Positions 1 to 53,331 of a DNA stretch of 53,331 bases are shown one piece after another (positions within the stretch are counted from its first letter, which is position 1; each line of letters starts with the position of its first letter). The translations under genes were made by a program, and so were the position numbers. The stretch comes from a virus (lineage: Duplodnaviria; Caudoviricetes). Below the pieces are notes generated by a model, which was given only the letters and a program-made list of their open reading frames with translations, did not search any database and was not told the DNA's origin. The stretch lies in IMG/VR virus record IMGVR_UViG_3300036828_001070, positions 1 through 53,331 of that record; one strand, written 5' to 3'.

Positions 1-3000
1 GTTGGTCCAGGGCTGGATCGCAATTGCATTTACCGTAACTCTAGCCCGGATAAACAGGTCACCCAGTTTCTTGTTAGCGCGTGCGTCTCCACTATTCTGT
101 ACCGCAGTCAGCAGAACGCAGCTGGTTACTTCGGCGCCACCATTCAACAGCCGCCGCACACTTCCGTTGGCACAACCCAGCAAGACATCGTTGGCGTTCG
201 GCCCTTCTTCGAGAGCATGGATGGTAACCGGATCTTCGTACACATCCACCACCCAGCCGCCACCAGCCACGTCCAACACCAGGGTGCGCGGTGTGCCGAT
301 TGTATCTACATAGTCGTAGTAAAGATATCCGGTGGCGAAACTCAGCTTCTGCTTTTCCGGCTGGGTATCGTCAGGTGGATAGACGGTATAACCCGCCCGC
401 GACACCGGCTGGGGCACAAAACCCTCATGAGGAAACAGGTTATACAAATCGGCGTCGGTCAGCGACTGCTGCCGTGCTCCTCCTGCCGACATCTCAATGC
501 CATCCCTGGAACGATAGAAGAAGGTTCCCGAACCATCATGGGTAATGCAGGGTCGGATATAAAGCCCGCGAGTCACGCCGGACCGGATCAGGCTAAACGC
601 CGACCCCTGCACTCCGGTCACCGTGGCCAGCGCTGAGGTGAAGTTAGGATATATCGTCCATCCGTTCTCCGCCGAGAACACCATGCCAATGCCGTTAACC
701 ATGGTGCCATTGATGAGCGCTTCGGATGGACTGGTTACGTCCTGCTGATTGGTATCAGGTGCGGAATCAAGGTTGTTGCCCTTGCACCAGTAAAGCGTTC
801 CTGGCCGCAACGGATCCCCGCAGGCGAAGCTGAAGATAGTGTTGTCGCTGTCGCCCCACATCGAGACCAGCGGCTGCGCCGCCAGAATCGGCTCCGCAAT
901 CTCATAAGCCAGGTTGGTTCCGTCCGCCGTGTTGACCGCTACCAGCGCGGTGGGGGAAGAAGGCCGATTGTAGAGCGCGTAAGCAATGCCACCGATATTG
1001 ATGATGGTTCCCGGCAACCAGCGGGTATTGAACTGGTCGCCGCTGACCCACTCCACCACTCCGCCCACTACATTCACCACTCCGCCCTTGGGTAGGTCGA
1101 TCGATGGAAATGGCTCGTAGTTGTCGAACTGCAGCAGAGGATTTCCAGTCACCGCGGTATCCAGCAACTGATCGGTGAAGTCGGTGGGAGGATTGGTATT
1201 CGGTCCCGTCCCCACGTAAGTGAAGTTGTCCAACGCCGCATCCATGCGGTAGTAGTCGATCTTGTCTACCTGCGGATCATTCGACCACACCGGCGTGATC
1301 GTGTTCGAGATCGAAGGCACGGTCTGCGAGGGCGAGGCCGGCGAAGGGTTTGAGGTCGCGCCCGTTGCCGACGAACGGTAAACATAGCGGTAGGTGACCG
1401 CCTCCCGCACCGTGCCGGCAATCGGCGGAATGACCGCGCCGTTCGAGGTCACCACCAGGGTGCGGCCGGGGTGATACCAGTAGACGTAATCCAGCTCCAG
1501 GGGATAGATGCCGGCTCCGGGAAAGCTTACTGTCACCGAGATGCTGGTTGCCGCCCCGGCGCCGTCGATCGGCGGCGACGGCAGCAGCGGACATCGGCTC
1601 ACCACCGTCTCGGTCTGCGCTGCCGCTCCGGTAATGGTGTGGATCCCCGGCCAACTGGCGTTGCCTCCGATCCCCCACATCACGTTGTCTTTTGATGTGA
1701 CAGAAAAGGTGTAGTTTCCGGCATGAGGGATATATAGGTTGCCCACCACGCACATGTTGAAGTCCTGAAAGCCTTCGGTCTCCAGTGCGGTAAGAAAAAC
1801 CTCTTTCGATCCAATGCTGGCGCCGGTTGCATCGAGAATCGTCCATTCCATCGGTGTCGCCTGGGTTGCAGGCGTCTGATCAAAGATCAGTGAGTTATTG
1901 GTAGTCAAACCCGCAGCATCACCGATGTCCCGCACTGGACCGGATCCGGCGGTATCTCCGGCGTTCTTCCAGATGTACGTCGCCACCGAACCGGAGTGCG
2001 GCGAATCGCCCCAGTAGTAGGCGGTAATGTTACCCAGCATGGAGGGTACGGTAGTGACGGCACTCGTGGTGCGTGAGTAGTTGACGATAAACTGCCCGGT
2101 ATTGCCGGCGAAGTTGCCTCCAATCCCATTAATCCCCAGTTGAAACGCGGCCGCTCCAATGGGTACGGACAGAGATATGCTGTTGCCTACGCTAACGACT
2201 GCGCCGGTAATGCCGGTCAGCACATTGCCGCTGCCATCGGTCCAGGCGCCGCACAGAATGTCGCAGCCTCCGGGCACAAACTGGCCAGGATTAGAAGCTC
2301 CGGTTGGCCCCTCGTCGTCCGGCCCATGCGTTACTCCATTGATGGTTGCCGATCCGGATGCCGATAAGGTCAGCGTAGCTCCGGCAATCGGAGTGGCGAT
2401 AACCACGCTGCCGGTGCCGTTGCCGTTGTCGTTGTAATTAAAGGAAGTGTTCTGCCCATCGACGTTGGACCACGGCCTGGCCGAACCCAGTACAATCACC
2501 GTTCCGGTCACCGTGGTAGTTTCGGTAGCGACTTTTGGAGAGTTTTGCGGCTCCTTGATCCCCATCTTGTAGGTCAGTCCATCGGAACGAACCTTCAGCA
2601 TTCCCGCACAGGCGAAGCTGCTGGCCGCAATCTCCACCGCCTGTGAGGAATCGCCGACATACATCCACGGTTGCGGACTGGTATTGGGACGAAACGGCAC
2701 CATGGCCAGAGGATTTCCACTCAGGCCGGACGCTACCGCGACCGCATTGCAATACAGCGACCCATCGGCACCACCGATCAGGGCATAACCCGACGCCGGT
2801 CCTGCCGGCGTGGTGTCGTTCAACCGACGCAGACTATGGACTGTAGCACCCAGGTACTCCACCGCATCCCCCTGGGTTGTGCGCTCGGTGGTTCGTGCCT
2901 GCAGATAGGCACGAACATTCTGCGCGTAAACGCATTTGCCATCGGGTAGAGCGTCCGGCGGCAGAACCAGATTCATGCCTCCCATCTGGAAGCGCTGACC

Positions 3001-3036
3001 ATTCGGACTGCGTTGATACTGCTGTTCCGTACTCAT
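1..3036 (-). CDS. large tail tubular/nozzle (DNA-stabilisation)-like protein, N-terminal 1012 codons, running off the window start; contains a PA14-like insert
   Basis: Missing from the ORF track because it has no stop. Hand translation from ATG 3036 (MSTEQQYQRSPNGQRFQMGGMNLVLPPDALPDGK...AQNVR) is open to base 1. Beta-rich, and lies after adaptor/fibre genes as in P22/T7-like podoviruses. Confidence 0.75.
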   Translation of the reverse strand, partial: MSTEQQYQRSPNGQRFQMGGMNLVLPPDALPDGKCVYAQNVRAYLQARTTERTTQGDAVEYLGATVHSLRRLNDTTPAGPASGYALIGGADGSLYCNAVAVASGLSGNPLAMVPFRPNTSPQPWMYVGDSSQAVEIAASSFACAGMLKVRSDGLTYKMGIKEPQNSPKVATETTTVTGTVIVLGSARPWSNVDGQNTSFNYNDNGNGTGSVVIATPIAGATLTLSASGSATINGVTHGPDDEGPTGASNPGQFVPGGCDILCGAWTDGSGNVLTGITGAVVSVGNSISLSVPIGAAAFQLGINGIGGNFAGNTGQFIVNYSRTTSAVTTVPSMLGNITAYYWGDSPHSGSVATYIWKNAGDTAGSGPVRDIGDAAGLTTNNSLIFDQTPATQATPMEWTILDATGASIGSKEVFLTALETEGFQDFNMCVVGNLYIPHAGNYTFSVTSKDNVMWGIGGNASWPGIHTITGAAAQTETVVSRCPLLPSPPIDGAGAATSISVTVSFPGAGIYPLELDYVYWYHPGRTLVVTSNGAVIPPIAGTVREAVTYRYVYRSSATGATSNPSPASPSQTVPSISNTITPVWSNDPQVDKIDYYRMDAALDNFTYVGTGPNTNPPTDFTDQLLDTAVTGNPLLQFDNYEPFPSIDLPKGGVVNVVGGVVEWVSGDQFNTRWLPGTIINIGGIAYALYNRPSSPTALVAVNTADGTNLAYEIAEPILAAQPLVSMWGDSDNTIFSFACGDPLRPGTLYWCKGNNLDSAPDTNQQDVTSPSEALINGTMVNGIGMVFSAENGWTIYPNFTSALATVTGVQGSAFSLIRSGVTRGLYIRPCITHDGSGTFFYRSRDGIEMSAGGARQQSLTDADLYNLFPHEGFVPQPVSRAGYTVYPPDDTQPEKQKLSFATGYLYYDYVDTIGTPRTLVLDVAGGGWVVDVYEDPVTIHALEEGPNANDVLLGCANGSVRRLLNGGAEVTSCVLLTAVQNSGDARANKKLGDLFIRARVTVNAIAIQPWTN

Positions 3037-3053
3037 GTAGGCTACCGTCTACA
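3036..3053. promoter_or_regulatory. operator-like palindrome TGTAG-gctaccgt-CTACA
   Basis: Member of the genome-wide TGTAG-N8-CTACA family; overlaps the start codon of the large tail gene. Confidence 0.65.
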
Positions 3054-3070
3054 TCATCAGGCAAAAATTT

Positions 3071-3211
3071 TTATTTCTTTCTCGTGGCAACAATCGCCTT
3101 GCACGTTTCACATAAGGTGTAGCCCGCCGCAGTCGGATCTTTTCTGGTCAGATTCGCTGGTTCGCCACAGCGCTTGCAACGCACAATCAGATTCGGTACC
3201 GGCATCTTCAT
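3071..3211 (-). CDS. small Zn-finger protein (46 aa)
   Basis: MKMPVPNLIVRCKRC...CETCK; ATGA overlap with upstream stop; GAGGAG RBS. Confidence 0.6.
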   Translation of the reverse strand: MKMPVPNLIVRCKRCGEPANLTRKDPTAAGYTLCETCKAIVATRKK

Positions 3212-4524
3212 TCTCCTCGGAATCTCTCCTGCGCCCTTCCCTGTCGCCCGCCCTCCTGCACAAACAGATCGGCAAATAATCCCAGCTTCATCAGGCGTCC
3301 ATTGGTGGCAACCGCAGTCGCCAGGAATCCTTTCTCCAGATCCTGTGCCGCCGTAAACTCTGCTCCACCCTGCTTGAAAGCCGCCAAAAACTGGCAGTAG
3401 TCGAGTATGGCATCCCACACGTCGCGGCTGCACTGTATGAAGTCAGTATCTGCGACCGGCACCGGAGCGTTGCCCAGCATGGTAAGGCTCACACTCATGG
3501 GAAAGCCGGGATCAGGCACAACGGTAAACGTGTCGGTTCCCGCAATCACCACAGTTTGAAAATCCGGTCCCTGAGAATCCCAATCCGGCCTGTATCGGTC
3601 CATCTCTATTACGCTCACCAGATCCGCAGCCACGCCATTGATCTCTGCCTGCATCACCCAAGGGGTGTTCTGCAACACCTTCAAGCCATCGGTATATCTC
3701 TGCCGGCAGTAGGCTGCGCGCAGGCGATCCGTAGCCTCAGACTCCCGGTCCAGCAGATCCGCCAATACTCCCCACTTCAGTGTCCAAGCGTTGTCATTGG
3801 GAACCTGCAGCAACGTGTCGGTTGGCGGTGCCAAAGGTCCTCCGGAAGACAGCACCAGCAGATCATATGATCCCGGATCCGCCGGAGGCACATCCACCTC
3901 CAGCACCAGCGGCGGCAACGAGGCTAGGTTGTACTGCGAAGGCGTACCGGAAGGTGTCTGCAGATAGCCCGATTGGTAGTAGTTCAGCGCAGTATCATCG
4001 GTTCGCACCAGCGCCACCACTGATCCCTCCACCGGTATCCAGAGCGCTCGCGCCACATCCAGCCAGGTATCATCCAAAACTGCACTACGCTGATTGGGTA
4101 TGCTGGGCACTGGCGGTGCCTGGATCTGATTGCAGTTGGCTGCCTGGATAGCTTCATCAAGGCAACGTCGCAATGCGAACGCAAGATCATCAATTGAGAA
4201 CTGCGAGGTTCCCGTCCAGGTTCCGCCGGTTGGAGGTTCCAGCAGATGATACTGCAGGTAGGTATACAGGTTGGTATCGAGAGTCAGCCGCAGCCGCGGA
4301 GATCCGGTCAAGGCTCCCAGGGAATACCACTGCGTCGGTGCAGCCGCCGGAATGGTGAAGGTGAACTGCGTCTTCCAGGTAAAGGTCAGGGCATTCCATA
4401 CTCGCAGCCCCTCGCGAATATAATGCGCCAGCTCGTCGTCAATCCAGAAGACGTTCCCCGGATCGGCCAAGCGTGCCGCCAGTTGCTTCTTCGCATCGGC
4501 AAGTGTGAGCCATGAATATGCCAT
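3208..4524 (-). CDS. head-tail adaptor / tail tubular A-like virion protein
   Basis: N-terminus TLADAKKQLAARLAD...FWIDDELAHYIREG is typical of adaptor proteins; structural-operon context. Confidence 0.6.
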   Translation of the reverse strand: MAYSWLTLADAKKQLAARLADPGNVFWIDDELAHYIREGLRVWNALTFTWKTQFTFTIPAAAPTQWYSLGALTGSPRLRLTLDTNLYTYLQYHLLEPPTGGTWTGTSQFSIDDLAFALRRCLDEAIQAANCNQIQAPPVPSIPNQRSAVLDDTWLDVARALWIPVEGSVVALVRTDDTALNYYQSGYLQTPSGTPSQYNLASLPPLVLEVDVPPADPGSYDLLVLSSGGPLAPPTDTLLQVPNDNAWTLKWGVLADLLDRESEATDRLRAAYCRQRYTDGLKVLQNTPWVMQAEINGVAADLVSVIEMDRYRPDWDSQGPDFQTVVIAGTDTFTVVPDPGFPMSVSLTMLGNAPVPVADTDFIQCSRDVWDAILDYCQFLAAFKQGGAEFTAAQDLEKGFLATAVATNGRLMKLGLFADLFVQEGGRQGRAQERFRGE

Positions 4525-4713
4525 TTAGCGCTTCATCCTGTTCCGGGCGATGCGTTTCATATTGGCTGCGAATACTGCTCGTTTCGCTGCCAATCCGCCG
4601 CGTTTCTTGGCGCCGGTAATCTTCTTTGTGGTGGCCTTGCCGAAGCTGCCCAATGTTCCTTTTCGTTTCATCCTGGCGGTTGCTGCTTGTATCCATCTCT
4701 TTTTGGTCGCCAT
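4525..4713 (-). CDS. small basic (K/R-rich) virion/DNA-binding protein
   Basis: 62 aa, WIQAA...KRKGTLG...AKRAVFAANMK; GGAG RBS. Confidence 0.65.
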   Translation of the reverse strand: MATKKRWIQAATARMKRKGTLGSFGKATTKKITGAKKRGGLAAKRAVFAANMKRIARNRMKR

Positions 4714-4729
4714 CGTTCTCCACCTCGAT

Positions 4730-7510
4730 CTATTTGGAAGTGCTTATGTTTTCATTGTCTTTGTTCTTCTCCGTGATAACTTCCAGGGCATCCACGTCGG
4801 CGCGGACGGCCTTCACTTCCCAATAAAACTTCTGTGAGGCAAACTCGGAACGAACGCGAAACTGTCCATCCTTCACACGCGATGCTGCAAGCTTGCCTAG
4901 TTCGGTATCGTCGTCCTCGAAGATTTCTGTGAGTAGAACGGAGCGGCCCGTAGGCAAGGTCAAGGCTTCGAAATAATCGGGTAGCGTGATCGTCGCTAAA
5001 CCGTTGGCGTCGGTCTGTCCCTCGCCACGATAGTAGACGGCGATTTCCGGGCCTTCGATACAAGAGTGGGTTAGGTGCTTGGTCGAGTCGAGCGGATGAG
5101 TGATCTTAAAACTCTTGGTGATGGCAGTGAGAACTCCCGCAGCAGTAACTCCGCCGACGCTTCCACCAGCCCCATTGCCAAAGCTAATTCCGGCACCGTT
5201 GCCAGTCCAGTTTAACAGTACATTGCCACCAGTTGCAGCGTTTATTTGAATATTGCCATCAGAAAAAATGTTACATGGCCCTAAATTAACTTGGCCGTGA
5301 TTTGCCGCGGTAGTTACTGATAGCGAGCCACTGAGATAGCCATTCACTGCGGCAACATTACCTGAGAGTTGAAGAGTGCCAGCGTTGTTTATGCTGCCTA
5401 CTGAGCCGCTCGCCCCGTTACCGAAGACGACTCCTCCTGTAGCTCCCCCGTTCCAATTGAGCCGAACGGCTCCGGCTCCCGTCGGGTTTACCAATACGTT
5501 GCCCCCACTATCTCCGACAACGTTGGCTCCCTGCCCACCTAATCTTACGAATCCGCTATTGGTGGTTAGATCGCCGGTGATGACCCAATTTCCCGCACTG
5601 TCGAATGTTGCCACAGTGTTTCCACCTGCCCATCCGAAGATTCCTCGATTAGCAGCAGGTGAACCACCATATTGGAATCCGTAATACACCATGTTGTTGG
5701 TGGTGTTTGACTGACCTACAAAGAGGCTGGTAGTCGAACCTACTGCTAAGTTGGGCTGTTCGGATAGAAATGGTGAGGTAGTACCTGTGACGGGGGAATT
5801 CACAGTCACCGCACTGTTGATTGAAACCGGAACATTAAAGTTAATGGCCCCCGGTGTGTTGCCGCTACGCGTTACCTGCATCCAAACATTCGAGGCATCG
5901 TAAGCGTCATCAATGGCGCGAGCCAAGAGATTGCCAGCGGAATCCGTCGTGAAATCCCATATCTTTGCGTTCGCTGCTGCTCCCTGATTCTCCATCACGA
6001 TAGCTGGTAGGCCACCGCTAAACGTGCCTATCGTTACCTGCGAAGTGCCGTTGTTTAGGCTGCTACTCATTGGTCCGAACGCCCGGATGCCTCCGGGTAC
6101 GTGCAGATTGGTGCCGGTATCTAGGTACATCGCTCTGGGTGTCGCCGGCGTGATCGTTCCCCCGCCTATTACGCTGTACCAGCTGAATCCCCCACCTGTC
6201 GGTGTGTGGTTAATAAAATCTACTTCGCCAGTCGCATTTGATATGTTCCACGTTAGCGATATCCCTCCCGCTGAAGGAGTGGTAAAAGAGCCAAGACTGT
6301 TGTGCATTAGGCTTTGCGCGTCCGTGAACATATTATTTATATTCGTTCGCGCTAGTATGGCCGGATCAATGGACGGCGATTGCCAGGTATCACCTTGCGA
6401 AACAGCAATTCCAATATCAGGCCATACCATCCCTTGTCCAGGACCGCCGGGAGTATTAGCAAAGGTTCGCACGGGTGATTGGTCAACAAGGCAGTCCGTA
6501 AAATTCGCGGTCGGTGCGGTGATATCGCCAGTAAAATTCACGTCTCCGGTAATGCCTTGTACAAACGTCAGTGGCTGATTGACAGTAATAAGTCCCGCGT
6601 TGCAATCAAGGTAATTAATGCCGATGGAGTAGTCACTGGATTCCCCATCGAGCCTCATCCCTCCCACTGTCGCCGGGTCTGGCCCGGTCGCCACCACCCG
6701 CGCCTGATTCAAGGGATGAACAAATTCAAGATAGGCGATCTGCGGCTGCGCCTCTGCGATTCCGCTCTTCGTAGCCCGAACCACGCCTCCGGTAATTTCG
6801 CCGGTGCTGGTGATATCTGCATTGACCGCAAGCGGAACCGGCATGGTGTTACCGGTTGGTTCGCATATAAGGTAGTTAATGGATTCTGAATGGTCACTAT
6901 TCCATCCGGTGAGCAAGACTCCTGCTACGGTGGCGACATCTGGACCTGTACCTTCAAAGGTTACGTTATTGCTTGTGTGGTTATAGACAATCTGGGCTGA
7001 GTCTGGTGGTCCCGGTCCAACATCCTGAGTGACTCGGACCGTGCCAGTGGTCAGTGTGCCGGGCACATTGGCATCGTTGCCAATGAATGTGCTGTATGCC
7101 GCGCCCAGGAAACCACCGTTGTTGATCTGCACCTCGTTCTGGGTTCCTGCGGCACCACCTCCGGTTCCTCCACTGACCCTACCTCCGGGAATAATGCCGG
7201 TCAAAGTAAAAGGCTGTGACATCGGCACCGGAATCCCTCCGTCCATCACCACATCGATGGGAACGCCGTTGCCGGCATAAAACAGCCAGGACCCATCGGT
7301 ATTGGCGGTAAACGGGTTAGGTAAGGGATTTCCCAGGGCATCAAAGATCGGTGACAATCCTGTGGTTCCGCTGGCATAGACCCGCACCCGACATTGGGGA
7401 TAACTGCCTTGCACGCGGGTGATGGAACTCGCTCCCTGAGTCACTACCCGGATTCCCCCCACCATACCGAAGCCCTGGACTGCATCCAATGTCACTGGTG
7501 GTGTCGCCAT
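4730..7510 (-). CDS. tail fibre/tailspike with N-terminal attachment domain and C-terminal chaperone-like domain
   Basis: G/N/T-rich; N-terminal NPLPNPFTANTDGSWLFYA; C-terminal KSFKITHPLD...HSCIEGPE..VYYRG motif. Likely start MATPP after GGAGGAG (track start 7525). Confidence 0.85.
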   Translation of the reverse strand: MATPPVTLDAVQGFGMVGGIRVVTQGASSITRVQGSYPQCRVRVYASGTTGLSPIFDALGNPLPNPFTANTDGSWLFYAGNGVPIDVVMDGGIPVPMSQPFTLTGIIPGGRVSGGTGGGAAGTQNEVQINNGGFLGAAYSTFIGNDANVPGTLTTGTVRVTQDVGPGPPDSAQIVYNHTSNNVTFEGTGPDVATVAGVLLTGWNSDHSESINYLICEPTGNTMPVPLAVNADITSTGEITGGVVRATKSGIAEAQPQIAYLEFVHPLNQARVVATGPDPATVGGMRLDGESSDYSIGINYLDCNAGLITVNQPLTFVQGITGDVNFTGDITAPTANFTDCLVDQSPVRTFANTPGGPGQGMVWPDIGIAVSQGDTWQSPSIDPAILARTNINNMFTDAQSLMHNSLGSFTTPSAGGISLTWNISNATGEVDFINHTPTGGGFSWYSVIGGGTITPATPRAMYLDTGTNLHVPGGIRAFGPMSSSLNNGTSQVTIGTFSGGLPAIVMENQGAAANAKIWDFTTDSAGNLLARAIDDAYDASNVWMQVTRSGNTPGAINFNVPVSINSAVTVNSPVTGTTSPFLSEQPNLAVGSTTSLFVGQSNTTNNMVYYGFQYGGSPAANRGIFGWAGGNTVATFDSAGNWVITGDLTTNSGFVRLGGQGANVVGDSGGNVLVNPTGAGAVRLNWNGGATGGVVFGNGASGSVGSINNAGTLQLSGNVAAVNGYLSGSLSVTTAANHGQVNLGPCNIFSDGNIQINAATGGNVLLNWTGNGAGISFGNGAGGSVGGVTAAGVLTAITKSFKITHPLDSTKHLTHSCIEGPEIAVYYRGEGQTDANGLATITLPDYFEALTLPTGRSVLLTEIFEDDDTELGKLAASRVKDGQFRVRSEFASQKFYWEVKAVRADVDALEVITEKNKDNENISTSK

Positions 7511-7537
7511 CTTCTTCTCCTCCATCAGTCTCTTTTT

Positions 7538-7903
7538 CTAGCGTGTCACCATCAGGGTCGCACTGACTGCGTTGCCCAGCGAACCCACCGAAGCCCGCAC
7601 AAACCTGGGGAAGATAGTCATCATGTCGTAGCGCGACTCTCCCGTATCGCTGAGCTGTGCCACCGAAACGTAGTTGGCATCCTCATCCGCATCGGCTACT
7701 TCGATATCAAAGGTGAAAGCTCCGGGAGGACCGGAAAACTTCACTGCAAACGAAGCCCCCCAGGGATAGAAGTTCCCCCGCGTGCGCCGCAACTGAAAAG
7801 CTACGCTGCGTTCGCCTGCGTTTACCGTCTCGTTCTGAAACAGAAATGCCTGCCGATTCTCATACAGCAAAGTCGCTAGATTGTTTCCTGGATATCCCGG
7901 CAT
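7538..7903 (-). CDS. virion structural protein (small beta protein)
   Basis: 121-aa ORF with strong RBS in the structural operon. Confidence 0.6.
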   Translation of the reverse strand: MPGYPGNNLATLLYENRQAFLFQNETVNAGERSVAFQLRRTRGNFYPWGASFAVKFSGPPGAFTFDIEVADADEDANYVSVAQLSDTGESRYDMMTIFPRFVRASVGSLGNAVSATLMVTR

Positions 7904-7913
7904 CTTCTCCCTC

Positions 7914-8948
7914 CTACATCCTTCCGATATTCAAAGTTCCGATTACGGTCTGATAACCATCAGAAGTCAGCGGTATGCGGTTGAACTTGGTCCAGTAGAG
8001 ATCGCCCAGCCCGGCGTCGAGCAGCTTCACCGTCTTCAGTCGCTCCCCATACGCCTCATGCTTCTCCTGCGCCAGAAATCTCCAGTCGGCTCCCGATCCT
8101 CGATCCAGACCATCGCCCTTCTGCGACTCCTTCCATAGGAACCCTTCTTCCTTGGCGCGCAGTTTCACCAACTCCTCGTTCAGCGGCCAGGGCACGGTAT
8201 CGGTGGGCAGCTTCAGCAGCGGTCCCTGATGCAGATAGGTGTAGGTGTAAGGCAACTTGCTCAGAGGATGCGGCCATAGCTCATACAGCATCTGGTTGAA
8301 GGTCGCTGAACCCAACCGATGGTCCCGCTGCCAGGGAACCGCAAATCTGGGAATATCGAAGATGGTGCGTTGGGGATCGCTCACGCTCAGCCATGCCTGA
8401 TCTTTCTCCCAATAATTTACCCAGGCATTGTTGGTGGTATCGCGAATCGTTCCGAACTTGCGAAAAGTCTCCGAACCGGTCGCAAAGTACGCCTGATAGA
8501 TCATGTACACCGCATTGGTCTGCGCCGGCTCCAGCCACAGCCGGTCCAGAATCAGGGTGGCAAACTCCGTATCCGGATCCTCCGGATTATCTCCTGGCGC
8601 GAAGTACGAAATAATGTTGTACAGCGAGTACGCCGGCACCCGGATCTGCTGTTCGGTTATAAACGGTCGGCCTATCTGCGTTGCCCACACCGCCGTGGCC
8701 ACCGCATCGCCATAGACGGTATTGGAAAATGGGACAACCGTAATCCGGCCCGGACTCTGGTAGCTCAGATCCGGCGATAGACCTCCCAGCAGTCCCGGTG
8801 TCAGCCAGCCATTCTGCGCTACCTGAAACGACCAGCGCTGCTCGTCATAGATCAGCAACAGAGCTTCATTGAGGATGATCTGGGCTTTGGGTAAAGGCAG
8901 ACCGGGAATGTCGCCCTGCAGCTCTTTCGCCATGGAGATATACGACAT
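7914..8948 (-). CDS. head closure/adaptor-like virion protein
   Basis: Likely start MSYISMAKEL; ILNEALLLIYDEQRWSF motif typical of adaptor/connector proteins. Confidence 0.55.
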   Translation of the reverse strand: MSYISMAKELQGDIPGLPLPKAQIILNEALLLIYDEQRWSFQVAQNGWLTPGLLGGLSPDLSYQSPGRITVVPFSNTVYGDAVATAVWATQIGRPFITEQQIRVPAYSLYNIISYFAPGDNPEDPDTEFATLILDRLWLEPAQTNAVYMIYQAYFATGSETFRKFGTIRDTTNNAWVNYWEKDQAWLSVSDPQRTIFDIPRFAVPWQRDHRLGSATFNQMLYELWPHPLSKLPYTYTYLHQGPLLKLPTDTVPWPLNEELVKLRAKEEGFLWKESQKGDGLDRGSGADWRFLAQEKHEAYGERLKTVKLLDAGLGDLYWTKFNRIPLTSDGYQTVIGTLNIGRM

Positions 8949-9058
8949 GCCCTGCCCTTTCGCTAAACCTAAAAATAAAGGGTTTCGCCATTGCGACGAA
9001 ACCCCGTTGGCAAGGAAAGCAGCCTCGTCGTGGAGTTGAGGCACTTCTGAAAACCCGT

Positions 9059-9619
9059 TCAGTAAACCCCGCCAAACCCGCCGATCTGAACCGTCTCCTG
9101 AGACAGGTCGGTTCCCTGCGCAACTGGACCAGGCGTGGTCAACGTAGCGGTAAGCACCGCCGGAGTTCCCCCTGCAGCTGCCAGATCAAATGTCGGTACC
9201 GTGCCATAGCCTTGCCCTGCATTCAAGATCGTGATTGTGCCCAACGTCTCCGGATCTGCCACCGCCACCGAGATCTGTGCTCCTACACCACCACCGCCGG
9301 TACCGTCGATGATGTAGGTGCCCGGCGTCATGTCGGTACCCGGCGTGGTTTCGGCAACGCTGGCAATCGTGCCGGCGATACCTGACCATAGCAGCCGCCA
9401 TATTGCACGCGGTCCGTGGGACGAAGGAAACGCTGTGATCGCATAAGCTCCGCCTACGGAAAGCACGGAAAACACGATATCGATGTAGTTGGCAAAGCGC
9501 GGCAAAGGCGAGATGGGATCCCCGTTAATGTCATACGAAGAAGGGCCATTGCCAAACCCGCAGAAGATGAACCGCCTGCCAACGTAATCGGGATAGCCGT
9601 TCAAAAAGGTAAGCTGCAT
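9059..9619 (-). CDS. virion decoration/structural protein
   Basis: AGGAG RBS; G/T-rich beta domain shared with the neighbouring gene. Confidence 0.6.
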   Translation of the reverse strand: MQLTFLNGYPDYVGRRFIFCGFGNGPSSYDINGDPISPLPRFANYIDIVFSVLSVGGAYAITAFPSSHGPRAIWRLLWSGIAGTIASVAETTPGTDMTPGTYIIDGTGGGGVGAQISVAVADPETLGTITILNAGQGYGTVPTFDLAAAGGTPAVLTATLTTPGPVAQGTDLSQETVQIGGFGGVY

Positions 9620-9629
9620 CCTTGGCTCC

Positions 9630-10448
9630 TTATCCGTTCCACACCGGCAGCGTCATCAGACCGCGAATAAGCGTGTTCGCAATCGAGGCATCAATACTTG
9701 TCCCAAAGACCGTAGGAGCGAAAGTTGTAGGCGCTGACATGCTGAACAGGCCAGTCGCATTCGGAGTCAGTAGCGATCCGGCGGCGCCGCCGCTAACCAC
9801 ACTTAAGAACGATGCAATTCCGTTCTCCTGTATCCAGCCGAAGTTGCCGGGCGTAATGGAGTTGAGGAAGACGCCGCGACCCTGCGAAAGATTGATTCCA
9901 GCCGTTGCCGCGTCAGTCACGATATAACTGTCTACTGCCATCTGCGCCTGGAAAGTCGCTGCAGTTCCGCCAGCCGAAAGAGTAAAGGTGGGCGCTGAGG
10001 TATAGCCGCTGCCTGACGCCTTCACTGTAGGCTGCGCCGTCACGGTTCCTCCCGTTCCCACAATCACCTCAATGATGGCACCAGAACCATTGCCACCAGT
10101 ACCTACAACCTGATACACCCCCGGCGTCTGTCCACTTCCCGGAGTAAGAATCAGCGCCCCAATCACCGTGGTTCCTGGATTCACAAAGGCTGCTTTGCCC
10201 ACTCCGACGTTGGCCGCAGTTGCAGTGGCTGCCACCTGCACCCGGCGATACCGGCCCTCGAACAACAAACCCAACGTAGGCGAAGAGAGTCCGGCAGCTT
10301 CGAAGTTGGTAAGGTCGATGGCATCGCCCAGCACCAGACCGCCGGCGTAGGTTGGCTGCAATGTCCGGACATTGGCAAACCCGCTGGCCGAAGTGTCGTT
10401 GGCGGTGTTCAGCGGCGTAGGCAAAAAATTGAAGACTTTTACTGGCAT
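9630..10448 (-). CDS. capsid decoration/cement-like protein
   Basis: Start MPVKVFN after GGGAG, directly downstream of the major capsid gene; YRRVQV and PGNFGWIQ motifs. Confidence 0.6.
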   Translation of the reverse strand: MPVKVFNFLPTPLNTANDTSASGFANVRTLQPTYAGGLVLGDAIDLTNFEAAGLSSPTLGLLFEGRYRRVQVAATATAANVGVGKAAFVNPGTTVIGALILTPGSGQTPGVYQVVGTGGNGSGAIIEVIVGTGGTVTAQPTVKASGSGYTSAPTFTLSAGGTAATFQAQMAVDSYIVTDAATAGINLSQGRGVFLNSITPGNFGWIQENGIASFLSVVSGGAAGSLLTPNATGLFSMSAPTTFAPTVFGTSIDASIANTLIRGLMTLPVWNG

Positions 10449-10459
10449 TGCGGTCTCCC

Positions 10460-11698
10460 TTACTTCGAGAATCCAAACGCGAGCGCGCCGTGGCGGGGCA
10501 TTGGGTGATATAGGTTCGTACCCAGCCGGACCATCACGGCATCGAGCGATACATTGTTCGGCATCTGCGTCTTGCGGATACCGAAGTCCCATCCCGGCTT
10601 GTCGGTGGGACGCAGATGAAATTCATTGGCCTGACAGAACAGCAGATACTCACCCGGCTGGATCAACGTGTTCGACGGTATCCCGGATCCGGTGGGCGAC
10701 ATCGGTACCGGAACTCCGTTGTGAGTGAACTGCGGTGAGGTAAACGGAAACAGCTGCGTACTTAGTCCGGCGCCATCCACCAGGGTATTGTTGCCGGCAG
10801 TACCGTTCTTGCCTGCCAGGGGAATATAGTCCTGGGCCTGCGAAGACGGTGCCAGCGGGCTGGCATAAATGTCCACACCATTGAAGTTCAACCCGTCAAA
10901 GCGGATATCGTGCTTGGTGTTGGAGATGTTGCGCCGCTGTGCATCCAGCGCATTGGCAATCGCCACAAATCCGAAGACATTGGTAATGCCCAGATCGGGT
11001 TCGCCTCCGGTCACCTTGCATTGTGCCCACAACTGCATCAGCGCATTGAAGTCAATCTGTCCAGTCCCCCCGGTAGGTGTCCCCAGATACAGCGGGGTAG
11101 AATTCAGCGCTTTGCCCGTAACTCCGTTGCGCGTGGATCCGCCGTAGTAGGTGTAAGTGTTCCCGTAAGGCGACGGGTCAATCCCATTGTTAAAAGCCTC
11201 GTCGACACCATTCGAATTCAGAATGCGATTGTCAGTTACTCCGGCCGTCGGCGCCTGACCATGGCGATAGGAGTCCATCTCCAGCATGGTCTCAATCACC
11301 TCGGTCGAATTTTCCATGATGAGCTGATAGAGATTGATAATGCGGGCTTCCCCGGAGTTGATAACTCCGCCTTGTCCGGTACCATCGTCCAGTTCCCAAT
11401 CGTCAAACGGGAACCAGGCCACATAGGCTTTGGCCTGGAAGTTCATGGCGGAGTTGATGGGGTTGCGCACGATGGTCACGGACTGGCCGGGACGCACCGC
11501 CTGACCCTGAACGCGCCCATACACAAACGTCTCCATCATGGCGGAGCCACCGAGAAATGGATCCAGTGCCCCGGCGGCACGAAGCTTTTGCTGGAAGGCA
11601 GTGCTGACGAAGAAATTATTGAACGTTACGTTCTTCCGCACTGACTCTAAAGTGGATCCGTCTATTTCGTTGTAGAGCGGGTCGAAAGGGGCTGGCAT
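10460..11698 (-). CDS. major capsid protein
   Basis: 412 aa, downstream of scaffold; GEPDLGITN...GLNFNGVDIY and C-terminal GTNLYHPMPRHG resemble HK97-fold podovirus capsids. Confidence 0.8.
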   Translation of the reverse strand: MPAPFDPLYNEIDGSTLESVRKNVTFNNFFVSTAFQQKLRAAGALDPFLGGSAMMETFVYGRVQGQAVRPGQSVTIVRNPINSAMNFQAKAYVAWFPFDDWELDDGTGQGGVINSGEARIINLYQLIMENSTEVIETMLEMDSYRHGQAPTAGVTDNRILNSNGVDEAFNNGIDPSPYGNTYTYYGGSTRNGVTGKALNSTPLYLGTPTGGTGQIDFNALMQLWAQCKVTGGEPDLGITNVFGFVAIANALDAQRRNISNTKHDIRFDGLNFNGVDIYASPLAPSSQAQDYIPLAGKNGTAGNNTLVDGAGLSTQLFPFTSPQFTHNGVPVPMSPTGSGIPSNTLIQPGEYLLFCQANEFHLRPTDKPGWDFGIRKTQMPNNVSLDAVMVRLGTNLYHPMPRHGALAFGFSK

Positions 11699-11713
11699 CA
11701 GTTTCTCCTACCG

Positions 11714-12226
11714 CTATGCAATAGCGACAACCTTCTGTTCCGCTGATACCTGCGCAGCGGCCTTCATACGAAGCTCAGCTTTACCTCTACGAGTCGTAGC
11801 GTGATGACGCGCATAGTATTCGCCAAGAATTTCTTGCAGACGTTCCTGCGTCACACCATCTAGATTCTGCCCACCCATAAACGCCAACGCATCGATGTGT
11901 TCGACTTGGGCACGTCTTCGTGCACTCAAAAACGAATAAACAAGGGCGAGAAAAATCCGTGCACGATCACCGCAGGCATTCCAGGTATGACATCCGTTAG
12001 CAGCGCCCATAAACTGGATGCTGCCGCCAAACCAATCCCGCAACCTGTAAAGAATCTCTGCATCCTTCTGGACAACCTGAACCATAAGGCCACGCTTCGA
12101 TTTACCCGCATTCCTACAAGTTCCTTCGCCCTCGTAGATTCCCGCCGTCCAGGCAATATCAATCGCAGTCGGAATCTTCGTAGCATCGAGCTTCGGATTT
12201 CTAGGACGCATCCATATGGCGCGCAT
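11714..12226 (-). mobile_element. free-standing single-motif LAGLIDADG homing endonuclease
   Basis: IAWTAGIYEGEGT motif followed by VVQKDAEILYRLRDWFGGSI; start MRAIW after GGAAGG. Confidence 0.8.
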
Positions 12227-12239
12227 GTCTCGTCCTTCC

Positions 12240-13052
12240 CTACTGAACTGTCTTGGTCGCAAGATCCTCTCGAATCGCTGCGGCAGTTGCGGCGTGACGC
12301 TGTTCACGAGTCAACTTCAGCGGATCTTCCCGCTTACCCTCGGTCACCGCCTTCTTAATCTCGGTAAACTGTGAAGTCTGCGCCATGCGCACATTGGGAT
12401 TCGATCCGGTACGCTCCGCCCAATACTTGTCGCGCTCCTCCACCGCTTCCTTGCGGATAGTCTCGCGCTCCCGGTCCTTGACTTCCTTGTCGAGGGCGGC
12501 CTGACGGCCGGCGAAGTCGTACTTTTTGGCGACATAATCCACCAGCGGCATCCGCTGCGCATCCGCTTCGGCTGAAAGCGCAGTAGGCGAATCCGGCATC
12601 TCCTTGCCACCATGCAGCGAGCGATACTTCCACTGCAGATCGGCCAACACCCCGAAGGCGCTGCCCAGCTTGCGTTCGAACTCCTGCAGATTGGGGCTGC
12701 CGGGAACCGGATTGGCATTGGCCACAAAGCGGCCGGCATCATCCCGCTGCGGCCCCCCCTGGAAGGGCGGAGCCTCCAGCAGAAATCCGCCAGTCTTTGC
12801 CTTCTCGGCCAACGTCTTCCAGTAGTCACGCTCCGCGGAGAGAGTCGCTTCCTTTTGTCCCCAGGCGTTGAGTGCCGGAGTAATCTCGTTTTCGAACATC
12901 TGGGTGGCTGCACGCTGCGCCAGTTCGGCTTGTTGCCGCTCCTGCTCCGCTGTCGTCAGCACCGTAGTAAAACCTGCGATGGCCTTGGCATCGAGAGCGG
13001 TAATCTGCTCATCCGTCATTCCCGCCTGTTTCAAAGCTTCGGCTACGGTCAT
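12240..13052 (-). CDS. capsid scaffolding protein
   Basis: Helical and charged, RDDAGRF motif, between portal and capsid genes. Confidence 0.65.
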   Translation of the reverse strand: MTVAEALKQAGMTDEQITALDAKAIAGFTTVLTTAEQERQQAELAQRAATQMFENEITPALNAWGQKEATLSAERDYWKTLAEKAKTGGFLLEAPPFQGGPQRDDAGRFVANANPVPGSPNLQEFERKLGSAFGVLADLQWKYRSLHGGKEMPDSPTALSAEADAQRMPLVDYVAKKYDFAGRQAALDKEVKDRERETIRKEAVEERDKYWAERTGSNPNVRMAQTSQFTEIKKAVTEGKREDPLKLTREQRHAATAAAIREDLATKTVQ

Positions 13053-13067
13053 CGCATGATCTCCCTA

Positions 13068-13373
13068 TCAGTAAGGCGGACTCTGCTGCGGAGTCTGCTG
13101 CTGCGGTTGCGAGACAATGGCACTCATCGCCTCGTTGACGCCTTGTTTGGCCTTGGCCAGGCCAGCGGAGGCGGCAGGAACCTGTTGCGCTAATTGGTCG
13201 AGAGCCTGAGAGAACCTTGCCAGTAACATCAGCTCCGGAGGTGCCGGAGCCTGCGAAGGCGCACCCTGATCGGGAGTAGTTGGCGGAGTTGGCTGGGGAG
13301 TCTGGTCGGGAGGAGGAGCCGGAGCGGGAGTCGGCGTCGGCTGATTTGGATCCGGAGTCGGTGTTGTTGCCAT
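13068..13373 (-). CDS. Pro/Gln-rich head-assembly-associated protein
   Basis: GAGG RBS; low complexity with a short helical core. Confidence 0.6.
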   Translation of the reverse strand: MATTPTPDPNQPTPTPAPAPPPDQTPQPTPPTTPDQGAPSQAPAPPELMLLARFSQALDQLAQQVPAASAGLAKAKQGVNEAMSAIVSQPQQQTPQQSPPY

Positions 13374-13445
13374 CGCTTTGCCTCGCGATCAGATTGCCGA
13401 ACAAATGACAACTGGCGGAGACCGTTATGGCCTCCGCCAGAGTGA

Positions 13446-13568
13446 TTACCGCTTGCGCACCGACAGCCGTACCGACTTGCGGCGGCCCCGGCGACCGCGC
13501 CGGCGCATGTGGGATGGGCGGGTGCCGCCCACTACCTTGGTGACTCGTGCACTTGTACGTCTTGCCAT
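13446..13568 (-). CDS. protamine-like Arg-rich peptide (40 aa)
   Basis: MARRTSARVTKVVGGTRPSHMRRRGRRGRRKSVRLSVRKR with strong AGGAGG RBS. Confidence 0.65.
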   Translation of the reverse strand: MARRTSARVTKVVGGTRPSHMRRRGRRGRRKSVRLSVRKR

Positions 13569-13585
13569 AACCCCTCCTTGGACCC

Positions 13586-13625
13586 AAAATGGAAAAGCCC
13601 CAAAAGGCTTTTCGCCTTTTGAGGC
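13586..13625 (-). terminator. terminator/attenuator hairpin in late-operon leader
   Basis: GCCTCAAAAGGC-GAAAA-GCCTTTTGGGGC followed by TTTTCCATTTT on the minus strand. Confidence 0.55.
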
Positions 13626-13688
13626 AGTCACAAATCGCTAAGAAGCGGGTGGCTGAAATCTCAAGACATAAACCGCATGTCGTAAATA

Positions 13689-13722
13689 AATGAATCACAA
13701 CGGTTGTAGGCTGTCAACTACA
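13689..13722 (-). promoter_or_regulatory. putative late promoter (TTGACA-17-TTCATT) overlapped by operator TGTAG-gctgtcaa-CTACA (13705-13722)
   Basis: Perfect -35 lies inside the palindrome; -10 is weak. Confidence 0.6.
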
Positions 13723-13727
13723 GACTT

Positions 13728-14012
13728 TCAATCTTCGCCGTCTACCTCGCCATTAACTTCCACTTCAACCTCGTAATCCATGCCCAGGATGCGGCGAATC
13801 TCGTTAGCTTCGGCATCGGTAGCCTTTCTGCGCTCAACCACAATGGCACCGCGCAGGCCGCCACCATTCAGAGTGTAAGTAATGTGGCCTTTGGTTTTGA
13901 ACTGACGCACAAAAGCTTCAATCTCCACCAAAGTAGCCTTCGGATTCAGCCGGTTTTCTGTTACAAAATAGTCGGTCGTGCTCAGAATCATGTCCTCTTC
14001 CGGAATCGGCAT
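13728..14012 (-). CDS. hypothetical protein
   Basis: GAGGAGG RBS, 94 aa. Confidence 0.65.
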   Translation of the reverse strand: MPIPEEDMILSTTDYFVTENRLNPKATLVEIEAFVRQFKTKGHITYTLNGGGLRGAIVVERRKATDAEANEIRRILGMDYEVEVEVNGEVDGED

Positions 14013-14046
14013 CGATATTAATCCTCCTCATCTTCATCGCAATTGT

Positions 14047-14211
14047 TCATCGCAGACGCACTCCGCCAAACACGTAAACCAACACCAGAATAAGCAGGAT
14101 CAGTCCCAAGATGCCGATGCCACCGCTTGGCCCCCATCTCTGATATCCGTAATAGCCGCCTCCGCCACCGAACAGCAACAGCAGAATAATAATCAGCAGG
14201 ATCAGTGACAT
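14047..14211 (-). CDS. DUF3309-like two-TM small membrane protein (54 aa)
   Basis: Hand translation MSLILLIIILLLLFGGGGGYYGYQRWGPSGGIGILGLILLILVLVYVFGGVRLR; below the ORF-track cutoff. Confidence 0.75.
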   Translation of the reverse strand: MSLILLIIILLLLFGGGGGYYGYQRWGPSGGIGILGLILLILVLVYVFGGVRLR

Positions 14212-14219
14212 CTCTCACC

Positions 14220-16280
14220 TCATCTCGACTCCACCACCGTGGTTCTGCCATCACCCTTCTGCCTTAGCCTGGGCGGAGTAGCTCCGGTGGGTGGCCGCCC
14301 CGGCCCCGGATGTTTGCCACCACTCGAACCCTTATGCTTACCCGCCGGCTGCTGGGGCTGACCCAAGCCCAGCTGCTGCGCTGCCATCGCCGCCATGGCC
14401 TGCATCTTCAGATCTTCCATCTTCTCGTTGAACCAGCGTTCGCGCAGCGTTGTTCCCGGTACCTCGCCATAGTTGTCGATATCCATCTTCTTGGCTACAT
14501 CGGCAAAGGCAATCGGAGCCTGGCCGCGCCACAGCTGCAACCACTTCAGCTGCTCCTGCATTTGGGTAATACGCAGCATGGTGCTGGGCACCGAGATCAG
14601 GCGAATGTTCTTGGCAAACCTCCGCGCCCGATCCAACTGCGAGTAATAGGACGGACTCTGGGGAATCTGTCCCGCAACATACTCATCTTCCATGTGGCTG
14701 GGGATGAGCGAGTGAGGATCGAAGTCAAAGACCTCCGGCACCACATTGCCCGGTCCCAGAATGGAGACCACCCGCCGGGTGTCATACCACTGCGGCACCA
14801 GAAACTTCAGTAAATAAGCAATTTTGGCGTTGGCGCGCTCGATGTTGCTGGCAATTCCCTGCCCCACCGGCCCGATGCTCTCCAGAATCTTGTCCGCCTG
14901 CTCCGAAGCCAGATTCATCTTCAGACTGGTCAGATTGCCTACATCCTCCAGACCCAGCTGCTTGCCGCGCTTGGCACTGAGATATTCCAGCCACTTGAAA
15001 TGGGTGCCATCCACCCTGACCGATTCGGGCAGCAGCGAATGCAGCACATCTGAAGGTTTGCCGTCCATGCCCGCGCGCACATCCTCTTCAAAGAGATCGA
15101 AATTCTCGATCTTCGGCCCACCGGTAGCGGTGCGGTCGTAGCCCATAGGAGGATTCAGGCTGGTAGTGATTACCTGGTCCATCTTGCGTTCGGTCTTGCG
15201 GATCGTCATCTCAATCGAACCCACATCGCCCACCAGAGAACGCCCGATACCCTCCCACGGCCAGTCATCCACGTCATACTGCACAATAGGAATCTCGCCA
15301 TGCCAGTCGAACGCCGGCCCGTCATACATGGGCTTCGACATCCCTTTGTTGCTGATGATGAGGCGTAGATAGGGATAGATCAGACAGTCCTGCGGGGTGG
15401 CCTTGCGAATAAATGGCTGGGTGTTACGAATCCCGCCAAAGATGTCCTGACCCACCGTAGGCACGGTATAGAACCAGCTGGTTCCCGGCTCCCCCATGGG
15501 CAGTTCCTTGCCATAGTTGTTGACCGAGATATCCCGAATGAAGGTGTAACGAATCTCCACATACAGGCTGCCGAAGTTACGCTGCTCCTGGCCGTAGCGG
15601 AAGCGCTCGGCATAGTCCACCCGCCGCCCCGCCATGCGGCTGCCAAAGTTCATCCGCTCCACCGGCTGCAGATCCGCCTGAAACACCGGGAAGCGCCCAT
15701 GCGCCTCCGCAATGGGCATGTACTCGTACACCGTAACCGCGTAGGCGTCTTGCACATCGTTGGTCTTGGGCACCTGCACCGGGACAACATCCAGCAGGCC
15801 CAGATCCTCAAAGACGATCTCGCGTTCGCCAAAACCGTAGTTCCGTGTTTTGCACTTCGGCCAGTTATAGCCTCGTCCCATCACGCCGGCATACTGGATG
15901 GTCTTGCGCAGCTGAATGGGAAAATGCGATTCCAGGTAAACGCTTCTGACCAGCTTGTTCTGCATCTCGGCAAAGGCTTTGTACTGCGGCGCATCGGAGC
16001 CGTAAGTCCCGATCTCGCGCATGTCCGAAAGCGTCTCCACAAACTTGCGGATGTCGTACTTCAGTTCATTGGTAATCAGGGTGGACTTGGTTTTGTCGTT
16101 AAAGATGGCATCGAAGATGCGCAGATTCTGACTCAGGTTCTTATAGGATTTCTGTCCTCCCAGCCAGCCTTCCCCCTCTTCAATCTGTTCTTCCACCCAG
16201 GCCATGCGATCTTCCGGAGACGCAGTAAACGCCGGTGCTTGCCAACTGCTGGTCTTCCCAAACCGTGAACTAATGGCCAT
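14220..16280 (-). CDS. portal protein
   Basis: ~686 aa downstream of terminase; NELKYDI and helical P22-like portal pattern with a Q/P/basic tail. Confidence 0.8.
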   Translation of the reverse strand: MAISSRFGKTSSWQAPAFTASPEDRMAWVEEQIEEGEGWLGGQKSYKNLSQNLRIFDAIFNDKTKSTLITNELKYDIRKFVETLSDMREIGTYGSDAPQYKAFAEMQNKLVRSVYLESHFPIQLRKTIQYAGVMGRGYNWPKCKTRNYGFGEREIVFEDLGLLDVVPVQVPKTNDVQDAYAVTVYEYMPIAEAHGRFPVFQADLQPVERMNFGSRMAGRRVDYAERFRYGQEQRNFGSLYVEIRYTFIRDISVNNYGKELPMGEPGTSWFYTVPTVGQDIFGGIRNTQPFIRKATPQDCLIYPYLRLIISNKGMSKPMYDGPAFDWHGEIPIVQYDVDDWPWEGIGRSLVGDVGSIEMTIRKTERKMDQVITTSLNPPMGYDRTATGGPKIENFDLFEEDVRAGMDGKPSDVLHSLLPESVRVDGTHFKWLEYLSAKRGKQLGLEDVGNLTSLKMNLASEQADKILESIGPVGQGIASNIERANAKIAYLLKFLVPQWYDTRRVVSILGPGNVVPEVFDFDPHSLIPSHMEDEYVAGQIPQSPSYYSQLDRARRFAKNIRLISVPSTMLRITQMQEQLKWLQLWRGQAPIAFADVAKKMDIDNYGEVPGTTLRERWFNEKMEDLKMQAMAAMAAQQLGLGQPQQPAGKHKGSSGGKHPGPGRPPTGATPPRLRQKGDGRTTVVESR

Positions 16281-16692
16281 GCTCGTAACCCTCCACATGC
16301 AGCCAACTCTCGCGAATGGTCTTGCCCCTGGCTTCGGCCGCGTCCAGTTGCGCTAAAGCGTGTTCCAGCATCCGGCGGTTGATGCCGTTGCGCGCCTTAT
16401 GAATCTTGTCGCGCAACTCGCGGCGCAGATCGGCACGCATCGGACCTTCAAACAGTTCCCTCTGGTAGTCATTCATCTCCGCAATACGCTTGTCCTGCGC
16501 ATCCAGACGCACACTCCACGCCTCTGCCTCGTAGGTATGGCTGCAGGTGATGCGCTCGTAGCCCAGCGGCATCATGCAGTCATACTCCGGCCCTGCACCC
16601 TGCAAAATATGATCAGTGCGGGGATTGTGCCAAAAGTAGATCTTGGTCTCTATCCGGGCATGTCGCGGTCGGATTCGAATGACTTCGCCCAT
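16270..16692 (-). CDS. hypothetical protein between terminase and portal
   Basis: Contiguous ORF overlapping the portal start. Confidence 0.65.
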   Translation of the reverse strand: MGEVIRIRPRHARIETKIYFWHNPRTDHILQGAGPEYDCMMPLGYERITCSHTYEAEAWSVRLDAQDKRIAEMNDYQRELFEGPMRADLRRELRDKIHKARNGINRRMLEHALAQLDAAEARGKTIRESWLHVEGYEHGH

Positions 16693-16719
16693 GGCCTTTG
16701 TCGTCAATAGCCTACCACT

Positions 16720-18900
16720 TCAGCGCAAGTTGGAATCGGAAATTGCCCAGTCATCCACCGCTAACTGGCAGGTAGGAGTGTGGCTGTAGTCCACCGCCGG
16801 CAGCTTTCCTGTCGGCAGCGCATAACGCTTGGTAGAACGGTCTGCCATCACATCGAAGGCATGGCGAGTGAGGTAACTCTGCGCCGCCGCAATAATGCGG
16901 TCATCCTTCTGCCCGGCACGATGATCCATTCTGGTCTTACCGCTAAGCAGAGTACGCCGTTCCCAGTCTCTGCACTCCGCGATCAGCCATTTGGAGTTGG
17001 CTTTGTACCAGCCGTTGGTGATGGCATCCACAAACCGTCCGGTCAGAATCGGCCGAGTCACCGTATTGGTGCGGAAGCCTTCAATATGGCCAACGTTCTC
17101 GCGGATCTTTCTGGCGTCGTAGCCGGGCTGGTGAATGTGATGGTAGCTGAAGCCCATCAGCTTCAACTGCAGCTGGCAATCATCTCCGGACCGCTCTCTC
17201 TGCTCGATGCAGAACTTGACTCCACGCGGATCCCTGGTCCAGATCCGGTCACCCTCTTCGCCCTGCGAGTACCACGCTGCCAGACACGCAGCAAAACCCA
17301 CCATCTGCGGCGAATTCACCCGGTTGTGAACAAACTCGCATACCTGCTCATCACAGCCCTCTCCGGTAACGCTGTGCGCAATCGAGAGTACGCTGCGGTC
17401 CTCGTCCTCGTTGCCCAGACCGTCAGCGGTATCGATGCCAAAGCTGTAATCGCAGTCCGGCTTTGGCTCATACCACACCCGGATCCGGCCCAGCGTAGCC
17501 TTCTCATCGTCATCGTCACAAGGTCTGAGCGGCACCATGATCCATTCGTACTTCTGCCCGCGATGCGACTGCCAAGTAATATGTTTGCGTGGCGGTGCCG
17601 TACTGCTGTAGTCGATCAACAGCTCGTCCGGCTCCAGGCCATCGTCAATGGAATCGCCCTTAATCCCCCAGTCCTGATACTCACGTTTCCGCCCCATCTC
17701 CGCCTGCACGATAATGGCATCCTCAAAGACCGGATCATTCTTGCCCTGCAGGGCCTCAAAGTCGTCCGCCGGCATGTGCGACAGCCACACTCTCTGGGTA
17801 TGGGTCTTTACCGCTTCGTCGTAGTTGAACTCCCAGTACCACTGTTGTTCCCGCGACATCTCCCAATGCCTACCCATCACCCTGGCCAGATAGTCGGTAT
17901 GGCGGATATACAATTCGCAGCGCTGCACATGCTTGCGGGTGAAGGCGTGCGGCGTCCAGCCAGCAGGAATGGGAAACTTGCGGATCCAGTCCGGCTCCGG
18001 ATACTGGTCGGGAGCGCAGGGCCAGGAAAGGAAGATAGGACACAGGCGGGAACGTCCCAGCGGCCAGCCTTCCTTGCAGGCTCTCCACTTGTCGGCCTGC
18101 CATCCGGTATTGCCGTTGCCGGTGCCTTCATAGACGGCAAACAGCTTGCGCGTAGGATGAGTCGCCTTGAACAGACCCTCTTCCAGCACCTTCTTAGGAT
18201 TGGGTATGTCCCCAATCTCGGAGATATGCACCAGGGTCGGGGTCCAGCCCTGGGCGATGCCGGTAGCCTGCGATCCTGACTGCACCGCCAGAATCGAGCC
18301 ATTATCGAACTCGGTCAGACGAATGCGGTTGGTAGTCACCCGCGGCACCAGCCACCAGGGCAGATAGTTCAGGCAAACTTCGATCATCCGCCCCAGCAGC
18401 TCCGACTTATCAGCATTGATGGAAGCCATGACCGCCTGAGTATTGGCGAGAAAGAGCAGGCGATGCAGAAACTTCAATGCCACCTTGGTCGACACCCCCA
18501 GCTGTCGCGCCTTCAAGATCAACAACTCGATAGCCACCTCTTCCAGATCAAACTGGGCAATGATGGAATCGAAGACCTCCTGCGACTTGCGATTCGAGAA
18601 TTTGTAAATGTTGGAGGCATTGTCGGTGATGTAGGCGTAGCGCGTCTCCCAGTAGTCGGCATCGATGGTACACAACGCCTGCTCATTCTCGATCCAGCGT
18701 TGTACCCAGTTAAAACGCTTGTCCGACAATTTTGTAGTCAGTTCGATATAGGTATTGCGCGAGTTGGCATCGCGTTTGGTGATGGAATCGATATACGCCT
18801 TGAACTCTTCTACCTCAGCCAGGGAATGGTAACTGAGCGACCACCCGTTCTTACGCTCAAACTCAGCCAGCTTACCCAGAATGACGCTTGGCGCATACAT
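16720..18900 (-). CDS. terL: terminase large subunit
   Basis: Walker A LKARQLGVST, Walker B-like VHISE, coupling motif EGTGNG, nuclease GIDTADG and KDDRIIAAA. Confidence 0.92.
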   Translation of the reverse strand: MYAPSVILGKLAEFERKNGWSLSYHSLAEVEEFKAYIDSITKRDANSRNTYIELTTKLSDKRFNWVQRWIENEQALCTIDADYWETRYAYITDNASNIYKFSNRKSQEVFDSIIAQFDLEEVAIELLILKARQLGVSTKVALKFLHRLLFLANTQAVMASINADKSELLGRMIEVCLNYLPWWLVPRVTTNRIRLTEFDNGSILAVQSGSQATGIAQGWTPTLVHISEIGDIPNPKKVLEEGLFKATHPTRKLFAVYEGTGNGNTGWQADKWRACKEGWPLGRSRLCPIFLSWPCAPDQYPEPDWIRKFPIPAGWTPHAFTRKHVQRCELYIRHTDYLARVMGRHWEMSREQQWYWEFNYDEAVKTHTQRVWLSHMPADDFEALQGKNDPVFEDAIIVQAEMGRKREYQDWGIKGDSIDDGLEPDELLIDYSSTAPPRKHITWQSHRGQKYEWIMVPLRPCDDDDEKATLGRIRVWYEPKPDCDYSFGIDTADGLGNEDEDRSVLSIAHSVTGEGCDEQVCEFVHNRVNSPQMVGFAACLAAWYSQGEEGDRIWTRDPRGVKFCIEQRERSGDDCQLQLKLMGFSYHHIHQPGYDARKIRENVGHIEGFRTNTVTRPILTGRFVDAITNGWYKANSKWLIAECRDWERRTLLSGKTRMDHRAGQKDDRIIAAAQSYLTRHAFDVMADRSTKRYALPTGKLPAVDYSHTPTCQLAVDDWAISDSNLR

Positions 18901-18992
18901 ACAGGTCAGTGTAGGCCATAGCCGCAATCGATGTTAAACTGGCTGCGGCCCACCAGGCCATCCGGGAGTAATTCGAGCTTGCTCCCAAACAG

Positions 18993-19022
18993 AAAAGCCC
19001 CTCCGGGGCGAGAGGGGCTTTT
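18993..19022. terminator. bidirectional rho-independent terminator
   Basis: AAAAGCCCCT-N10-AGGGGCTTTT. Confidence 0.7.
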
Positions 19023-19123
19023 CCTGTTTAACGGAAGAGTTTATGCCTGTTCTTCCGAATTACCATACCGATAACAAAACCTACAACGAGAACAACCGCG
19101 AGCAGCATGAAGATGATGCTAAC

Positions 19124-19849
19124 TTACGAACCTGATTCCAGGGTTCGTGCCCGCAACGGCAGTAGTTTGGCCTGAGTTTCAGAGAGCCGGGGAAACAGGC
19201 GGTTCAGGTCTGCCTCACGCTCCTCTTCGGAATCCGGTTCCACCTCCGGCCGCTCCGGCTGATTCAGGGGATTGATGATAAAGGTGCTGCCCTTGACCGT
19301 AGGCAGGAAGCCAAGTCCGGTCTGGATAGCGGTACGGTCGCGCTCTCCGGCAAAGCGGCGGGCAAACTCGATGCGCTTCTTCATCACTTCAGGATGATGC
19401 GACAGGGCAATGATCTTGACCGCGTTGGCGCTATGCGCCTGAATCGCCATCACCGCTCCGCCCAGCAGGTAGATTGGGGAAACCCCGGCCGCCAGGGCAA
19501 TCGCCTCCCAGCGCAGATACTTGCGATCACCAGCCGGAATCGAATCATGCTTCTCCACGAAGGCCACCACATGCGGGTCTTCGGAGAAGCGCATCGCCTC
19601 CAGCGCCGCCTTCAACCCACCTTGTCCGCTTTTCAACAGAGTGGAAATATCCGGCGTCGTCCCCAGCGCCAACTTAGTTACTCCCAGACGAGCCAGTGCC
19701 CCGCTTTTGCGGTCGCGGGGTGGCCTTGGCGTGATCTTCGACAAACTTCTTTTCCCTCCAGCCGGTCCACTCCTGGTCGCTCTCGTCTGAGGCTCCCTGG
19801 GCTTCGCGGAGCCTTTCTTCTTCGGTTTGACGATGCGTAACGATGGCAT
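19124..19849 (-). CDS. putative terminase small subunit / DNA-binding protein
   Basis: AAGGAGGT RBS before MPSLRIV; basic N-terminus, WEAIALAAGVSP HTH-like segment; upstream of terL. Function inferred from position. Confidence 0.5.
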   Translation of the reverse strand: MPSLRIVKPKKKGSAKPREPQTRATRSGPAGGKRSLSKITPRPPRDRKSGALARLGVTKLALGTTPDISTLLKSGQGGLKAALEAMRFSEDPHVVAFVEKHDSIPAGDRKYLRWEAIALAAGVSPIYLLGGAVMAIQAHSANAVKIIALSHHPEVMKKRIEFARRFAGERDRTAIQTGLGFLPTVKGSTFIINPLNQPERPEVEPDSEEEREADLNRLFPRLSETQAKLLPLRARTLESGS

Positions 19850-20006
19850 CGCGTACCTCCTTTTTTCCCGGATACTGCCGCTCAAAACGCTCTCGCTCCA
19901 GCTGATTGCTGACATGCAAGGCTATCCCGATATCGCGCAACGCAGTCGCAATTGAACCCAGATTATAGGCGGCCACTTCCAGCGCATTAGTCTCTTCGTC
20001 GGTCAT
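19674..20006 (-). CDS. hypothetical protein (overlaps next gene by 176 nt)
   Basis: ATGA coupling to the upstream gene; protein-like composition. Confidence 0.5.
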   Translation of the reverse strand: MTDEETNALEVAAYNLGSIATALRDIGIALHVSNQLERERFERQYPGKKEVRDAIVTHRQTEEERLREAQGASDESDQEWTGWREKKFVEDHAKATPRPQKRGTGSSGSN

Positions 20007-20401
20007 TTCACCGCCACCCCTCTGGCCACATCCTTGCGGCTGTAGCGCACGTTGCGGATCACGTCCTTGCCCTGCTCATCTTTGGTCAGGGTGGGCACCG
20101 GCTGCCCCGTCTCTACCCGCACCTCATTGGGTGGTGCCGGATCAATGTGGAAGTCGGCTTCCACGTGCTGCGGCGTCTCCGCCGGCTTTACCCCCTCCGC
20201 AAGCTGTACCCGGTAATCGCCCTTGATATGGGAGCCGGCATCATGCATGTCCAGGTGAATCTCGATCTCCGCCGAAAACCAGTCATAAGCGCTGTTGGGG
20301 TTCAGGTAGCAGTCGGTCTGCAGCTTCGCGCGCACCTTGTCCAGCACCGCTTCCACAACTTCGGTGCCACTCAGGGGATTATTCAATGTTCGCTCCGCCA
20401 T
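20003..20401 (-). CDS. hypothetical protein
   Basis: GGAGG RBS before MAERTLNNPL. Confidence 0.65.
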   Translation of the reverse strand: MAERTLNNPLSGTEVVEAVLDKVRAKLQTDCYLNPNSAYDWFSAEIEIHLDMHDAGSHIKGDYRVQLAEGVKPAETPQHVEADFHIDPAPPNEVRVETGQPVPTLTKDEQGKDVIRNVRYSRKDVARGVAVK

Positions 20402-20603
20402 CATCATCCTCCGCACATACCACGTTAAAACAGATTTCACACAACCCCGAAATAGCGAACTCCCGCCGTCCAGCTGCGCTGTAATAGCGTGCCAGCGCCG
20501 GCTTGCGACAGCGAATGCACTCGCCATCCTGCAGTAAACCTCCACCCTGCTCCGCAATCAGCTGGCGCAGATGGTCTTTGAGCCGCTGCAGGTCATCAGC
20601 CAT
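20379..20603 (-). CDS. small Zn-finger hypothetical protein
   Basis: CIRC...EFAISGLCEIC; GGAGGAG RBS. Confidence 0.65.
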   Translation of the reverse strand: MADDLQRLKDHLRQLIAEQGGGLLQDGECIRCRKPALARYYSAAGRREFAISGLCEICFNVVCAEDDDGGANIE

Positions 20604-20961
20604 GGGCTTTCTCCTCCAGGGCATTAAACATGCGGTGCGGCAGGATCTGCCGCAACTGCTCTATCTGCTGGTCAGTCAAGCCAAGAAGATCGATCAGTAT
20701 CCTGCGATTGCGCGGGTCGGTCTGGCCGTTGCGCTCATGCCGCGCCTTCAACTCCGCAAACTTAATCAGGGTTCTGCGCGAAGGGATGCAGGGCCACCGC
20801 GGGTTCCGGGCGTTGCCGGACTCGGTATATTGCACCGTACGCCGCGAGATGCCCAGCTCCGCAGCCAGCATCACCTGGGTAAAGCCGTGCCTGCGGCGAA
20901 AGCGCGTCCACTCCCTGGCCACGGCTTTATGCTGGATCTGTTCGGCCCTGGTTGGCGACAT
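20596..20961 (-). CDS. XRE-family HTH regulator
   Basis: FRRRHGFTQVMLAAELGISRRTVQYTESG. Confidence 0.8.
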   Translation of the reverse strand: MSPTRAEQIQHKAVAREWTRFRRRHGFTQVMLAAELGISRRTVQYTESGNARNPRWPCIPSRRTLIKFAELKARHERNGQTDPRNRRILIDLLGLTDQQIEQLRQILPHRMFNALEEKAHG

Positions 20962-21005
20962 ACCCGCTTCCCCTTGCGCCCAAAGCTTGCGCTGAATCAC
21001 TATAG

Positions 21006-21023
21006 CGTAGGCCACAGCCTACA
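21006..21023. promoter_or_regulatory. operator CGTAG-gccacagc-CTACA
   Basis: TGTAG-N8-CTACA family, just upstream of the HTH gene. Confidence 0.65.
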
Positions 21024-21246
21024 GTGCAGAGTTTTGTCTTTGCAATAGCTTCGCCAAATCAGCAATTGCATCAGAAAATCGATTATTTTCCTTATCGGCC
21101 AAATTTTGCCAAGCTTCCTCTTCCGTGTCTCCCACCGTCTCAAAGTATGGCCCACGACCCACGGTTATCCCAAACATTCCAGTTGGATCTACTCCGCATC
21201 TTGCATGAGGATATATCTGCAAAACTTGATCTTTAGCGGTCATCAT
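21019..21246 (-). CDS. hypothetical protein
   Basis: AGGAG RBS; part of a tightly packed operon. Confidence 0.6.
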   Translation of the reverse strand: MMTAKDQVLQIYPHARCGVDPTGMFGITVGRGPYFETVGDTEEEAWQNLADKENNRFSDAIADLAKLLQRQNSAL

Positions 21247-21249
21247 TTT

Positions 21250-21513
21250 CTACTCCTTCAAAGCTTCACGCACACAATCACACAGCACCCGCGTCGTGGG
21301 TTCGCGATGCTGAGTGAGACGGTTCCACTTCGCAGCTTTAACTTCGTCCCACTCGCCCCCTGAATGAAAGAGCAGCACCAGCTCCAGCGCATTGCGCATC
21401 CTGGCGACGGATTCGCTAGTCACTGCAGCACGGTCGCGTGGCACTATCTCATCTACCGCCTGTTGTGCCGCAGTTGCCCTGCGCGCGAACTCCTTCAACC
21501 TGTCCATACTCAC
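21250..21513 (-). CDS. hypothetical protein
   Basis: Translationally coupled ORF. Confidence 0.6.
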   Translation of the reverse strand: MSMDRLKEFARRATAAQQAVDEIVPRDRAAVTSESVARMRNALELVLLFHSGGEWDEVKAAKWNRLTQHREPTTRVLCDCVREALKE

Positions 21514-21701
21514 ACCACCTCTTCGACTGCGTAGGGCGTCCAGTGCGGGTTGTCCGCGTTAATCGTGTTCGCCAATCGCAACAGATGATTCGCCAGCGCC
21601 GAATTGCCATCACGCATGGCTGTCCCGGTGGCCATACCGAGAGCGATAAGCAATAAATCGTGGTCATCCCCGTTCAACTCCGGCAGTTTCATCGCTACCA
21701 T
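21510..21701 (-). CDS. hypothetical protein
   Basis: Coupled ORF. Confidence 0.55.
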   Translation of the reverse strand: MVAMKLPELNGDDHDLLLIALGMATGTAMRDGNSALANHLLRLANTINADNPHWTPYAVEEVV

Positions 21702-21925
21702 CCCAGATCGGTATCAAACACGTCGTCAATCACCAGTTTCCTGGTTTTGTCCAGGTGCACCGCAGCAAACAATTTTGCTTTCCCGTACTGTTCCAAGCCG
21801 AAGACCGCGAAAAGATTCTCCATCAGCCCATCCATAACAAACTGGGTTTCAAAGCTGCGGTCCTGGCTATACATCAGGCCCGGACCATCGGGACGATTCA
21901 GCGGGCGCTGCATCTTGACGATCAC
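21695..21925 (-). CDS. hypothetical protein
   Basis: Coupled ORF, IVKMQRPL. Confidence 0.6.
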   Translation of the reverse strand: MIVKMQRPLNRPDGPGLMYSQDRSFETQFVMDGLMENLFAVFGLEQYGKAKLFAAVHLDKTRKLVIDDVFDTDLGW

Positions 21926-22296
21926 TGTGGCTCCCTGGCCAGAGCGTTCAAAGCCCTCGCCTCTTCCCGCTCCAGCATTCGGCCGATCTGGAGGCCCCAG
22001 TAAAAGAATTCCATTCCCGCTTCATAGAAGATCGGTTCAGCACTAACCATGTTGCTAGGCCCCTTGCTCTCCTTCTCATCGTTCTGGAGTGCTTCATAAA
22101 TCTTTGATCCTGACAGCGAGATCCTGATCGCATTCATAAATAACTTCAGCGCAACGCGCTCGTCAGCAAGACATTCCCGGACAATCTCCGGATAAGCGCT
22201 TCCGACAGCCAACCCAAAATTCTTCTTAGTGAAATCCTGCGATGCCTCCATTTGCTGCACCAGCATCTCTGCAATCTTCATTATTGTTTTCCTCAC
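21922..22296 (-). CDS. hypothetical protein
   Basis: Coupled ORF. Confidence 0.6.
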   Translation of the reverse strand: MRKTIMKIAEMLVQQMEASQDFTKKNFGLAVGSAYPEIVRECLADERVALKLFMNAIRISLSGSKIYEALQNDEKESKGPSNMVSAEPIFYEAGMEFFYWGLQIGRMLEREEARALNALAREPQ

Positions 22297-22430
22297 TTCA
22301 GAGTTTTCTTGAACTCTTCCTGTCGCTTGATAACTTCTGATATCTTCTTCAGCACCAAGGCCAGAACAATGGCCATCTCAACACCCACAGCGGCTATCAG
22401 AGCATCGGTGATTAAGGCTTCGTGGCTCAT
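22293..22430 (-). CDS. single-TM small protein (45 aa), holin-like candidate
   Basis: MSHEALITDALIAAVGVEMAIVLALVLKKISEVIKRQEEFKKTLK, directly after the endolysin with GGAGGAG RBS. Confidence 0.55.
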   Translation of the reverse strand: MSHEALITDALIAAVGVEMAIVLALVLKKISEVIKRQEEFKKTLK

Positions 22431-23053
22431 AGGTTTCTCTCCTCCGTCACTTCTATCTGCTTCCATTTTTGCCAGGCATCACGCAACCGGATATGGTACT
22501 GATGCACGGCAAAACCTGGTCCATTGTAGCCACGCGCAAACCTCGCCCAATCATGCTGGCGCAACGCCGAATCCAGCTTTTTACTCTTCACAAAGGCCAC
22601 AAAGGCATCCAGATGCGCTGCCGCACCCGCACCCATGGCCTCCACAAACCCCACAATCGAGGGGTGACCAACTGCGGCATGATTGCTGCCCAGTACCTGG
22701 AACATGCCCCAGGAACAAGCCTGATGGGCTGCATTCCAGTCATGTGCGGCGGCATCCTGCAGACGCTCATGCTGGCCGGCACCGGCGCGGCCATAGAGAT
22801 TGCGATTCCACTTGGGCGAAGACAGCGCCATGCCGTTGCGATCCAGCTTGTCCGCATGACGCCCATCGGTCAGGCGATGGAAGATATGTGCCTCATAGAG
22901 TATCTGGGGACGGCCATCGGGCAGGAATCCCTCCCCCCTGGCTTCGACTTCAGCCACCGCACGCACTGCGGCCACATCACAATCAAGCGCAGCGGCAGCA
23001 CGAGCAAAATCAGCGTCGGTCAAACAAGAGATGATTGATTCAGGAACGCTCAT
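22427..23053 (-). CDS. endolysin, N-acetylmuramidase (DUF3380/Muramidase family)
   Basis: AVAEVEARG.GF, PQILYEAHIF, SWGMFQVLG, WARFARGYNGP motifs. Confidence 0.92.
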   Translation of the reverse strand: MSVPESIISCLTDADFARAAAALDCDVAAVRAVAEVEARGEGFLPDGRPQILYEAHIFHRLTDGRHADKLDRNGMALSSPKWNRNLYGRAGAGQHERLQDAAAHDWNAAHQACSWGMFQVLGSNHAAVGHPSIVGFVEAMGAGAAAHLDAFVAFVKSKKLDSALRQHDWARFARGYNGPGFAVHQYHIRLRDAWQKWKQIEVTEERNL

Positions 23054-23598
23054 ACCTTTTCCTTCAGCCATTCATTCATTGATGCCGGCAGCTTGGTATG
23101 CCCATTGCGCAGCGCATCCAACCGATCGCTCTCCGGCCACTCCAACGAGTAATCCTCACCTGTCCAGCGTTTCTGAAAGATCGGATAGCCGCGGTACTCG
23201 TCATTCAACACATGAGCATCTCCGTTCCAGGTCGCGTCATCGCCACGTTCCACCGAGAACTCTACCCCAAAGTAGGCAAGACCTGTATTCGCCCAACTCG
23301 AATCCACCAGATCCCCGGTCTCAGTGGCATTCCAGGCGTGCAGAATAATCTCTCCGGTAGGTGCCAGCGCGAAACCTTCGATGTACCTGAGACTGTGCCT
23401 TCCTGCAAGATTGATAGCGTTCCCGTAGCACATCTTCTGCACTCCGATCGGATAACGTCCCTCCCAGTGCCCGACATATTCCCTGCCATGCTCCAATACG
23501 AAGTCATAGGCCGACCGATAGACCAGCCCCGGCAGAAGCGGGTGTCTGTCAACCACCTCGCGCATCGCCTCCAGCATTGCCTCGCACGCCTCGCTCAT
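23050..23598 (-). CDS. hypothetical protein (papain/transglutaminase-like C...H motif)
   Basis: KMCYGNA...YIEGFA...ILHAWN...LVDSSW. Confidence 0.65.
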   Translation of the reverse strand: MSEACEAMLEAMREVVDRHPLLPGLVYRSAYDFVLEHGREYVGHWEGRYPIGVQKMCYGNAINLAGRHSLRYIEGFALAPTGEIILHAWNATETGDLVDSSWANTGLAYFGVEFSVERGDDATWNGDAHVLNDEYRGYPIFQKRWTGEDYSLEWPESDRLDALRNGHTKLPASMNEWLKEKV

Positions 23599-23792
23599 TG
23601 CGTCAACCCTTCCTGCAACAGTTGGTGCAGATAGCGCTCCAGTCCCGCGGGATGCTCATGGGCACAGTCCCAGCACACCTCTTCGCCCCCTGGCCCGGCA
23701 GGATGACAGGTGGTGACGACACCGCAAAACGTGCATCGACTCTCTTCCCCATCCCCCAAAACCAGAAGAACAATACGAACCTGTCGGGTCAT
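23595..23792 (-). CDS. small Zn-finger hypothetical protein
   Basis: CTFCG...PAGPGGEEVCWDC. Confidence 0.6.
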   Translation of the reverse strand: MTRQVRIVLLVLGDGEESRCTFCGVVTTCHPAGPGGEEVCWDCAHEHPAGLERYLHQLLQEGLTQ

Positions 23793-24106
23793 CGAATCGC
23801 CTCTCCGCTCTCCGGATCCACGATGGTCTGTTCCACCGGCTTCTCGTCCTGCAGTTGGCGGAAGTAGCGGAAGTCGCGCATCAGCATCGCCGTCGCATCC
23901 TCCGGCAACCGGTTCACCGCAAAAAAGCGCACCACCATAGCATCAGCCTCAGTACGCGCGGCAGTCACGATAAGGTCTTTGGCGATCTTGTGCGCCTCGG
24001 CAATAGTGAGCTGGGCCTTCTCGCCGTTCACCGACAGGCGCACATAAGGCTCCTTATTGCGTACCGCCACAATGCCGTCCACAAAAATGTGAGTATCATT
24101 GCTCAT
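23789..24106 (-). CDS. hypothetical protein
   Basis: GGGGAG RBS, coupled ORF. Confidence 0.65.
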   Translation of the reverse strand: MSNDTHIFVDGIVAVRNKEPYVRLSVNGEKAQLTIAEAHKIAKDLIVTAARTEADAMVVRFFAVNRLPEDATAMLMRDFRYFRQLQDEKPVEQTIVDPESGEAIR

Positions 24107-24118
24107 ACGTTCTCCCCT

Positions 24119-24346
24119 TTACGGCGCAGGCTTCCTTCTTTTGCGAAACTCCTTTGCCAGAGGGCAGGTAGCAAAGTGGCTAATCGCCGGCGACTCTGGT
24201 TCTGCCATCACATCCATGGGTATGCTCTTGCCCTCCGGCGTGGTCCAGAACTCCATCGCCTGGTTGCAGCCCAGACAGTAAGTGCCGGATCTCCGCCGGT
24301 ATCCCGCCGCTTCCAGAGCCGCGCGTGTAGCCGGAAAGGTCATCAT
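24119..24346 (-). CDS. small Zn-binding hypothetical protein
   Basis: CLGC...WTTPEGKSIPMD...SHFATCP motif. Confidence 0.7.
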   Translation of the reverse strand: MMTFPATRAALEAAGYRRRSGTYCLGCNQAMEFWTTPEGKSIPMDVMAEPESPAISHFATCPLAKEFRKRRKPAP

Positions 24347-24371
24347 CGCCACCAGTCAGGGACGGTTACAG

Positions 24372-24830
24372 TCATGACCTGACCTCTACGTTTTTCTTCA
24401 AAAGTTCCACGGTGTTATCAAAGGCTAGCCGTAATATTTCGGTGTCGATATTCAGTGGATAGACCTCGCCGGATCTGGCCATACCCGCCATTACGCAGTC
24501 GCAAATCATATCCAGCACGTCGATCAGGTTTACATCCGCCGGCACACCATCGGAATTGAGTAGATGATGACGATTTACCTTTCGGTGATTGTCCCACCAG
24601 GTTGTCTGTTTGAACCCAGTAATAAAATCTCTATGGAACCCATCGATATCGCTGATCTTGTCATGATCATGAACTTCAGCCGCTTCGTCTAACTTCCTGA
24701 TCATGAACCGAAGGGCTTCCTGCACGTCGCCTATATGCTGGCGACTGCTTGCCAGTAACGTCTCTTTCGACGTGTTGGTGAAATCGCATGTCCGTGTATC
24801 TGCCGTTGCGCTTTTCTCTATTTGAATCAT
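24372..24830 (-). CDS. HD-like phosphohydrolase-fold protein (DUF5662-like)
   Basis: HIGDV, HDHDK, HRKVNRHH, NLIDVLDMICDC motifs. Confidence 0.65.
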   Translation of the reverse strand: MIQIEKSATADTRTCDFTNTSKETLLASSRQHIGDVQEALRFMIRKLDEAAEVHDHDKISDIDGFHRDFITGFKQTTWWDNHRKVNRHHLLNSDGVPADVNLIDVLDMICDCVMAGMARSGEVYPLNIDTEILRLAFDNTVELLKKNVEVRS

Positions 24831-25000
24831 TTCCCTCTACCCTTTCTCTCCCGCTCCCAGGAGCGCCACTTGCCCGCACACACCTTGCCACAAAACTGGC
24901 TCACAAACTGTAGTCCGCTCCCATACCGATACGCGCCCTTCACCTTGCACCATCTACACAACGGCAGCGGGCCTTCCCAGGTCTTAGTGCGATATGCCAT
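24827..25000 (-). CDS. small Zn-finger protein (57 aa)
   Basis: Hand translation MAYRTKTWEGPLPLCRWCK...FCGKVCAGKWR; its stop overlaps the next ATG. Confidence 0.55.
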   Translation of the reverse strand: MAYRTKTWEGPLPLCRWCKVKGAYRYGSGLQFVSQFCGKVCAGKWRSWERERKGRGK

Positions 25001-25451
25001 CTAACTGTTCCGCCAACTGCTCACACTCGCGCTCTACCTCGGCCTGGGTCCAGTAATGGTCGCGCTCCACAAAAGCTGTGCCGTACACCTCGGTATAGGT
25101 CTGGCGGTGAATACGATCCACAACTATCCACTCCGCACGACCTTTCTCGCTCAGCGCTGCCAGATCAGGCGATGGATCGTACATGGCGTCATCGCAGTGA
25201 GCGCAGTCGAAGCCGAACCACCAGCCCTGCCCGTCCTCGTGCTCGGTGCAGGGTTCCATTTGAGCAAAGGTGAGTCCACCGTGCACCCCCACCTCGATGT
25301 CGTCGTAACCTTTGCCGTGGGTGGGATGAGTGGGTGGAACACGTACATAGCCGCAGCGGTGCATTCCCTCCCGCGCCTGCACCACGGCACAGCTCAAACC
25401 CTTATGCTTCCACTCGCGCTCAATCCGAAATGGCTTTAATGGTAAGCACAT
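24984..25451 (-). CDS. conserved phage hypothetical protein
   Basis: HRCGYV...VHGGLTF...WWFGFDCAH.DD motif set. Confidence 0.75.
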   Translation of the reverse strand: MCLPLKPFRIEREWKHKGLSCAVVQAREGMHRCGYVRVPPTHPTHGKGYDDIEVGVHGGLTFAQMEPCTEHEDGQGWWFGFDCAHCDDAMYDPSPDLAALSEKGRAEWIVVDRIHRQTYTEVYGTAFVERDHYWTQAEVERECEQLAEQLDGISH

Positions 25452-25915
25452 CAGCTTTTCTCCTTTTCCTGCTTAGCCTCTTCCTTGCCAAGATCCGGCC
25501 TGCTCCATAGCCTCGACGCAGGCGGAGCCAAACACTCCAACCGCAACCACTCATGCCCCGCCTCGGCCTCCGCTTCGGTCGCATAAAACATCCGGAACTC
25601 TTCGCCGCTTTCTCCCCGCGGCTTAAAAAGTATGGTCTCGAAGATCAGTGGCTTGCCTTCGTTCCAGCCATGCTCGATTCCTATCCATTTCGTTGCTATC
25701 AACTCAGCAAACGGCGTGCAGGTCTCCCTGATGACGCAATACTCCGAATCCCGTAAAAGTTCCCACTTCTTGAAGACGGGCAGAATATCGTTGTCCGCAA
25801 TAACCTTGCCGTCGCGATCCCAATACCGGGGATCACAGTCAGGACGACCTATCGCTTCCCGCAACGTCTGACCCAGCTCTGCCGCTTCACGCCACTCGCG
25901 CTCTCGATCATTCAT
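25451..25915 (-). CDS. hypothetical protein
   Basis: PLIFETILF...YATEAEAEAGH motif. Confidence 0.65.
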   Translation of the reverse strand: MNDREREWREAAELGQTLREAIGRPDCDPRYWDRDGKVIADNDILPVFKKWELLRDSEYCVIRETCTPFAELIATKWIGIEHGWNEGKPLIFETILFKPRGESGEEFRMFYATEAEAEAGHEWLRLECLAPPASRLWSRPDLGKEEAKQEKEKS

Positions 25916-26076
25916 CCCAGCACCAGCCGTCCCACCAACAGCGTCCACAGCACCCACATGAGCGCCACCACGTACACCACCAACTTCACCGCATAGCGCA
26001 CCCGCTCGTTCAGACTCAAATCAAGCAGCGGCACCACAATGTATGCCACCAGCAGAATCACGACGATCTGAACCAT
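25912..26076 (-). CDS. two-TM small membrane protein (54 aa), holin candidate
   Basis: Hand translation MVQIVVILLVAYIVVPLLDLSLNERVRYAVKLVVYVVALMWVLWTLLVGRLVLG; GGGGGAG RBS. Confidence 0.6.
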   Translation of the reverse strand: MVQIVVILLVAYIVVPLLDLSLNERVRYAVKLVVYVVALMWVLWTLLVGRLVLG

Positions 26077-26086
26077 GACTCCCCCT

Positions 26087-26410
26087 TCAGCCTTCTTCCT
26101 TCAACTTAATGACGCTGACTTTGTCTACCCCATCCACAGATGGATCGAACCTGCGATTGCGTTCCAGCCAACCCAAGAACTTACTACCGCCCTCGCGCGC
26201 CTTCTCGTACAACTCCTTCTGGTTTTCTTCGTAGGCGATCAATACCGAGAAATCAAACGGGAATAAGGGCGGTGTAAGGATGCCTCCTTCAGGGATCGAT
26301 TCGAGTGTGATAGGGTCCGCCTGTTGCATACGCTCAAAATTTTCCTTCTCGATCACTACCAGAAGAACCGACTTCTTCTCTTCGCTGATATTCACCATCG
26401 CTGCTAACAT
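26087..26410 (-). CDS. hypothetical protein
   Basis: GGGAG RBS before MLAAMVN; first gene of the minus-strand run. Confidence 0.6.
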   Translation of the reverse strand: MLAAMVNISEEKKSVLLVVIEKENFERMQQADPITLESIPEGGILTPPLFPFDFSVLIAYEENQKELYEKAREGGSKFLGWLERNRRFDPSVDGVDKVSVIKLKEEG

Positions 26411-26489
26411 TTGGCGTTCTCCCTGTCGCTTGCAGCCCACATCGCCTGTCGCCTACACTCTACCACTTGCGCTTATCCCTTGCGCCTAA

Positions 26490-27150
26490 AATCTCCCCAC
26501 TTTCTACTGTCGCCCCCAGCCTACCTTATCCTCCAATACTTACTACTCTTACTAACTTAATTACCTTTGTTTCCCTATTCCCAACTTTATTTTTACCTCT
26601 ACCCCAATTGTGAAACTTTTTACCCACCTCGTCCCGTCCTTACCTCTTTCAGCCTTTTCCTCGCGCTCGCCTTACCTCGCTTTCCAGCAAAACCCTTTCC
26701 CCCTATTTTTTTCTTCTCTATTCCACTTTTCGTTTTCATTCGAAAAAGGTAGGATGCGTCAGTGACATCGCGCCCCCGCCTGGAGCGGACAAATAAAGCG
26801 CGAAATTCAGGCCATCCGGGCCATCATAGAACCTCCACAGCGCATCTGTGACGGCACGTAGATGCCGGCAGAGTCCCTATCTTTAGATAGAGTGTCGTAG
26901 GATGCTGCAGCCCGGCAGAATCCCGTCCTACAACTAGTCAATTAGCGTTTGCGGCCGAATCCCTGACAATACCGCCGGCAGCCTGCAGCCTGATCGTGTT
27001 TAGTCAGATGCGCCTTGATAAGCGCCTAAGAACATCTGGAATTGGTTCTTAGAGCATCCCCTGCGCGCATTATGCCGGCAGGAAACCTGCGCGCGAAACA
27101 GGGTAAGTGGAAGACACAGAGGTGACAAAGAAAATATTTACGATAAGAGT
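26490..27150. other. long non-coding divergence region: pyrimidine-rich tract followed by a hairpin-rich segment
   Basis: 26490-26745 is strongly C/T-skewed; 26840-27105 has several inverted repeats and CCGGCAG repeats; no credible ORF. Confidence 0.6.
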
Positions 27151-27152
27151 AA

Positions 27153-27218
27153 AATAGGCTATTGACGACACATTAGAAGCATGTAATTCTATAGATCCGT
27201 TGTAGGCGATTAGCTACA
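27153..27218 (+). promoter_or_regulatory. early promoter (TTGACG at 27162) with two operators (27153-27170 degenerate; 27201-27218 TGTAG-gcgattag-CTACA)
   Basis: AT-rich UP-like region, near-consensus -35, operator palindromes; -10 ambiguous. Confidence 0.6.
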
Positions 27219-27225
27219 GCGGTAA

Positions 27226-27279
27226 GACCGAAACCCGCGTTTTGTGGGTCGTAGTGTAAAGCACTACCTGACGAAGGTC
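27226..27279 (+). ncRNA. type II hammerhead ribozyme
   Basis: GACC-GAAA-CCCGC(GTTTT)GTGGG-TC^-GTAGTG(TAAAG)CACTAC-CTGACGA-A-GGTC: full catalytic core and three stems; predicted cut after 27250. Confidence 0.88.
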
Positions 27280-27284
27280 AGATA

Positions 27285-27307
27285 AAGCGCATACCACGCT
27301 TAGGAGA
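27285..27307 (+). promoter_or_regulatory. UACCA-loop hairpin plus SD, copy 1
   Basis: AAGCG-CATACCA-CGCTT-AGGAGA. Confidence 0.7.
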
Positions 27308-27315
27308 GAAACGAA

Positions 27316-28194
27316 ATGAATTTACACCACTTTACCCATGGTGCACGTGCTAACCGGCAGCTGGAACCGATGACCATTGCGGAGCTGCAGTTAGCGGTTC
27401 CATCGGCATTTGCGACTACGGCGCATTCTTCGCGGTCTGAGCGTTACGCCTATATTCCTACGGCCAATGTGATTCAGGCGATGATGAAGGAAGGTTTCCA
27501 GCCTTTTAAGGCGACGCAGTCCGGATCCCGGATTGAAGGCAAGGCGGAATTTACCAAGCACTTGATACGCTTTCGCCATATTTCTGCCGGCAGTGATATT
27601 TGTGTAGGGGATAGCGTGCCTGAAGTTGTTTTGATTAACTCCCATGATGGCACCTCAGCTTACAAGCTGATTGCTGGGATGTATCGTTTGATTTGTTCGA
27701 ATGGGTTAATGGTGGCGGAGTCTACCACCGGATCTCTGAGCGTGCATCATACTGGCGACATTGTTAACCGGGTTATTGAAGGTTCGTTTGAAATTGTTGG
27801 CCAGGCATCGAAGGCGCTAGAGACTTCGAAGGTCTGGTCACATCTGGAATTGTCTGCAGGGGAGCGAGAAGTATTTGCTGAAGCTGCGCACACAGTACGG
27901 TTTGCTGAATCGGATGGCAAGGTAGACACGCCCATCACCGCAGCAATGCTTTTGACTCCGCGGCGCCGTGATGATGCTGGCAACAACCTTTGGCAAACGT
28001 TTAACCGGGTGCAGGAGAACGCGGTTAAAGGTGGATTGGCTGCGCGTGCCGAACGTAAACCTGGCCAGCGTATGGGACGTTTGGTTAGGACTCGCGAAGT
28101 TAAGGGTATCGACCAGGATGTAAAGCTTAACCGCGCGCTATGGCAGTTGGCAGAGCGGATGGCGGAGCTGAAGGGAGTTAAAACCGCAGCCTAG
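27316..28194 (+). CDS. DUF932 (DUF945/YubP-like) protein
   Basis: SRSERYAYIPT, FTKHLIRFR, PEVVLINSHDGTSAY, RLICSNGL, LWQTFNRVQEN motifs. Confidence 0.9.
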   Translation: MNLHHFTHGARANRQLEPMTIAELQLAVPSAFATTAHSSRSERYAYIPTANVIQAMMKEGFQPFKATQSGSRIEGKAEFTKHLIRFRHISAGSDICVGDSVPEVVLINSHDGTSAYKLIAGMYRLICSNGLMVAESTTGSLSVHHTGDIVNRVIEGSFEIVGQASKALETSKVWSHLELSAGEREVFAEAAHTVRFAESDGKVDTPITAAMLLTPRRRDDAGNNLWQTFNRVQENAVKGGLAARAERKPGQRMGRLVRTREVKGIDQDVKLNRALWQLAERMAELKGVKTAA

Positions 28195-28256
28195 CAGATG
28201 GCGAGGTGGGAGAGATCCCACCTTGTAATGCGCCGGCGGTCAGTCCAAAGTCTGAC
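28194..28256 (+). ncRNA. twister-like ribozyme (P5-type permutation, variant)
   Basis: GCA-GA-TGG-[P1 CGAGGTGGGA/TCCCACCTTG]-T^AA-TGC-GC..-[P4 GTCAG-TCCAAAGT-CTGAC]; T1 pseudoknot TGG/CCA in register; T2 non-canonical. Confidence 0.6.
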
Positions 28257-28268
28257 GCATTAAACCAA

Positions 28269-28289
28269 GTGCCTTACCAGCACAGGAGA
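28269..28289 (+). promoter_or_regulatory. UACCA-loop hairpin plus SD, copy 2
   Basis: GTGC-CTTACCA-GCAC-AGGAGA. Confidence 0.7.
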
Positions 28290-28296
28290 AAACCGA

Positions 28297-29052
28297 ATGA
28301 AGCATCTTATTTCGCTATCTGCAGCCATTAAGGCGAAGGCGCCGATCGTGGCGCTACCCATAGAAGGACACGCACCTGTATGCGTAGCGCGCGCGCGCCT
28401 GGCTAAGTGGTCTAAAGGCGTGACCATTACCAGCGTCAAGGTTACCGGTGGCGAAGCCTATATCACGATCGAATTCGAACGGCCGAAAGGCTATCAGGTA
28501 GAAGGTCCGATTAACCGCGTCGAAGTCCATCACCTCACTCCTCGGCGCCTGGAGATCGAAGGCACTGCCGGCAGAGTTAAAACCCGCTGCTCTTTTATTC
28601 CCATTGATAGACGTACGGCGGTTAAGACGCTGGCCGCTTGGAGCGAAAAGGAACGCGCGCGCCTCACTAAAAAGACGCTGTTAGGTGCGTTGGGAACCAA
28701 GGAAAGACGCGCGCTAAAGCTGGCCAAGCATGAGACTGAAGGCGAAGGTATGATCTCCGCCACGATCGCCTATCCCAACGGCAAACGTGCCGACGTCATG
28801 GGGCTGCCGGTAACTATTCCCCAGCTGGCGGAGCTGACGTTTGTAGTGCATCGCGCGCTATCCGCCGAAGGCGATTACGTAGACGACCAATGGACAGTAT
28901 CGGAGATCGTTAGCGGCCAGGCTGGCGGCTTCGGTGCGACTGCAGAGGATGCGATCGTAGACGCGCGCCAGCGCTGCGCTAAAACTTCGGCCGAAAAACT
29001 GCAGTCCATACGCGATCTAGTGGCTTCGATGTCGGAAGCGATCGCAGCTTAA
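28297..29052 (+). CDS. hypothetical early protein
   Basis: AGGAGA RBS, 251 aa. Confidence 0.75.
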   Translation: MKHLISLSAAIKAKAPIVALPIEGHAPVCVARARLAKWSKGVTITSVKVTGGEAYITIEFERPKGYQVEGPINRVEVHHLTPRRLEIEGTAGRVKTRCSFIPIDRRTAVKTLAAWSEKERARLTKKTLLGALGTKERRALKLAKHETEGEGMISATIAYPNGKRADVMGLPVTIPQLAELTFVVHRALSAEGDYVDDQWTVSEIVSGQAGGFGATAEDAIVDARQRCAKTSAEKLQSIRDLVASMSEAIAA

Positions 29053-29059
29053 CCGCGCC

Positions 29060-29084
29060 TTGATAGCGCACCCAAAATTTACCC
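29060..29084 (+). repeat. gene-boundary repeat TTGATAG-N-CCCAAAATTTACCC (related copies at 27015, 30047, 30505, 30885, 31485)
   Basis: Direct comparison of intergenic sequences. Confidence 0.7.
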
Positions 29085-29101
29085 GAAGAGAGAAGACAAA
29101 G

Positions 29102-29461
29102 ATGAACAGTAAAGACATGGTTACCGACTTCAAGCTGCAGGAGAACGGAGAAAACTGCACTATTAAGGCGCTGCTCAAGGCGATTAACGCGTTCTGCGGA
29201 TCCCTGGCCGAAGAGTATGACTTTGGGCTGCCATTCGATACGCCTAAAGATGCGCGCCTGCCGGAGAAGTATTGGCGCCTGATTGCATTCGCCGTCGAAG
29301 GCTCCAATGAAGGCTATTACGTGCACCTGGGTGCACTGGTACGCGACCGCCACACTACCAACTATGTCTCATTCAGTCTGGCTAAAACCTATAGCGCGGA
29401 GAGTGCTTACGAACTCGCCAAACAAACATCACGCTTCCTGGCTGCAGCCTGCTGGAACTAA
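29102..29461 (+). CDS. hypothetical early protein
   Basis: Start MNSKD; EGSNEGYYVH motif. Confidence 0.7.
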   Translation: MNSKDMVTDFKLQENGENCTIKALLKAINAFCGSLAEEYDFGLPFDTPKDARLPEKYWRLIAFAVEGSNEGYYVHLGALVRDRHTTNYVSFSLAKTYSAESAYELAKQTSRFLAAACWN

Positions 29462-29503
29462 TCGCCGGCCCGGAGCGTTTCCGGTCAGAAAGGCTTTACC
29501 CCT

Positions 29504-29719
29504 ATGCAATGCGCCATGCGCGACGAATGCAGGCAGCCAGTAACCCACATCGGAGAGAAAGGATACGTCTACTGTGCCGAAGACGCTGAGCGTCGTCGGC
29601 AATCAGGCTATGAGAGAACGCGCAGAATGCGTGTCTGGGAATTGCAACTGATTGCCAACGGACAGCCTCTGCCCTCTTACACTCCCCAGAGAAAACCACA
29701 AGGAGAGAACAATGGCTAA
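29504..29719 (+). CDS. small Zn-binding hypothetical protein
   Basis: CAMRDEC..PVTHIGEKGYVYC. Confidence 0.65.
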   Translation: MQCAMRDECRQPVTHIGEKGYVYCAEDAERRRQSGYERTRRMRVWELQLIANGQPLPSYTPQRKPQGENNG

Positions 29720-30050
29720 GCTTACGCGCGGGTCCGATCTCATGGGAGATCGCTATCGCTACGACTTCAAACTATGCACGCCGGCCAATGGATGGGCGCA
29801 ATTGGATACCAAGCAGGATGCGCCGTACTTCGGCAACTGGATTAATCCGATCGAATTCAAGCTGATGAGTTACTGCGAGGGCGATACCTGTCTGACCGAG
29901 TGTGAGGATATCGCCGACTTCGCTGCTGAGTTACAGGTGTGCATCGACTGGCACAAAGAGCGCGAGTACTTCATTGGCATCGACTGTGCCGGCAACGAAG
30001 AAATCAAAGCGGCATTAGTGCAAATGGGATTTGCAGAAGTTCTGCATTGA
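29712..30050 (+). CDS. hypothetical early protein
   Basis: AGGAG RBS; DRYRYDF..C...GWAQLDT.QDAPYFG.W.NP...YCEGD. Confidence 0.75.
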   Translation: MAKLTRGSDLMGDRYRYDFKLCTPANGWAQLDTKQDAPYFGNWINPIEFKLMSYCEGDTCLTECEDIADFAAELQVCIDWHKEREYFIGIDCAGNEEIKAALVQMGFAEVLH

Positions 30051-30173
30051 TAGGCAGTCCAAAATTTACCCAGTACGCGACGGCTTTGGAATTGTTCGCG
30101 ATGGATTTACCCCCCCCACCACCTTCTAACCGCGCGCGCCGGCGCAAGATCCGGCGCAGAAAGAACTTACTCC

Positions 30174-30488
30174 ATGCGTTTCATGAAATTCACTTCCGCC
30201 GTTGTACTCTGCGCCGGCTCCATTGCCCTGCACGCGCAAACCACGACCACTTGCACTCCCACCTGGGGAGGCGGCCAAACCTGCACCACGCAAGAAAGCC
30301 CATTACAGAAGCTGCAAGAGCAGCAGCGCGAACAACAGGAGCAGTGGCACCGTCAACAGCAAGAGCAGCAGCAAGCCTTCCAGAACCAGAGGCAGCAGGA
30401 ACAGGCGAACCGCCCGCAGTGCACCACTTACTCGCGCGACCCGTTTAGCGGCCAGGTCAAGGCCCGCACCGCTCCCTGCGCCTTCTAA
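30174..30488 (+). CDS. secreted/periplasmic Gln-rich protein
   Basis: Signal peptide ending ALHA-Q, Cys pairs, Gln-rich coil. Confidence 0.65.
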   Translation: MRFMKFTSAVVLCAGSIALHAQTTTTCTPTWGGGQTCTTQESPLQKLQEQQREQQEQWHRQQQEQQQAFQNQRQQEQANRPQCTTYSRDPFSGQVKARTAPCAF

Positions 30489-30544
30489 ATCTGTGGGCGC
30501 GCTATTGATAGGCGCCCAAAACTTTTACCAAACCGAACCCCGAA

Positions 30545-30565
30545 ACGCTCTACCAGCGTAGGAGA
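30545..30565 (+). promoter_or_regulatory. UACCA-loop hairpin plus SD, copy 3
   Basis: ACGC-TCTACCA-GCGT-AGGAGA. Confidence 0.7.
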
Positions 30566-30573
30566 ACAAAGCC

Positions 30574-30888
30574 ATGGCTCAGCCTATCCGCACCAGGATT
30601 AATATCCCCGAACTCGACAAAGCCGACGGCCGCGCCGTTCTGATCTTCGAAACCTTCAAACCCCTGTCTGGCGGAATTACCTCGTATGCCCGCGTGGAAT
30701 TCGTTGGTGACAACTTCTCGACCTTCGCACCCTTTGGCGACTTCTCCACCCGTCTGGAACACAACCGCAACGCCCGCGCCACCCAAGCTGCCATGCAGGC
30801 CCAGCATGACCGCATCTTTGCCCCCGCCGTGGCCGATGCCCTGCGCGGCCGCGCCCTGTTCCACTACCAAGGCCCGCAGACGCTCTGA
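30574..30888 (+). CDS. hypothetical early protein
   Basis: AGGAGA RBS, 104 aa. Confidence 0.7.
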   Translation: MAQPIRTRINIPELDKADGRAVLIFETFKPLSGGITSYARVEFVGDNFSTFAPFGDFSTRLEHNRNARATQAAMQAQHDRIFAPAVADALRGRALFHYQGPQTL

Positions 30889-31002
30889 TCGACACCCAAA
30901 ATTTTCTGCAAGCACCACCGTGAAAACGTTTTACAACCGCAATATAAGTCCAACCGTTGGACTTTTACCCAAATCGCACCAACTATAAAAGGAGATCCAC
31001 CC

Positions 31003-31200
31003 ATGGCCATACTGAGCATTAAAGACTTCCCAGAAGAGTTGCTGGTCTTTCTCAAAGTAAAAGCGGCACAAGAGCGCGCCACCCTGAAAGACATTGTGAT
31101 TGGCATGGTCAGCGCCATGGATGGAGCACCCAACGAAGCCAAAGCCAAAATTCCGAAGCCCAGGGGCAGACGACCGCGCAACTTCCCCGTCAAACCTTAA
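31003..31200 (+). CDS. ribbon-helix-helix (Arc/FitA-like) DNA-binding protein
   Basis: MAILSIKDFPEEL...LKVKAAQERATLKD; upstream palindrome AAGTCCAA-CCG-TTGGACTT. Confidence 0.7.
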   Translation: MAILSIKDFPEELLVFLKVKAAQERATLKDIVIGMVSAMDGAPNEAKAKIPKPRGRRPRNFPVKP

Positions 31201-31281
31201 CCCCGGTTTCCCACCGCAACCCTGAAAGGTCGTGCTATCTTCTTTTTCTTATTCTTCCTGCTCTTCCCCTTTATCGCCGTG

Positions 31282-31428
31282 ATGTACTTCGTACCCGCAG
31301 CCGTCGCTATGCTTCGCAGACACAACAATGTGGCTCCTATCGCCATCGTTAACCTGTGCTTCGGGTGGACGTTCCTGGGATGGGTCGTCGCTCTGGTCTG
31401 GTCGCTCACCGATAACACTCGCATTTAA
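31282..31428 (+). CDS. superinfection immunity protein (T4 Imm family)
   Basis: MYFVPAAVAMLRRHNNVAPIAIVNLCFGWTFLGWVVALVWSL; missed by the ORF track; true start may be further upstream. Confidence 0.85.
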   Translation: MYFVPAAVAMLRRHNNVAPIAIVNLCFGWTFLGWVVALVWSLTDNTRI

Positions 31429-31693
31429 CTCCGCTGCCCGGTCTCCGAAAATCGGGCAGCACCAACCCCAGCACACCTTGCACCTTGATAGCAGCATAAA
31501 ACTTTGTGATACTGGCGAAAGGTATTACAAAGGTATCGTTATTAGTATAGGTAATATATATAGATAAAGTGTACCTGCAACCTTTTAGGTATCACCCCAT
31601 ACTTTTCCAAGTGGACGGTACTAACAAACCACTAATACTATGGACACAGCCCACCCTGGACTTTTGCCGGCCACTTTTGCCGGACCACAACAT

Positions 31694-31811
31694 GCGCGGC
31701 GCTCGTATAGCTCGGGTATAAGCGACCGCGAAAGGCATTCCCCGCGCCCGTTCTCCGGGCAAGGGAATCCTGGGGACTGGTAATCCCCCGCCGGGGTAGG
31801 CAAGCCCCGGC
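31694..31811 (+). ncRNA. putative structured RNA (four tandem hairpins) upstream of the XRE gene
   Basis: Hairpins at about 31695-31730, 31737-31768 (loop TTCTC), 31772-31788 (loop CTGGTAA) and 31790-31811; candidate promoters TTGATA-17-GATACT (31485) and TGGACG-18-TACTAT (31612). Confidence 0.55.
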
Positions 31812-31830
31812 TGTAGTGAAAGGAATATGC

Positions 31831-32082
31831 ATGGCGCGCCTGGTGGTCAAAAAAGGAACGAAGGCAAAATCTCGCGATATCATCTCTCTGTTCGGATGTC
31901 ATATCCGTGAATTGCGCCTGACCAGGCAGATGTCGCAGGGAGAAATGGCAGAAAAATTCGGCATGGATCGCAGCTTTATCTCCGACCTCGAACGCGGCCG
32001 CAAGTCTCCTCGCCTGCCCATGATTAAAGTAATCGCAGAAGGTTTTGGTATCAGCGTCGGCGAACTGATGAAGGATCTATGA
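31831..32082 (+). CDS. XRE-family HTH regulator (repressor candidate)
   Basis: FGCHIRELR..RQMSQGEMAEKFGMDRSFISDLERGRKSP. Confidence 0.88.
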   Translation: MARLVVKKGTKAKSRDIISLFGCHIRELRLTRQMSQGEMAEKFGMDRSFISDLERGRKSPRLPMIKVIAEGFGISVGELMKDL

Positions 32083-32294
32083 TGATCGCCAGCATCCGCA
32101 TTGCCGCCAGCCGCTGCACCTGCGAACTCTGTGGCTGGGAGTGGATATCCATCGCCCAGGCCGTTCCCCCCATCGCCTGCCCCCACTGCAAGTGCCGCGT
32201 TTGGAATGGACCCAAGCGCAATGGCCGCCCCCCCGTTCCCCGCGACACCTCCCACATCGGCCTACCCAAACCCCACCGCGTACGCTTGACCTAA
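32079..32294 (+). CDS. small Zn-ribbon protein
   Basis: CELCGWEW...PIACPHCK..VWN; ATGA-coupled to the XRE gene. Confidence 0.7.
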   Translation: MMIASIRIAASRCTCELCGWEWISIAQAVPPIACPHCKCRVWNGPKRNGRPPVPRDTSHIGLPKPHRVRLT

Positions 32295-32313
32295 AAACGT
32301 ATATACATATCTG

Positions 32314-32508
32314 ATGAAGACATCCAGTGAACGCATCCGGCAACGGCTTCGAAAAGATCGCCCCATGACAACGATTAGCATCCGCATCCCCGAAGATGTA
32401 ATCGAGAATCTGAAAGAGATCGCGCCTACTCTAGGATTCTCCGGATATCAACCACTCATCCGCGCCTATATCGGTCAGGGACTGCGAAAAGATCAATCCC
32501 CATTGTAA
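32314..32508 (+). CDS. orphan CopG/RHH antitoxin-like protein
   Basis: RPMTTISIRIPEDVIENLK.IAP.LGFSGYQPLIRAYIGQGLR. Confidence 0.7.
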   Translation: MKTSSERIRQRLRKDRPMTTISIRIPEDVIENLKEIAPTLGFSGYQPLIRAYIGQGLRKDQSPL

Positions 32509-32532
32509 CTACAAACGTAGTATAATCCAATT

Positions 32533-32817
32533 ATGCAGTATGAGTGGGATCCCAACAAGGCAGCTACAAATCTGCACAAACATGGCATCGACTTCGAAGA
32601 TGCTGTTCGTGTATTTTCCGACCCGCAACGTGTCGAGATTCTCGATAATCGCAGAGATTATGGGGAAGATCGCTGGATGACTATCGGTCTTGTTGAACCT
32701 ACCGTACTCGCTGTCATCTATACGCTTCGCGGCAAAGACGGCGAGATCACTCGACTTATTTCTGCAAGAAAGGCAGATGCTAATGAGAAAGCAAAATATC
32801 GTGAAGTACGAGTTTGA
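32533..32817 (+). CDS. brnT: BrnT-family toxin
   Basis: EWDPNKAATNLHKHGIDFEDA...YGEDRW..IG...RLISARKA. Confidence 0.92.
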   Translation: MQYEWDPNKAATNLHKHGIDFEDAVRVFSDPQRVEILDNRRDYGEDRWMTIGLVEPTVLAVIYTLRGKDGEITRLISARKADANEKAKYREVRV

Positions 32818-33100
32818 TCCAAAAAATCCGCCACCGCTGACTGCACAACAGCGCAAACGGCTTAACCGTCTCGCTACTATGCCCGACAGCGAAATCGACT
32901 ACAGCGACATTCCACCTCTTACAGGCAAGGAGGTCTGGACCCGCCCCGGCCTTCTGGTTTCGACGGAAAACAAACAGATGGTAACCCTGCGTCTCGATGC
33001 CGATGTCCTACAGTTCTTCAAGAAGACCGGCAAACGTTACCAAAGCCGCATCAATGCAGCTCTGCGCGAGTACATCCAGATCCACAAAAAATCTGCCTAA
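32801..33100 (+). CDS. brnA: BrnA-family antitoxin
   Basis: GTG start at 32801; IDYSDIPPL...KQMVTLRLDADVLQFFK..G.RYQSRINAALR. Confidence 0.9.
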   Translation: MKYEFDPKNPPPLTAQQRKRLNRLATMPDSEIDYSDIPPLTGKEVWTRPGLLVSTENKQMVTLRLDADVLQFFKKTGKRYQSRINAALREYIQIHKKSA

Positions 33101-33117
33101 CCCCTAAACCGCACTAA

Positions 33118-33140
33118 GTCGGCATACCACCGACAGGAGA
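33118..33140 (+). promoter_or_regulatory. UACCA-loop hairpin plus SD, copy 4
   Basis: GTCGG-CATACCA-CCGAC-AGGAGA. Confidence 0.7.
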
Positions 33141-33148
33141 ATCGTTCG

Positions 33149-33823
33149 ATGCAGAATGCAGTCGCTTACTTAAGAGTCTCCGGACAATCCCAGCTGGAAG
33201 GCACCGGCTTTGATCGCCAACTGGAAGCCTGCACCAGCTTCGCCGCCGGCAAAGACTTCGCCCTGGTCAAAATCTTCGAAGAGAAGGCCATCGCCGGCTG
33301 GAAGGATGAGGATGAGCGTCCCGCCTTCCAAGAGATGATCGCCTACATGCTGGACAACAACACCAGCATCATCCTGGTAGAAGGTCTGGACCGCCTGGCT
33401 CGCGCCATGCGCGTGCAGGAACAGCTGCTGCTCTACCTCGCCGCCAAGGATCTCACCCTCTACGCCGCTAACACTGGCGAGAACATCACCGAAGCGGTTA
33501 CCTCGGATCCCATGAAAAAGGCTTTGGTCCAGATTCAGGGAGTATTCGCGGAACTGGACAAAAGCATGATCGTGGCCAAACTGCGCAAGGGACGCGAACG
33601 CACCAAAGCCCGACACGGCCGCTGCGAAGGCCAGAAGCCCTATGGCCACTACCCCGGCGAAGCCCCGGTACTGGCGCGTATCCGCCACCTGCGCGCCCAG
33701 GGAATGCAATACCACCACATCGCCGAACGCCTTTCTGTCGAAGGCCACCGTTCGCGCTCCGGCGGTCCCTGGCGCGGTCCCGTCATCGCCAAGATCATAC
33801 GCCGGGAAGCGATAGCACCCTGA
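33149..33823 (+). CDS. small serine recombinase (resolvase family)
   Basis: YLRVSG..Q, ERPAFQEMI, VEGLDRLAR, C-terminal HTH-like region. Confidence 0.9.
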   Translation: MQNAVAYLRVSGQSQLEGTGFDRQLEACTSFAAGKDFALVKIFEEKAIAGWKDEDERPAFQEMIAYMLDNNTSIILVEGLDRLARAMRVQEQLLLYLAAKDLTLYAANTGENITEAVTSDPMKKALVQIQGVFAELDKSMIVAKLRKGRERTKARHGRCEGQKPYGHYPGEAPVLARIRHLRAQGMQYHHIAERLSVEGHRSRSGGPWRGPVIAKIIRREAIAP

Positions 33824-33946
33824 TTGCGCCTCGCTTGCGCAAAATCGATTCTCGCTTTCGCATTCCCAATGTACTTCCGGTTTTTCTCTTTAATCCAACG
33901 CAAACACCGTAAAATAATCGATTAGCGTGCCGTGGGGGATTTGAGC

Positions 33947-34147
33947 ATGAAAGACTGGAAAAAGGGTTTATCCGCCAGTGACCTCAAAAAATATGCCCGC
34001 GTGCAGAAGATGGCGCACCAGGCGGTCTGCATCGAACTGCGCGACTACGAAGGCTGGATGCAGCTGGACGCTAAAACAGCATGGAAGATTCTGGCACTCC
34101 TGCCGCGCGAACGCCTGGCGGATCCACCGTCCGTGCTGAAATCCTGA
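33947..34147 (+). CDS. hypothetical protein
   Basis: GGGGGA RBS; overlaps the convergent rusA 3' end. Confidence 0.45.
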   Translation: MKDWKKGLSASDLKKYARVQKMAHQAVCIELRDYEGWMQLDAKTAWKILALLPRERLADPPSVLKS

Positions 34148-34541
34148 CCTGTTCCATGGGACCGTATACCTTCGACTTCTGCACCGTCACCACCTGCGCA
34201 TCATCGACAAACAGCACCCCGGTCAGCGCGTCCAAAGTGGCACGCTCCAGCTTATCGATGTCCGGCGGCACCACCGGCCACAATCGACGTTTGGGCACAC
34301 TCGCCGGCTTCACGAATATGAACTCCAAATCCAGCTCCACCGGCACATGCTTGCCCGCCAGCGGTCGGGGCAGATCCAGCTCACTCAGAGTCACAATCGC
34401 CTCCCGCGTCGTCTCCGCCCGATAGGAGCGCAGCGTCTTCGGATTGTCGTCCACCAGAACGGCACGCCCGTTCTTGACGAAACCCTTCTTACTACCCTGC
34501 GGCTCCGGCCTGGCGTAGACCGTGAAGGTAACCTGACTCAA
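34071..34541 (-). CDS. rusA: RusA-family Holliday junction resolvase
   Basis: PEPQGSK, PDIDKLERATLDALTG..FVDDAQVV. Confidence 0.9.
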   Translation of the reverse strand: MSQVTFTVYARPEPQGSKKGFVKNGRAVLVDDNPKTLRSYRAETTREAIVTLSELDLPRPLAGKHVPVELDLEFIFVKPASVPKRRLWPVVPPDIDKLERATLDALTGVLFVDDAQVVTVQKSKVYGPMEQVRISARTVDPPGVRAAGVPESSMLF

Positions 34542-34720
34542 AGCACCAGCTCCCCATCCCGTCCACAGTAGGCACCTTTAATCTCCTCTTTCGACTGGGG
34601 ATAAACCGGCTTTGACCCTTCACATATCGAAGTGGAGTCTTCGCAATGAATCCATCCTGCCGGCAACTGATGCACCTCGCGCCTGCAGTCTGCGCATACC
34701 ATGATTCCGTAGCTCGTCAT
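34538..34720 (-). CDS. small hypothetical protein
   Basis: Coupled Cys-rich ORF. Confidence 0.55.
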   Translation of the reverse strand: MTSYGIMVCADCRREVHQLPAGWIHCEDSTSICEGSKPVYPQSKEEIKGAYCGRDGELVL

Positions 34721-34989
34721 CGCCTCGCCTTTCTGGGTACGGCCTTGGGGTTATGCTCCTGCCAATGGTGTCCCGGACACTTCGCCTGCACGTTGTCCAG
34801 GGTGTCGCCGTTATTGCGCTTAGTACGAACATGCGCCATGTGCATCGAATCCCAGTATCCCGGCTCCCAGCGCAACTTCACCCCACACACCACGCACTTC
34901 CCCTGGTCTCGCTCATAGCACTGCCGGCGCAACTGTTCCAGATCCTCCTCGGTCAGACGCACAATACCCAACTTGCCCACGCGAATCAC
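34717..34989 (-). CDS. small HNH endonuclease
   Basis: YERDQGKCVVCG...HMAH...DTLDNVQAKCPGHH...H. Confidence 0.8.
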   Translation of the reverse strand: MIRVGKLGIVRLTEEDLEQLRRQCYERDQGKCVVCGVKLRWEPGYWDSMHMAHVRTKRNNGDTLDNVQAKCPGHHWQEHNPKAVPRKARR

Positions 34990-35699
34990 GCCACTCCCCT
35001 CTGCTTCGCCAGCTCGTATGCCTCGCGGTTGCTGTAATCGTTGAAGCCTTCGCGCTCACACCGGCTATCCATAAAGTAGGCGAACAGCAGTTCGAACACC
35101 TCCTCGCGCTGTTCCACGTCATAGACCCAACGCACCACCTGAAAACACTCCTCCATAGCCAAACGCGAACTGTCACTCAGGGTCGCCAGCACCGCTCGCC
35201 GGGGTTCGACGTGCTCATCGGGATAACGCTCCTGCACCGTCGCCACCAGCTCTCGCTCCGATCCGTTCTTGGCCGCCGCAATCACCACCGGATCGCGATG
35301 CACCTCCGCCGACCACTCCACCAGATGCTGCGCATTGCGCCTGGGCATCTCCAACAGATCCTTTACGGCAACATCCTTGAGCTGCAGCAGCTTCATGGCG
35401 CTGTAGGCGGAGGAGCGCGAAACCTTCAGCGCCGAATAAATCCAGGCATCGAAACTGACGAAATAGTTACTGTCGCCAGGAACCGTCAGACGGCGCCATA
35501 GCTCACGCCGCGAGACTTCCAGACAGATCATGCCCAGCTCTACAAAGGCACGCCGTGTCGCCCCTTCTATCGCACGGGTACGGGCATCGTAGATATCGGC
35601 CGCATCGCTATCGTCCACCTCGCGCAGCCGTACAATGTCGGCTTCCGAAAGCTCACAAGCTGGATTCCAGCGCTGCAGCGTCTTCCTGGGTGGCATCAC
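34986..35699 (-). CDS. hypothetical protein
   Basis: Coupled 237-aa ORF. Confidence 0.7.
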   Translation of the reverse strand: MMPPRKTLQRWNPACELSEADIVRLREVDDSDAADIYDARTRAIEGATRRAFVELGMICLEVSRRELWRRLTVPGDSNYFVSFDAWIYSALKVSRSSAYSAMKLLQLKDVAVKDLLEMPRRNAQHLVEWSAEVHRDPVVIAAAKNGSERELVATVQERYPDEHVEPRRAVLATLSDSSRLAMEECFQVVRWVYDVEQREEVFELLFAYFMDSRCEREGFNDYSNREAYELAKQRGVA

Positions 35700-35884
35700 C
35701 TCACCTTCCTCTCTGCCATCGGTTCACTCCGGTGCAGCGGACAATTCTCCGCGTACCAGAACACCGGACCGCCAAAACTCGCTGCCTCGCAATCAGTGAA
35801 AATACCTTTACCCTGCCGGTTGTCCTTTACCGGACAAGTGCAGCCGGCCAGAATAGCTTCCTGACTGCCGGGATTCAGCCTCAC
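35696..35884 (-). CDS. conserved small phage protein
   Basis: NPGSQEAI.AGCTCPV.DN..GKG...FW....CPLH. Confidence 0.7.
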   Translation of the reverse strand: MRLNPGSQEAILAGCTCPVKDNRQGKGIFTDCEAASFGGPVFWYAENCPLHRSEPMAERKVR

Positions 35885-35893
35885 AACCTCACC

Positions 35894-37588
35894 TCAACTT
35901 GCCACCAGCCCAATGACACTCTGCCGCGCCACAGAGCGCTTGCGCGGCGGTTCATACTCCACCCGGTCCAGCACTACGCCCGTAGCCATATCGCGGATCT
36001 TCCAATAGAGCGACGGCAGCGGCTGCGAACTCTTGGTCTCAAACTTCATCTGCCGCGTCTGCGTAGCCTCATCCACCATGCGGATGCCGATGATGAACTC
36101 CGCGAAGCCGGCGATAGCGCTGGAGCCGCGCGCCAGCTGCGAAAGTGTCTTGTTGTCGTCCCAGTCCTTCACCGAATGGTGGACCAGACATATCTGACAA
36201 CCCACCTCCTTGCGAATCTGGTTCACCCGCGTCAGGATCCGGCGCATCTCGCTGTTGTCGTTCTCGTCAGCATCGTGCAGCACATTCAAAACGTCCAGGA
36301 TGCAGAACTCGGTCTGTTTCTCCTGCATGGCGCGAATCAGGCTGGCCAGCTGTTCATCGTCGTCCAGCATCAGGTTTCTGCTTTGTTCGCGGGTGTTAAT
36401 CAGCAGGTTGCTCTCCCAGATAGCGTCATCCGGATCCCGGCCAATGCCGGTAATCACCCTGCGCACCCTACGCTTGGTCAGGTCCGGAGCGTCTTCCCGA
36501 CTTACCAGCGCCACTCGCGTGGGATTCGAGACCTCGCATTCCATCCAGGCACTGCCGCAGGCCAGAGCCACCGCCATAGCCACCGTGGCAAAGCTCTTTC
36601 CACTCTTAGGCAGAGCTATCACGAAACCGCTGGTTCCCTTCTCAATCACCCGGTCAATGCGCCAATCAATCTGCTCCGGCACATGCCGGATAAACTCAGC
36701 GGCCGGAATCAGCAGACGAGAATCCACTTTGGGCTGCCACAGCCGCGCCGTCCTCACCAGCTCCTGCAGCTCGCCAAAGTTGTGTCCGGCAAGGTAGTCG
36801 GCAACATCATCGCCTTCCTCGTCCAGCGGTAGATCGAGCCACTTCACTCCCAAAGCAAAACGCCCCACCGATGCCGCCACCGTCTCCATGTGCATTCGCC
36901 CAGTAGGATCGTTGTCCGGCACCACCACTACTTTCTTTCCGGTAAAGTAAGCCGCAAACTCCTCTCTCCACTTGCCGGCGCCATGCGGGTTGGTGGTCGC
37001 CGTTATCCCATCCACCAAGCAGGCATCACCTTCGCCCTTCATCTCCGAATAAGCCTGGCGCACCGCATCGGCGCACTTCTCGCCTTCCACGATGAAGACC
37101 TCAGTAGCGCGCAACACCTCGCCCAACCGGTACAGCACCCGCCGCGTGCCTTCGATGCTGTACTCCCAGCCCGACGTTCCCACCGGCCGGCGGTTGCTGA
37201 TGCGTTTCTTCCCGTTCTCCGGATGCGAAGAACGCAGCACCTGATACAAAAGCCGTCCCTGCTCATCGCGGTAGTCGTACACCGCCTCCAGCTTCAGGCT
37301 GAACTGAAAACCGCCCTGGGCTATGCCAATGATCTCCTTCACCGCCATCATGGCATCGCCAGGCGATTGCCCATTCAGGCGCCGTTCGAAGTCCACCATG
37401 CCGCCGCCAACATTCTCCGCATGACAACGCCATACCCCTTTGCTGAAGTTGAAAGACAGAGACGCAGTACGATCATCGTGAAATGGGCACTTCGCCATGT
37501 AGCCCACGCCCACCCGGCGGATCTCCTTGCCGATGCGGGTCTCGTAGTATTTGCGCGCCTGCTCCGCCGTGAAAGTGAACTCCATCAC
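35894..37588 (-). CDS. primase-helicase (CHC2 Zn finger + TOPRIM + RecA/RepA-type AAA_25)
   Basis: CPFHDDRTAS, IVEGEKCAD, VPDND..G, Walker A PKSGKS, LVHH...ARGSSAI. Confidence 0.9.
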   Translation of the reverse strand: MMEFTFTAEQARKYYETRIGKEIRRVGVGYMAKCPFHDDRTASLSFNFSKGVWRCHAENVGGGMVDFERRLNGQSPGDAMMAVKEIIGIAQGGFQFSLKLEAVYDYRDEQGRLLYQVLRSSHPENGKKRISNRRPVGTSGWEYSIEGTRRVLYRLGEVLRATEVFIVEGEKCADAVRQAYSEMKGEGDACLVDGITATTNPHGAGKWREEFAAYFTGKKVVVVPDNDPTGRMHMETVAASVGRFALGVKWLDLPLDEEGDDVADYLAGHNFGELQELVRTARLWQPKVDSRLLIPAAEFIRHVPEQIDWRIDRVIEKGTSGFVIALPKSGKSFATVAMAVALACGSAWMECEVSNPTRVALVSREDAPDLTKRRVRRVITGIGRDPDDAIWESNLLINTREQSRNLMLDDDEQLASLIRAMQEKQTEFCILDVLNVLHDADENDNSEMRRILTRVNQIRKEVGCQICLVHHSVKDWDDNKTLSQLARGSSAIAGFAEFIIGIRMVDEATQTRQMKFETKSSQPLPSLYWKIRDMATGVVLDRVEYEPPRKRSVARQSVIGLVAS

Positions 37589-37836
37589 ACCACCTCAGCC
37601 AGCTTCTTCTGTAGCCGCTTCAATCGCTTCCACGCCACATCCAGATCTCGACGCAGATTGATTACCCCGCTCTCCGCGCGCGAGACGCAGAACTGAATCG
37701 CCTGCTGACGGCTGTGAAACACATGAAAGTTATGCGGCCACAGACTGTTTTGGTCACGCTTTACTTCAACAGAACGGCGCAAACGTATGCGGTCACAATA
37801 CTTATCCACCGTCCACACTATTTCCTGGCCACTCAT
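37585..37836 (-). CDS. hypothetical protein
   Basis: Coupled ORF. Confidence 0.6.
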   Translation of the reverse strand: MSGQEIVWTVDKYCDRIRLRRSVEVKRDQNSLWPHNFHVFHSRQQAIQFCVSRAESGVINLRRDLDVAWKRLKRLQKKLAEVV

Positions 37837-38555
37837 CGCGCCAGCCACCATTCCAATTTTTCCGTACTTTTGAAGAGATGATCGTTCCAGTCGATGTACT
37901 GCTTCTTCTGCTCGTTCTTGCCCATATGAAAATCGCTCTCACACAGCCCATCAATGGCAAGCTTCATCAGTTGCTCAGCCTTGCCCAGGTCGCCATTACA
38001 CTTTCGCTGGCAGTCCGCCAGTCGCGCCAATCCTTTTTTCATGCGCTGATCGGTCAACTCGTATAGCCGGGGATGCCGATCCGTACGTTCGATGTAGTAC
38101 TTAAATAGTCGATGAACGATGCTTGTAGAGTTAAGTTTCTTATCAGCGGTTAATGCAGTTTTCTCCCCCTCTGCAGGAAACGGAGAGGACGGTTTTTTGT
38201 CCTCTCCGTTTAAAGGTTCTTTAACTTCCTGGTTTAAGTGACTGTCAGTCACTACCCCCTGGTGACTGTCAGACACTACCCCTACCAAAACCTGCATATT
38301 GAGGGTGTAGGAATTGCTGGTATTTGCCGTGTCAACCTTGCGATGAATGACGGTTATCAACCCAGCTTTTGCCAGTTCCTGAATGATGCGTATGACTGAC
38401 CTGCGGGACATTCCGCAATCCTTCGCCACCAACTCCAGAGAAGGGTCGCAGCGGTTGCTATCGTTGTTGTGACGATCAGCAAGAATGATGAGGACAAGTT
38501 TCTGCAGGGAAGGCAGTTGCTGATCGATGGCCCATACAGTTGCACGATGACTCAT
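37833..38555 (-). CDS. replication initiator-like winged-HTH protein
   Basis: KLVLIILADR...CDPSLELVAKDCGMSRRSVIRIIQELAKAGLI..SNSY; AAGGAG RBS. Confidence 0.85.
   Translation of the reverse strand: MSHRATVWAIDQQLPSLQKLVLIILADRHNNDSNRCDPSLELVAKDCGMSRRSVIRIIQELAKAGLITVIHRKVDTANTSNSYTLNMQVLVGVVSDSHQGVVTDSHLNQEVKEPLNGEDKKPSSPFPAEGEKTALTADKKLNSTSIVHRLFKYYIERTDRHPRLYELTDQRMKKGLARLADCQRKCNGDLGKAEQLMKLAIDGLCESDFHMGKNEQKKQYIDWNDHLFKSTEKLEWWLAR
38238..38282. repeat. iteron-like tandem repeats within the initiator gene (putative ori)
   Basis: GTGACTGTCAG(T/A)CACTACCCC twice at a 24-bp period, next to an AT-richer tract; lambda-O-like layout. Confidence 0.65.
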
Positions 38556-38711
38556 GGGGGATCTCCTTTCTTTCCGCAGAGCATTCGAGGGGAGCAGGAA
38601 ACACTCCCCTCGAATGCGTCTCAACCTCAATCTCAGGCACCTGGAAAGGGAGATTGGGCAAGACGCATTGGCGCAGACACTTGAAGTCAGAGACTTGAGC
38701 GATAGTTACAG

Positions 38712-39029
38712 TTAAGGCTGAGGTGGCGCCTCAGCGGTAATGACAATAAGGTTCTTACGGTCAGTAGTATTGTTTTTCGCAGCGTAGTCGTACTGGATCT
38801 CGACCGCATCCAGGAGATTGCCGGCAGCCTCACAGATGGCATCGCTGGTCTCCGGTGCTACCGTGCCTTCAATCAAATCGACAATCAGCGCACCCATCAG
38901 GCCGGCCAGATCGTTGGCCGTCCTGATGCCACGTTTCGCGATCTCCAGCGATTGCGGCGGCTTTTCCGGCTCAGAGATAACTTCTTCGTACTCTTCGGCA
39001 ACCTTGCTGTTTTTCTTCTGCGCGGCCAT
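38712..39029 (-). CDS. hypothetical protein
   Basis: GGAAGGA RBS, 105 aa. Confidence 0.65.
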   Translation of the reverse strand: MAAQKKNSKVAEEYEEVISEPEKPPQSLEIAKRGIRTANDLAGLMGALIVDLIEGTVAPETSDAICEAAGNLLDAVEIQYDYAAKNNTTDRKNLIVITAEAPPQP

Positions 39030-39079
39030 AGCAATAATCCTTCCTTAGTGACATTAAGAAATTGCTTCAAACTTCTCAC

Positions 39080-39622
39080 TCAAAAAGGGATATCGTCGTC
39101 AGTAATACCCACTTCCTGATACTCTTCATCCTCGTTGACAGGTGGTTTCGCCGGCTTCACTTTACCGCCCGATAGCGCCCTGCCGAACAGTGCATCCAGT
39201 TCGCGGGTCTCCTTCGCATTCAGCGGAGCTACCTCGCGCGCCAGGCCGCTGTTGCTGATGTCCCAGCGTTCGCGCATCTCGCCATCTTGGCCCGGCTCAT
39301 GCTTGCACCACAGATCCACCTGCTGGCCTTTCATGCTGATGTGGTCGGGGTGGGCAGGATCCAGCTGGGAGAACTGCGTTCCCTGAAAGCCCAGCGTCTG
39401 CAGCTTCTCCACGATGAAGGGCACAGTCTTTTCCGTGATGGTCCAAAAAATCGTTCGCTCGTACTGGTAGCGGTGCGGCGCATAGCTGTCGCCGTCAGGA
39501 ATACCCAGAATCTTCACCCGCATCACCAGCTGCTTATTGCCGGTACTGGCCTTGGTCAGGCTATGGGAAACAATCTCCGCCACATGCACGCCAACCTCGT
39601 AGAAGGGTCCGTTGCTAGGCAT
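39080..39622 (-). CDS. single-stranded DNA-binding protein (DUF669-like)
   Basis: Acidic tail ITDDDIPF; follows the Sak4-like gene. Confidence 0.75.
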   Translation of the reverse strand: MPSNGPFYEVGVHVAEIVSHSLTKASTGNKQLVMRVKILGIPDGDSYAPHRYQYERTIFWTITEKTVPFIVEKLQTLGFQGTQFSQLDPAHPDHISMKGQQVDLWCKHEPGQDGEMRERWDISNSGLAREVAPLNAKETRELDALFGRALSGGKVKPAKPPVNEDEEYQEVGITDDDIPF

Positions 39623-40544
39623 TGACGGCCTCCATCTTCTCCGGCTCTGCCGCCACTTTGCCTACCGGCTTGCGACTGCTCCTGACCGCCTCGCTAAGGT
39701 TCTTCCAGCCCTCGGCCGCATCCGCGCCCATGTCGATCTCATCCGGCAGCCCCAGCCGGTTCTTGGCGTCGAAGGTGGGATTGTCGGAGTTGGTGTATGC
39801 GATACGCTGACTCACCTCGGCGGCCTTACCCTTTTTGCCTGGCTCCGCGATCTTGGTTCCCTGCTTTACCAGCACTTCGAAGTTGCCGAAGATGATGTTG
39901 TCCAGCCAGCCCTTGGTCAGCCCCCAGGTCTTCTCATGCATCTCCGGCATGTAGCGGTCGTAGTCGGCGCCGCCGGGATTCTTGAAGGTCCGGATGCGGG
40001 TGTGGACCAGGAAAAAGATGGTCATGCCTTTCTCTTTGCGCAACTCATCCAGCGCATTCAAAAACATGCGCCAGTCCGCCAGCGCCACCTCGTAGCCGCG
40101 CTGATAACCCATAAACCCGCGCTCTCCCCAGTCGCCTTCGAAGTCACGCTGACAGACGTACTCGTGCATCATGCGTTCGGCGCCGTTGGCGGTATCGAGT
40201 ATCAGCGTCTTGTAAGGATGATCTTCCGTGCGGAGAAACTTCACCGCCGCCAGCAGATCAGCCCAGGTAGTGGCTTCAGGGAAATGCGGTGTGGGCGGAA
40301 GCTGGCCGGAATCGATAAGCGTTACCAGACCGGTCTCGCCGCGTGTCATCAGGAAGATCGGCGCCCGCGAGTAAGCCAGGATGCTGGTCTTGCCAAAGCC
40401 TACGCCGGCGTGAAAGGCCCAGCGGCTGGGGAGGGCGATGCCCTTGCTGGTGATATCCGCCACGGTGAAGACTTTGGTGGTAACCGTTGTGGCGACTGGT
40501 CCCGACAGCGGTTGCCGGGGAGTACGCATAGTAGTTGGACTCAT
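39615..40544 (-). CDS. Sak4-like AAA_24 ATPase / annealase
   Basis: GVGFGKTS, YKTLILDTA, FDAKNRLGLP. Confidence 0.85.
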   Translation of the reverse strand: MSPTTMRTPRQPLSGPVATTVTTKVFTVADITSKGIALPSRWAFHAGVGFGKTSILAYSRAPIFLMTRGETGLVTLIDSGQLPPTPHFPEATTWADLLAAVKFLRTEDHPYKTLILDTANGAERMMHEYVCQRDFEGDWGERGFMGYQRGYEVALADWRMFLNALDELRKEKGMTIFFLVHTRIRTFKNPGGADYDRYMPEMHEKTWGLTKGWLDNIIFGNFEVLVKQGTKIAEPGKKGKAAEVSQRIAYTNSDNPTFDAKNRLGLPDEIDMGADAAEGWKNLSEAVRSSRKPVGKVAAEPEKMEAVNA

Positions 40545-40584
40545 GGTATTGCTCCTGTGAATTTCAAGTTGTGTGGGAAAATCC

Positions 40585-41172
40585 TTAGTTGACTCCAATC
40601 CGTACAGCCAGAGCTGCACGTTCGACCTCCGTCAAATCCCATGCAGCACAAACGATCCATAAATCGCCCTGCCCCGCACGGCGCAGTAGCATCGGGTCTT
40701 TCGGCGGAACTAAATTCCACTCAGCCTCGAAAAGAATGTGATAGTTTTCGAGGCCACGCTTGGGGCGCAAGGGCAAGGGGATTTGTGGCACGATGGCGCG
40801 TTGCCGCCGCTCCAGCTTGATGCCGGGAAAGCGGTTCAAGGGAAGCTCGATGCGCTGGCGGGTCAGGTGGGAGGAGTGCAACGCCGCCGCTGTCGTGGCG
40901 AAGACGAGGTTGGATTTCGGCCACCTGTTCGTGTCCAGCCAGCAATGCTTGGCATCCGCCCGCACGATAGCCAAGCGGGGGAGACCGTCCACTCCCACTC
41001 CTGCTTTAACGATGCTCTCTAGGGCTTGAATCACGACCTTACCTTGGCTGAGAGCGTGGTACGTGCGCATTACCTCACGATCAATCGGCTGTGACCAGTG
41101 TTGATGCTTGCGATAATCCCGCCATAATTGATTAGCCTTATCGCGCTCTAAAACGATTTGCTGGGTCTCCAT
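40585..41172 (-). CDS. conserved phage hypothetical protein
   Basis: AIVPQIP..LRP...YHILFEAEW..PP.DP.LL...AAWDLTEVE. Confidence 0.7.
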   Translation of the reverse strand: METQQIVLERDKANQLWRDYRKHQHWSQPIDREVMRTYHALSQGKVVIQALESIVKAGVGVDGLPRLAIVRADAKHCWLDTNRWPKSNLVFATTAAALHSSHLTRQRIELPLNRFPGIKLERRQRAIVPQIPLPLRPKRGLENYHILFEAEWNLVPPKDPMLLRRAGQGDLWIVCAAWDLTEVERAALAVRIGVN

Positions 41173-41185
41173 GATTCACCGTCCC

Positions 41186-42286
41186 TCAAGTCAGAACTGT
41201 TTGCTGTTGCTGTTGCTGTTGCTGTTGTTTCTGCAACGCCAGGAAATACTGCTCCAGCGCATCGTGCATCATGGTCCCAAAAAAAATGCTTTCCTTCTCC
41301 TCTTCGTCCAGCTTCTCTACCCCCAGTTCGTACTGGAAGTAATGCTTCTGCCGGCAAGTCTGAAAGCAGCGCACCCGGCTGTTGGTCAACACATCGGTGC
41401 CGCGCGCGGGAGCGAGTGTCTCCGGATAACTGTTCAGCACCGGCAATTCGTTGTGCACCCAATCTTTCTGGATCCATTTCTCGCTATCGATGGTGTCGTA
41501 GCCGCTGCACACCCCCAGAAACTTGCAGGGTGAGTTATAGGTGAAACAGGCGCCGGAGTTGCGGGGATGGCGTCCGCTGTTGCGCGCCAGCAGGATGTCC
41601 TGTGCATGTCCCCACAGTTCGATCCCGTACTCGCGGATCTCCGCGTCCAGGCGGGGCACCTTGCGCCGCTGGAAGTACCACTCCGACCGCTCAAAGCAGC
41701 AGTCGTAAGCCAGCCGCGCCGCATACATTAACGGAGTCTCACGCTCACTCTCTCTGAATAGCTGCGCCTCGGCATCGTCCAGTTCGAAGTCGTAGTACAT
41801 GCTCGAATCCAGGATGACGGTCGTATCCTTTTTGGAGAGCGCCTTGGGCGAGATTCCCGGCTTGCGAATCACATCCCAGATCCCGCAGTCCACCTTATTG
41901 CCGTTCAGCCACTCCAGCAGCATGTAGTGGCTTACCTGGCCCTCGATGGCCAGTTGCTTCCAGTACGGCGCCAGCGGATCGGTAATGTCCTGCGATGCGG
42001 TCTTGTGATCGAAGACTACTTTGGCTCCGGTAGCAATCTCGGTCGCGCGCACATCGATCTTGCCCGCTTCGATAAAACTCCTGCTCTTGCGTCCGGTCTC
42101 CGGATTAAAAAGATCGCTGGTCAGCACACACTCCACATCATCGATGCGGTAAGGCGCATCCTTCCAGCGATGGTCGTAGCCGATCAGCAGACCGTAGCAC
42201 TTGGCCGCCACCAGGATGTCACCTGCCTCGCCGGCCGTCAGGTACGGTTGCAGTACCTCATGGGCCGCCTGCAGGGCGTAGCTCAC
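41186..42286 (-). CDS. PD-(D/E)XK Cas4/RecB-like exonuclease, circularly permuted
   Basis: GKID...DHKT, QVSHY, C..Y.SPC.F.GVC; the normally N-terminal block LTNSR..CFQTC...FGTMMHDALE is at the C-terminus. Confidence 0.85.
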   Translation of the reverse strand: MSYALQAAHEVLQPYLTAGEAGDILVAAKCYGLLIGYDHRWKDAPYRIDDVECVLTSDLFNPETGRKSRSFIEAGKIDVRATEIATGAKVVFDHKTASQDITDPLAPYWKQLAIEGQVSHYMLLEWLNGNKVDCGIWDVIRKPGISPKALSKKDTTVILDSSMYYDFELDDAEAQLFRESERETPLMYAARLAYDCCFERSEWYFQRRKVPRLDAEIREYGIELWGHAQDILLARNSGRHPRNSGACFTYNSPCKFLGVCSGYDTIDSEKWIQKDWVHNELPVLNSYPETLAPARGTDVLTNSRVRCFQTCRQKHYFQYELGVEKLDEEEKESIFFGTMMHDALEQYFLALQKQQQQQQQQQTVLT

Positions 42287-42531
42287 TCCTCTACCCCCGC
42301 CGGCTCCCGGTTGCCAATCGGCAGATAGGTGATTATGGTTTCCACCCTCTTCTCCAGCTTCAGATAATCGAGAATGGATGGTCCGGGATTGCGTCTGCCC
42401 TCCAGCACGTCATACACATGGGCCTGAGACACCTTCAGCTGCGCGGCCATCTCTTCGATGGTGCATCCGCTGAAGCGTAGCCGGAGCAGCGTGATAACGT
42501 CTGATGGTTGGAGATGTTTGGGCGGTCTCAT
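42283..42531 (-). CDS. Cro-like HTH regulator
   Basis: TIEEMAAQLKVSQAHVYDVLEGRRNPGPSIL; first gene of the replication operon. Confidence 0.8.
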   Translation of the reverse strand: MRPPKHLQPSDVITLLRLRFSGCTIEEMAAQLKVSQAHVYDVLEGRRNPGPSILDYLKLEKRVETIITYLPIGNREPAGVEE

Positions 42532-42575
42532 AATAGGCTGCTGGCTACAATGAAACTTCGCTGAAGCGTTGTCAA
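42532..42575 (-). promoter_or_regulatory. promoter (TTGACA at 42575-42570) with operator TGTAG-ccagcagc-CTATT abutting the Cro-like start codon
   Basis: Operator shares 16 bp with the copy at 43908. Confidence 0.65.
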
Positions 42576-42772
42576 GGGTTTCGGCAACCACGATCTGCTC
42601 AAATTTGCAAGCGTAAATGTCAGGTAAAAGCACTCTATGGTCAGCAATGGGCAATAAATGTTGTGGAAAATCCTGTGGAAATCTCCCGCACTGCCGCAAA
42701 AATAAATTTAGGTCTCGGCGGATACGTTGTTGTAGGCTTTTGCCGATGTAGGCTATTGCCGGAAGGAATTCT

Positions 42773-43132
42773 GTGATTAAGAAACGTGTCAACTCGTCCC
42801 GCAATACCTTTGCCGTAGCCCTCAAGCACGCCGAAAAGGAACTGGCCAGCAAGCTCAAGGAACGCATGGAAGCTCAGAACGTAGTGGCCCGCCTCAACTA
42901 CGAGATTCCCAATCTGCAGAACATGGTCCGCGTGCTAGAGCGGCAACTGACTCCGGAAGCCATCCCACCGCAGCTACAGGAGTCCGTCGCTTTGCCACCC
43001 TTTGCTCTCGATGGTCTGCCTCCAGTCAAAGAGGTGGAGCCGGGCATGGGATCCATCCCCTTCAGTGGTGAGCTGCCGGCACTCGATATCGAAAGCGTTA
43101 TTCCCGAGATCGCGAAGGATGGGTGGAAGTAA
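42773..43132 (+). CDS. hypothetical coiled-coil protein
   Basis: GAAGGA RBS; divergent from the Cro-like gene. Confidence 0.6.
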   Translation: MIKKRVNSSRNTFAVALKHAEKELASKLKERMEAQNVVARLNYEIPNLQNMVRVLERQLTPEAIPPQLQESVALPPFALDGLPPVKEVEPGMGSIPFSGELPALDIESVIPEIAKDGWK

Positions 43133-43474
43133 ATGGCGATTGCGTTGATCCAGCCCAAACCGAAGTGGAAAGAGATCGCTTGCCCCATGCGCTACTGTCG
43201 CGCTTATCGCTGGGGCTATGTCACTGTCTTTGTCGGACAGGAACCGCAGATTGGCTGGCACCTCAGCATCTCACAGCCATACCGCTATCCCACCTGGGAC
43301 GAGATTAAGGCAGCAAGATACGATCTATTGCCGCATGATGTGACCATGGCCATGATTCTCCCACCTACCGGGGAGTACGTTAACCTTCACCCAAACTGTT
43401 TCCATCTGCACCAGATCCCCGGCGAATTTGAGCGTTCCGTTCCAGCAGAGCAAGCGCATCAGCTGCATCGTTGA
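43133..43474 (+). CDS. conserved phage hypothetical protein
   Basis: WHLSIS...RYPTWDEI...PP..EYVNLHPNCFHL. Confidence 0.75.
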   Translation: MAIALIQPKPKWKEIACPMRYCRAYRWGYVTVFVGQEPQIGWHLSISQPYRYPTWDEIKAARYDLLPHDVTMAMILPPTGEYVNLHPNCFHLHQIPGEFERSVPAEQAHQLHR

Positions 43475-43664
43475 CGCCCTGCATGTAACAGGAACGCACT
43501 AGTATGCCGAGATCGTGCGCGCGCGCCCCATTCCACAGATAAGCACCCATCATGCCCGCCGTACGGTCAGCAGCGATCTCAACCATCTTCGCCGGCGGAA
43601 TATAGCCACGCACCTCGAACCGGTCGCCTAGACGCTTGTGCTCGTATTTGCGATAGCGCTTCAA
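43380..43664 (-). CDS. hypothetical protein
   Basis: TTGA-coupled to the excisionase; SCYMQGVND motif; convergent overlap. Confidence 0.5.
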   Translation of the reverse strand: MKRYRKYEHKRLGDRFEVRGYIPPAKMVEIAADRTAGMMGAYLWNGARAHDLGILVRSCYMQGVNDAADALALLERNAQIRRGSGADGNSLGEG

Positions 43665-43891
43665 GCAACAATCTTTTTCTGAAACGGCCGCTGAGAACGT
43701 ATTGGCTTATTCAAATCCACCGTATGCACGGTACGGGATGCAACCAAGTCATCGATGGTGCTTTGTTTAATCATGGGCGTCTTGCCCATCCTCACGTATT
43801 CAATCTCTTTCCGCCCCATCCAACTGCGGAGTCGCCGGATCGAGATATTCAGTTGCTGGGCAGCTTTCTCTACAGTAAGAAGAGTTACCAT
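43661..43891 (-). CDS. xis: excisionase-like HTH (recombination directionality factor)
   Basis: LLTVEKAAQQLNISIRRLRSWM..KEIEYVRMG; divergent from integrase. Confidence 0.8.
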   Translation of the reverse strand: MVTLLTVEKAAQQLNISIRRLRSWMGRKEIEYVRMGKTPMIKQSTIDDLVASRTVHTVDLNKPIRSQRPFQKKIVA

Positions 43892-43907
43892 TTTGATTCC
43901 TCCCAGT

Positions 43908-43955
43908 TGTAGCCAGCAGCCTACTGCCCCTTCTCTTTGTTGTCAAGAGCCTACA
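43908..43955 (-). promoter_or_regulatory. xis promoter TTGACA-17-TAGGCT covered by two operators (43908-43925, 43938-43955)
   Basis: TGTAG-ccagcagc-CTACT over the -10 and TGTTG-tcaagagc-CTACA over the -35. Confidence 0.7.
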
Positions 43956-44006
43956 ATTCCTGCATTCTATATACAGCTTTCGCCATTTGCTCGAAGAGGA
44001 ATTCTT

Positions 44007-45206
44007 ATGTCTGTCTATCTGAAAAAAGGCTCGCTTGTTTACACCATGGACTTTGAATTTCAAGGTCAGCGCATCAAGGAATCAACCGGCGTTCGTACCA
44101 AAGAGATGGCCCGGAAGGTGGAACGTCTCCGTAAATCTGCACTGGAAGAGGGTAGAGCCGGGGTCGTCAAACCCAAATCACCCCAACTCTTCGCCGCAGT
44201 TGCGGAGGAGTATCTGAATCTGGAAAAAGCCCAGCTCACTCCGGACCAGCAAAAGGGTCATGCGAGTACAGTTCGAATCGACATCTTCAACCTCAAACAT
44301 CTTCTCCCCGTCTTCGGCAAAAAACTGCTCTGCGATATCACCCCGATGGATATAGCGAAGTACCAACAGGACCGGATTCGGAAAGGTGCCGCTCCCAAAA
44401 CCATCAATTTGGAGCTTGGCACCTTCCGCTCTATCACGACTGAGGGTGGTCACTGGGCACGGCTCATTCCCAAAATCAAGATGCTGGATGTGGATGATGA
44501 TATCGGCATCAACCTGACCGATAAAGAAATTGCCGCCCTCCTGGAGTCATGCACTCTCTCAGAATCGCGCATCCTGTATCCGTTCATCGTCATGCTGCTG
44601 GAGACCGGTTCGCGGTCAGGCACGGTAAAGAGTCTCACCTGGGATCGCATCGACTTCCAGGGTGGAGGTCTGCGTTTTGGTGACGACAAGACCAAAGCCG
44701 GATCCGGACGCACGGTACCGATCAGCAAACGGGCGATGGTTGCCCTGGAGTTTTGGGCTGAGAATTTCCCCAAACGGAAGCCTCACCATTTTGTCTTTGC
44801 TCGTGAGATCTATCGCCAGCAGAAAAATGGGGGGGAGGGGGTCCCCCCCATTGGCAGCTACACCACCTATCCCGAAGTCCCGATTACGAGTCTGCAGCGA
44901 TCCTGGGAGACGGCATTGGAACGTACTGGCAGGATTCTGACTGGAAACGCAGATGCGGAACCATTGCAATGCCGTTTCCATGATCTCCGGCACACTGCGG
45001 TCTCGCGCATGATCGCCGCTAAAGTGCCTATTCCCATCATTGCGCAGCTTGTAGGCTGGAGCGCTTCCACGATGATTACGATGGCGGCCCGTTATGGTCA
45101 CTACAGCATGGACACCCTGCGCGGAGCGGTAGAAACCATCTCCGGTTCAGGGTCCCCCCCAAATCCCCACCCATTGGCTCCGTCTAGTGGTGCAAGTTTC
45201 TTGTAA
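44007..45206 (+). CDS. int: tyrosine integrase
   Basis: ETGSR, KT, FHDLRHT, GW, RYGH catalytic motifs; start MSVYLKK after GAGGA. Confidence 0.95.
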   Translation: MSVYLKKGSLVYTMDFEFQGQRIKESTGVRTKEMARKVERLRKSALEEGRAGVVKPKSPQLFAAVAEEYLNLEKAQLTPDQQKGHASTVRIDIFNLKHLLPVFGKKLLCDITPMDIAKYQQDRIRKGAAPKTINLELGTFRSITTEGGHWARLIPKIKMLDVDDDIGINLTDKEIAALLESCTLSESRILYPFIVMLLETGSRSGTVKSLTWDRIDFQGGGLRFGDDKTKAGSGRTVPISKRAMVALEFWAENFPKRKPHHFVFAREIYRQQKNGGEGVPPIGSYTTYPEVPITSLQRSWETALERTGRILTGNADAEPLQCRFHDLRHTAVSRMIAAKVPIPIIAQLVGWSASTMITMAARYGHYSMDTLRGAVETISGSGSPPNPHPLAPSSGASFL

Positions 45207-45221
45207 GTTGTTGATTATAAA

Positions 45222-45269
45222 TGGTTGCCCCCCAGGGATTCGAACCCCGATTGATCGGTTCAGAGCCGA
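45222..45269 (-). other. attP core: 3' half of tRNA-Gln(CTG)
   Basis: Minus strand TCGG-CTCTGAA-CCGA...GGTTCGAATCC...GGGGCAACCA; no 5' half present. Confidence 0.88.
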
Positions 45270-45314
45270 AAAACAGTCATTTGCTGTATGTAACAACTAC
45301 TAACACTAACTAAC

Positions 45315-45341
45315 AAATCCCCGCATGTTTAGCGGGGATTT
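45315..45341. terminator. hairpin terminator near attP
   Basis: AAATCCCCGC-N7-GCGGGGATTT. Confidence 0.5.
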
Positions 45342-45510
45342 ATCATTTTCGTCACTACCACTGCTGACAGCAGATAACAGCTAAAACCATTAGGGGTCCC
45401 CCCCAAATCCCCACCCATTTTTGTTGAAATTTCTCAGCAAAATGACGACGGCAAAAGCCGCTGCAAACGTAGTTCGATTCGTTACGCAGCTGGCTTGCCT
45501 AAAAGGTGTA

Positions 45511-46077
45511 CTATCCGAGTGCATTCAGCACTTTTGTTCCGACAGGTGGGGAAAACTCCGCTATTTCGTCCGCCATTCTATATTTCACAGCATCCGAGCC
45601 AGAGAAGAAAACATCATGGTAATCAAACTGAGTCCACAATTCTTCGGGCAACCTCAAATGATCGCGGAGGATGATTTCAATCCTGGAATCCTCTATGGAC
45701 AAGTTGGTGGCGAGAGCTTTCAGCTTTCCAGCGCCCGACGTATTGGGATTGTTGGATCCCTTGTGGATCATGAAAAGGGCATTAGCTGTGGTCTTTCTTC
45801 CGTGGGCACCGAGGAAAACTAGAGTGGCGGCAGAAGAGACTTGTCCAGCGTTGTAAAGAATTACTTCAATCCCCAGTTTTTTTAGAGCGTTGTATAAAAA
45901 TACCCCATCGCCAACAAAGCCACCCCAAGATTGAAAGAGAATATGGATCCGCTTTGTTCCTTGCATGGCCACGCTGGTCAAACCATTTACCAACTTTGCG
46001 GAATTGACAGCATTTATATCGCCACAAAATGTGGCCCAAACTTCTTCGGGAGGTGCTGGTTTTTGCTCATCTGACAT
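45511..46077 (-). CDS. ClpP-family serine protease (moron)
   Basis: QSWGG.V..G..LYN, VSSAATLV, FMIH, D.FFS..DAVKY..ADEI; AT-richer than flanks. Confidence 0.8.
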   Translation of the reverse strand: MSDEQKPAPPEEVWATFCGDINAVNSAKLVNGLTSVAMQGTKRIHILFQSWGGFVGDGVFLYNALKKLGIEVILYNAGQVSSAATLVFLGAHGRKTTANALFMIHKGSNNPNTSGAGKLKALATNLSIEDSRIEIILRDHLRLPEELWTQFDYHDVFFSGSDAVKYRMADEIAEFSPPVGTKVLNALG

Positions 46078-46143
46078 GGAATGATTCTCTCGCACAGAGA
46101 ACTAATAAATCACTAACAATTCACTGGTAAACGGTTGTAGAAC

Positions 46144-47097
46144 CTACAATTCAACGAATCCGGTCTTCTCGCTCGGCTCATACTCCTGCACCGACCAGCA
46201 ACAACCTTTAAACTGGCACGGCGGTCGATCACAAACACTCATCGAAGCCTCCGGCAGTTTCGTGATCTTGGCCAGTCGCTCCAGCTTCCGCTCCGCCATC
46301 TCCAGGATGCGCTCTCGCAGAACCTTCTCCGGCGCCGGCACCTCCACGGTGAAACAGACATCGCGCAGGATGTCGTCTTCCAGCATGGCCTGCAGCCAGG
46401 TAGCGGTAGAGATCTCGTCGCGGTCTTCCCGCCACACCTGTTCCCAGCGGTCAGAAAAGACCTCGAATTTGCGTTCCCACTTCCGTCCGGACGGGTCGGT
46501 ACGGGAACGCTTGCGAAAGCGCAGCTTGTGATTCTGGGAATGCAGAAACCCCTTGGTCCAGGGTCCACTGCGCTTGCCCTGGCGATGCTGCCCCAGAATC
46601 AGCACCACCAGGGTTACCGGTAGTCGGTAAACCGCTGCCTCACCCAGGGCATACCAGCTGCGCACTTCCGACCAGTGGCGCTCATCATTCCACACTGAGG
46701 GCATCACCAGCTGTCTAAGCTTTGCACCGGATGGCTCCAGAAACGCGCTGGAAGCCCACTGTAGGCTTCCGACGACCATGGATGGGGGAAAACCCCATGC
46801 AGGTGTCTGCGGACGCCTCAGTGCCGTGGTAAGCACGTCAGCGAGGGCAGCGTGATGGATTACCGACTGATGCAGGTAGTGGCTGGAGGGTAATTCCATG
46901 CCTGGATCCCTGGCCAGGTCCATGATGGTCTCGCCAGCTACCTCGCCAAAGTCTTCCCGAACCGCTTCGGTAACTCCGGCCTGAATGGCCTGACGCAGCA
47001 TTTGGGTGGGATCCAGCCGGCGGCGCTGCCAGTGTTGTGCCCAGAATCCCTTTCTGGGGCAGATCTCGTAGCTGGTCAAAAGGCTGGCAGTATGCAA
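46144..47097 (-). CDS. degenerate Cas4/PD-(D/E)XK-like Fe-S protein
   Basis: LLTSYEICPRK at the N-terminus and CDRPPCQFKGCC at the C-terminus; no clear D-(D/E)xK; probable TTG start after GAGGT. Confidence 0.6.
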   Translation of the reverse strand: MHTASLLTSYEICPRKGFWAQHWQRRRLDPTQMLRQAIQAGVTEAVREDFGEVAGETIMDLARDPGMELPSSHYLHQSVIHHAALADVLTTALRRPQTPAWGFPPSMVVGSLQWASSAFLEPSGAKLRQLVMPSVWNDERHWSEVRSWYALGEAAVYRLPVTLVVLILGQHRQGKRSGPWTKGFLHSQNHKLRFRKRSRTDPSGRKWERKFEVFSDRWEQVWREDRDEISTATWLQAMLEDDILRDVCFTVEVPAPEKVLRERILEMAERKLERLAKITKLPEASMSVCDRPPCQFKGCCWSVQEYEPSEKTGFVEL

Positions 47098-47202
47098 AAC
47101 CCTACCTCTTGCGCTTTTGGATGAATCTATTACACTTAAGAATGACCCTGATACCTGATTTAGATTGTGCTCACTCTTGCGCTTTTGAAGAGTCGAATCT
47201 AT

Positions 47203-47703
47203 ATGTTCCATCCAAAGTTTTCTGCTTTTTTTCTCTCACTATTTCTATGTCCAACGCTCCTCCTTGCTGCCTCCAAAGAGCACTCTTGGCAGACTGGCAT
47301 AACTCTCGACACAGGACATAACCGCTATTTCACCGGTATCATTCACGACAGTTCGACCTCTGGAACCGTGAATGCATCCGGCACGAGCATGACCAGCGGA
47401 AATTCTACCTACTCCCACGCGAACGGCACCTATTCTGATTCAACCTCAAGTTCCGATACCGCAATGTATCGCGTCTACGAAAACTATGTGATTGATTCTG
47501 GGACGATGGTCTACCTAGCAGAAGAAAGGCTTACCTGGCGTTGGTCGAAACCTGCGCTTCTTACCGTGAATGGTCCCGTGAAGTTCTATACTGGTGGCAG
47601 AAAGATCCATATTCTGGACGAAGCCGGTAAGGAGCATGAAGCTACTATTATGAAACAGATCCTGAAGCCAGCAACACCGCCGTCATCGAATGCTATTCAG
47701 TAG
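47203..47703 (+). CDS. secreted/periplasmic protein (moron)
   Basis: Signal peptide, WQTG start of the mature domain, S/T-rich linker; opposite strand to its neighbours. Confidence 0.7.
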   Translation: MFHPKFSAFFLSLFLCPTLLLAASKEHSWQTGITLDTGHNRYFTGIIHDSSTSGTVNASGTSMTSGNSTYSHANGTYSDSTSSSDTAMYRVYENYVIDSGTMVYLAEERLTWRWSKPALLTVNGPVKFYTGGRKIHILDEAGKEHEATIMKQILKPATPPSSNAIQ

Positions 47704-47792
47704 AACCCCAATATGCATATCGGATTCTTCACATCGTTGTTCATTCTCTACATTATTGACTGCCTGATCCACCCGCAGAAAGTGAAATCAGA

Positions 47793-47900
47793 ATGATCCA
47801 TCTAGCACTATCGATCGCAGCCGTTATCTTTATCATGCTTGCGGTTCTCTTTGTCGCCGGCTTAATAAAGATGTTTTTCGAAGGGGAACTCTTTCACTAG
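47793..47900 (+). CDS. small single-TM peptide (35 aa), ATGA-coupled to a 27-aa hydrophobic ORF at 47713-47796
   Basis: MIHLALSIAAVIFIMLAVLFVAGLIKMFFEGELFH. Confidence 0.4.
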   Translation: MIHLALSIAAVIFIMLAVLFVAGLIKMFFEGELFH

Positions 47901-47903
47901 GTC

Positions 47904-49619
47904 TCACTGAGGTGTTTGAGCCGCCTGGACTCGCGCCTTGGCCTCTCCAGCAGTTCGCGGAACTCCAGTGGCCGCCGCAATCGCACCCAGATGTGTAACT
48001 GCAGCAATCGCCTCCGTCCCCGACTTCGCGCTTTCCATAGCCCGCAGTGCCGCCAATCCATCCGTCGTCGTCATAGCATTGACCAGAGGCACAGCCGGAT
48101 AGCGCATGATGGCCCGCCAGACCAGGCTGCGCGGAGAGTAGCTATGCCGTAATCCCACTCCACCCCTTCCCGCTGGCCCAGATGCGCGATCCAGAATATC
48201 TACAGCCTGTCTTAGATTTGCCGTCTCCTGGGGAGTGAATGCCTTGCGCAGAGTCCCGTTTCTCTGTAGTTCATTCAACCGTTTTACCAGTGCAGCTCCT
48301 TGTACTCGCGTGGGCACCGGACTGATGCCCGGTGCCTGCTCTGCGGCAGGCGTACCCGTAGTTCTTTTAATGATGGCATCAGCCACATCGCGCAAAGCGT
48401 ATCCCTTGGTCCACAGTCGGTTCGCTTCTGTCCAGTTGTCATGGAGAGGCGTTCCCTTCAGGGCTGCATCCATGTTGTCATTCATCACGCGGATTTGGTC
48501 TCCGATGGCGTTCCGCATCGCCGGATCCGCTGTGGCGCGCTGCATTTTGAGCAACTGCGAACGCACTTTGATGTAGGTGGTGATCGGCTGTCCCGCAGGC
48601 ACGTCCGAAGCCAGTCCCTGAGCCTTTAGATTCTCCCAGGCCACCGGGTCCGTGCCTGGCGTGAACGTTCTTCCATTGATGGTGACCGATCCCCCGGCGC
48701 CTTCAGTATCGACTGTTACCCCAAGTTTGCGGGCGCGCGAGATCGCCTGCTCCGTAATCTTCGACGCTTCCGACAACGAATCGGGAATATGGGCTGCAGA
48801 GGCATCCAGCGCCTCAAACATCGGCCGTGCCTGAGCGAAGGTAGCCTGACTCGCATCTGCTACCGCAACTCCAGGTTCCGCTGCCATCGGTCCAATCATG
48901 CCTGTGGTTCGCTGCGCCACATTGCGGATCACCTGCTTTACTGCTTCCTGCTGAATCCGCGAAACCTGATCAAACTTTTTACCTCCAATTCCCGCTTTCT
49001 TCAGATCAACCTGGAACCTGCCCGCCGACGTCTCTGGAGCTGCTTCCCCGACCAGCACCGGAACCTTCTGCCCGGCAATCGGCACAATCTTTGGTCCAAA
49101 CCTCTCCGCCACCGTTCTACGCAACTCACCTACACCTTTGACCGGCAGCTTGGTTACCTCGCCCGCACCTTCGGTGAGCAGTGCCGGGCCGGTCAGCTGA
49201 CCGAGAACGTACAGCGGATCTTCCTTAAATTGCTGCTTCATGCCGGAAGCTTGTTGGCCTATCCTTTCCATTGCCCGCTGCTGGAATGGAAGAGGCTTGT
49301 TGGTACCGGGAAACGGAAATGGACCCGAAGCAAGATCAATGGCCTGCTGTACCGTTCCTTTTAGTGACTCGTAGGGATGCAGCAACATGCTTCCTACTCC
49401 ACTGGCTGCGCCCATGGCATAACGGGTAAAAGCACGCGCCCTTGGATCCAGTTCCTTCAACTGTTCCGGCGTAGGCCGTGCCAGCTTCGCCATGATGCGA
49501 TCCCTGAAGTCTGCCGGAGTTGCCGTGCTACTAGCTGTTGCGGCCTCCGGCAGGCTGGCATAAGGATCCGCCGCGACCTCCGGCAACCCGGCGTAGGGGT
49601 CAGTCTTTTGCGGAGCCAT
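47904..49619 (-). CDS. internal virion / DNA ejection protein
   Basis: Ala-rich helical 571 aa, DPYAxLP N-terminal repeats, last gene of the structural operon. Confidence 0.6.
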   Translation of the reverse strand: MAPQKTDPYAGLPEVAADPYASLPEAATASSTATPADFRDRIMAKLARPTPEQLKELDPRARAFTRYAMGAASGVGSMLLHPYESLKGTVQQAIDLASGPFPFPGTNKPLPFQQRAMERIGQQASGMKQQFKEDPLYVLGQLTGPALLTEGAGEVTKLPVKGVGELRRTVAERFGPKIVPIAGQKVPVLVGEAAPETSAGRFQVDLKKAGIGGKKFDQVSRIQQEAVKQVIRNVAQRTTGMIGPMAAEPGVAVADASQATFAQARPMFEALDASAAHIPDSLSEASKITEQAISRARKLGVTVDTEGAGGSVTINGRTFTPGTDPVAWENLKAQGLASDVPAGQPITTYIKVRSQLLKMQRATADPAMRNAIGDQIRVMNDNMDAALKGTPLHDNWTEANRLWTKGYALRDVADAIIKRTTGTPAAEQAPGISPVPTRVQGAALVKRLNELQRNGTLRKAFTPQETANLRQAVDILDRASGPAGRGGVGLRHSYSPRSLVWRAIMRYPAVPLVNAMTTTDGLAALRAMESAKSGTEAIAAVTHLGAIAAATGVPRTAGEAKARVQAAQTPQ

Positions 49620-51406
49620 CAGGGAGCCACCTCATAGCCATGAGTCTGCAGATCCTGGGTGACCTCAGCCTCCGACTTGCCTTTATTGAATGGAAGTGCC
49701 ATCGCTGTTTTCAGACTTCTGCGACCCTTAGACGGAGCACCACCTCCCTGATCCGCACTTCCGTCCGTCTCATACTTCGAAGCCACGGTGCGCGCATTAT
49801 CGTAGTTATCTTTCGCTGAGCGCAGAAACCACTGCCGCTGCTGATCGGTCATCTTGCCGCTGACGATGCGCGCGATGTTGCCCTCCAGCCGCAACTGCGC
49901 TCCGCCAAGATTATTAACCGCCTGAATCTCTGTTGCAGTGACTCGATTAACCCGTCCCCGAAGCCAAGCCAGCACGATGCCCTGATCCCCTACCGGAGTC
50001 GGATCCTGCGATGCCTTCTGCACATCCAGATATGCGGCCTGAGCTGTATCCCGTGCCTTTTTAGCTACCGCTGCGGCTGGGGTCGCTTTGCGAAAGTCTA
50101 GTTGTGACGCTACCCTCTGTTTGGCCTCGCCGGCAGTTCTCGGCACGGGCTGCGTTGGAATTGGGGTAACTCTTCCGGGCAGTTGATGGATATTGCCAAC
50201 AGATGCGCCTGTTATAGAGTTAACCGCATTACCCGCTGCATCGATACTTACAGGCTGCCCCTGAAATGTTCCGGTAGTTACGCCTCCGGGTCGGGCTGGC
50301 GCAATCGGAGCAGGTATCTCTGTCTCTTCTGTAGGCGATATCTCAGGCGATACCGTACCCGATGGAGATGGAGCAGCCCCAAAACGCTTTGTAGAGGTGG
50401 AGGTCAGATCAACGATGTGCGGCTTGCCATCTGCGTCGTACTGAAGCGATTGACGAATGCCAACCGTGGTACCCGTAGCCCTCGCCTTGAAGTAAGCGAT
50501 CATGTCCCCCTCTTCTTCCGGGGTTAGCTCACTGGGTTCTTTGCCCAGGGCACGCGCCCATTCCGTACGCTGGACAGCAGGATTCGAAAGATGAGGTGCA
50601 ATCGCCGCAGGCGGAGTGTAACCCAGAGGCTGCAGGCGAAATTCGCCGGCCCGATTCCTCTCCGGCATCATAAAGGTTCCACCAACCTGTACGGGCTGCT
50701 TGCCCATAGGCGTCCAGGTCTCAGGCTTCTCCGCCACCGGCTTGGCCTCAGCACCGGCAGCAATCATTACAGCCTTCTCCACATCCGCATCAGGCAGGTT
50801 GGGAAAGGCGTCCTTCAACTGTTGTCGCATCTCTGAATAGGGGTTTACCGGAGCCGCTGGCGCGCCTGCAGCCAGATCCTGCACTGCCCGCGTCTCCGCA
50901 GTTTGTGCCTTCAACTGCGCCGGCGTTGCTCGCGGATTCACGGTTACACCTGGAGTGGCCGGCAGTTGCACGCTCCCAGGCATGGGAGGAAGTGTTGTTG
51001 CAGGAGCACCGGCTATTGGAGCAATCGTAATCCCAGCCGCACTGGGCAAGGTTGCAGCAGGCGTCGCAGCCAGTTGCGTTGGTTGCGGTTTGCCGTGGAC
51101 GTGCTCCCATACCATGCGGCCCAGATGTGCCATCGCTCCCGGCCCCTGATCGGGATGAAACAGCGCAGTGCGATCGGCGTGCACCTGAGCTAACTGATCG
51201 CGCAGCGCACCCCATTCCGGTGTATTGGGATTCAACGTAGACATCTTCTGCTGGATGTTGGTGATGGAAGTGTTGTGGTCATCCAATGCCTGCTGCCGCT
51301 CCTCATCGGAGAGAATCTTCTTCTCCTGACGCTGTTCTGCTTTGCGTTCGCCATAACCTTCAGCCAGGCCGCCCATCAAGCCACCGAGAAACGCTGCACC
51401 GCCCAT
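49619..51406 (-). CDS. internal virion / DNA ejection protein
   Basis: GGAAFLGGLMGGLAEG start, Pro/Ala-rich, 595 aa. Confidence 0.6.
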   Translation of the reverse strand: MGGAAFLGGLMGGLAEGYGERKAEQRQEKKILSDEERQQALDDHNTSITNIQQKMSTLNPNTPEWGALRDQLAQVHADRTALFHPDQGPGAMAHLGRMVWEHVHGKPQPTQLAATPAATLPSAAGITIAPIAGAPATTLPPMPGSVQLPATPGVTVNPRATPAQLKAQTAETRAVQDLAAGAPAAPVNPYSEMRQQLKDAFPNLPDADVEKAVMIAAGAEAKPVAEKPETWTPMGKQPVQVGGTFMMPERNRAGEFRLQPLGYTPPAAIAPHLSNPAVQRTEWARALGKEPSELTPEEEGDMIAYFKARATGTTVGIRQSLQYDADGKPHIVDLTSTSTKRFGAAPSPSGTVSPEISPTEETEIPAPIAPARPGGVTTGTFQGQPVSIDAAGNAVNSITGASVGNIHQLPGRVTPIPTQPVPRTAGEAKQRVASQLDFRKATPAAAVAKKARDTAQAAYLDVQKASQDPTPVGDQGIVLAWLRGRVNRVTATEIQAVNNLGGAQLRLEGNIARIVSGKMTDQQRQWFLRSAKDNYDNARTVASKYETDGSADQGGGAPSKGRRSLKTAMALPFNKGKSEAEVTQDLQTHGYEVAP

Positions 51407-51418
51407 GGGCCTATCCTC

Positions 51419-51910
51419 CTAAAACTTAATCAGACCGCCAATCCCCTTGCCCACGCCCTGACCTACCGAATTAAGCAGATTCGCGAACAGCGACTTGTTC
51501 TGCAGCGAAATATCCGCTCCTGCAGTGGTTGCCCCCGTACCCGTACTCAGCAGATTCGAACCGATACTGCCAAGATTGGTCGCCGCTGAACCGGTCAGTG
51601 AAGCAATCAAATCATTGATGCTGGCACGAGTGGTATCTGCTGTGGTCGCCGCCTCTGCGGCAGTGCCTCCGCTGCGATTGCCAAACTGATCCAGTGTCTG
51701 CAGCTTCTGCTGTCCCTGCTGCTGGATCCCGCTGATCTGCGGCGCCAGAGCCTTGGTGCCGCCGCCCGACAGAATGTTTTGCCAGAATGCGGCTGCGCTG
51801 CCCACATCCCCCAATCCCTGCCCGGTCGCCTGCGATCCCGTCTTGAGCAGCGAACTGCTCGCTTGGGTCGCCGTTTTATCGCCGCTAAACAAACTCGATA
51901 GCCAGCTCAT
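51419..51910 (-). CDS. small ejection (pilot, P22 gp7-like) protein
   Basis: MSWLSSLFSG, G/S/Q/A-rich; AGGAG RBS. Confidence 0.6.
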   Translation of the reverse strand: MSWLSSLFSGDKTATQASSSLLKTGSQATGQGLGDVGSAAAFWQNILSGGGTKALAPQISGIQQQGQQKLQTLDQFGNRSGGTAAEAATTADTTRASINDLIASLTGSAATNLGSIGSNLLSTGTGATTAGADISLQNKSLFANLLNSVGQGVGKGIGGLIKF

Positions 51911-51926
51911 AAAGAGACTCCTGCGC

Positions 51927-51944
51927 TGTAGTCTACGGCCTACG
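51927..51944. promoter_or_regulatory. operator TGTAG-tctacggc-CTACG
   Basis: Family member upstream of the ejection-protein genes. Confidence 0.6.
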
Positions 51945-52467
51945 GTTTTCCAAAGACAATCCACTCAACATTGTTGGTCGCCGTAACCAACGATGCATTG
52001 ACGGTGAAGAAGGTCGGATCCGACTCAACCACCCAGATGCTGGGGACTATTGCTGAACCTGGCGCCTCATTGCTGATGACCGTAGCCACGACATATACCG
52101 GTCCTGTAGGAAACGGCGGATCAAAGGTCACAGTAAAACTTCCATTCACCAGTGCGGTCACCCCGGTAATGATCTTCGCGAGAGATGCAGAAGTTGTATT
52201 ACCCAGAAAAGCGATGACTCCGGCCTGGCTGCTGGTCTTACGTAGCGCCGAAGCTGATGCGGCAGACGCCGTAGCTGCCGATGCCGTGCCGGAGGAACTC
52301 GATGAACTCGAACTCAGCGCGTCTACCTGACTCTTCAGTTTTATCAAAGCTTCATCGTGCTGCTGAATCGCGTTCTGCGCAATGGTCAGCGCAAAGTGAG
52401 TCTTCGGTCCAGCCTCGCTGGTTACATCTGGCCAAAAGGGATTGCGCGTAACTGTGGTTGTACTCAT
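51940..52467 (-). CDS. tail needle/short fibre-like protein
   Basis: Coiled coil, Ser linker and C-terminal VTFDPPFPT...VEWIVFG beta domain. Confidence 0.55.
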   Translation of the reverse strand: MSTTTVTRNPFWPDVTSEAGPKTHFALTIAQNAIQQHDEALIKLKSQVDALSSSSSSSSGTASAATASAASASALRKTSSQAGVIAFLGNTTSASLAKIITGVTALVNGSFTVTFDPPFPTGPVYVVATVISNEAPGSAIVPSIWVVESDPTFFTVNASLVTATNNVEWIVFGKP

Positions 52468-53330
52468 ATCGTCGCTGTCTCCGCAGCCGATGATCCGCCC
52501 AATGGTTTCAGGATGTTGTAGCTGTCACTCCGGCCCCAGATGCCGCGCTTCACCTCCACATCCACACCGAAGATCCGGAAAGGCGCCGAAGAACTCAGCC
52601 GGAAGCTTACCAGCTTGAACTTGTTGCGCGGCAGGGTCACCTTGGTCTTAGCCTGCAGACCGCCGGAGTTAGGCACGGTAAGCGCAATCGTCTGCGGACT
52701 GGCTCCGGTATCGAAGACCAGGGTAAGGGTGAGATCAGCAGTCGAGATATGCGCAACGTTCATCTCGCGCAAATGCTGCCAGCCGATTCCACCCAAGGCT
52801 CCCATCTCGGTCTGCCACTCCGCAGCCGACATGGGAAAGGGCTGCTGAATCCACGCACTCGCCGGCGTAGGCCACAGCCGCCACGGAACATTGTCAGTGG
52901 AGACGATCCTGATCAGGTGAGATATAAACGGTGGCGTAAAGGTCAGATCCTGTTTCGACTGGCTATTGAAGGTCACAGGATTCTGATCGGGATAGTGCAA
53001 CACGCCATCTTCACTCGACTCGACCGCTATAGTCTTGGGTTGGCCAAAGGTATTGGCTTCCAGAGTAACTCCCTGAATAAACATTGGTCCGCTCGATCCC
53101 GCATCGGTCCAGTCGGTAGGTCGGTTCTGGGTATTCTCCGGCAACGATGTCCAGTTGGGCTGCCACAGATCGAGCCAGTTGCCGTATCCGATCTGCCAGC
53201 TAAACACCACGCCAATATCGTTGGCGTCATAACCATCCCCATTGGCGAAATCGATGACATACGTCTTCAATGCGGATGCACCTGGAGCAGCGGGTGCAAG
53301 TGAGGTCGGTATATAACCGACCTCACTTGC
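52464..53330 (-). CDS. C-terminal part of the large tail protein that begins at 3036 (open at the window end)
   Basis: Frame stays open from 53330; no obvious RBS at the track's TTG start; beta-rich. Confidence 0.7.
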   Translation of the reverse strand, partial: ASEVGYIPTSLAPAAPGASALKTYVIDFANGDGYDANDIGVVFSWQIGYGNWLDLWQPNWTSLPENTQNRPTDWTDAGSSGPMFIQGVTLEANTFGQPKTIAVESSEDGVLHYPDQNPVTFNSQSKQDLTFTPPFISHLIRIVSTDNVPWRLWPTPASAWIQQPFPMSAAEWQTEMGALGGIGWQHLREMNVAHISTADLTLTLVFDTGASPQTIALTVPNSGGLQAKTKVTLPRNKFKLVSFRLSSSAPFRIFGVDVEVKRGIWGRSDSYNILKPLGGSSAAETATI

Positions 53331-53331
53331 A

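Follow-up and report, generated by a model that had tools for sequence, protein, structure and literature searches.

We found that two different self-cleaving ribozyme motifs, a type II hammerhead and a type-P5 twister, enclose a DUF932 gene in a 53-kb viral contig of a soil phage (53,331 nt, the whole stretch analysed, referred to here as the window). We give a probability of roughly 60% to the reading that the two motifs, without protein, define both ends of the DUF932 mRNA and produce a hairpin-capped mRNA of 976 nt. Both motifs lie on the same (+) strand, 0.95 kb apart and flush with the DUF932 ORF, and they were the only ribozyme matches in 53 kb by Rfam, by a descriptor and by the independent models R1 and R2. 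The initial annotation had proposed that they bracket the whole ORF together with its hairpin-Shine-Dalgarno (SD) element, and this was borne out, as both motifs were significant and on one strand. The cuts it predicted, after positions 27250 and 28226, also agreed with the hammerhead as read from the sequence and with the twister model alignment, respectively; these motif cut sites delimit a predicted doubly cut product at 27251-28226 (+), which is 976 nt in length (28226-27251+1).

The twister motif occupies positions 28193-28255 (+) and begins inside the DUF932 stop codon. Rfam model RF02684 (Twister-P5) scored it at 44.5 bits against a gathering threshold of 37.6, with a full-length model match (1-58), and it was the sole Rfam match in the whole window, both at the gathering threshold and at E<=1. 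Additionally, model R2, which was built only from the twisters of two relatives (L005 and L053) with that of the window left out, matched 28193-28255 at 30.8 bits (E 4.8e-5). As evident from the model alignment, the motif comprises the P2 and P4 helices and a closed P1 hairpin with a U-A cleavage site immediately 3' of it, and the alignment places this U-A dinucleotide so that the predicted cut falls between U28226 and A28227. The conserved AAUGC and CAAAG-type loop letters of the RF02684 alignment were kept, and the P1 and P4 sequences varied yet remained paired in nine aligned twisters, as judged by eye and uncounted. Complementary GG/CC letters were present for the T1 pseudoknot, and T2, if formed, would include a G-U pair in the twisters of L042, L100 and the window. 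We also observed that the window twister resembled the variant present in L042 and L100, although the DUF932 proteins belong to different clades, and that L052 and L041 contained truncated twister-like remnants.

The hammerhead at 27226-27279 (+) is a minimal type II motif that was detected by the descriptor and by model R1. Read from the sequence, it consists of the stem II 3' strand (27226-29), the GAA (27230-32; the GAAA box is 27230-33), the stem III hairpin (27233-49, with an A15.1-U16.1 closing pair), C17 (27250), the stem I hairpin (27251-67), the CUGACGA of the CUGANGA box (27268-74), an extra A (27275) located between A9 and G10.1, that is, between the box and stem II, and the stem II 5' strand (27276-79), all on the + strand. 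The cleavage dinucleotide is U27249-C27250, and the cut is predicted after C27250. Stems I and III each contain 6-7 bp and are capped, while stem II contains 4 bp and is open; none of the 11 core letters is altered, and the three helices are perfect. The strict descriptor, which requires every core letter and three helices, gave one match over both window strands and none in 200 dinucleotide shuffles, looser stem lengths included. Covariance model R1, built only from the hammerheads of two other phages (L013 and L075), matched 27226-27279 at 36.7 bits (E 2.3e-9), and this was its sole match at E<=10 in 53 kb.

The Rfam hammerhead models left the candidate at 27226-27279 unmatched in the window even at E<=10, and it did not reach the gathering threshold of RF02276 (37 bits). 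Rfam Hammerhead_II also missed both hammerheads of L035 and that of L075, which are fully canonical minimal type II forms, and gave the L013 hammerhead 33 bits, under its cut-off of 37; we therefore regard the Rfam miss in the window as a limit of model sensitivity. The 5-nt loop of the window hammerhead rules out the pseudoknot that the Rfam type II consensus contains. Because pseudoknot-less minimal type II hammerheads escape the Rfam model, such ribozymes are probably under-counted in phages. A separate Hammerhead_II match at 21861-21920 (-) with 15.2 bits was without a CUGANGA box and was judged to be due to chance.

Alignment of seven hammerheads, fitted to the model, revealed compensatory changes in 13 of 15 pairs with 99% of cells paired, a level that was reached by none of 500 shuffles; MAFFT alignments of the hammerheads were structurally inconsistent and were excluded from model building. 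The first loop-I base was U, and an A was present just 5' of stem II, in all seven. According to the literature (PMC2632901), the loop-loop contact of natural hammerheads is a U-A at these loop-I and stem II-side positions.

It is possible, though we consider it doubtful, that only the 3' twister is functional and that the 5' hammerhead is a weak or dead unit of stop codon plus hammerhead that landed in the leader. The extra core A (A27275) was found in the window alone among the seven aligned hammerheads, and the active fold, at -19.3 kcal/mol, competes with a more stable MFE fold of -26.9 kcal/mol, in which the CUGA box is tied up in another hairpin. A TAA (27223-25) directly precedes the window hammerhead, as with other hammerheads, and no ORF ends there, while the 5' hammerheads of L075 and L198 abut a real upstream ORF; a tblastn search in which the ORFs upstream of these two hammerheads served as queries revealed no remnant of such an ORF before the window hammerhead. 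Hammerhead-like elements with damaged cores were present upstream of DUF932 in other relatives, and the Hammerhead_3 model had no match at E<=10 to the type III-like elements that lie upstream in L048, L049, L054, L058 and L059. However, the complete set of core letters and the three perfect helices of the window hammerhead, as well as its loop-I U and the A preceding stem II, argue against a dead ribozyme. De la Pena and Flores reportedly observed in 2001 that a viroid hammerhead tolerated an additional A at the same position.

The bracketed ORF (27316-28194, +) encodes 292 aa, ends with TAG at 28192-94 and matched PF06067 with an E-value of 7.6e-44 (150.6 bits against a curated cut-off of 23, covering profile positions 1-227 of 227) and phrog_12094 with an E-value of 4.7e-95. 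Its predicted structure had a pLDDT of 83. A profile search against the PDB returned nothing (best E 0.9), the best results of the fold search with the predicted model were within noise (Foldseek E 0.039; VIA-align Z 6.7), and an Atlas search revealed only DUF932/YubP clusters, so that no function was identified. A full-text search of the literature on DUF932, a body of text that does not contain the gene lists of Roth 2014 and Weinberg 2015, found no link to ribozymes.

Upstream of the hammerhead, a putative sigma-70-type promoter was recognised by eye at 27162-27190 (+), with a -35 TTGACG at 27162-67, a 17-nt spacer and a -10 AATTCT at 27185-90; a consensus promoter scan did not call these positions. 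TTGACA-type promoters were found at the same place before DUF932 in six relatives (L033, L003, L006, L014, L017 and L018). Downstream of the hammerhead, a hairpin with a UACCA-type loop (27285-27308, +) is followed directly by the DUF932 SD, AGGAGAG, and the same hairpin-SD motif also precedes three other + strand genes (28269, 30545 and 33118). The element at 28269-28290 (+) is the second hairpin-SD element, after that of DUF932, and lies ahead of the next cistron, an ORF of 251 aa with no known function located downstream of the twister (28297-29052, +).

In the reading that we prefer, transcription would probably start at the putative promoter, near position 27197 and ~30 nt upstream of the hammerhead, and the hammerhead would remove a leader of ~50 nt. 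From the way in which hammerheads and twisters are known to cleave, the product is predicted to carry a 5'-OH and a 2',3'-cyclic phosphate. Its 5'-hydroxyl would be followed directly by the stem I hairpin (with the terminal hairpins folded) and then by the hairpin-SD element. The twister would cut 32 nt past the stop codon, sever DUF932 from the downstream cistrons and leave the P1 hairpin with a 2-nt tail bearing the terminal 2',3'-cyclic phosphate. The outcome would be a discrete monocistronic mRNA of 976 nt with a hairpin at either end, and neither the promoter leader nor the downstream genes would influence its stability and translation. RNA polymerase would continue into these genes despite the RNA cuts, and the RNA of the next cistron would begin with the 3' fragment of the twister as a 5'-OH leader. 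The 5' part would act like the synthetic insulator RiboJ, while the 3' part may resemble, in its effect, either an RNase III site of T7 or a 3' hairpin that stabilises without termination. The motifs, their significance and their recurrence at stop codons in relatives are observed; that the motifs cleave, that the promoter is used and which way mRNA stability would shift are inferred. The host of the window phage is probably acidobacterial.

To place the two motifs among relatives of the DUF932 gene, we examined the best 80 of 387 viral records, the best 80 of 498 genomic loci and 56 metagenome loci. The 80 viral records, which comprise 3.92 Mb and were scanned whole, contained eight Twister-P5 matches at or above the Rfam cut-off; seven of these abut the DUF932 stop codon (L042, L043, L045, L046, L053, L064 and L100), and one sits one gene further downstream. 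A sub-threshold twister follows the stop codon in L061, and hammerheads follow it in L035, L063 and L067. Altogether, a ribozyme was located directly 3' of the DUF932 stop codon in 11 of the best 80 of 387 viral records. Among the best 80 of 498 genomic loci, it was present there in three of five Acidobacteriota prophages and in none of 75 other bacterial loci. Without exception, these ribozymes lay -2 to +3 nt from the DUF932 stop codon. A search with R1 over 50 whole records represents a lower bound, as its loose pre-filter missed the second hammerhead of L035 and the hammerhead of L067, both of which cmsearch finds.

The initial annotation had called for a survey of DUF932 flanks. Such a survey revealed recurrence at the stop codon, but the bracketing pair was confined to the window: 5' ribozymes before DUF932 were rare among the relatives, and recognised ribozymes on both sides were found in none of 216 other loci (best 80 viral, best 80 bacterial and 56 metagenome). 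In the viral, genome and metagenome collections, no relative above 72% protein identity carried the 5' hammerhead of the window. The closest relative (L033, 72% identity) contained neither ribozyme, and the distribution of ribozymes on the DUF932 tree was patchy; DUF932 can therefore function without the ribozymes. Sister pairs that differ in the presence of a ribozyme (L053/L052, L035/L036 and window/L033), the similarity of twister variants across protein clades and the truncated remnants would also be expected if the ribozymes were neutral or selfish passengers at cistron boundaries with no selected effect on DUF932 expression. We consider such an explanation unlikely, as the elements are placed within a few nucleotides of the stop codon in every case, seven of the eight cut-off-passing twisters in 3.92 Mb (best 80 of 387 viral records) are at this one site, the helices covary, the cores are intact and the site is otherwise occupied by a stable hairpin.

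The last point is evident from the relatives without a ribozyme. Of 62 distinct ribozyme-free 3' flanks of DUF932, 45 folded with z < -2, in contrast to 2 of 62 coding-region control windows (Wilcoxon p 1.7e-10), and DUF932 is therefore normally followed by a stable hairpin, with a ribozyme being one way to place it 3'-terminally. The 3' flanks of L033 and L198 are examples with a plain hairpin. Both the type II hammerhead and the type P5 twister are permutations in which the RNA upstream of the cut ends in a closed hairpin. Because two unrelated ribozyme classes or plain hairpins share the site at the DUF932 stop codon, the suggestion of the initial annotation that the early transcript is processed without protein, like T7 RNase III sites, is consistent with the comparative data. 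These sequence comparisons favour protein-free formation or insulation of mRNA ends.

The opposite effect on stability was also considered. The glmS ribozyme with RNase J1 is the model for 5'-OH-dependent decay, and cleavage here could exert discoordinate control by destabilising the downstream cistrons or DUF932, limiting an early gene burst. According to PMC6765202, processing could make transcripts more or less stable, or better or worse translated. We regard destabilisation as quite improbable, since both products would have terminal hairpins and the ribozyme-free relatives have hairpins at this place too, which fits protection.

The initial annotation had further raised a natural circular mRNA, and this idea found no support. 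The idea would be that host RtcB ligates the excised 976-nt RNA, which contains the SD and the complete ORF, into a circular, translatable mRNA. The predicted 5'-OH and 2',3'-cyclic phosphate ends are established RtcB substrates (PMC8782182), and RtcB was encoded in two of five related Acidobacteriota host genomes. In contrast, the window encodes no RtcB, and with a hammerhead 5' and a twister 3' no ribozyme would template the juxtaposition of the ends; because the ends derive from different classes, neither ribozyme can religate them. The like-ribozyme pair by which retrozymes and viroid-like circular RNAs are recognised is replaced here by two classes. As the initial annotation had noted, an end-pairing stem was absent from the product: its ends paired no better than shuffles (287 of 300 paired as well or better), and both are buried in hairpins. 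Ribozyme bracketing of DUF932 was not conserved in the 216 other loci, and circles from prophage hammerhead clusters were sought and none detected (PMC3088659). We consider ligation of this product by host RtcB extremely improbable. In L035, by comparison, two like hammerheads with identical stem II surround an 83-aa ORF, and circles would be more likely to arise there. A pair of readings comprising circularisation by an RtcB-type host ligase or, in a milder form, translation-sensing ribozymes at the stop codon is similarly remote; in the latter, cleavage would report DUF932 translation because a terminating ribosome must unfold the first helix of the ribozyme.

The role of the thousands of bacterial and phage hammerheads and twisters is an open question (PMC6765202). 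Gene-flanking phage ribozymes are already known, and the heterologous pair at DUF932 adds to them. The DUF932 stop codon in Acidobacteria phages provides a clean natural comparison of twister, hammerhead and plain hairpin, and the relatives supply matched constructs for comparing function. Additionally, the second ribozyme of the window sits between a putative promoter and a ribosome-binding site. The arrangement suggests a testable function, namely hairpin-capped 3' and 5' mRNA ends without a halt in transcription.

The closest known systems are the clustered hammerheads flanking prophage genes described in 2011 by Perreault et al. (PMC3088659). Type II hammerheads are common in bacteria according to that report, and polycistronic prophage RNAs were processed in vitro by the clusters, with processing into gene-length mRNAs proposed; circular or spliced products were looked for and none were detected. 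The identities of the flanked genes vary; those in Agrobacterium include ardA, which serves anti-restriction, and one whose function is unknown. In these clusters and, as predicted motifs, in the window, self-cleaving ribozymes flank single genes or short blocks in phage DNA. The differences are that the window has a heterologous pair of hammerhead and twister, that its 5' member follows a putative promoter and not an upstream gene, and that its hammerhead is a pseudoknot-less minimal form unscored by the Rfam type II model. Moreover, the recurrent site in the window's relatives is the stop codon of one gene family, whereas the genes flanked in the Perreault clusters are not constant. Roth 2014, as summarised in PMC6765202, found that bacterial twisters and hammerheads neighbour one another and similar kinds of (phage) genes, for no known reason; beyond that summary, twister, hammerhead and plain hairpin alternate here at one nucleotide-precise site.

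In the halovirus HF2, a hammerhead lies upstream of the first early ORF, and a mapped 5' end falls within 3 nt of the cut (PMC3088659). HF2 and the window both have a hammerhead in the 5' leader of a gene, which in HF2 is the first gene of the early transcript; HF2 differs in that it infects archaea, the gene codes for a helicase, and the hammerhead has a variant core and lacks a 3' partner. The order of elements in the window, putative promoter, hammerhead, hairpin and SD, is the same as in RiboJ. RiboJ was engineered from a satellite-RNA hammerhead and is type III, whereas that of the window is natural and type II; the original design is said to be that of Lou et al. in 2012. When RiboJ cleaves, the leader that stems from the promoter is lost and expression increases; in E. 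coli, transcript rose about 2-fold and protein 2- to 10-fold (Clifton et al. 2018, PMC6206723), whereas cleavage by the window hammerhead is a prediction.

Two further comparisons are with the RNase III sites of T7 and with ribozyme-bounded RNAs. The T7 early mRNA is cut at intercistronic RNase III sites, which give each mRNA a hairpin 3' end while transcription continues. Those sites depend on protein and leave 3'-OH and 5'-P ends, whereas the ribozymes are protein-free and would leave 2',3'-cyclic phosphate and 5'-OH ends. Retrozymes and viroid-like circular RNAs share with the window an RNA segment bounded by self-cleaving ribozymes. In these RNAs, two copies of one ribozyme template ligation and the segment is mostly non-coding; in the window, the ribozymes belong to unlike classes and the segment between them is coding.

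The DUF932 gene (27316-28194, plus strand) encodes a 292-residue protein (PF06067, E = 7.6e-44; phrog_12094) and begins a short plus-strand operon in a window whose genes lie mostly on the minus strand. The window, an IMG/VR viral contig of 53,331 bp with a CheckV completeness of 65%, also carries integrase and primase-helicase genes. The predicted structure of the DUF932 protein was a good model (pLDDT 83), and neither sequence profile search nor fold comparison revealed a relative in the PDB. Its Atlas neighbours were DUF932/YubP clusters, and the YubP name agrees with the remark on plasmid leading regions in the initial annotation. The gene is preceded by an 875-nt ORF-poor spacer, and the adjoining upstream genes are divergent. 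Inside this spacer, a stretch of about 320 nt (26440-26760) was strongly pyrimidine-rich on the plus strand and contained short imperfect direct repeats (families D2 and D11).

The initial annotation had placed this gene between two self-cleaving ribozymes, and we confirmed two such motifs. They share a strand, sit flush against a single ORF and are the only ribozyme motifs in 53 kb. On the 3' side, Rfam Twister-P5 matched 28193-28255 (plus strand) over the full model length with 44.5 bits against a gathering threshold of 37.6, and was the sole Rfam match in the window both at that threshold and at E ≤ 1. The first twister letters are the final two letters of the DUF932 stop codon TAG, and in the model alignment the predicted U-A cleavage falls between 28226 and 28227. 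The same interval was recovered (30.8 bits, E = 4.8e-5) by R2, a second model for which twisters from two other phages were the sole input. On the 5' side, a minimal type II hammerhead motif was found at 27226-27279 (plus strand; 36.7 bits, E = 2.3e-9) by R1, a covariance model built only from the hammerheads of loci L013 and L075; no other R1 match was present in the window at E ≤ 10. The motif consists of the stem II 3' strand (27226-27229), GAA (27230-27232), the stem III hairpin (27233-27249), C17 (27250), the stem I hairpin (27251-27267), CUGACGA (27268-27274), an extra A between A9 and G10.1 (27275) and the stem II 5' strand (27276-27279). All core letters and three perfect helices were present in type II order. 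A strict descriptor of core letters and helices gave a single match when both window strands were scanned, and no match in 200 dinucleotide shuffles. The coordinates of both motifs agree with the predicted double-cut product of 976 nt (27251-28226).

The Rfam hammerhead models gave no score to the 27226-27279 candidate, even at E ≤ 10. The Hammerhead_II consensus contains a loop-I pseudoknot; this model also missed the two hammerheads of L035 and the one of L075, all minimal and fully canonical, and gave that of L013 only 33 bits, below threshold, which attributes the miss to the model and not to the window sequence. In an R1-fitted alignment of seven hammerheads (the window, L063, L035 twice, L075, L117 and L067), 99% of cells were paired and 13 of 15 pairs showed compensatory changes, a level reached by none of 500 shuffles, the alignment itself being model-fitted. 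The first loop-I base U and the A directly 5' of stem II were kept in all seven; these are the positions of a U-A loop-loop contact described in most natural hammerheads (PMC2632901). That the window hammerhead is weak or dead is nonetheless a reading to be weighed, as its extra A was unique among the seven and the MFE fold, where a CUGAC/GUCAG hairpin hides the hammerhead box, was more stable by 7.6 kcal/mol than its active secondary structure (-19.3 kcal/mol). We consider this reading unlikely. The same 5-bp hairpin can form at 27268-27286 after cleavage, between the CUGAC box and letters past stem II, where it could trap the cut product and block religation; the L013 hammerhead is able to form a hairpin of the same kind.

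The initial annotation had called for a survey of DUF932 flanks, and a ribozyme was found directly after the stop codon in 11 of 80 viral records (3.92 Mb in total). All 80 were searched with Rfam (gathering threshold, E ≤ 0.1 and E ≤ 0.05), R1 and the descriptor. Seven had a threshold-passing Twister-P5 (L042, L043, L045, L046, L053, L064 and L100), one a sub-threshold twister (L061, 31.7 bits) and three a type II hammerhead (L035, L063 and L067). Whole-record scans of this set revealed eight Twister-P5 matches that pass the threshold, seven of them adjoining the DUF932 stop and one, in the L053 record, a gene further downstream; two weaker matches were that of L061 and one about 690 nt downstream in L036 (17.6 bits). 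The two L053 motifs, at G021:C1:41173-41236 (55.1 bits) and 40416-40478 (50.9 bits) on the minus strand, lie on either side of the gene that follows DUF932. Among 80 bacterial loci, three of the five from Acidobacteriota carried a ribozyme after the stop (L117, a hammerhead; L118 and L122, twister variants), and the 700-nt flanks of the other 75, mostly Alphaproteobacteria, contained none. The 56 metagenome loci, partly duplicates of viral records, added a 3' twister (L202) and two 3' hammerheads (L241 and L251). In all cases, the ribozyme lay -2 to +3 nt from the stop codon. On the DUF932 tree (46 rows after dropping the exact duplicates L050, L051, L060 and L066), the distribution was patchy, with twisters in six of nine rows of one clade and scattered hammerheads; L118 and L122 are marked "none" there, their twisters having been detected later. 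Ribozymes that are mere passengers with no selected effect would be a somewhat less likely reading than a weak hammerhead. Additionally, the first ~50 nt past the stop in L052 and L041, sisters of twister-bearing loci, resemble a twister 5' cleavage fragment, with a GCAG-like start and a strong hairpin and without the catalytic 3' half.

We compared 73 distinct 60-nt flanks past the DUF932 stop, leaving out L062 (too short) and six duplicates. Among ribozyme-free flanks, 45 of 62 folded with z < -2 (medians -26.8 kcal/mol and z -3.3), against 2 of 62 control windows taken from coding regions of these loci (Wilcoxon p = 1.7e-10); a stable hairpin directly past DUF932 is therefore the rule. Some of these flanks were terminator-like with U-runs and many were not. 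In both permutations, type II hammerhead and type P5 twister, the cut site is directly preceded by a closed hairpin, in which the DUF932 mRNA would end after cleavage; in the window, the predicted 3' end consists of a 9-bp stem followed by 2 nt. That cleavage destabilises the mRNA rather than protecting it appears improbable.

Ribozymes were rare on the 5' side. Canonical hammerheads upstream of DUF932 occurred among relatives only in L075 and L198, where an upstream ORF ends with its stop codon against the hammerhead; in the window, a TAA (27223-27225) directly precedes the hammerhead, no ORF ends there, and a tblastn search with the upstream ORFs of L075 and L198 found no remnant of one. The closest relative (L033, 72% identity) had neither ribozyme. 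A putative promoter, TTGACG-17-AATTCT (27162-27190, plus strand), aligned with clearer promoters at the same position in relatives and was not called by a consensus promoter scan of the window. About 30 nt upstream of DUF932, type III hammerhead-like elements were seen at L048:501-572, L049:490-558 (identical in L050, L051 and L025), L054:487-557, L058:486-558 and L059:488-558 (identical in L060). They have a covarying stem I, GAAA and a GUC site, an eight-letter box (CUGA-AY-GA) instead of seven, A at the G8 position in L048 and L058, and an upstream copy of a stem III strand that could form a competing hairpin; the L057 element is more degraded. Rfam Hammerhead_3 scored none of these five, and their activity is doubtful. 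Near DUF932 genes of non-acidobacterial origin, just one ribozyme was seen, a type III hammerhead about 1.1 kb upstream in a Rhizobiales genome (L028:347-396; Rfam 30.4 bits, sub-threshold; descriptor passed).

Directly before the DUF932 start codon, a UACCA-loop hairpin of 4-5 bp is followed by AGGAGA (27285-27308), and the same arrangement recurs on the plus strand before the ORFs at 28297 (28269-28290) and 30574 (30545-30566) and the serine recombinase at 33149 (33118-33141). Similar ACCA-loop hairpins precede DUF932 in L003, L014, L018, L033, L038 and L039. In L034, L035, L036, L037, L062 and L198, another hairpin lies ~15-45 nt before the start, directly before the SD, with a covarying stem (CGUG/CACG, CCAG/CUGG, CCUG/CAGG) and a conserved 16-nt CGAACUAMACGCGG-like loop; it had no Rfam match.

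The comparative evidence supports protein-free processing, with catalysis itself predicted, and we regard protein-free mRNA end formation and insulation as the most likely mechanism (probability about 0.6). Transcription would start at the putative promoter, about 30 nt before the hammerhead. Hammerhead cleavage would trim off the leader, and the mRNA would begin with a 5'-OH, the stem I hairpin and the hairpin-SD; twister cleavage would separate DUF932 from the cistrons behind it without halting transcription. A search of sequencing runs found no RNA dataset containing this stretch. The circular mRNA suggested by the initial annotation was unsupported, and RtcB-mediated circularisation of the 976-nt RNA is very improbable. 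Hammerhead and twister are unlike classes and so offer no templated ligation; both ends lie in hairpins and are unpaired with each other, 287 of 300 shuffles pairing as well or better. RtcB is not encoded in the window and was present in only two of five related host genomes, and the two-sided bracketing was not conserved, being confined to the window among the 80 viral, 80 bacterial and 56 metagenome loci. The mixed pair differs in this from L035:1460-1837 (the same record as L115), where a pair of minimal type II hammerheads sharing the same stem II strands surrounds an 83-residue cysteine-rich ORF just downstream of DUF932, an arrangement favouring self-ligation to a circle; an excised RNA of ~322 nt would retain half of each, and these halves could rejoin as a single hammerhead.

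We found no literature linking DUF932 to ribozymes in a search that covered neither the Roth 2014 and Weinberg 2015 gene lists nor any supplements. Self-cleaving ribozymes flanking phage genes are already known: Perreault et al. 2011 (PMC3088659) described hammerheads flanking prophage genes, with processing shown in vitro, noted a halovirus in which an early transcript has its mapped 5' end at a hammerhead, and reported a search for circular or spliced products that detected none. Twisters and hammerheads are likewise known from shared contexts; the review PMC6765202 reports shared gene neighbourhoods for reasons unknown and states that a role in polycistronic mRNA processing has been proposed without being defined. 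The new features are a single ORF bracketed by two ribozyme motifs of different classes, a natural hammerhead motif close to a putative promoter in a bacterial phage, a minimal type II form without an Rfam score, and a recurrent stop-codon-abutting site in one gene family of Acidobacteria phages at which twister, hammerhead and hairpin alternate. The proposed twister cut resembles T7 RNase III sites. At the 5' end, the proposed parts are ordered as in RiboJ, a synthetic insulator that increases expression in E. coli (PMC6206723).

Follow-up and report, generated by a model that had tools for sequence, protein, structure and literature searches.

Type II hammerhead ribozymes are common in bacteria; they cluster in prophages, close to integrases, and are often found on the flanks of single genes (PMC3088659). 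Perreault and colleagues described in 2011 hammerheads flanking single genes such as ardA, found them active both in vitro and in Escherichia coli, and considered that mRNAs of single genes may arise by processing of long phage transcripts (PMC3088659). According to the same paper, the majority of type II hammerheads possess a pseudoknot between loop I and the 3' tail, and in the construct tested there the rate was 20- to more than 100-fold lower once it was lost (PMC3088659). Twister ribozymes and hammerheads are commonly located within a few kb of one another, a co-occurrence that PMC5408937 takes from Roth et al. 2014.

Two other systems are of relevance for the element described below. The (+) hammerhead of CChMVd has one additional A, placed between A9 and G10.1, and its rate is moderately reduced (PMC1636495, PMC3705267). 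RiboJ consists of the sTRSV hammerhead and a 23-nt hairpin placed before the ribosome-binding site (RBS), and its presence in E. coli increased mRNA levels about 2-fold and protein levels 2- to 10-fold (PMC6206723).

Genomic context of the DUF932 gene

The window, i.e. the whole stretch of DNA analysed here (53,331 bases), is a linear IMG/VR virus contig with a CheckV completeness estimate of 65%. It encodes a major head protein, large terminase, primase/helicase, tyrosine integrase and serine recombinase; the integrase and recombinase, together with the phage genes, point to a temperate phage or prophage. The minus-strand genes extend as far as 26440 and are followed by an 875-nt divergent intergenic region, beyond which the first plus-strand gene codes for a DUF932 protein. 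The latter also matches phrog_12094 (E 4.7e-95, unknown function), and the nearest genomic relatives of the gene are found in Acidobacteriota metagenome-assembled genomes (61% and 55% identity). The main features of the locus are as follows:

27162-27190, plus strand: putative sigma-70-type promoter (TTGACG at 27162-27167, 17-nt spacer, TG-n-AATTCT), located by eye
27201-27218, no strand assigned: palindrome TGTAGGC-N6-CTACA, putative operator, 7 nt before the ribozyme
27226-27279, plus strand: type II hammerhead ribozyme, assigned from core, stems, descriptor match, fold and the covariance model R1 described below
27285-27301, plus strand: hairpin AAGCG-CAUACCA-CGCUU, abutting the Shine-Dalgarno sequence (SD) AGGAGA at 27302-27307
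27316-28194, plus strand: DUF932 gene, 292 aa (PF06067, E 7.6e-44)
28193-28255, plus strand: Twister-P5 ribozyme (RF02684, 44.5 bits against a gathering score of 37.6, E 4.4e-06)
28269-28283, plus strand: second hairpin-SD module, GUGC-CUUACCA-GCAC followed by AGGAGA, before the ORF 28297-29052

The twister spans the full RF02684 model (1-58 of 58) and overlaps the stop codon of the DUF932 gene. Its cut would fall at about 28226/28227, at the conserved U-A step, as judged from the Rfam alignment and from the U-A cleavage dinucleotide given in PMC5408937. With the hammerhead on the 5' side and the twister on the 3' side, the DUF932 gene is bracketed by two self-cleaving RNAs of different classes. 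In terms of the co-occurrence credited to Roth et al. 2014 in PMC5408937, the two ribozymes lie within 1 kb of each other and beside a specific protein-coding gene. The twister did not figure in the original prediction, and with it the excision of a single-gene mRNA would be the fuller picture. Beyond the twister, an Rfam scan of the window with E up to 5 returned no other ribozymes, and nothing ribozyme-like was seen by eye in the intergenic stretches 29440-29680, 30420-30580 and 32840-33155.

Architecture of the hammerhead

The element on the plus strand reads GACC / GAAA / ACCCGC(G)-UUU(U)-(U)GUGGGU / C / GUAGUG(U)-AAA-(G)CACUAC / CUGACGA / A / GGUC and is composed of the following parts:

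27226-27229, plus strand: stem II 3' strand, GACC
27230-27233, plus strand: GAAA (G12-A13-A14 and A15.1)
27233-27249, plus strand: stem III hairpin, 6-7 bp, starting with the A15.1-U16.1 pair (A27233-U27249)
27250, plus strand: C17, unpaired between stems III and I
27250/27251, plus strand: predicted scissile bond 3' of C17, from hammerhead numbering applied to the sequence
27251-27267, plus strand: stem I hairpin, 6-7 bp, beginning at G27251
27268-27274, plus strand: core strand CUGACGA (C3 to A9), agreeing with C3-U4-G5-A6-N7-G8-A9
27275, plus strand: extra A between A9 and G10.1
27276-27279, plus strand: stem II 5' strand GGUC, 4 bp with GACC

Three perfect helices thus surround the hammerhead core, with no mispair adjacent to it, in line with the methods described in PMC3088659. 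The G10.1-C11.1 pair is present (G27276-C27229), one inserted A apart from A9; this A is an insertion in a core that would otherwise be free of insertions. As C17 is at 27250, the cleavage triplet is GUC (G27248-U27249-C27250), in agreement with the N-U-H rule. After the predicted cut, C27250 would end in a 2',3'-cyclic phosphate and G27251 would carry a 5'-OH. Read from its nucleotides, 27226-27279 is confirmed as a complete type II hammerhead motif. The sequence reads as the original prediction had it, with a CUGACGA/GAAA/GUC core, stems I-III and one additional A, and the bond between 27250 and 27251 that it had named is the one to which the numbering leads. Its assignment to type II is borne out by the core, the permutation, the GUC triplet and the stems, along with the match to R1.

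The element shares with the type II hammerheads of PMC3088659 the core, the circular permutation with stem II open, and the kind of setting, on the flank of a single gene in a prophage and with an integrase nearby. It differs from those described there by its 4-bp stem II, the extra A and the lack of an evident pseudoknot between loop I and the 3' tail. Additionally, it seems to be promoter-proximal rather than intercistronic, and its partner is a twister instead of a second hammerhead. No pseudoknot of at least 4 bp between loop I (UAAAG) and the tail (AGAUAAAGCG) was found by eye. Likewise, four hammerheads at DUF932 loci of relatives (L014, L029, L072 and L082) have no obvious loop I/tail pseudoknot, an A-rich tail being common to them; in a fifth, L018, such a pseudoknot is present, with UGGUCU pairing with AGACCA.

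Leader organisation

The hammerhead is located on the coding strand, 37 nt 5' of the DUF932 ATG and past the divergent gap. Its placement in the leader of the first gene, and the presence of an operator-like site close 5' of it, were both part of the original prediction and hold, the latter as a putative operator. The palindrome concerned occurs three times in the window (27201-27218, 3036-3053 and 13705-13722), and an ORF starts shortly after every copy. Three copies compare with 0.11 expected and were reached in 0 of 100 shuffles, which makes it a real repeated site. As RNA, it forms an 8-bp hairpin at 27198-27221 in the predicted leader fold.

The putative promoter appears to lie directly upstream of the hammerhead, with a weak -10 element. 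An automatic promoter scan called no plus-strand promoter at 27162-27190; in several relatives the corresponding position ahead of the DUF932 gene holds TTGACA-N17-TATTCT or TAATAT(TCT). Among plus-strand open frames of at least 20 codons, none ends at the hammerhead, and from the sequence the element looks promoter-proximal and without an upstream ORF, a less usual placement. The hairpin-SD module (4-5 bp stem, loop ending in UACCA, AGGAGA) precedes three further plus-strand ORFs of the window and the DUF932 gene in 6 of 50 relatives.

The order of parts, i.e. promoter, transcribed operator/leader, hammerhead, hairpin and RBS, resembles that of RiboJ (PMC6206723). RiboJ cleavage drops the leader and leaves an mRNA with a hairpin and a 5'-OH, and the same is predicted for the element in the window. 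RiboJ is engineered, whereas the present element is natural and of type II topology; the likeness would accordingly be one of function and not of family membership.

Fold, descriptor and covariance model tests

Our own type II descriptor (two core strands, U-H step, stems of at least 3/2/3 bp) matched 27226-27279 alone when both strands of the window were searched. Of 150 versions of the window shuffled with dinucleotide content preserved, 12 had at least one match at these loose stem lengths and 0 had a match at the observed ones (at least 6/4/6 bp).

The three-way junction is the minimum free energy structure of the 54-nt element alone (-19.0 kcal/mol). Together with its natural flanks (27198-27318), the minimum free energy fold has -40.0 kcal/mol, with CUGAC/GUCAG paired and stem II unformed, and enforcing the hammerhead pairs gives -35.8, i.e. 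4.2 kcal/mol less stable, in a calculation that leaves out the tertiary energy of the core and the co-transcriptional order of folding. As to that order, the GGUC of stem II is transcribed before the competing AG emerges.

A comparison with the Rfam Hammerhead_II family (RF02276), put forward in the original prediction as a check, came out divided: the model aligns over its full length (1-66) at 27226-27287, and the score of 22.7 bits (E 0.012 in a 201-base search) stays below the gathering score of 37. Whole-window Rfam scans, both at gathering and with E up to 5, did not report the hammerhead, nor did a search of the whole record with RF02276 report 27226-27279. The same search yields matches in 11 of 14 control genomes. 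Its 15.2-bit match on the minus strand at 21861-21920 is considered to be due to chance, as no CUGANGA core is visible by eye and the descriptor does not match there.

How much the low score tells can be seen from nine canonical-core hammerheads in relatives: Rfam places just one of them (L018, 62.3 bits) above threshold, reports L072 below it (33.3 bits) and does not report the remaining seven at E up to 0.1 or 1. As the library misses or under-scores 8 of the 9, the low score carries limited weight. The Rfam type II model reflects members that have a pseudoknot and a stem II of 2 bp; copies at DUF932 loci have a stem II of 4-5 bp and an A-rich tail. The 4-bp stem II, the extra A after A9 and the lack of an evident loop I/3'-tail pseudoknot account for the sub-threshold score of the window copy.

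An independent test used the covariance model R1, for which five type II hammerheads of DUF932 loci in other contigs (L014, L018, L029, L072 and L082) were taken and the window was excluded. Searched with filters off against both strands of the whole window, it matched 27226-27279 with 31.8 bits and an E-value of about 4e-8, the sole significant match; the next-best match had 11.5 bits (E 0.3), all E-values being rough owing to the short calibration. In six aligned sequences 94.9% of the cells are paired and 12 of 17 pairs changed on both sides. Since pairing was itself required by the descriptor used to choose these sequences, such counts are circular as evidence and document just a shared fold across different sequences.

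The extra A after A9

Insertion of one A between the conserved A9 and G10.1 is the feature shared with the CChMVd (+) hammerhead, where it is compatible with self-cleavage (PMC1636495, PMC3705267). The latter ribozyme belongs to a viroid, has another permutation, and its extra A is kept for the global fold of the viroid, whereas the insertion of the type seen in the window recurs in phage type II hammerheads. A stem-free pattern scan of IMG/VR viral contigs produced at least 119 stretches, of which 80 were examined; a full type II hammerhead fold with the extra A was present in 28 of these 80 loci. Two of the 28 have the GACC/GGUC stem II of the window copy, and one (L096) has a DUF932 gene nearby. 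Among the DUF932 loci of relatives, the L041 hammerhead has an identical extra A and that of L073 an extra C in its place. The recurrence in CChMVd, in L041 and in 28 of 80 loci argues for a natural feature rather than a sign of decay; a moderately slower cleavage is to be expected from it, but not exclusion of the element from the hammerheads.

Ribozymes at DUF932 loci of relatives

Protein-guided searches gathered 86 DUF932 loci in 63 distinct groups (139,687 bases). A strict descriptor located 8 canonical hammerheads in the 63 loci, against 0.82 expected (60 shuffles, maximum 4), and all eight are on the strand of the gene and at a gene boundary. Similarly, R1 has 14 matches at E up to 1, and every one of them shares the strand of the gene. 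Of 59 groups whose sequence extends 80 nt or more past the stop codon, 12 have a recognisable ribozyme directly behind it; of 50 groups with 150 nt or more of upstream sequence, 3 have one on the 5' side:

3' side, type II hammerhead: L014, L018, L072, L082
3' side, type I hammerhead: L030, L041, L073
3' side, type III hammerhead: L045, with one mismatch in stem I
3' side, Twister-P5: L005, L006, L015, L033
5' side, canonical type II hammerhead: L029
5' side, type I hammerhead with a 1-bp stem II: L042, L046

About 17 groups were screened with descriptors and a twister regular expression, not with Rfam, and the twister count is therefore a lower bound. In one further locus (L032), outside the 12 of 59, a 3' hammerhead is cut off by the contig end. 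Four ribozyme architectures, i.e. hammerheads I, II and III and Twister-P5, alternate at DUF932 boundaries. The upstream hammerheads of L029 and L042 abut or overlap the end of an upstream ORF and, judged by this arrangement, would be intercistronic and not promoter-proximal, imperfect parallels to the window copy.

The closest DUF932 relative (67% protein identity) has no hammerhead upstream, and a search of viral contigs with an exact 31-mer found no match; with no close relative of the leader found, conservation gives no support to the window copy itself. DUF932 may be a plasmid 'leading-region' gene; a literature search listed no paper joining the two terms. Four plasmid-borne DUF932 loci, sampled from at least 5000 matching records and too few to generalise from, had neither hammerhead nor twister. 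At the DUF932 locus L092 an ssb gene lies just upstream of DUF932.

Proposed processing of the DUF932 transcript and alternatives

We consider it probable that the element is a genuine type II hammerhead in the DUF932 transcript of a temperate phage, processing its own RNA and, together with the twister, releasing a single-gene mRNA. Transcription would start near 27197, and stems III (27233-27249) and I (27251-27267) would form during RNA synthesis, followed by the CUGACGA strand and GGUC and then by closure of stem II with GACC. The RNA would cut itself co-transcriptionally after C27250; the upstream piece, a leader of 50-odd nt with the palindrome, would be discarded, and the DUF932 mRNA would begin at G27251, which would bear the 5'-OH and be paired at the foot of stem I. 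The Twister-P5 would then cut about 30 nt behind the gene and leave a P1-type hairpin and a cyclic phosphate. The predicted product is a single-gene mRNA of roughly 0.98 kb, separated from the leader as well as from downstream genes; both of its ends would have a hairpin, and they would carry a 5'-OH and a 2',3'-cyclic phosphate, respectively.

By its topology a type II hammerhead would leave each of its products with a hairpin: the upstream RNA would end in stem III and the downstream RNA would begin with stem I, and such hairpins would suit mRNA processing. The likely benefit would be a defined 5' end resistant to exonuclease and RNase E, and insulation from the leader, as with RiboJ. As the original prediction proposed, it is plausible that a base-paired 5'-OH end stabilises the DUF932 mRNA by evading pyrophosphohydrolase- and 5'-monophosphate-dependent decay. 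Stabilisation by a 5'-OH would fit the established biochemistry of RNA decay in E. coli. It would also agree with the effects of RiboJ on mRNA and protein (PMC6206723).

The motif could instead be a decayed or very slow hammerhead, descended from a ribozyme cassette, with no useful cleavage and hairpins serving as leader structure only. The extra A, the missing loop I/tail pseudoknot and the sub-threshold Rfam score speak for this, as does the CUGAC/GUCAG hairpin favoured by 4.2 kcal/mol in context. Leaders of three relatives (L008, L009 and L013) have type III-shaped folds with the non-canonical cores CUGAAAAA, CUGAAUGA and CUGAAUAA, which indicates that hammerhead-shaped elements do drift at the DUF932 locus. 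Moreover, a UAA stands directly 5' of stem II, like the stop codons in relatives, and as no open frame of at least 20 codons ends there, it hints at a cassette moved from its original intercistronic place. However, all strictly conserved core nucleotides and the A15.1-U16.1 and G10.1-C11.1 pairs are intact, the three stems are perfect, the element by itself folds into the hammerhead junction, and the extra A recurs in nature at a moderate cost in CChMVd (PMC1636495). We regard decay as rather unlikely. Resemblance by chance, without any ribozyme ancestry or function, finds some ground in the loose descriptors, which also match shuffled DNA (12 of 150 windows, and 0.82 sites on average when the 63 loci are shuffled), and in the Rfam E-value of only 0.012 from a small search. 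Against it stand the observed stem lengths, reached in none of 150 shuffles, and the match to R1, from which the window was left out, with an E-value of about 4e-8 and a gap of 20 bits to the next match. The position in a leader on the coding strand, the bona fide twister 0.9 kb downstream and the hammerheads of relatives at boundaries of the homologous gene add to this. Coincidence is hardly credible here; the shuffles and R1 bring it close to refuted.

Two further readings accept the ribozyme and assign it another outcome. Cleavage might be conditional, gated by competing hairpins or by a protein bound to the palindrome RNA, and so lead to regulated expression. Both strands of stem II can be held in hairpins of the minimum free energy leader fold (CGGU/ACCG at 27220-27230 and CUGAC/GUCAG at 27268-27282), and the repeated palindrome is only 7 nt upstream of the ribozyme. 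The CUG...CAG option across the core, however, also exists in L014, is implied by the Rfam type II consensus and may be a by-product; no ligand-binding or sensor domain accompanies it, and the thermodynamic model takes no account of core tertiary energy or of the order of synthesis. A gated ribozyme thus appears unlikely. Alternatively, the 5'-OH left by the hammerhead and the 2',3'-cyclic phosphate left by the twister might be joined by an RtcB-type ligase of the host into a circular DUF932 RNA. RtcB joins 5'-OH and 2',3'-cyclic phosphate ends, and the excised fragment would have just these. Perreault and colleagues raised circular or spliced products as a possibility for clustered phage hammerheads and could not detect them, a result given in their paper as 'data not shown' (PMC3088659). 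We saw no complementarity between the new ends, GUAGUG... (5') and ...CCUUGU (3'), and many relatives have a ribozyme on one side alone. Ligation is very improbable; if true, it would provide a circular, exonuclease-proof and translatable mRNA for the first rightward gene of the phage, a natural counterpart of engineered ribozyme-assisted RNA circularisation.

Significance

Prophage type II hammerheads flanking single genes and twisters in their vicinity were already known, which makes the locus in the window, under the preferred reading of a self-processing DUF932 transcript, a further instance of the same arrangement. Modest additions are the promoter-proximal, RiboJ-like layout, the pairing of a hammerhead with a twister around one gene, and the exchange of architectures among relatives described above. 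A full-text literature search, with the supplements of PMC3088659 and the original twister papers outside its scope, revealed no paper joining DUF932 with a ribozyme. The supplementary figures and datasets of PMC3088659 may name hammerhead-flanked genes, possibly DUF932 among them. Since Rfam models miss most of the compact hammerheads with a 4-bp stem II and no pseudoknot, these are under-annotated in phage data.

The roles of bacterial and phage hammerheads and twisters have been called 'largely speculative' (PMC5408937) and their precise functions are said to 'remain unclear' (PMC3088659). Interchangeable ribozymes at DUF932 boundaries across soil phage-like contigs argue that cleavage itself, and not any one RNA, is under selection. 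The locus thereby offers a compact, testable case for the effect of a natural leader ribozyme on mRNA level and translation.

Type II hammerheads at DUF932 loci and in viral contigs

Type II hammerheads that carry, like the one in the window (A27275), an extra A behind A9, the last residue of the CUGACGA core, are frequent in IMG/VR. Among 80 viral-contig loci fetched from this database with a stem-free pattern, 28 contain the complete type II fold with this additional residue.

In all six relatives compared at the 5' boundary of the type II hammerhead, the ribozyme begins at, or directly after, UAG or UAA. For the five copies located in the 3' flank of DUF932 (loci L014, L018, L032, L072 and L082), this triplet is the stop codon of the DUF932 gene itself, and in the sixth (L029) the listed upstream ORF terminates exactly at the UAG/UAA where the hammerhead starts. 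A UAA is likewise retained 5' of stem II in the window (27223-27225), and no open frame of at least 20 codons ends at it. The UA preceding type II hammerheads is either a part of the ribozyme or derives from a stop codon that moved along with the cassette.

Other ribozymes and hammerhead-shaped folds associated with DUF932

A Twister-P5 ribozyme was identified behind the DUF932 gene of the window, overlapping its stop codon, and the equivalent position is occupied by Twister-P5 in four relatives (L005, L006, L015 and L033):
28193-28255, plus strand, Twister-P5 (RF02684; 44.5 bits, above the Rfam gathering cut-off)

Folds with the shape of type III hammerheads were found in the DUF932 5' leaders of three further contigs:
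L008, 1399-1471, type III hammerhead-shaped fold
L009, 1388-1457, type III hammerhead-shaped fold
L013, 1384-1457, type III hammerhead-shaped fold

Their stems I and II covary and their cores are non-canonical: CUGAAUGA carries an A6a insertion, and CUGAAAAA and CUGAAUAA are devoid of G8. Perreault 2011 (PMC3088659) reported weak activity for this insertion. The leader folds represent either variants of low activity or ribozymes that have decayed.

Two other loci have, 5' of DUF932, a type I hammerhead whose stem II is a single base pair (G-UAGGGGC-C):
L042, 471-522, type I hammerhead
L046, 500-551, type I hammerhead

In both, GCCUC just 5' of stem I could pair with GGGGC of loop II, making a pseudoknot possible; in L042 an upstream ORF of 63 aa ends within the ribozyme.

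DUF932 also occurs on plasmids, with at least 5000 matching records in the plasmid collection and 4421 among the matches listed typed as conjugative; in one plasmid locus (L092) an ssb gene is followed by DUF932. In four sampled plasmid loci no ribozyme was found 3' of the DUF932 stop, and hairpins are present there instead.

Repeated elements in the window

The palindrome TGTAGGC-N6-CTACA, a candidate regulator binding site, occurs three times (3036-3053, 13705-13722 and 27201-27218; 0.11 expected), each time just 5' of an ORF start and in identical absolute orientation.

A separate 8-bp palindrome, TGCCGGCA, is present in 14 copies against 1.68 expected, a count reached in 0 of 100 shuffles; four of them (26863, 27073, 27585 and 28566) fall within 26863-28573, surrounding the DUF932 gene. 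Within the divergent intergenic region, the plus strand shows a strong pyrimidine bias over about 300 nt (26400-26700; GC skew -0.43 to -0.80, AT skew about -0.3); read as minus strand, this purine-rich segment lies just upstream of the ORF starting at 26440.

Four plus-strand genes each have on their 5' side a hairpin of 4-5 bp with a 7-nt loop ending in UACCA, immediately adjoined by AGGAGA:
27285-27301, plus strand, stem AAGCG/CGCUU
28269-28283, plus strand, stem GUGC/GCAC
30545-30559, plus strand, stem ACGC/GCGU
33118-33134, plus strand, stem GUCGG/CCGAC

The stem sequence differs in each copy, and the module lies 5' of DUF932 in 6 of 50 relatives. This hairpin may serve as a translational operator or as a 5' stabiliser.

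Follow-up and report, generated by a model that had tools for sequence, protein, structure and literature searches.

The stretch of soil phage DNA analyzed here (hereafter referred to as the window; 53,331 nt) raises the question why four of its genes carry the same kind of small hairpin fused to their Shine-Dalgarno (SD) sequence, and what such an element might do. The four hairpins, located on the plus strand at positions 27285, 28269, 30545, and 33118, have different stems of 4–5 bp and share a 7-nt loop of the form NNUACCA; each is followed with zero spacing by AGGAGA and, 7–8 nt further on, by an ATG. Hairpin 1 (27285..27301; AAGCG / loop CAUACCA / CGCUU) precedes a DUF932 gene (27316–28194, plus strand; Pfam E 7.6e-44), with the SD region (27302..27318) consisting of AGGAGA at 27302–27307, an 8-nt spacer, and the ATG at 27316. 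Hairpin 2 (28269..28283; GUGC / loop CUUACCA / GCAC) and its SD region (28284..28299; AGGAGA at 28284–28289, 7-nt spacer, ATG at 28297) lead into a gene for a 251-aa protein without Pfam family (28297–29052, plus strand), and hairpin 3 (30545..30559; ACGC / loop UCUACCA / GCGU), for which ViennaRNA prefers the alternative fold ACGCU / CUACC / AGCGU, is joined in the same way (30560..30576; AGGAGA at 30560–30565, 8-nt spacer, ATG at 30574) to the gene of a 104-aa protein that also lacks a Pfam family (30574–30888, plus strand). Hairpin 4 (33118..33134; GUCGG / loop CAUACCA / CCGAC), with its SD region at 33135..33151 (AGGAGA at 33135–33140, 8-nt spacer, ATG at 33149), is located 5' of a gene coding for a serine recombinase of 224 aa (33149–33823, plus strand; Pfam Resolvase, E 4.8e-27). 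The hairpin strings with their abutting AGGAGA and the identities of the four genes, as given in a first-pass annotation of this locus, were confirmed by a sequence check and the scan described below, and by Pfam searches, respectively.

A script-based scan of both strands of the window for at least three stem pairs around an NNTACCA loop retrieved 10 hairpins, only four of which (sites 1–4) adjoin an SD. The strings TACCA-N4-AGGAG and TACCA-N5-AGGAG were each observed twice in the window, compared to 0.02 and 0.07 expected occurrences, and in neither case did any of 100 shuffles reach two. When the window was searched with model R1, hairpin 4 ranked first (E 0.0016) and hairpin 2 second (E 0.02). 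The predicted folds left the SD and the start codon unpaired at all four sites, and hairpin 1 was the minimum free energy structure (-4.4 kcal/mol; ViennaRNA). The energies of the window hairpins ranged from -4.4 to -6.9 kcal/mol with z-scores of 0.0 to -1.4, no more stable than shuffled sequences. Since the single hairpins are not unusually stable, the case for a structure rests on covariation among sites and phages rather than on energy.

In an alignment of 31 sites to the model, which is fitted to the model's own structure, 98% of the cells pair, and changes on both sides occur at all five pairs (43 compensatory cells); the covariation score was reached by none of 500 shuffles, and slid controls paired in only 20–63% of cells. 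Among 115 matches of AAG-N4-TACCA-N4-CAGGAGA in viral contigs, the four free pairs were all of the Watson-Crick type in 10 cases versus approximately 0.45 expected, and all 10 of these precede a start. The GCCGC/GCGGC version of the stem accounts for 30 of 69 unique sites and is spread over many unrelated contigs, so that the stem is not fully free and some of the covariation cells are not independent. Selection on an RNA hairpin, which the first-pass annotation had deduced from the four window sites, is thus supported by compensatory stem changes both in the window and in other phages.

The motif also marks dozens of genes in uncultured, unrelated phages; in other contigs of viral or metagenomic origin it stands before runs of two to nine adjacent genes, with nine such genes in G006 and six in G010. 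Its usual form consists of an A, a stem of 4–6 bp enclosing a U-ACC-A loop, and AGGAGA. Two loci (L394 and L401) carry three identical copies each within 1.2–1.4 kb, and one identical 21-mer occurs in front of unrelated genes, with 37 copies in 31 metagenome stretches. Among the 39 sites of nine whole records and six loci, a start codon follows the hairpin-SD unit in every case, which substantiates the tie to translation proposed earlier, and the gap between stem and SD, counted by hand, is 0 in 33. In the set of 69 unique sites an A is found at position -1 in 60, an A after ACC in 62, and an ATG start in 57. The distance from the upstream stop codon to the site varies from -25 to 281 nt, and the motif is invariably oriented with the coding strand and keeps a constant distance to the start; within each record, the sites are grouped in one operon.

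The earlier description of an invariant 7-nt loop with UACCA holds for all four window sites, but elsewhere the conserved core is ACC, usually within a U-ACC-A pentaloop. Most sites outside the window have loops of 3–5 nt in which ACC alone is kept, and of 118 matches in viral contigs that combine the same flanks with a 7-nt loop, none is fully paired. Judged from these sequences, the loop of the window sites is a lineage variant of a motif whose common denominator is ACC. Records that had been found through a single site contained further sites (seven in G006, five in G010, three in G007, two in L060, and one in G008), and because all of these carry ACC, its conservation is independent of the selection imposed by the search.

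The motif is absent from host genes in the five bacterial genomes searched. Of the 31 matches to the loop-SD string in these genomes, two are clean 5-bp hairpins with a start, one of them in a prophage and the other on a 6-kb contig; the other host-genome matches included one hairpin with a 4-bp stem and one G-U-rich pairing without an ORF. The 52 proteins encoded downstream of sites are heterogeneous, with four DUF932 proteins, four of AAA type, and most lacking a Pfam family. In agreement with the initial remark that the hairpin was not recognized as a described family, no match was found in Rfam 15: a search of positions 26000–34500 of the window (E ≤ 5) returned only a Twister-P5 ribozyme and a chance RT-15 match, neither of them on a hairpin, and a search of three loci with nine canonical sites (E ≤ 10) yielded only two unrelated weak matches.

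The motif is found at gaps between genes, and inspection of the surroundings of the hairpins revealed additional structures. Sites 1 and 2 are located just 3' of a candidate and a predicted self-cleaving ribozyme, respectively, which flank the DUF932 gene and had been missed in the first-pass annotation. The Twister-P5 ribozyme (28193..28255, plus strand; RF02684, 44.5 bits vs. a gathering score of 37.6), for which self-cleavage is predicted, lies between DUF932 and hairpin 2 and ends 13 nt 5' of the latter. The type II hammerhead candidate (27226..27287, plus strand; RF02276), directly 5' of hairpin 1, fell short of the gathering score (22.7 vs. 37 bits; E-value 0.0086 in a 141-nt search); its alignment contains all letters of the catalytic core (CGAAAC, GUC, and CUGAnGA), with stem II set off from CUGACGA by additional bases, and its 3' tail overlaps the first bases of hairpin 1. 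A second Twister-P5 copy (56.9 bits; Rfam) is equally placed 3' of DUF932 in L015. Ribozymes known to Rfam were present in only three carrier records, each time adjoining DUF932-type genes, and most natural sites of the ACC-loop motif have none. A longer, GC-rich hairpin (GGGCGC...GCGCCC; 30495..30518, plus strand), read by eye, is situated approximately 26 nt 5' of hairpin 3, and the intergenic regions of G006 are filled by the same two-hairpin layout of long GC hairpin, A-rich linker, and ACC hairpin. Promoter-like sites (TTGACA-17-TAnnnT), likewise read by eye, precede the hairpin in L004, L015, and G007, and in the former two it starts 7–9 nt past the -10-like hexamer.

The reading that we prefer, with a probability of roughly 0.45, is that the element acts in cis within the mRNA as a structured ribosome-binding-site module, which would keep the SD both exposed and insulated and whose ACC loop might be read by a putative partner. 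Such a module would consist of an A, a free stem of 4–6 bp enclosing the ACC loop (usually U-ACC-A; NN-U-ACC-A in the window), the abutting AGGAGA, an A-rich spacer of 5–8 nt, and the start codon. What the data show is the motif with its covariation, its constant placement relative to starts, its occurrence in unrelated phages, and its lack in host genes; each functional step is our inference. Phages may place the module wherever an early or accessory gene needs its own translation start. Suitable places would be downstream of a promoter, of a self-cleaving ribozyme, or of a long hairpin between cistrons, or simply behind the preceding stop codon. The short hairpin would sequester the nucleotides 5' of the SD, as in the synthetic RiboJ, so that upstream sequence would be unable to pair with the SD, and since no nucleotide separates the stem from the SD, it could stack coaxially on the SD/anti-SD helix. 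Pure insulation or stacking leaves the invariance of ACC unexplained; these three nucleotides might provide a sequence-specific contact for the partner, for which a phage protein is a less likely candidate than a conserved component of the host, for instance the ribosome platform or some other RNA or protein. A partner sought in the 16S tail was not found, the one Acidobacteriaceae 16S 3' end inspected being ordinary. The far-reaching version of this idea, which we consider rather unlikely, is that the ACC hairpin represents a new and widespread phage translation signal docking via ACC on a conserved host machine, which would let the early genes of unrelated phages initiate preferentially and regardless of context. 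ACC would then pair with or contact a universal GGU-bearing or ACC-binding site on the ribosome or another host RNA. Two leads, and no more than that, are the anticodon loop of tRNA-Thr(GGU), whose UGGUA is perfectly complementary to UACCA, and a GGU in RNase P RNA that reads the ACC ends of tRNAs.

If instead the reader were encoded by the phages, the hairpins could form a translational operator regulon, in which a repressor, an activator, or an antisense RNA binds the ACC loop, occludes or opens the SD, and thereby co-regulates the genes. Models for such regulation are the gp43 and RegA operators of T4 and Com of phage Mu. An invariant loop on a varying stem is the usual signature of a protein-read hairpin, and the lineage-specific loop length (7 nt in 4 of 4 window sites, 0 of 118 elsewhere) would be expected if loop and reader co-evolve; the T4 gene 43 operator is also an upstream hairpin adjoining the SD, with a -UAAC- loop (PMC3014915). 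However, the same ACC hairpin occurs in phages without a detectable common protein. Among 723 ORFs of nine carrier records, no protein family was present in more than four records, the top family being DUF932, which had been used to find them. As these records are 14–100% complete and their ORFs were called crudely, a small, fast-evolving phage reader could escape detection. The heterogeneity of the downstream proteins also speaks against a regulon, as do the lack of a conserved GGU/UGGU partner in cis within -80 to +90 nt and the restriction of TACC/GGTA-rich tracts to two of the nine records. We thus regard a phage-read regulon as doubtful. No greater probability is given to an RNA processing or stability element, that is, a 5'-terminal stabilizer or endonuclease site that defines monocistronic units cut from polycistronic early transcripts, with the proximity to the SD being incidental. 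This would fit L004 and L015, where the hairpin would form the extreme 5' terminus of the mRNA (judged by eye from the -10-like hexamer), the position of window sites 1 and 2 downstream of self-cleaving ribozymes (a candidate at site 1), the strong conservation of the A at -1 (60/69), and the layout in G006, where a cut in the linker would give each cistron protective hairpins at its 3' and 5' ends. Stabilization does not, however, need the zero spacing to AGGAGA seen in most sites, the distances to the upstream stop vary widely, many sites have no promoter-like site or ribozyme nearby, and to our knowledge no nuclease reads an ACC loop.

An action at the level of DNA appears improbable. The inverted repeat and SD could mark the boundary of a cassette for recombinational gene shuffling, or act, in single-stranded DNA, as a hairpin signal of the kind used by primases or hairpin promoters, and the identical 21-mer, with up to three copies per 1.2–1.4 kb, is reminiscent of the regulatory cassettes that recur in T4-type phages. 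Against this, the stems covary instead of keeping their sequence, which recognition of double-stranded DNA does not need, and the motif has a single orientation at a fixed distance from the start; a comparison of ten large window proteins with PHROGs detected neither a giant virion RNA polymerase nor another enzyme that uses hairpin promoters. The likeness to an anticodon arm (UAC) noted in the first-pass annotation did not withstand closer inspection. A mimic of tRNA-Val (UAC) that binds a synthetase or tRNA-modifying enzyme in the style of the thrS operator would agree with the 7-nt, UAC-containing loops of the window. tRNAs have U33, a purine at position 37, and a 7-nt loop on a 5-bp stem. 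With UAC at 34–36, sites 1–4 have A, U, C, and A, respectively, at position 33 (U33 in one of four) and C throughout at position 37, and in its common form the motif has a loop of 5 or 3 nt in which ACC alone is kept, leaving this explanation with hardly any probability.

Conserved hairpins adjoining an SD are known as single operators, for example those of T4 gene 43 and thrS. As far as our searches show, no earlier description exists in the literature of a portable, covarying hairpin-SD cassette in front of many unrelated genes of unrelated uncultured phages. If the module raises or insulates translation, it would be a natural version of synthetic parts such as RiboJ and processing hairpins and usable as a part itself. 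If a host factor reads the ACC loop, the motif would mark a step at which phages seize control of translation initiation, and docking on the host machine, if true, would give viruses of bacteria an equivalent of the structured elements with which eukaryotic viruses recruit ribosomes; with phage-encoded readers, the hairpins would delimit regulons of early genes in soil phages, in which hardly any gene is otherwise annotated. For annotators of such contigs, the hairpin-SD motif is a simple marker of true start codons.

Several known systems share features with the ACC hairpin. The boxB element of lambdoid phages combines a variable 5-bp stem with a conserved GNRA-like pentaloop (GAAAA, GACAA) and is found with boxA on early transcripts; its reader N is small, fast-evolving, and arginine-rich, and sequence searches would not link it between phages. 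There are one or two boxB per operon, not fused to an SD, whereas up to nine ACC hairpins occur per operon, each at a start, and the ACC-motif sites have U-ACC-A loops or variants thereof and no GNRA-like loop. The guanidine-II riboswitch (mini-ykkC) consists of two small hairpins in tandem with free stems and ACGR loops that pair with each other, near the SD. The ACC hairpin is similarly tiny, with a free stem, a loop starting with AC, and a position close to the SD; membership in this class was rejected because ACC loops cannot self-pair, the sites are single, and no Rfam match was obtained.

The start-associated sequences (SAS) of Cluster K mycobacteriophages are a fixed 13-bp sequence (GGGATAGGAGCCC) located 3–7 bp before the start, with 11–19 copies per genome in front of a subset of genes and in the non-structural half of the genome only, mostly at genes more than 50 bp from their upstream neighbor; the genes belong to different families, and SAS are absent from host genomes (PMC3203893). 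There, DNA-binding proteins were favored as readers because the inverted repeats of the ESAS keep their sequence without compensatory pairing (PMC3203893). The ACC hairpin resembles SAS in being phage-specific and absent from hosts, in having AGGAG near starts, and in preceding non-structural genes with larger intergenic gaps, but its stem is free and covarying, and fixed sequence is confined to the ACC loop and the SD. The SAS sequence was not found at ACC sites, which share only AGGAG with it, the flanks being the stem end and A-rich sequence; the phages and hosts carrying the ACC motif are unrelated to Cluster K. The operator of T4/RB69 gene 43 is a short hairpin 5' of and beside the SD with a conserved, protein-read -UAAC- loop; it occurs once and serves autoregulation, since the DNA polymerase that binds it is the product of gene 43 itself (PMC3014915). 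The ACC hairpin differs from it by its many sites, unrelated genes, other loop, zero spacing to the SD, and lack of a link to a T4-type polymerase. A parallel in layout is RiboJ, in which a ribozyme and a 23-nt hairpin 5' of the ribosome-binding site were suggested to expose the latter and to stabilize the cleaved mRNA (PMC6206723). RiboJ is man-made and its hairpin has no conserved loop, unlike the ACC motif; window sites 1 and 2 show the same order, with a ribozyme (a hammerhead II candidate at site 1, Twister-P5 at site 2) followed by a short linker, the hairpin, and the ribosome-binding site.

The four strings in which a hairpin with a 7-nt NNUACCA loop is fused to an AGGAGA Shine-Dalgarno (SD) sequence were all recovered on the plus strand of the window, at the positions reported in the first-pass annotation. 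Hairpin 1 (AAGCG-CATACCA-CGCTT, 27285-27301) precedes the DUF932 gene (ATG at 27316), hairpin 2 (GTGC-CTTACCA-GCAC, 28269-28283) a gene for a 251-aa protein (ATG at 28297), hairpin 3 (ACGC-TCTACCA-GCGT, 30545-30559) a gene for a 104-aa protein (ATG at 30574), and hairpin 4 (GTCGG-CATACCA-CCGAC, 33118-33134) the gene of a 224-aa serine recombinase (ATG at 33149); the 251-aa and 104-aa proteins belong to no Pfam family. AGGAGA follows each stem at zero gap, and the distance from SD to ATG is 7-8 nt at all four sites. Ten hairpins with an NNTACCA loop and a stem of at least 3 pairs exist on both strands of the window, and sites 1-4 are the only ones that abut an SD. The strings TACCA-N4-AGGAG and TACCA-N5-AGGAG occur twice each (0.02 and 0.07 expected, respectively), and for neither did any of 100 shuffles give two. 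Singly the hairpins are weak, with folding energies of -4.4 to -6.9 kcal/mol (z-scores 0.0 to -1.4). At all four sites the hairpin is what folding predicts, with SD and start unpaired.

The window record has an estimated completeness of 65% and codes for a terminase, major head protein, primase/helicase, Sak4-like protein, and tyrosine integrase, and therefore represents a temperate tailed phage. The marked genes sit in a plus-strand island (27316 to approximately 33823) with leftward gene blocks on either side. Within this island the motif is absent from genes with little or no gap to the preceding gene, including overlapping ones, and from genes with promoter-like sites of their own (e.g., 32314 and 32533). 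No relatives of the 251-aa protein were found in viral contigs, and megablast of 26500-34000 gave no match in cultured phages.

Several further features of the window were recorded. A terminator-like hairpin (GTCCAA-CCG-TTGGAC plus TTTT, approximately 30945-31000) is followed by ACCCAAA, AGGAGA, and a 65-aa gene at 31003, whose SD hexamer is identical to that of sites 1-4 but is not abutted by an ACC hairpin. Inside the island, the AT-rich region 31485-31600 contains a promoter-like TTGATA-17-GATACT with upstream TG and, after it, four AAGGTAT-like or TAGGTAA-like repeats that may be operators or iterons. The region 32533-33100 likely encodes a BrnT/BrnA toxin-antitoxin pair, consisting of a 94-aa ORF (32533-32817) and a BrnA antitoxin (32690-33100, Pfam E 1.5e-18). 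Only 6 nt separate the end of a TTGTAA-N-TATAAT string from the ATG at 32533, suggesting that this transcript is leaderless, and the gene at 32314 is arranged similarly. The phage at locus L015 encodes a relative of the window tyrosine integrase (43755-45206).

Relatives of the DUF932 protein (46-67% identity) were found at 24 viral-contig loci, none of which carries the window-type 7-nt loop before an SD. In three of them the SD is immediately preceded by a hairpin whose loop has 5 nt, which adds six stems: two in L004 (GTCGT-AACCA-ACGAC and GTCGC-TACCA-GCGAC), one in L015 (GCCGT-TACCA-ACGGC), and three in L019; the remaining 21 have different hairpins or none before DUF932. Since MAFFT misplaced the 2-nt loop insertion of the window sites (alignments A1 and A2), a covariance model, R1, was built solely from the six sites of these three other phages (alignment A3) and run on the window with filters off. 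Sites 4 (E 0.0016) and 2 (E 0.02) took ranks 1 and 2 among its 24 matches, whereas sites 3 (rank 5, E 0.62) and 1 (rank 11, E 3.7) lie within the noise of this model.

A search of viral contigs with AAG-N4-TACCA-N4-CAGGAGA, which leaves four stem positions free, gave 115 matches in 114 stretches, approximately the number expected by chance. All four free pairs were Watson-Crick in 10 of these matches compared to about 0.45 expected, and a start codon follows every one of the ten, two of which lie on the L004 and L015 contigs already described. With these flanks and the 7-nt loop of the window there were 118 viral-contig matches, none with a fully Watson-Crick stem, indicating that this loop geometry is a lineage variant. 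In records identified through a single site, the motif was found at nine consecutive genes (G006), six (G010), four (G007), three (locus L060), and two (G008). The loops of the additional sites in these records, which were not selected by any search pattern, are TACC, CACC, ACCGA, ACCC, ACCAA, ATACCA, AACCA, CACCA, AAACCAA, CTACCGA, CCACCA, and ACCA, every one of them containing ACC. Across 2.8 Mb of collected sequence, 63 Watson-Crick hairpins of 5 bp with a 3-7 nt loop abut AGGAG; their loops include TACCA 13 times (a search-biased count) and AACCA, which was not searched for, three times, with every other loop occurring at most twice. The most frequent exact version, the 21-mer GCCGCTACCAGCGGCAGGAGA, has 37 copies in 31 metagenome stretches, of which three (L400, L418, and L422) agree both in the length of the contig and in site positions with G010, L060, and locus L142. 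For the 33 copies other than the four in L396, L403, L413, and L417, a start codon and an ORF of 30 or more codons come next. In a set of 69 unique sites, which includes a few doubtful rows and whose composition is influenced by the search patterns, A occupies position -1 in 60, ACC is preceded by U in 51 and by A in 13 and is followed by A in 62, and translation starts at ATG in 57. In cultured phages a 46-nt canonical site gave chance-level matches only (E ~10), two Tunturiibacter phages had weak model matches only (14.2 bits, inside a structural gene), and none was found carrying the motif. The motif is thus confirmed, and it extends beyond the four genes for which the first-pass annotation described it.

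In 31 model-aligned sites 98% of the cells are paired and all five stem pairs have changed on both sides, with 43 compensatory cells, in an alignment that was fitted to the structure and whose matches were picked by a model that rewards pairing. These cells are not independent events, as the stem GCCGC/GCGGC recurs often. The covariation score was reached by none of 500 shuffles, and sliding the 3' partner as a control lowered pairing to 20-63%. The AAG-N4-TACCA-N4-CAGGAGA test is free of both the structure-fitted alignment and the pairing-rewarding model. It is considered extremely likely that the motif represents a genuine RNA hairpin under selection and linked to translation starts.

A Twister-P5 ribozyme (28193-28255; 44.5 bits against an Rfam gathering score of 37.6) lies between DUF932 and hairpin 2, and a candidate type II hammerhead (27226-27287), scoring 22.7 bits and thus under its threshold of 37 but with intact core letters, runs into hairpin 1. 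DUF932 (27316-28194) is therefore bracketed by two likely self-cleaving ribozymes; if both cleave, its cistron would be excised as one piece carrying 5'-OH and cyclic-phosphate termini. A Twister-P5 (56.9 bits, 7848-7900) occupies the corresponding place behind DUF932 in L015, a hammerhead II (39.6 bits, 1180-1237) immediately follows a DUF932-like gene in L142, and no ribozymes were found in seven further 20-kb pieces of carrier records, which argues that the ribozymes accompany DUF932 and not the hairpin. An int-alpA RNA (RF02996, 49.6 bits) was also detected in carrier record G009 (L361, 11583-11649). Reading by eye revealed TTGACA-17-TAnnnT strings upstream of the hairpin in L004, L015, and G007; a promoter scan reported nothing at 27162-27190 of the window. 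The nine-gene operon of G006 (L340, 16600-20000, and L341, 1-800) has a highly modular gene-cassette layout, with every intergenic region containing, in this order, a long GC-rich hairpin that lacks a U-tract, an A-rich linker in which a GCTC...GGAAAGC string recurs, and the ACC hairpin with its SD. Window site 3 shows the same succession of long hairpin, A-rich linker, and ACC hairpin. The distance of the motif from the upstream stop ranges from -25 to 281 nt, and some stops directly abut the stem.

As a general signal of host genomes the motif can be dismissed: AAGC-N3-TACCA-N3-GCAGGAGA had 68 matches in bacterial and archaeal genomes totaling 596 Gb, which is about chance. Four of them are fully Watson-Crick (about 1 expected), one being the L015 prophage, which sits in a Candidatus Angelobacter (Acidobacteriota) assembly (L172/L373). 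Five of the matching genomes, scanned whole, contained 31 loop-SD strings compared to 8 for a reversed control. The only ones that form hairpins are the prophage site and a site on a 6-kb contig, each with 5 pairs and a start, as well as one 4-bp stem and one G-U-rich pairing without ORF. The Candidatus Angelobacter integration is the sole host clue for the L015 phage group.

Several candidate readers of the loop were rejected. The resemblance to an anticodon arm (UAC) suggested by the first-pass annotation does not hold, since U33 is present in one and C37 in all four of the window loops, and a 5-nt loop is common elsewhere. Pairing with the 16S rRNA 3' tail found no counterpart in the one Acidobacteriaceae genome compared, which may not be that of the window host and whose ordinary end (...GGAUCACCUCCUUUCU) has no GGU after the anti-SD. 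A pseudoknot in cis is contradicted by the 69 sites, in which GGT, TGGT, and GGTA show no positional enrichment anywhere between -80 and +90 of the SD. An antisense sponge was considered for a TACC-dense tract at 26450-26750, which does not accompany the motif because only one of eight other records, G003, has such a tract. On the plus strand this divergent region upstream of DUF932 is pyrimidine-rich and G-poor, with 8 TACC per 300 nt (window mean 1.1), and its minus strand presents (A/G)GGUA(A/G) repeatedly within the leader of the operon running leftward. In G003, a relative of the window phage (L019, 6100-6450), TACC reaches 10 per 300 nt in the form of GGTTACC repeats, and the other seven carrier records lack the tract. 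As potential tRNA partners, 30 loci gave only tRNA-Ser(ACU), tRNA-Thr(CGU), and tRNA-Ser(UGA), in two records. A shared phage protein was sought by all-versus-all comparison of 723 crudely called ORFs from nine carrier records (BLASTP E<1e-5, phmmer E<=0.01), in which no family exceeded four records; the family reaching four is DUF932, by which those records were found. The 52 distinct proteins encoded behind the motif form a heterogeneous set that includes four DUF932 proteins, four AAA-type proteins including clamp-loader-like ones, and one each of a resolvase, DUF3150, a SymE-like protein, and zinc fingers, most of the set having no Pfam family.

The motif is used wherever a gene must start translation independently. 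Together with its constant features, namely zero spacing to a strong SD, an unpaired A flanking the stem on both sides, and an optimal A-rich spacer, this use points to a structured ribosome-binding site, a reading to which we assign a probability of roughly 0.45. The hairpin would block upstream sequence from pairing with the SD and, as its stem ends exactly where the SD helix starts, could stack on that helix. The invariant ACC would require a partner. A conserved host component is favored because the carriers share no protein, and this is the weakest link of the proposal.

The lack of a shared protein also speaks against an operator system encoded by the phages themselves, in which the loop would be read by a phage product; the constancy of ACC speaks for it, and we regard this explanation as unlikely. 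A role in RNA processing and stability is held to be just as improbable; the ribozymes upstream of window sites 1 and 2 speak for it, and their association with DUF932-type genes speaks against it. A DNA-level cassette, in which the unit would matter as DNA, is the least credible of these three explanations; the recurrence of an identical 21-mer would suit it, and the compensated stems speak for RNA.

Rfam 15 contains nothing on these sites, in agreement with the earlier impression that no described family was involved, and searches of open-access literature text did not reveal any account of hairpins with an ACC or UACCA loop next to an SD. The motif is undescribed in the searched resources, and is a variant of known hairpin operators and start-associated signals at the SD. 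The boxB and guanidine-II hairpins have small size and a fixed loop in common with it, but differ in loop sequence and arrangement. In phage T4, the operator of gene 43 consists of one SD-adjacent hairpin whose -UAAC- loop is read by gp43 (PMC3014915), and RiboJ (PMC6206723) is an engineered counterpart of the arrangement at window sites 1 and 2. Cluster K mycobacteriophages possess the nearest described element, the start-associated sequence (SAS/ESAS; PMC3203893), which behaves in the genome as the ACC-loop motif does but has an invariable 13-nt sequence and inverted repeats that lack covariation.
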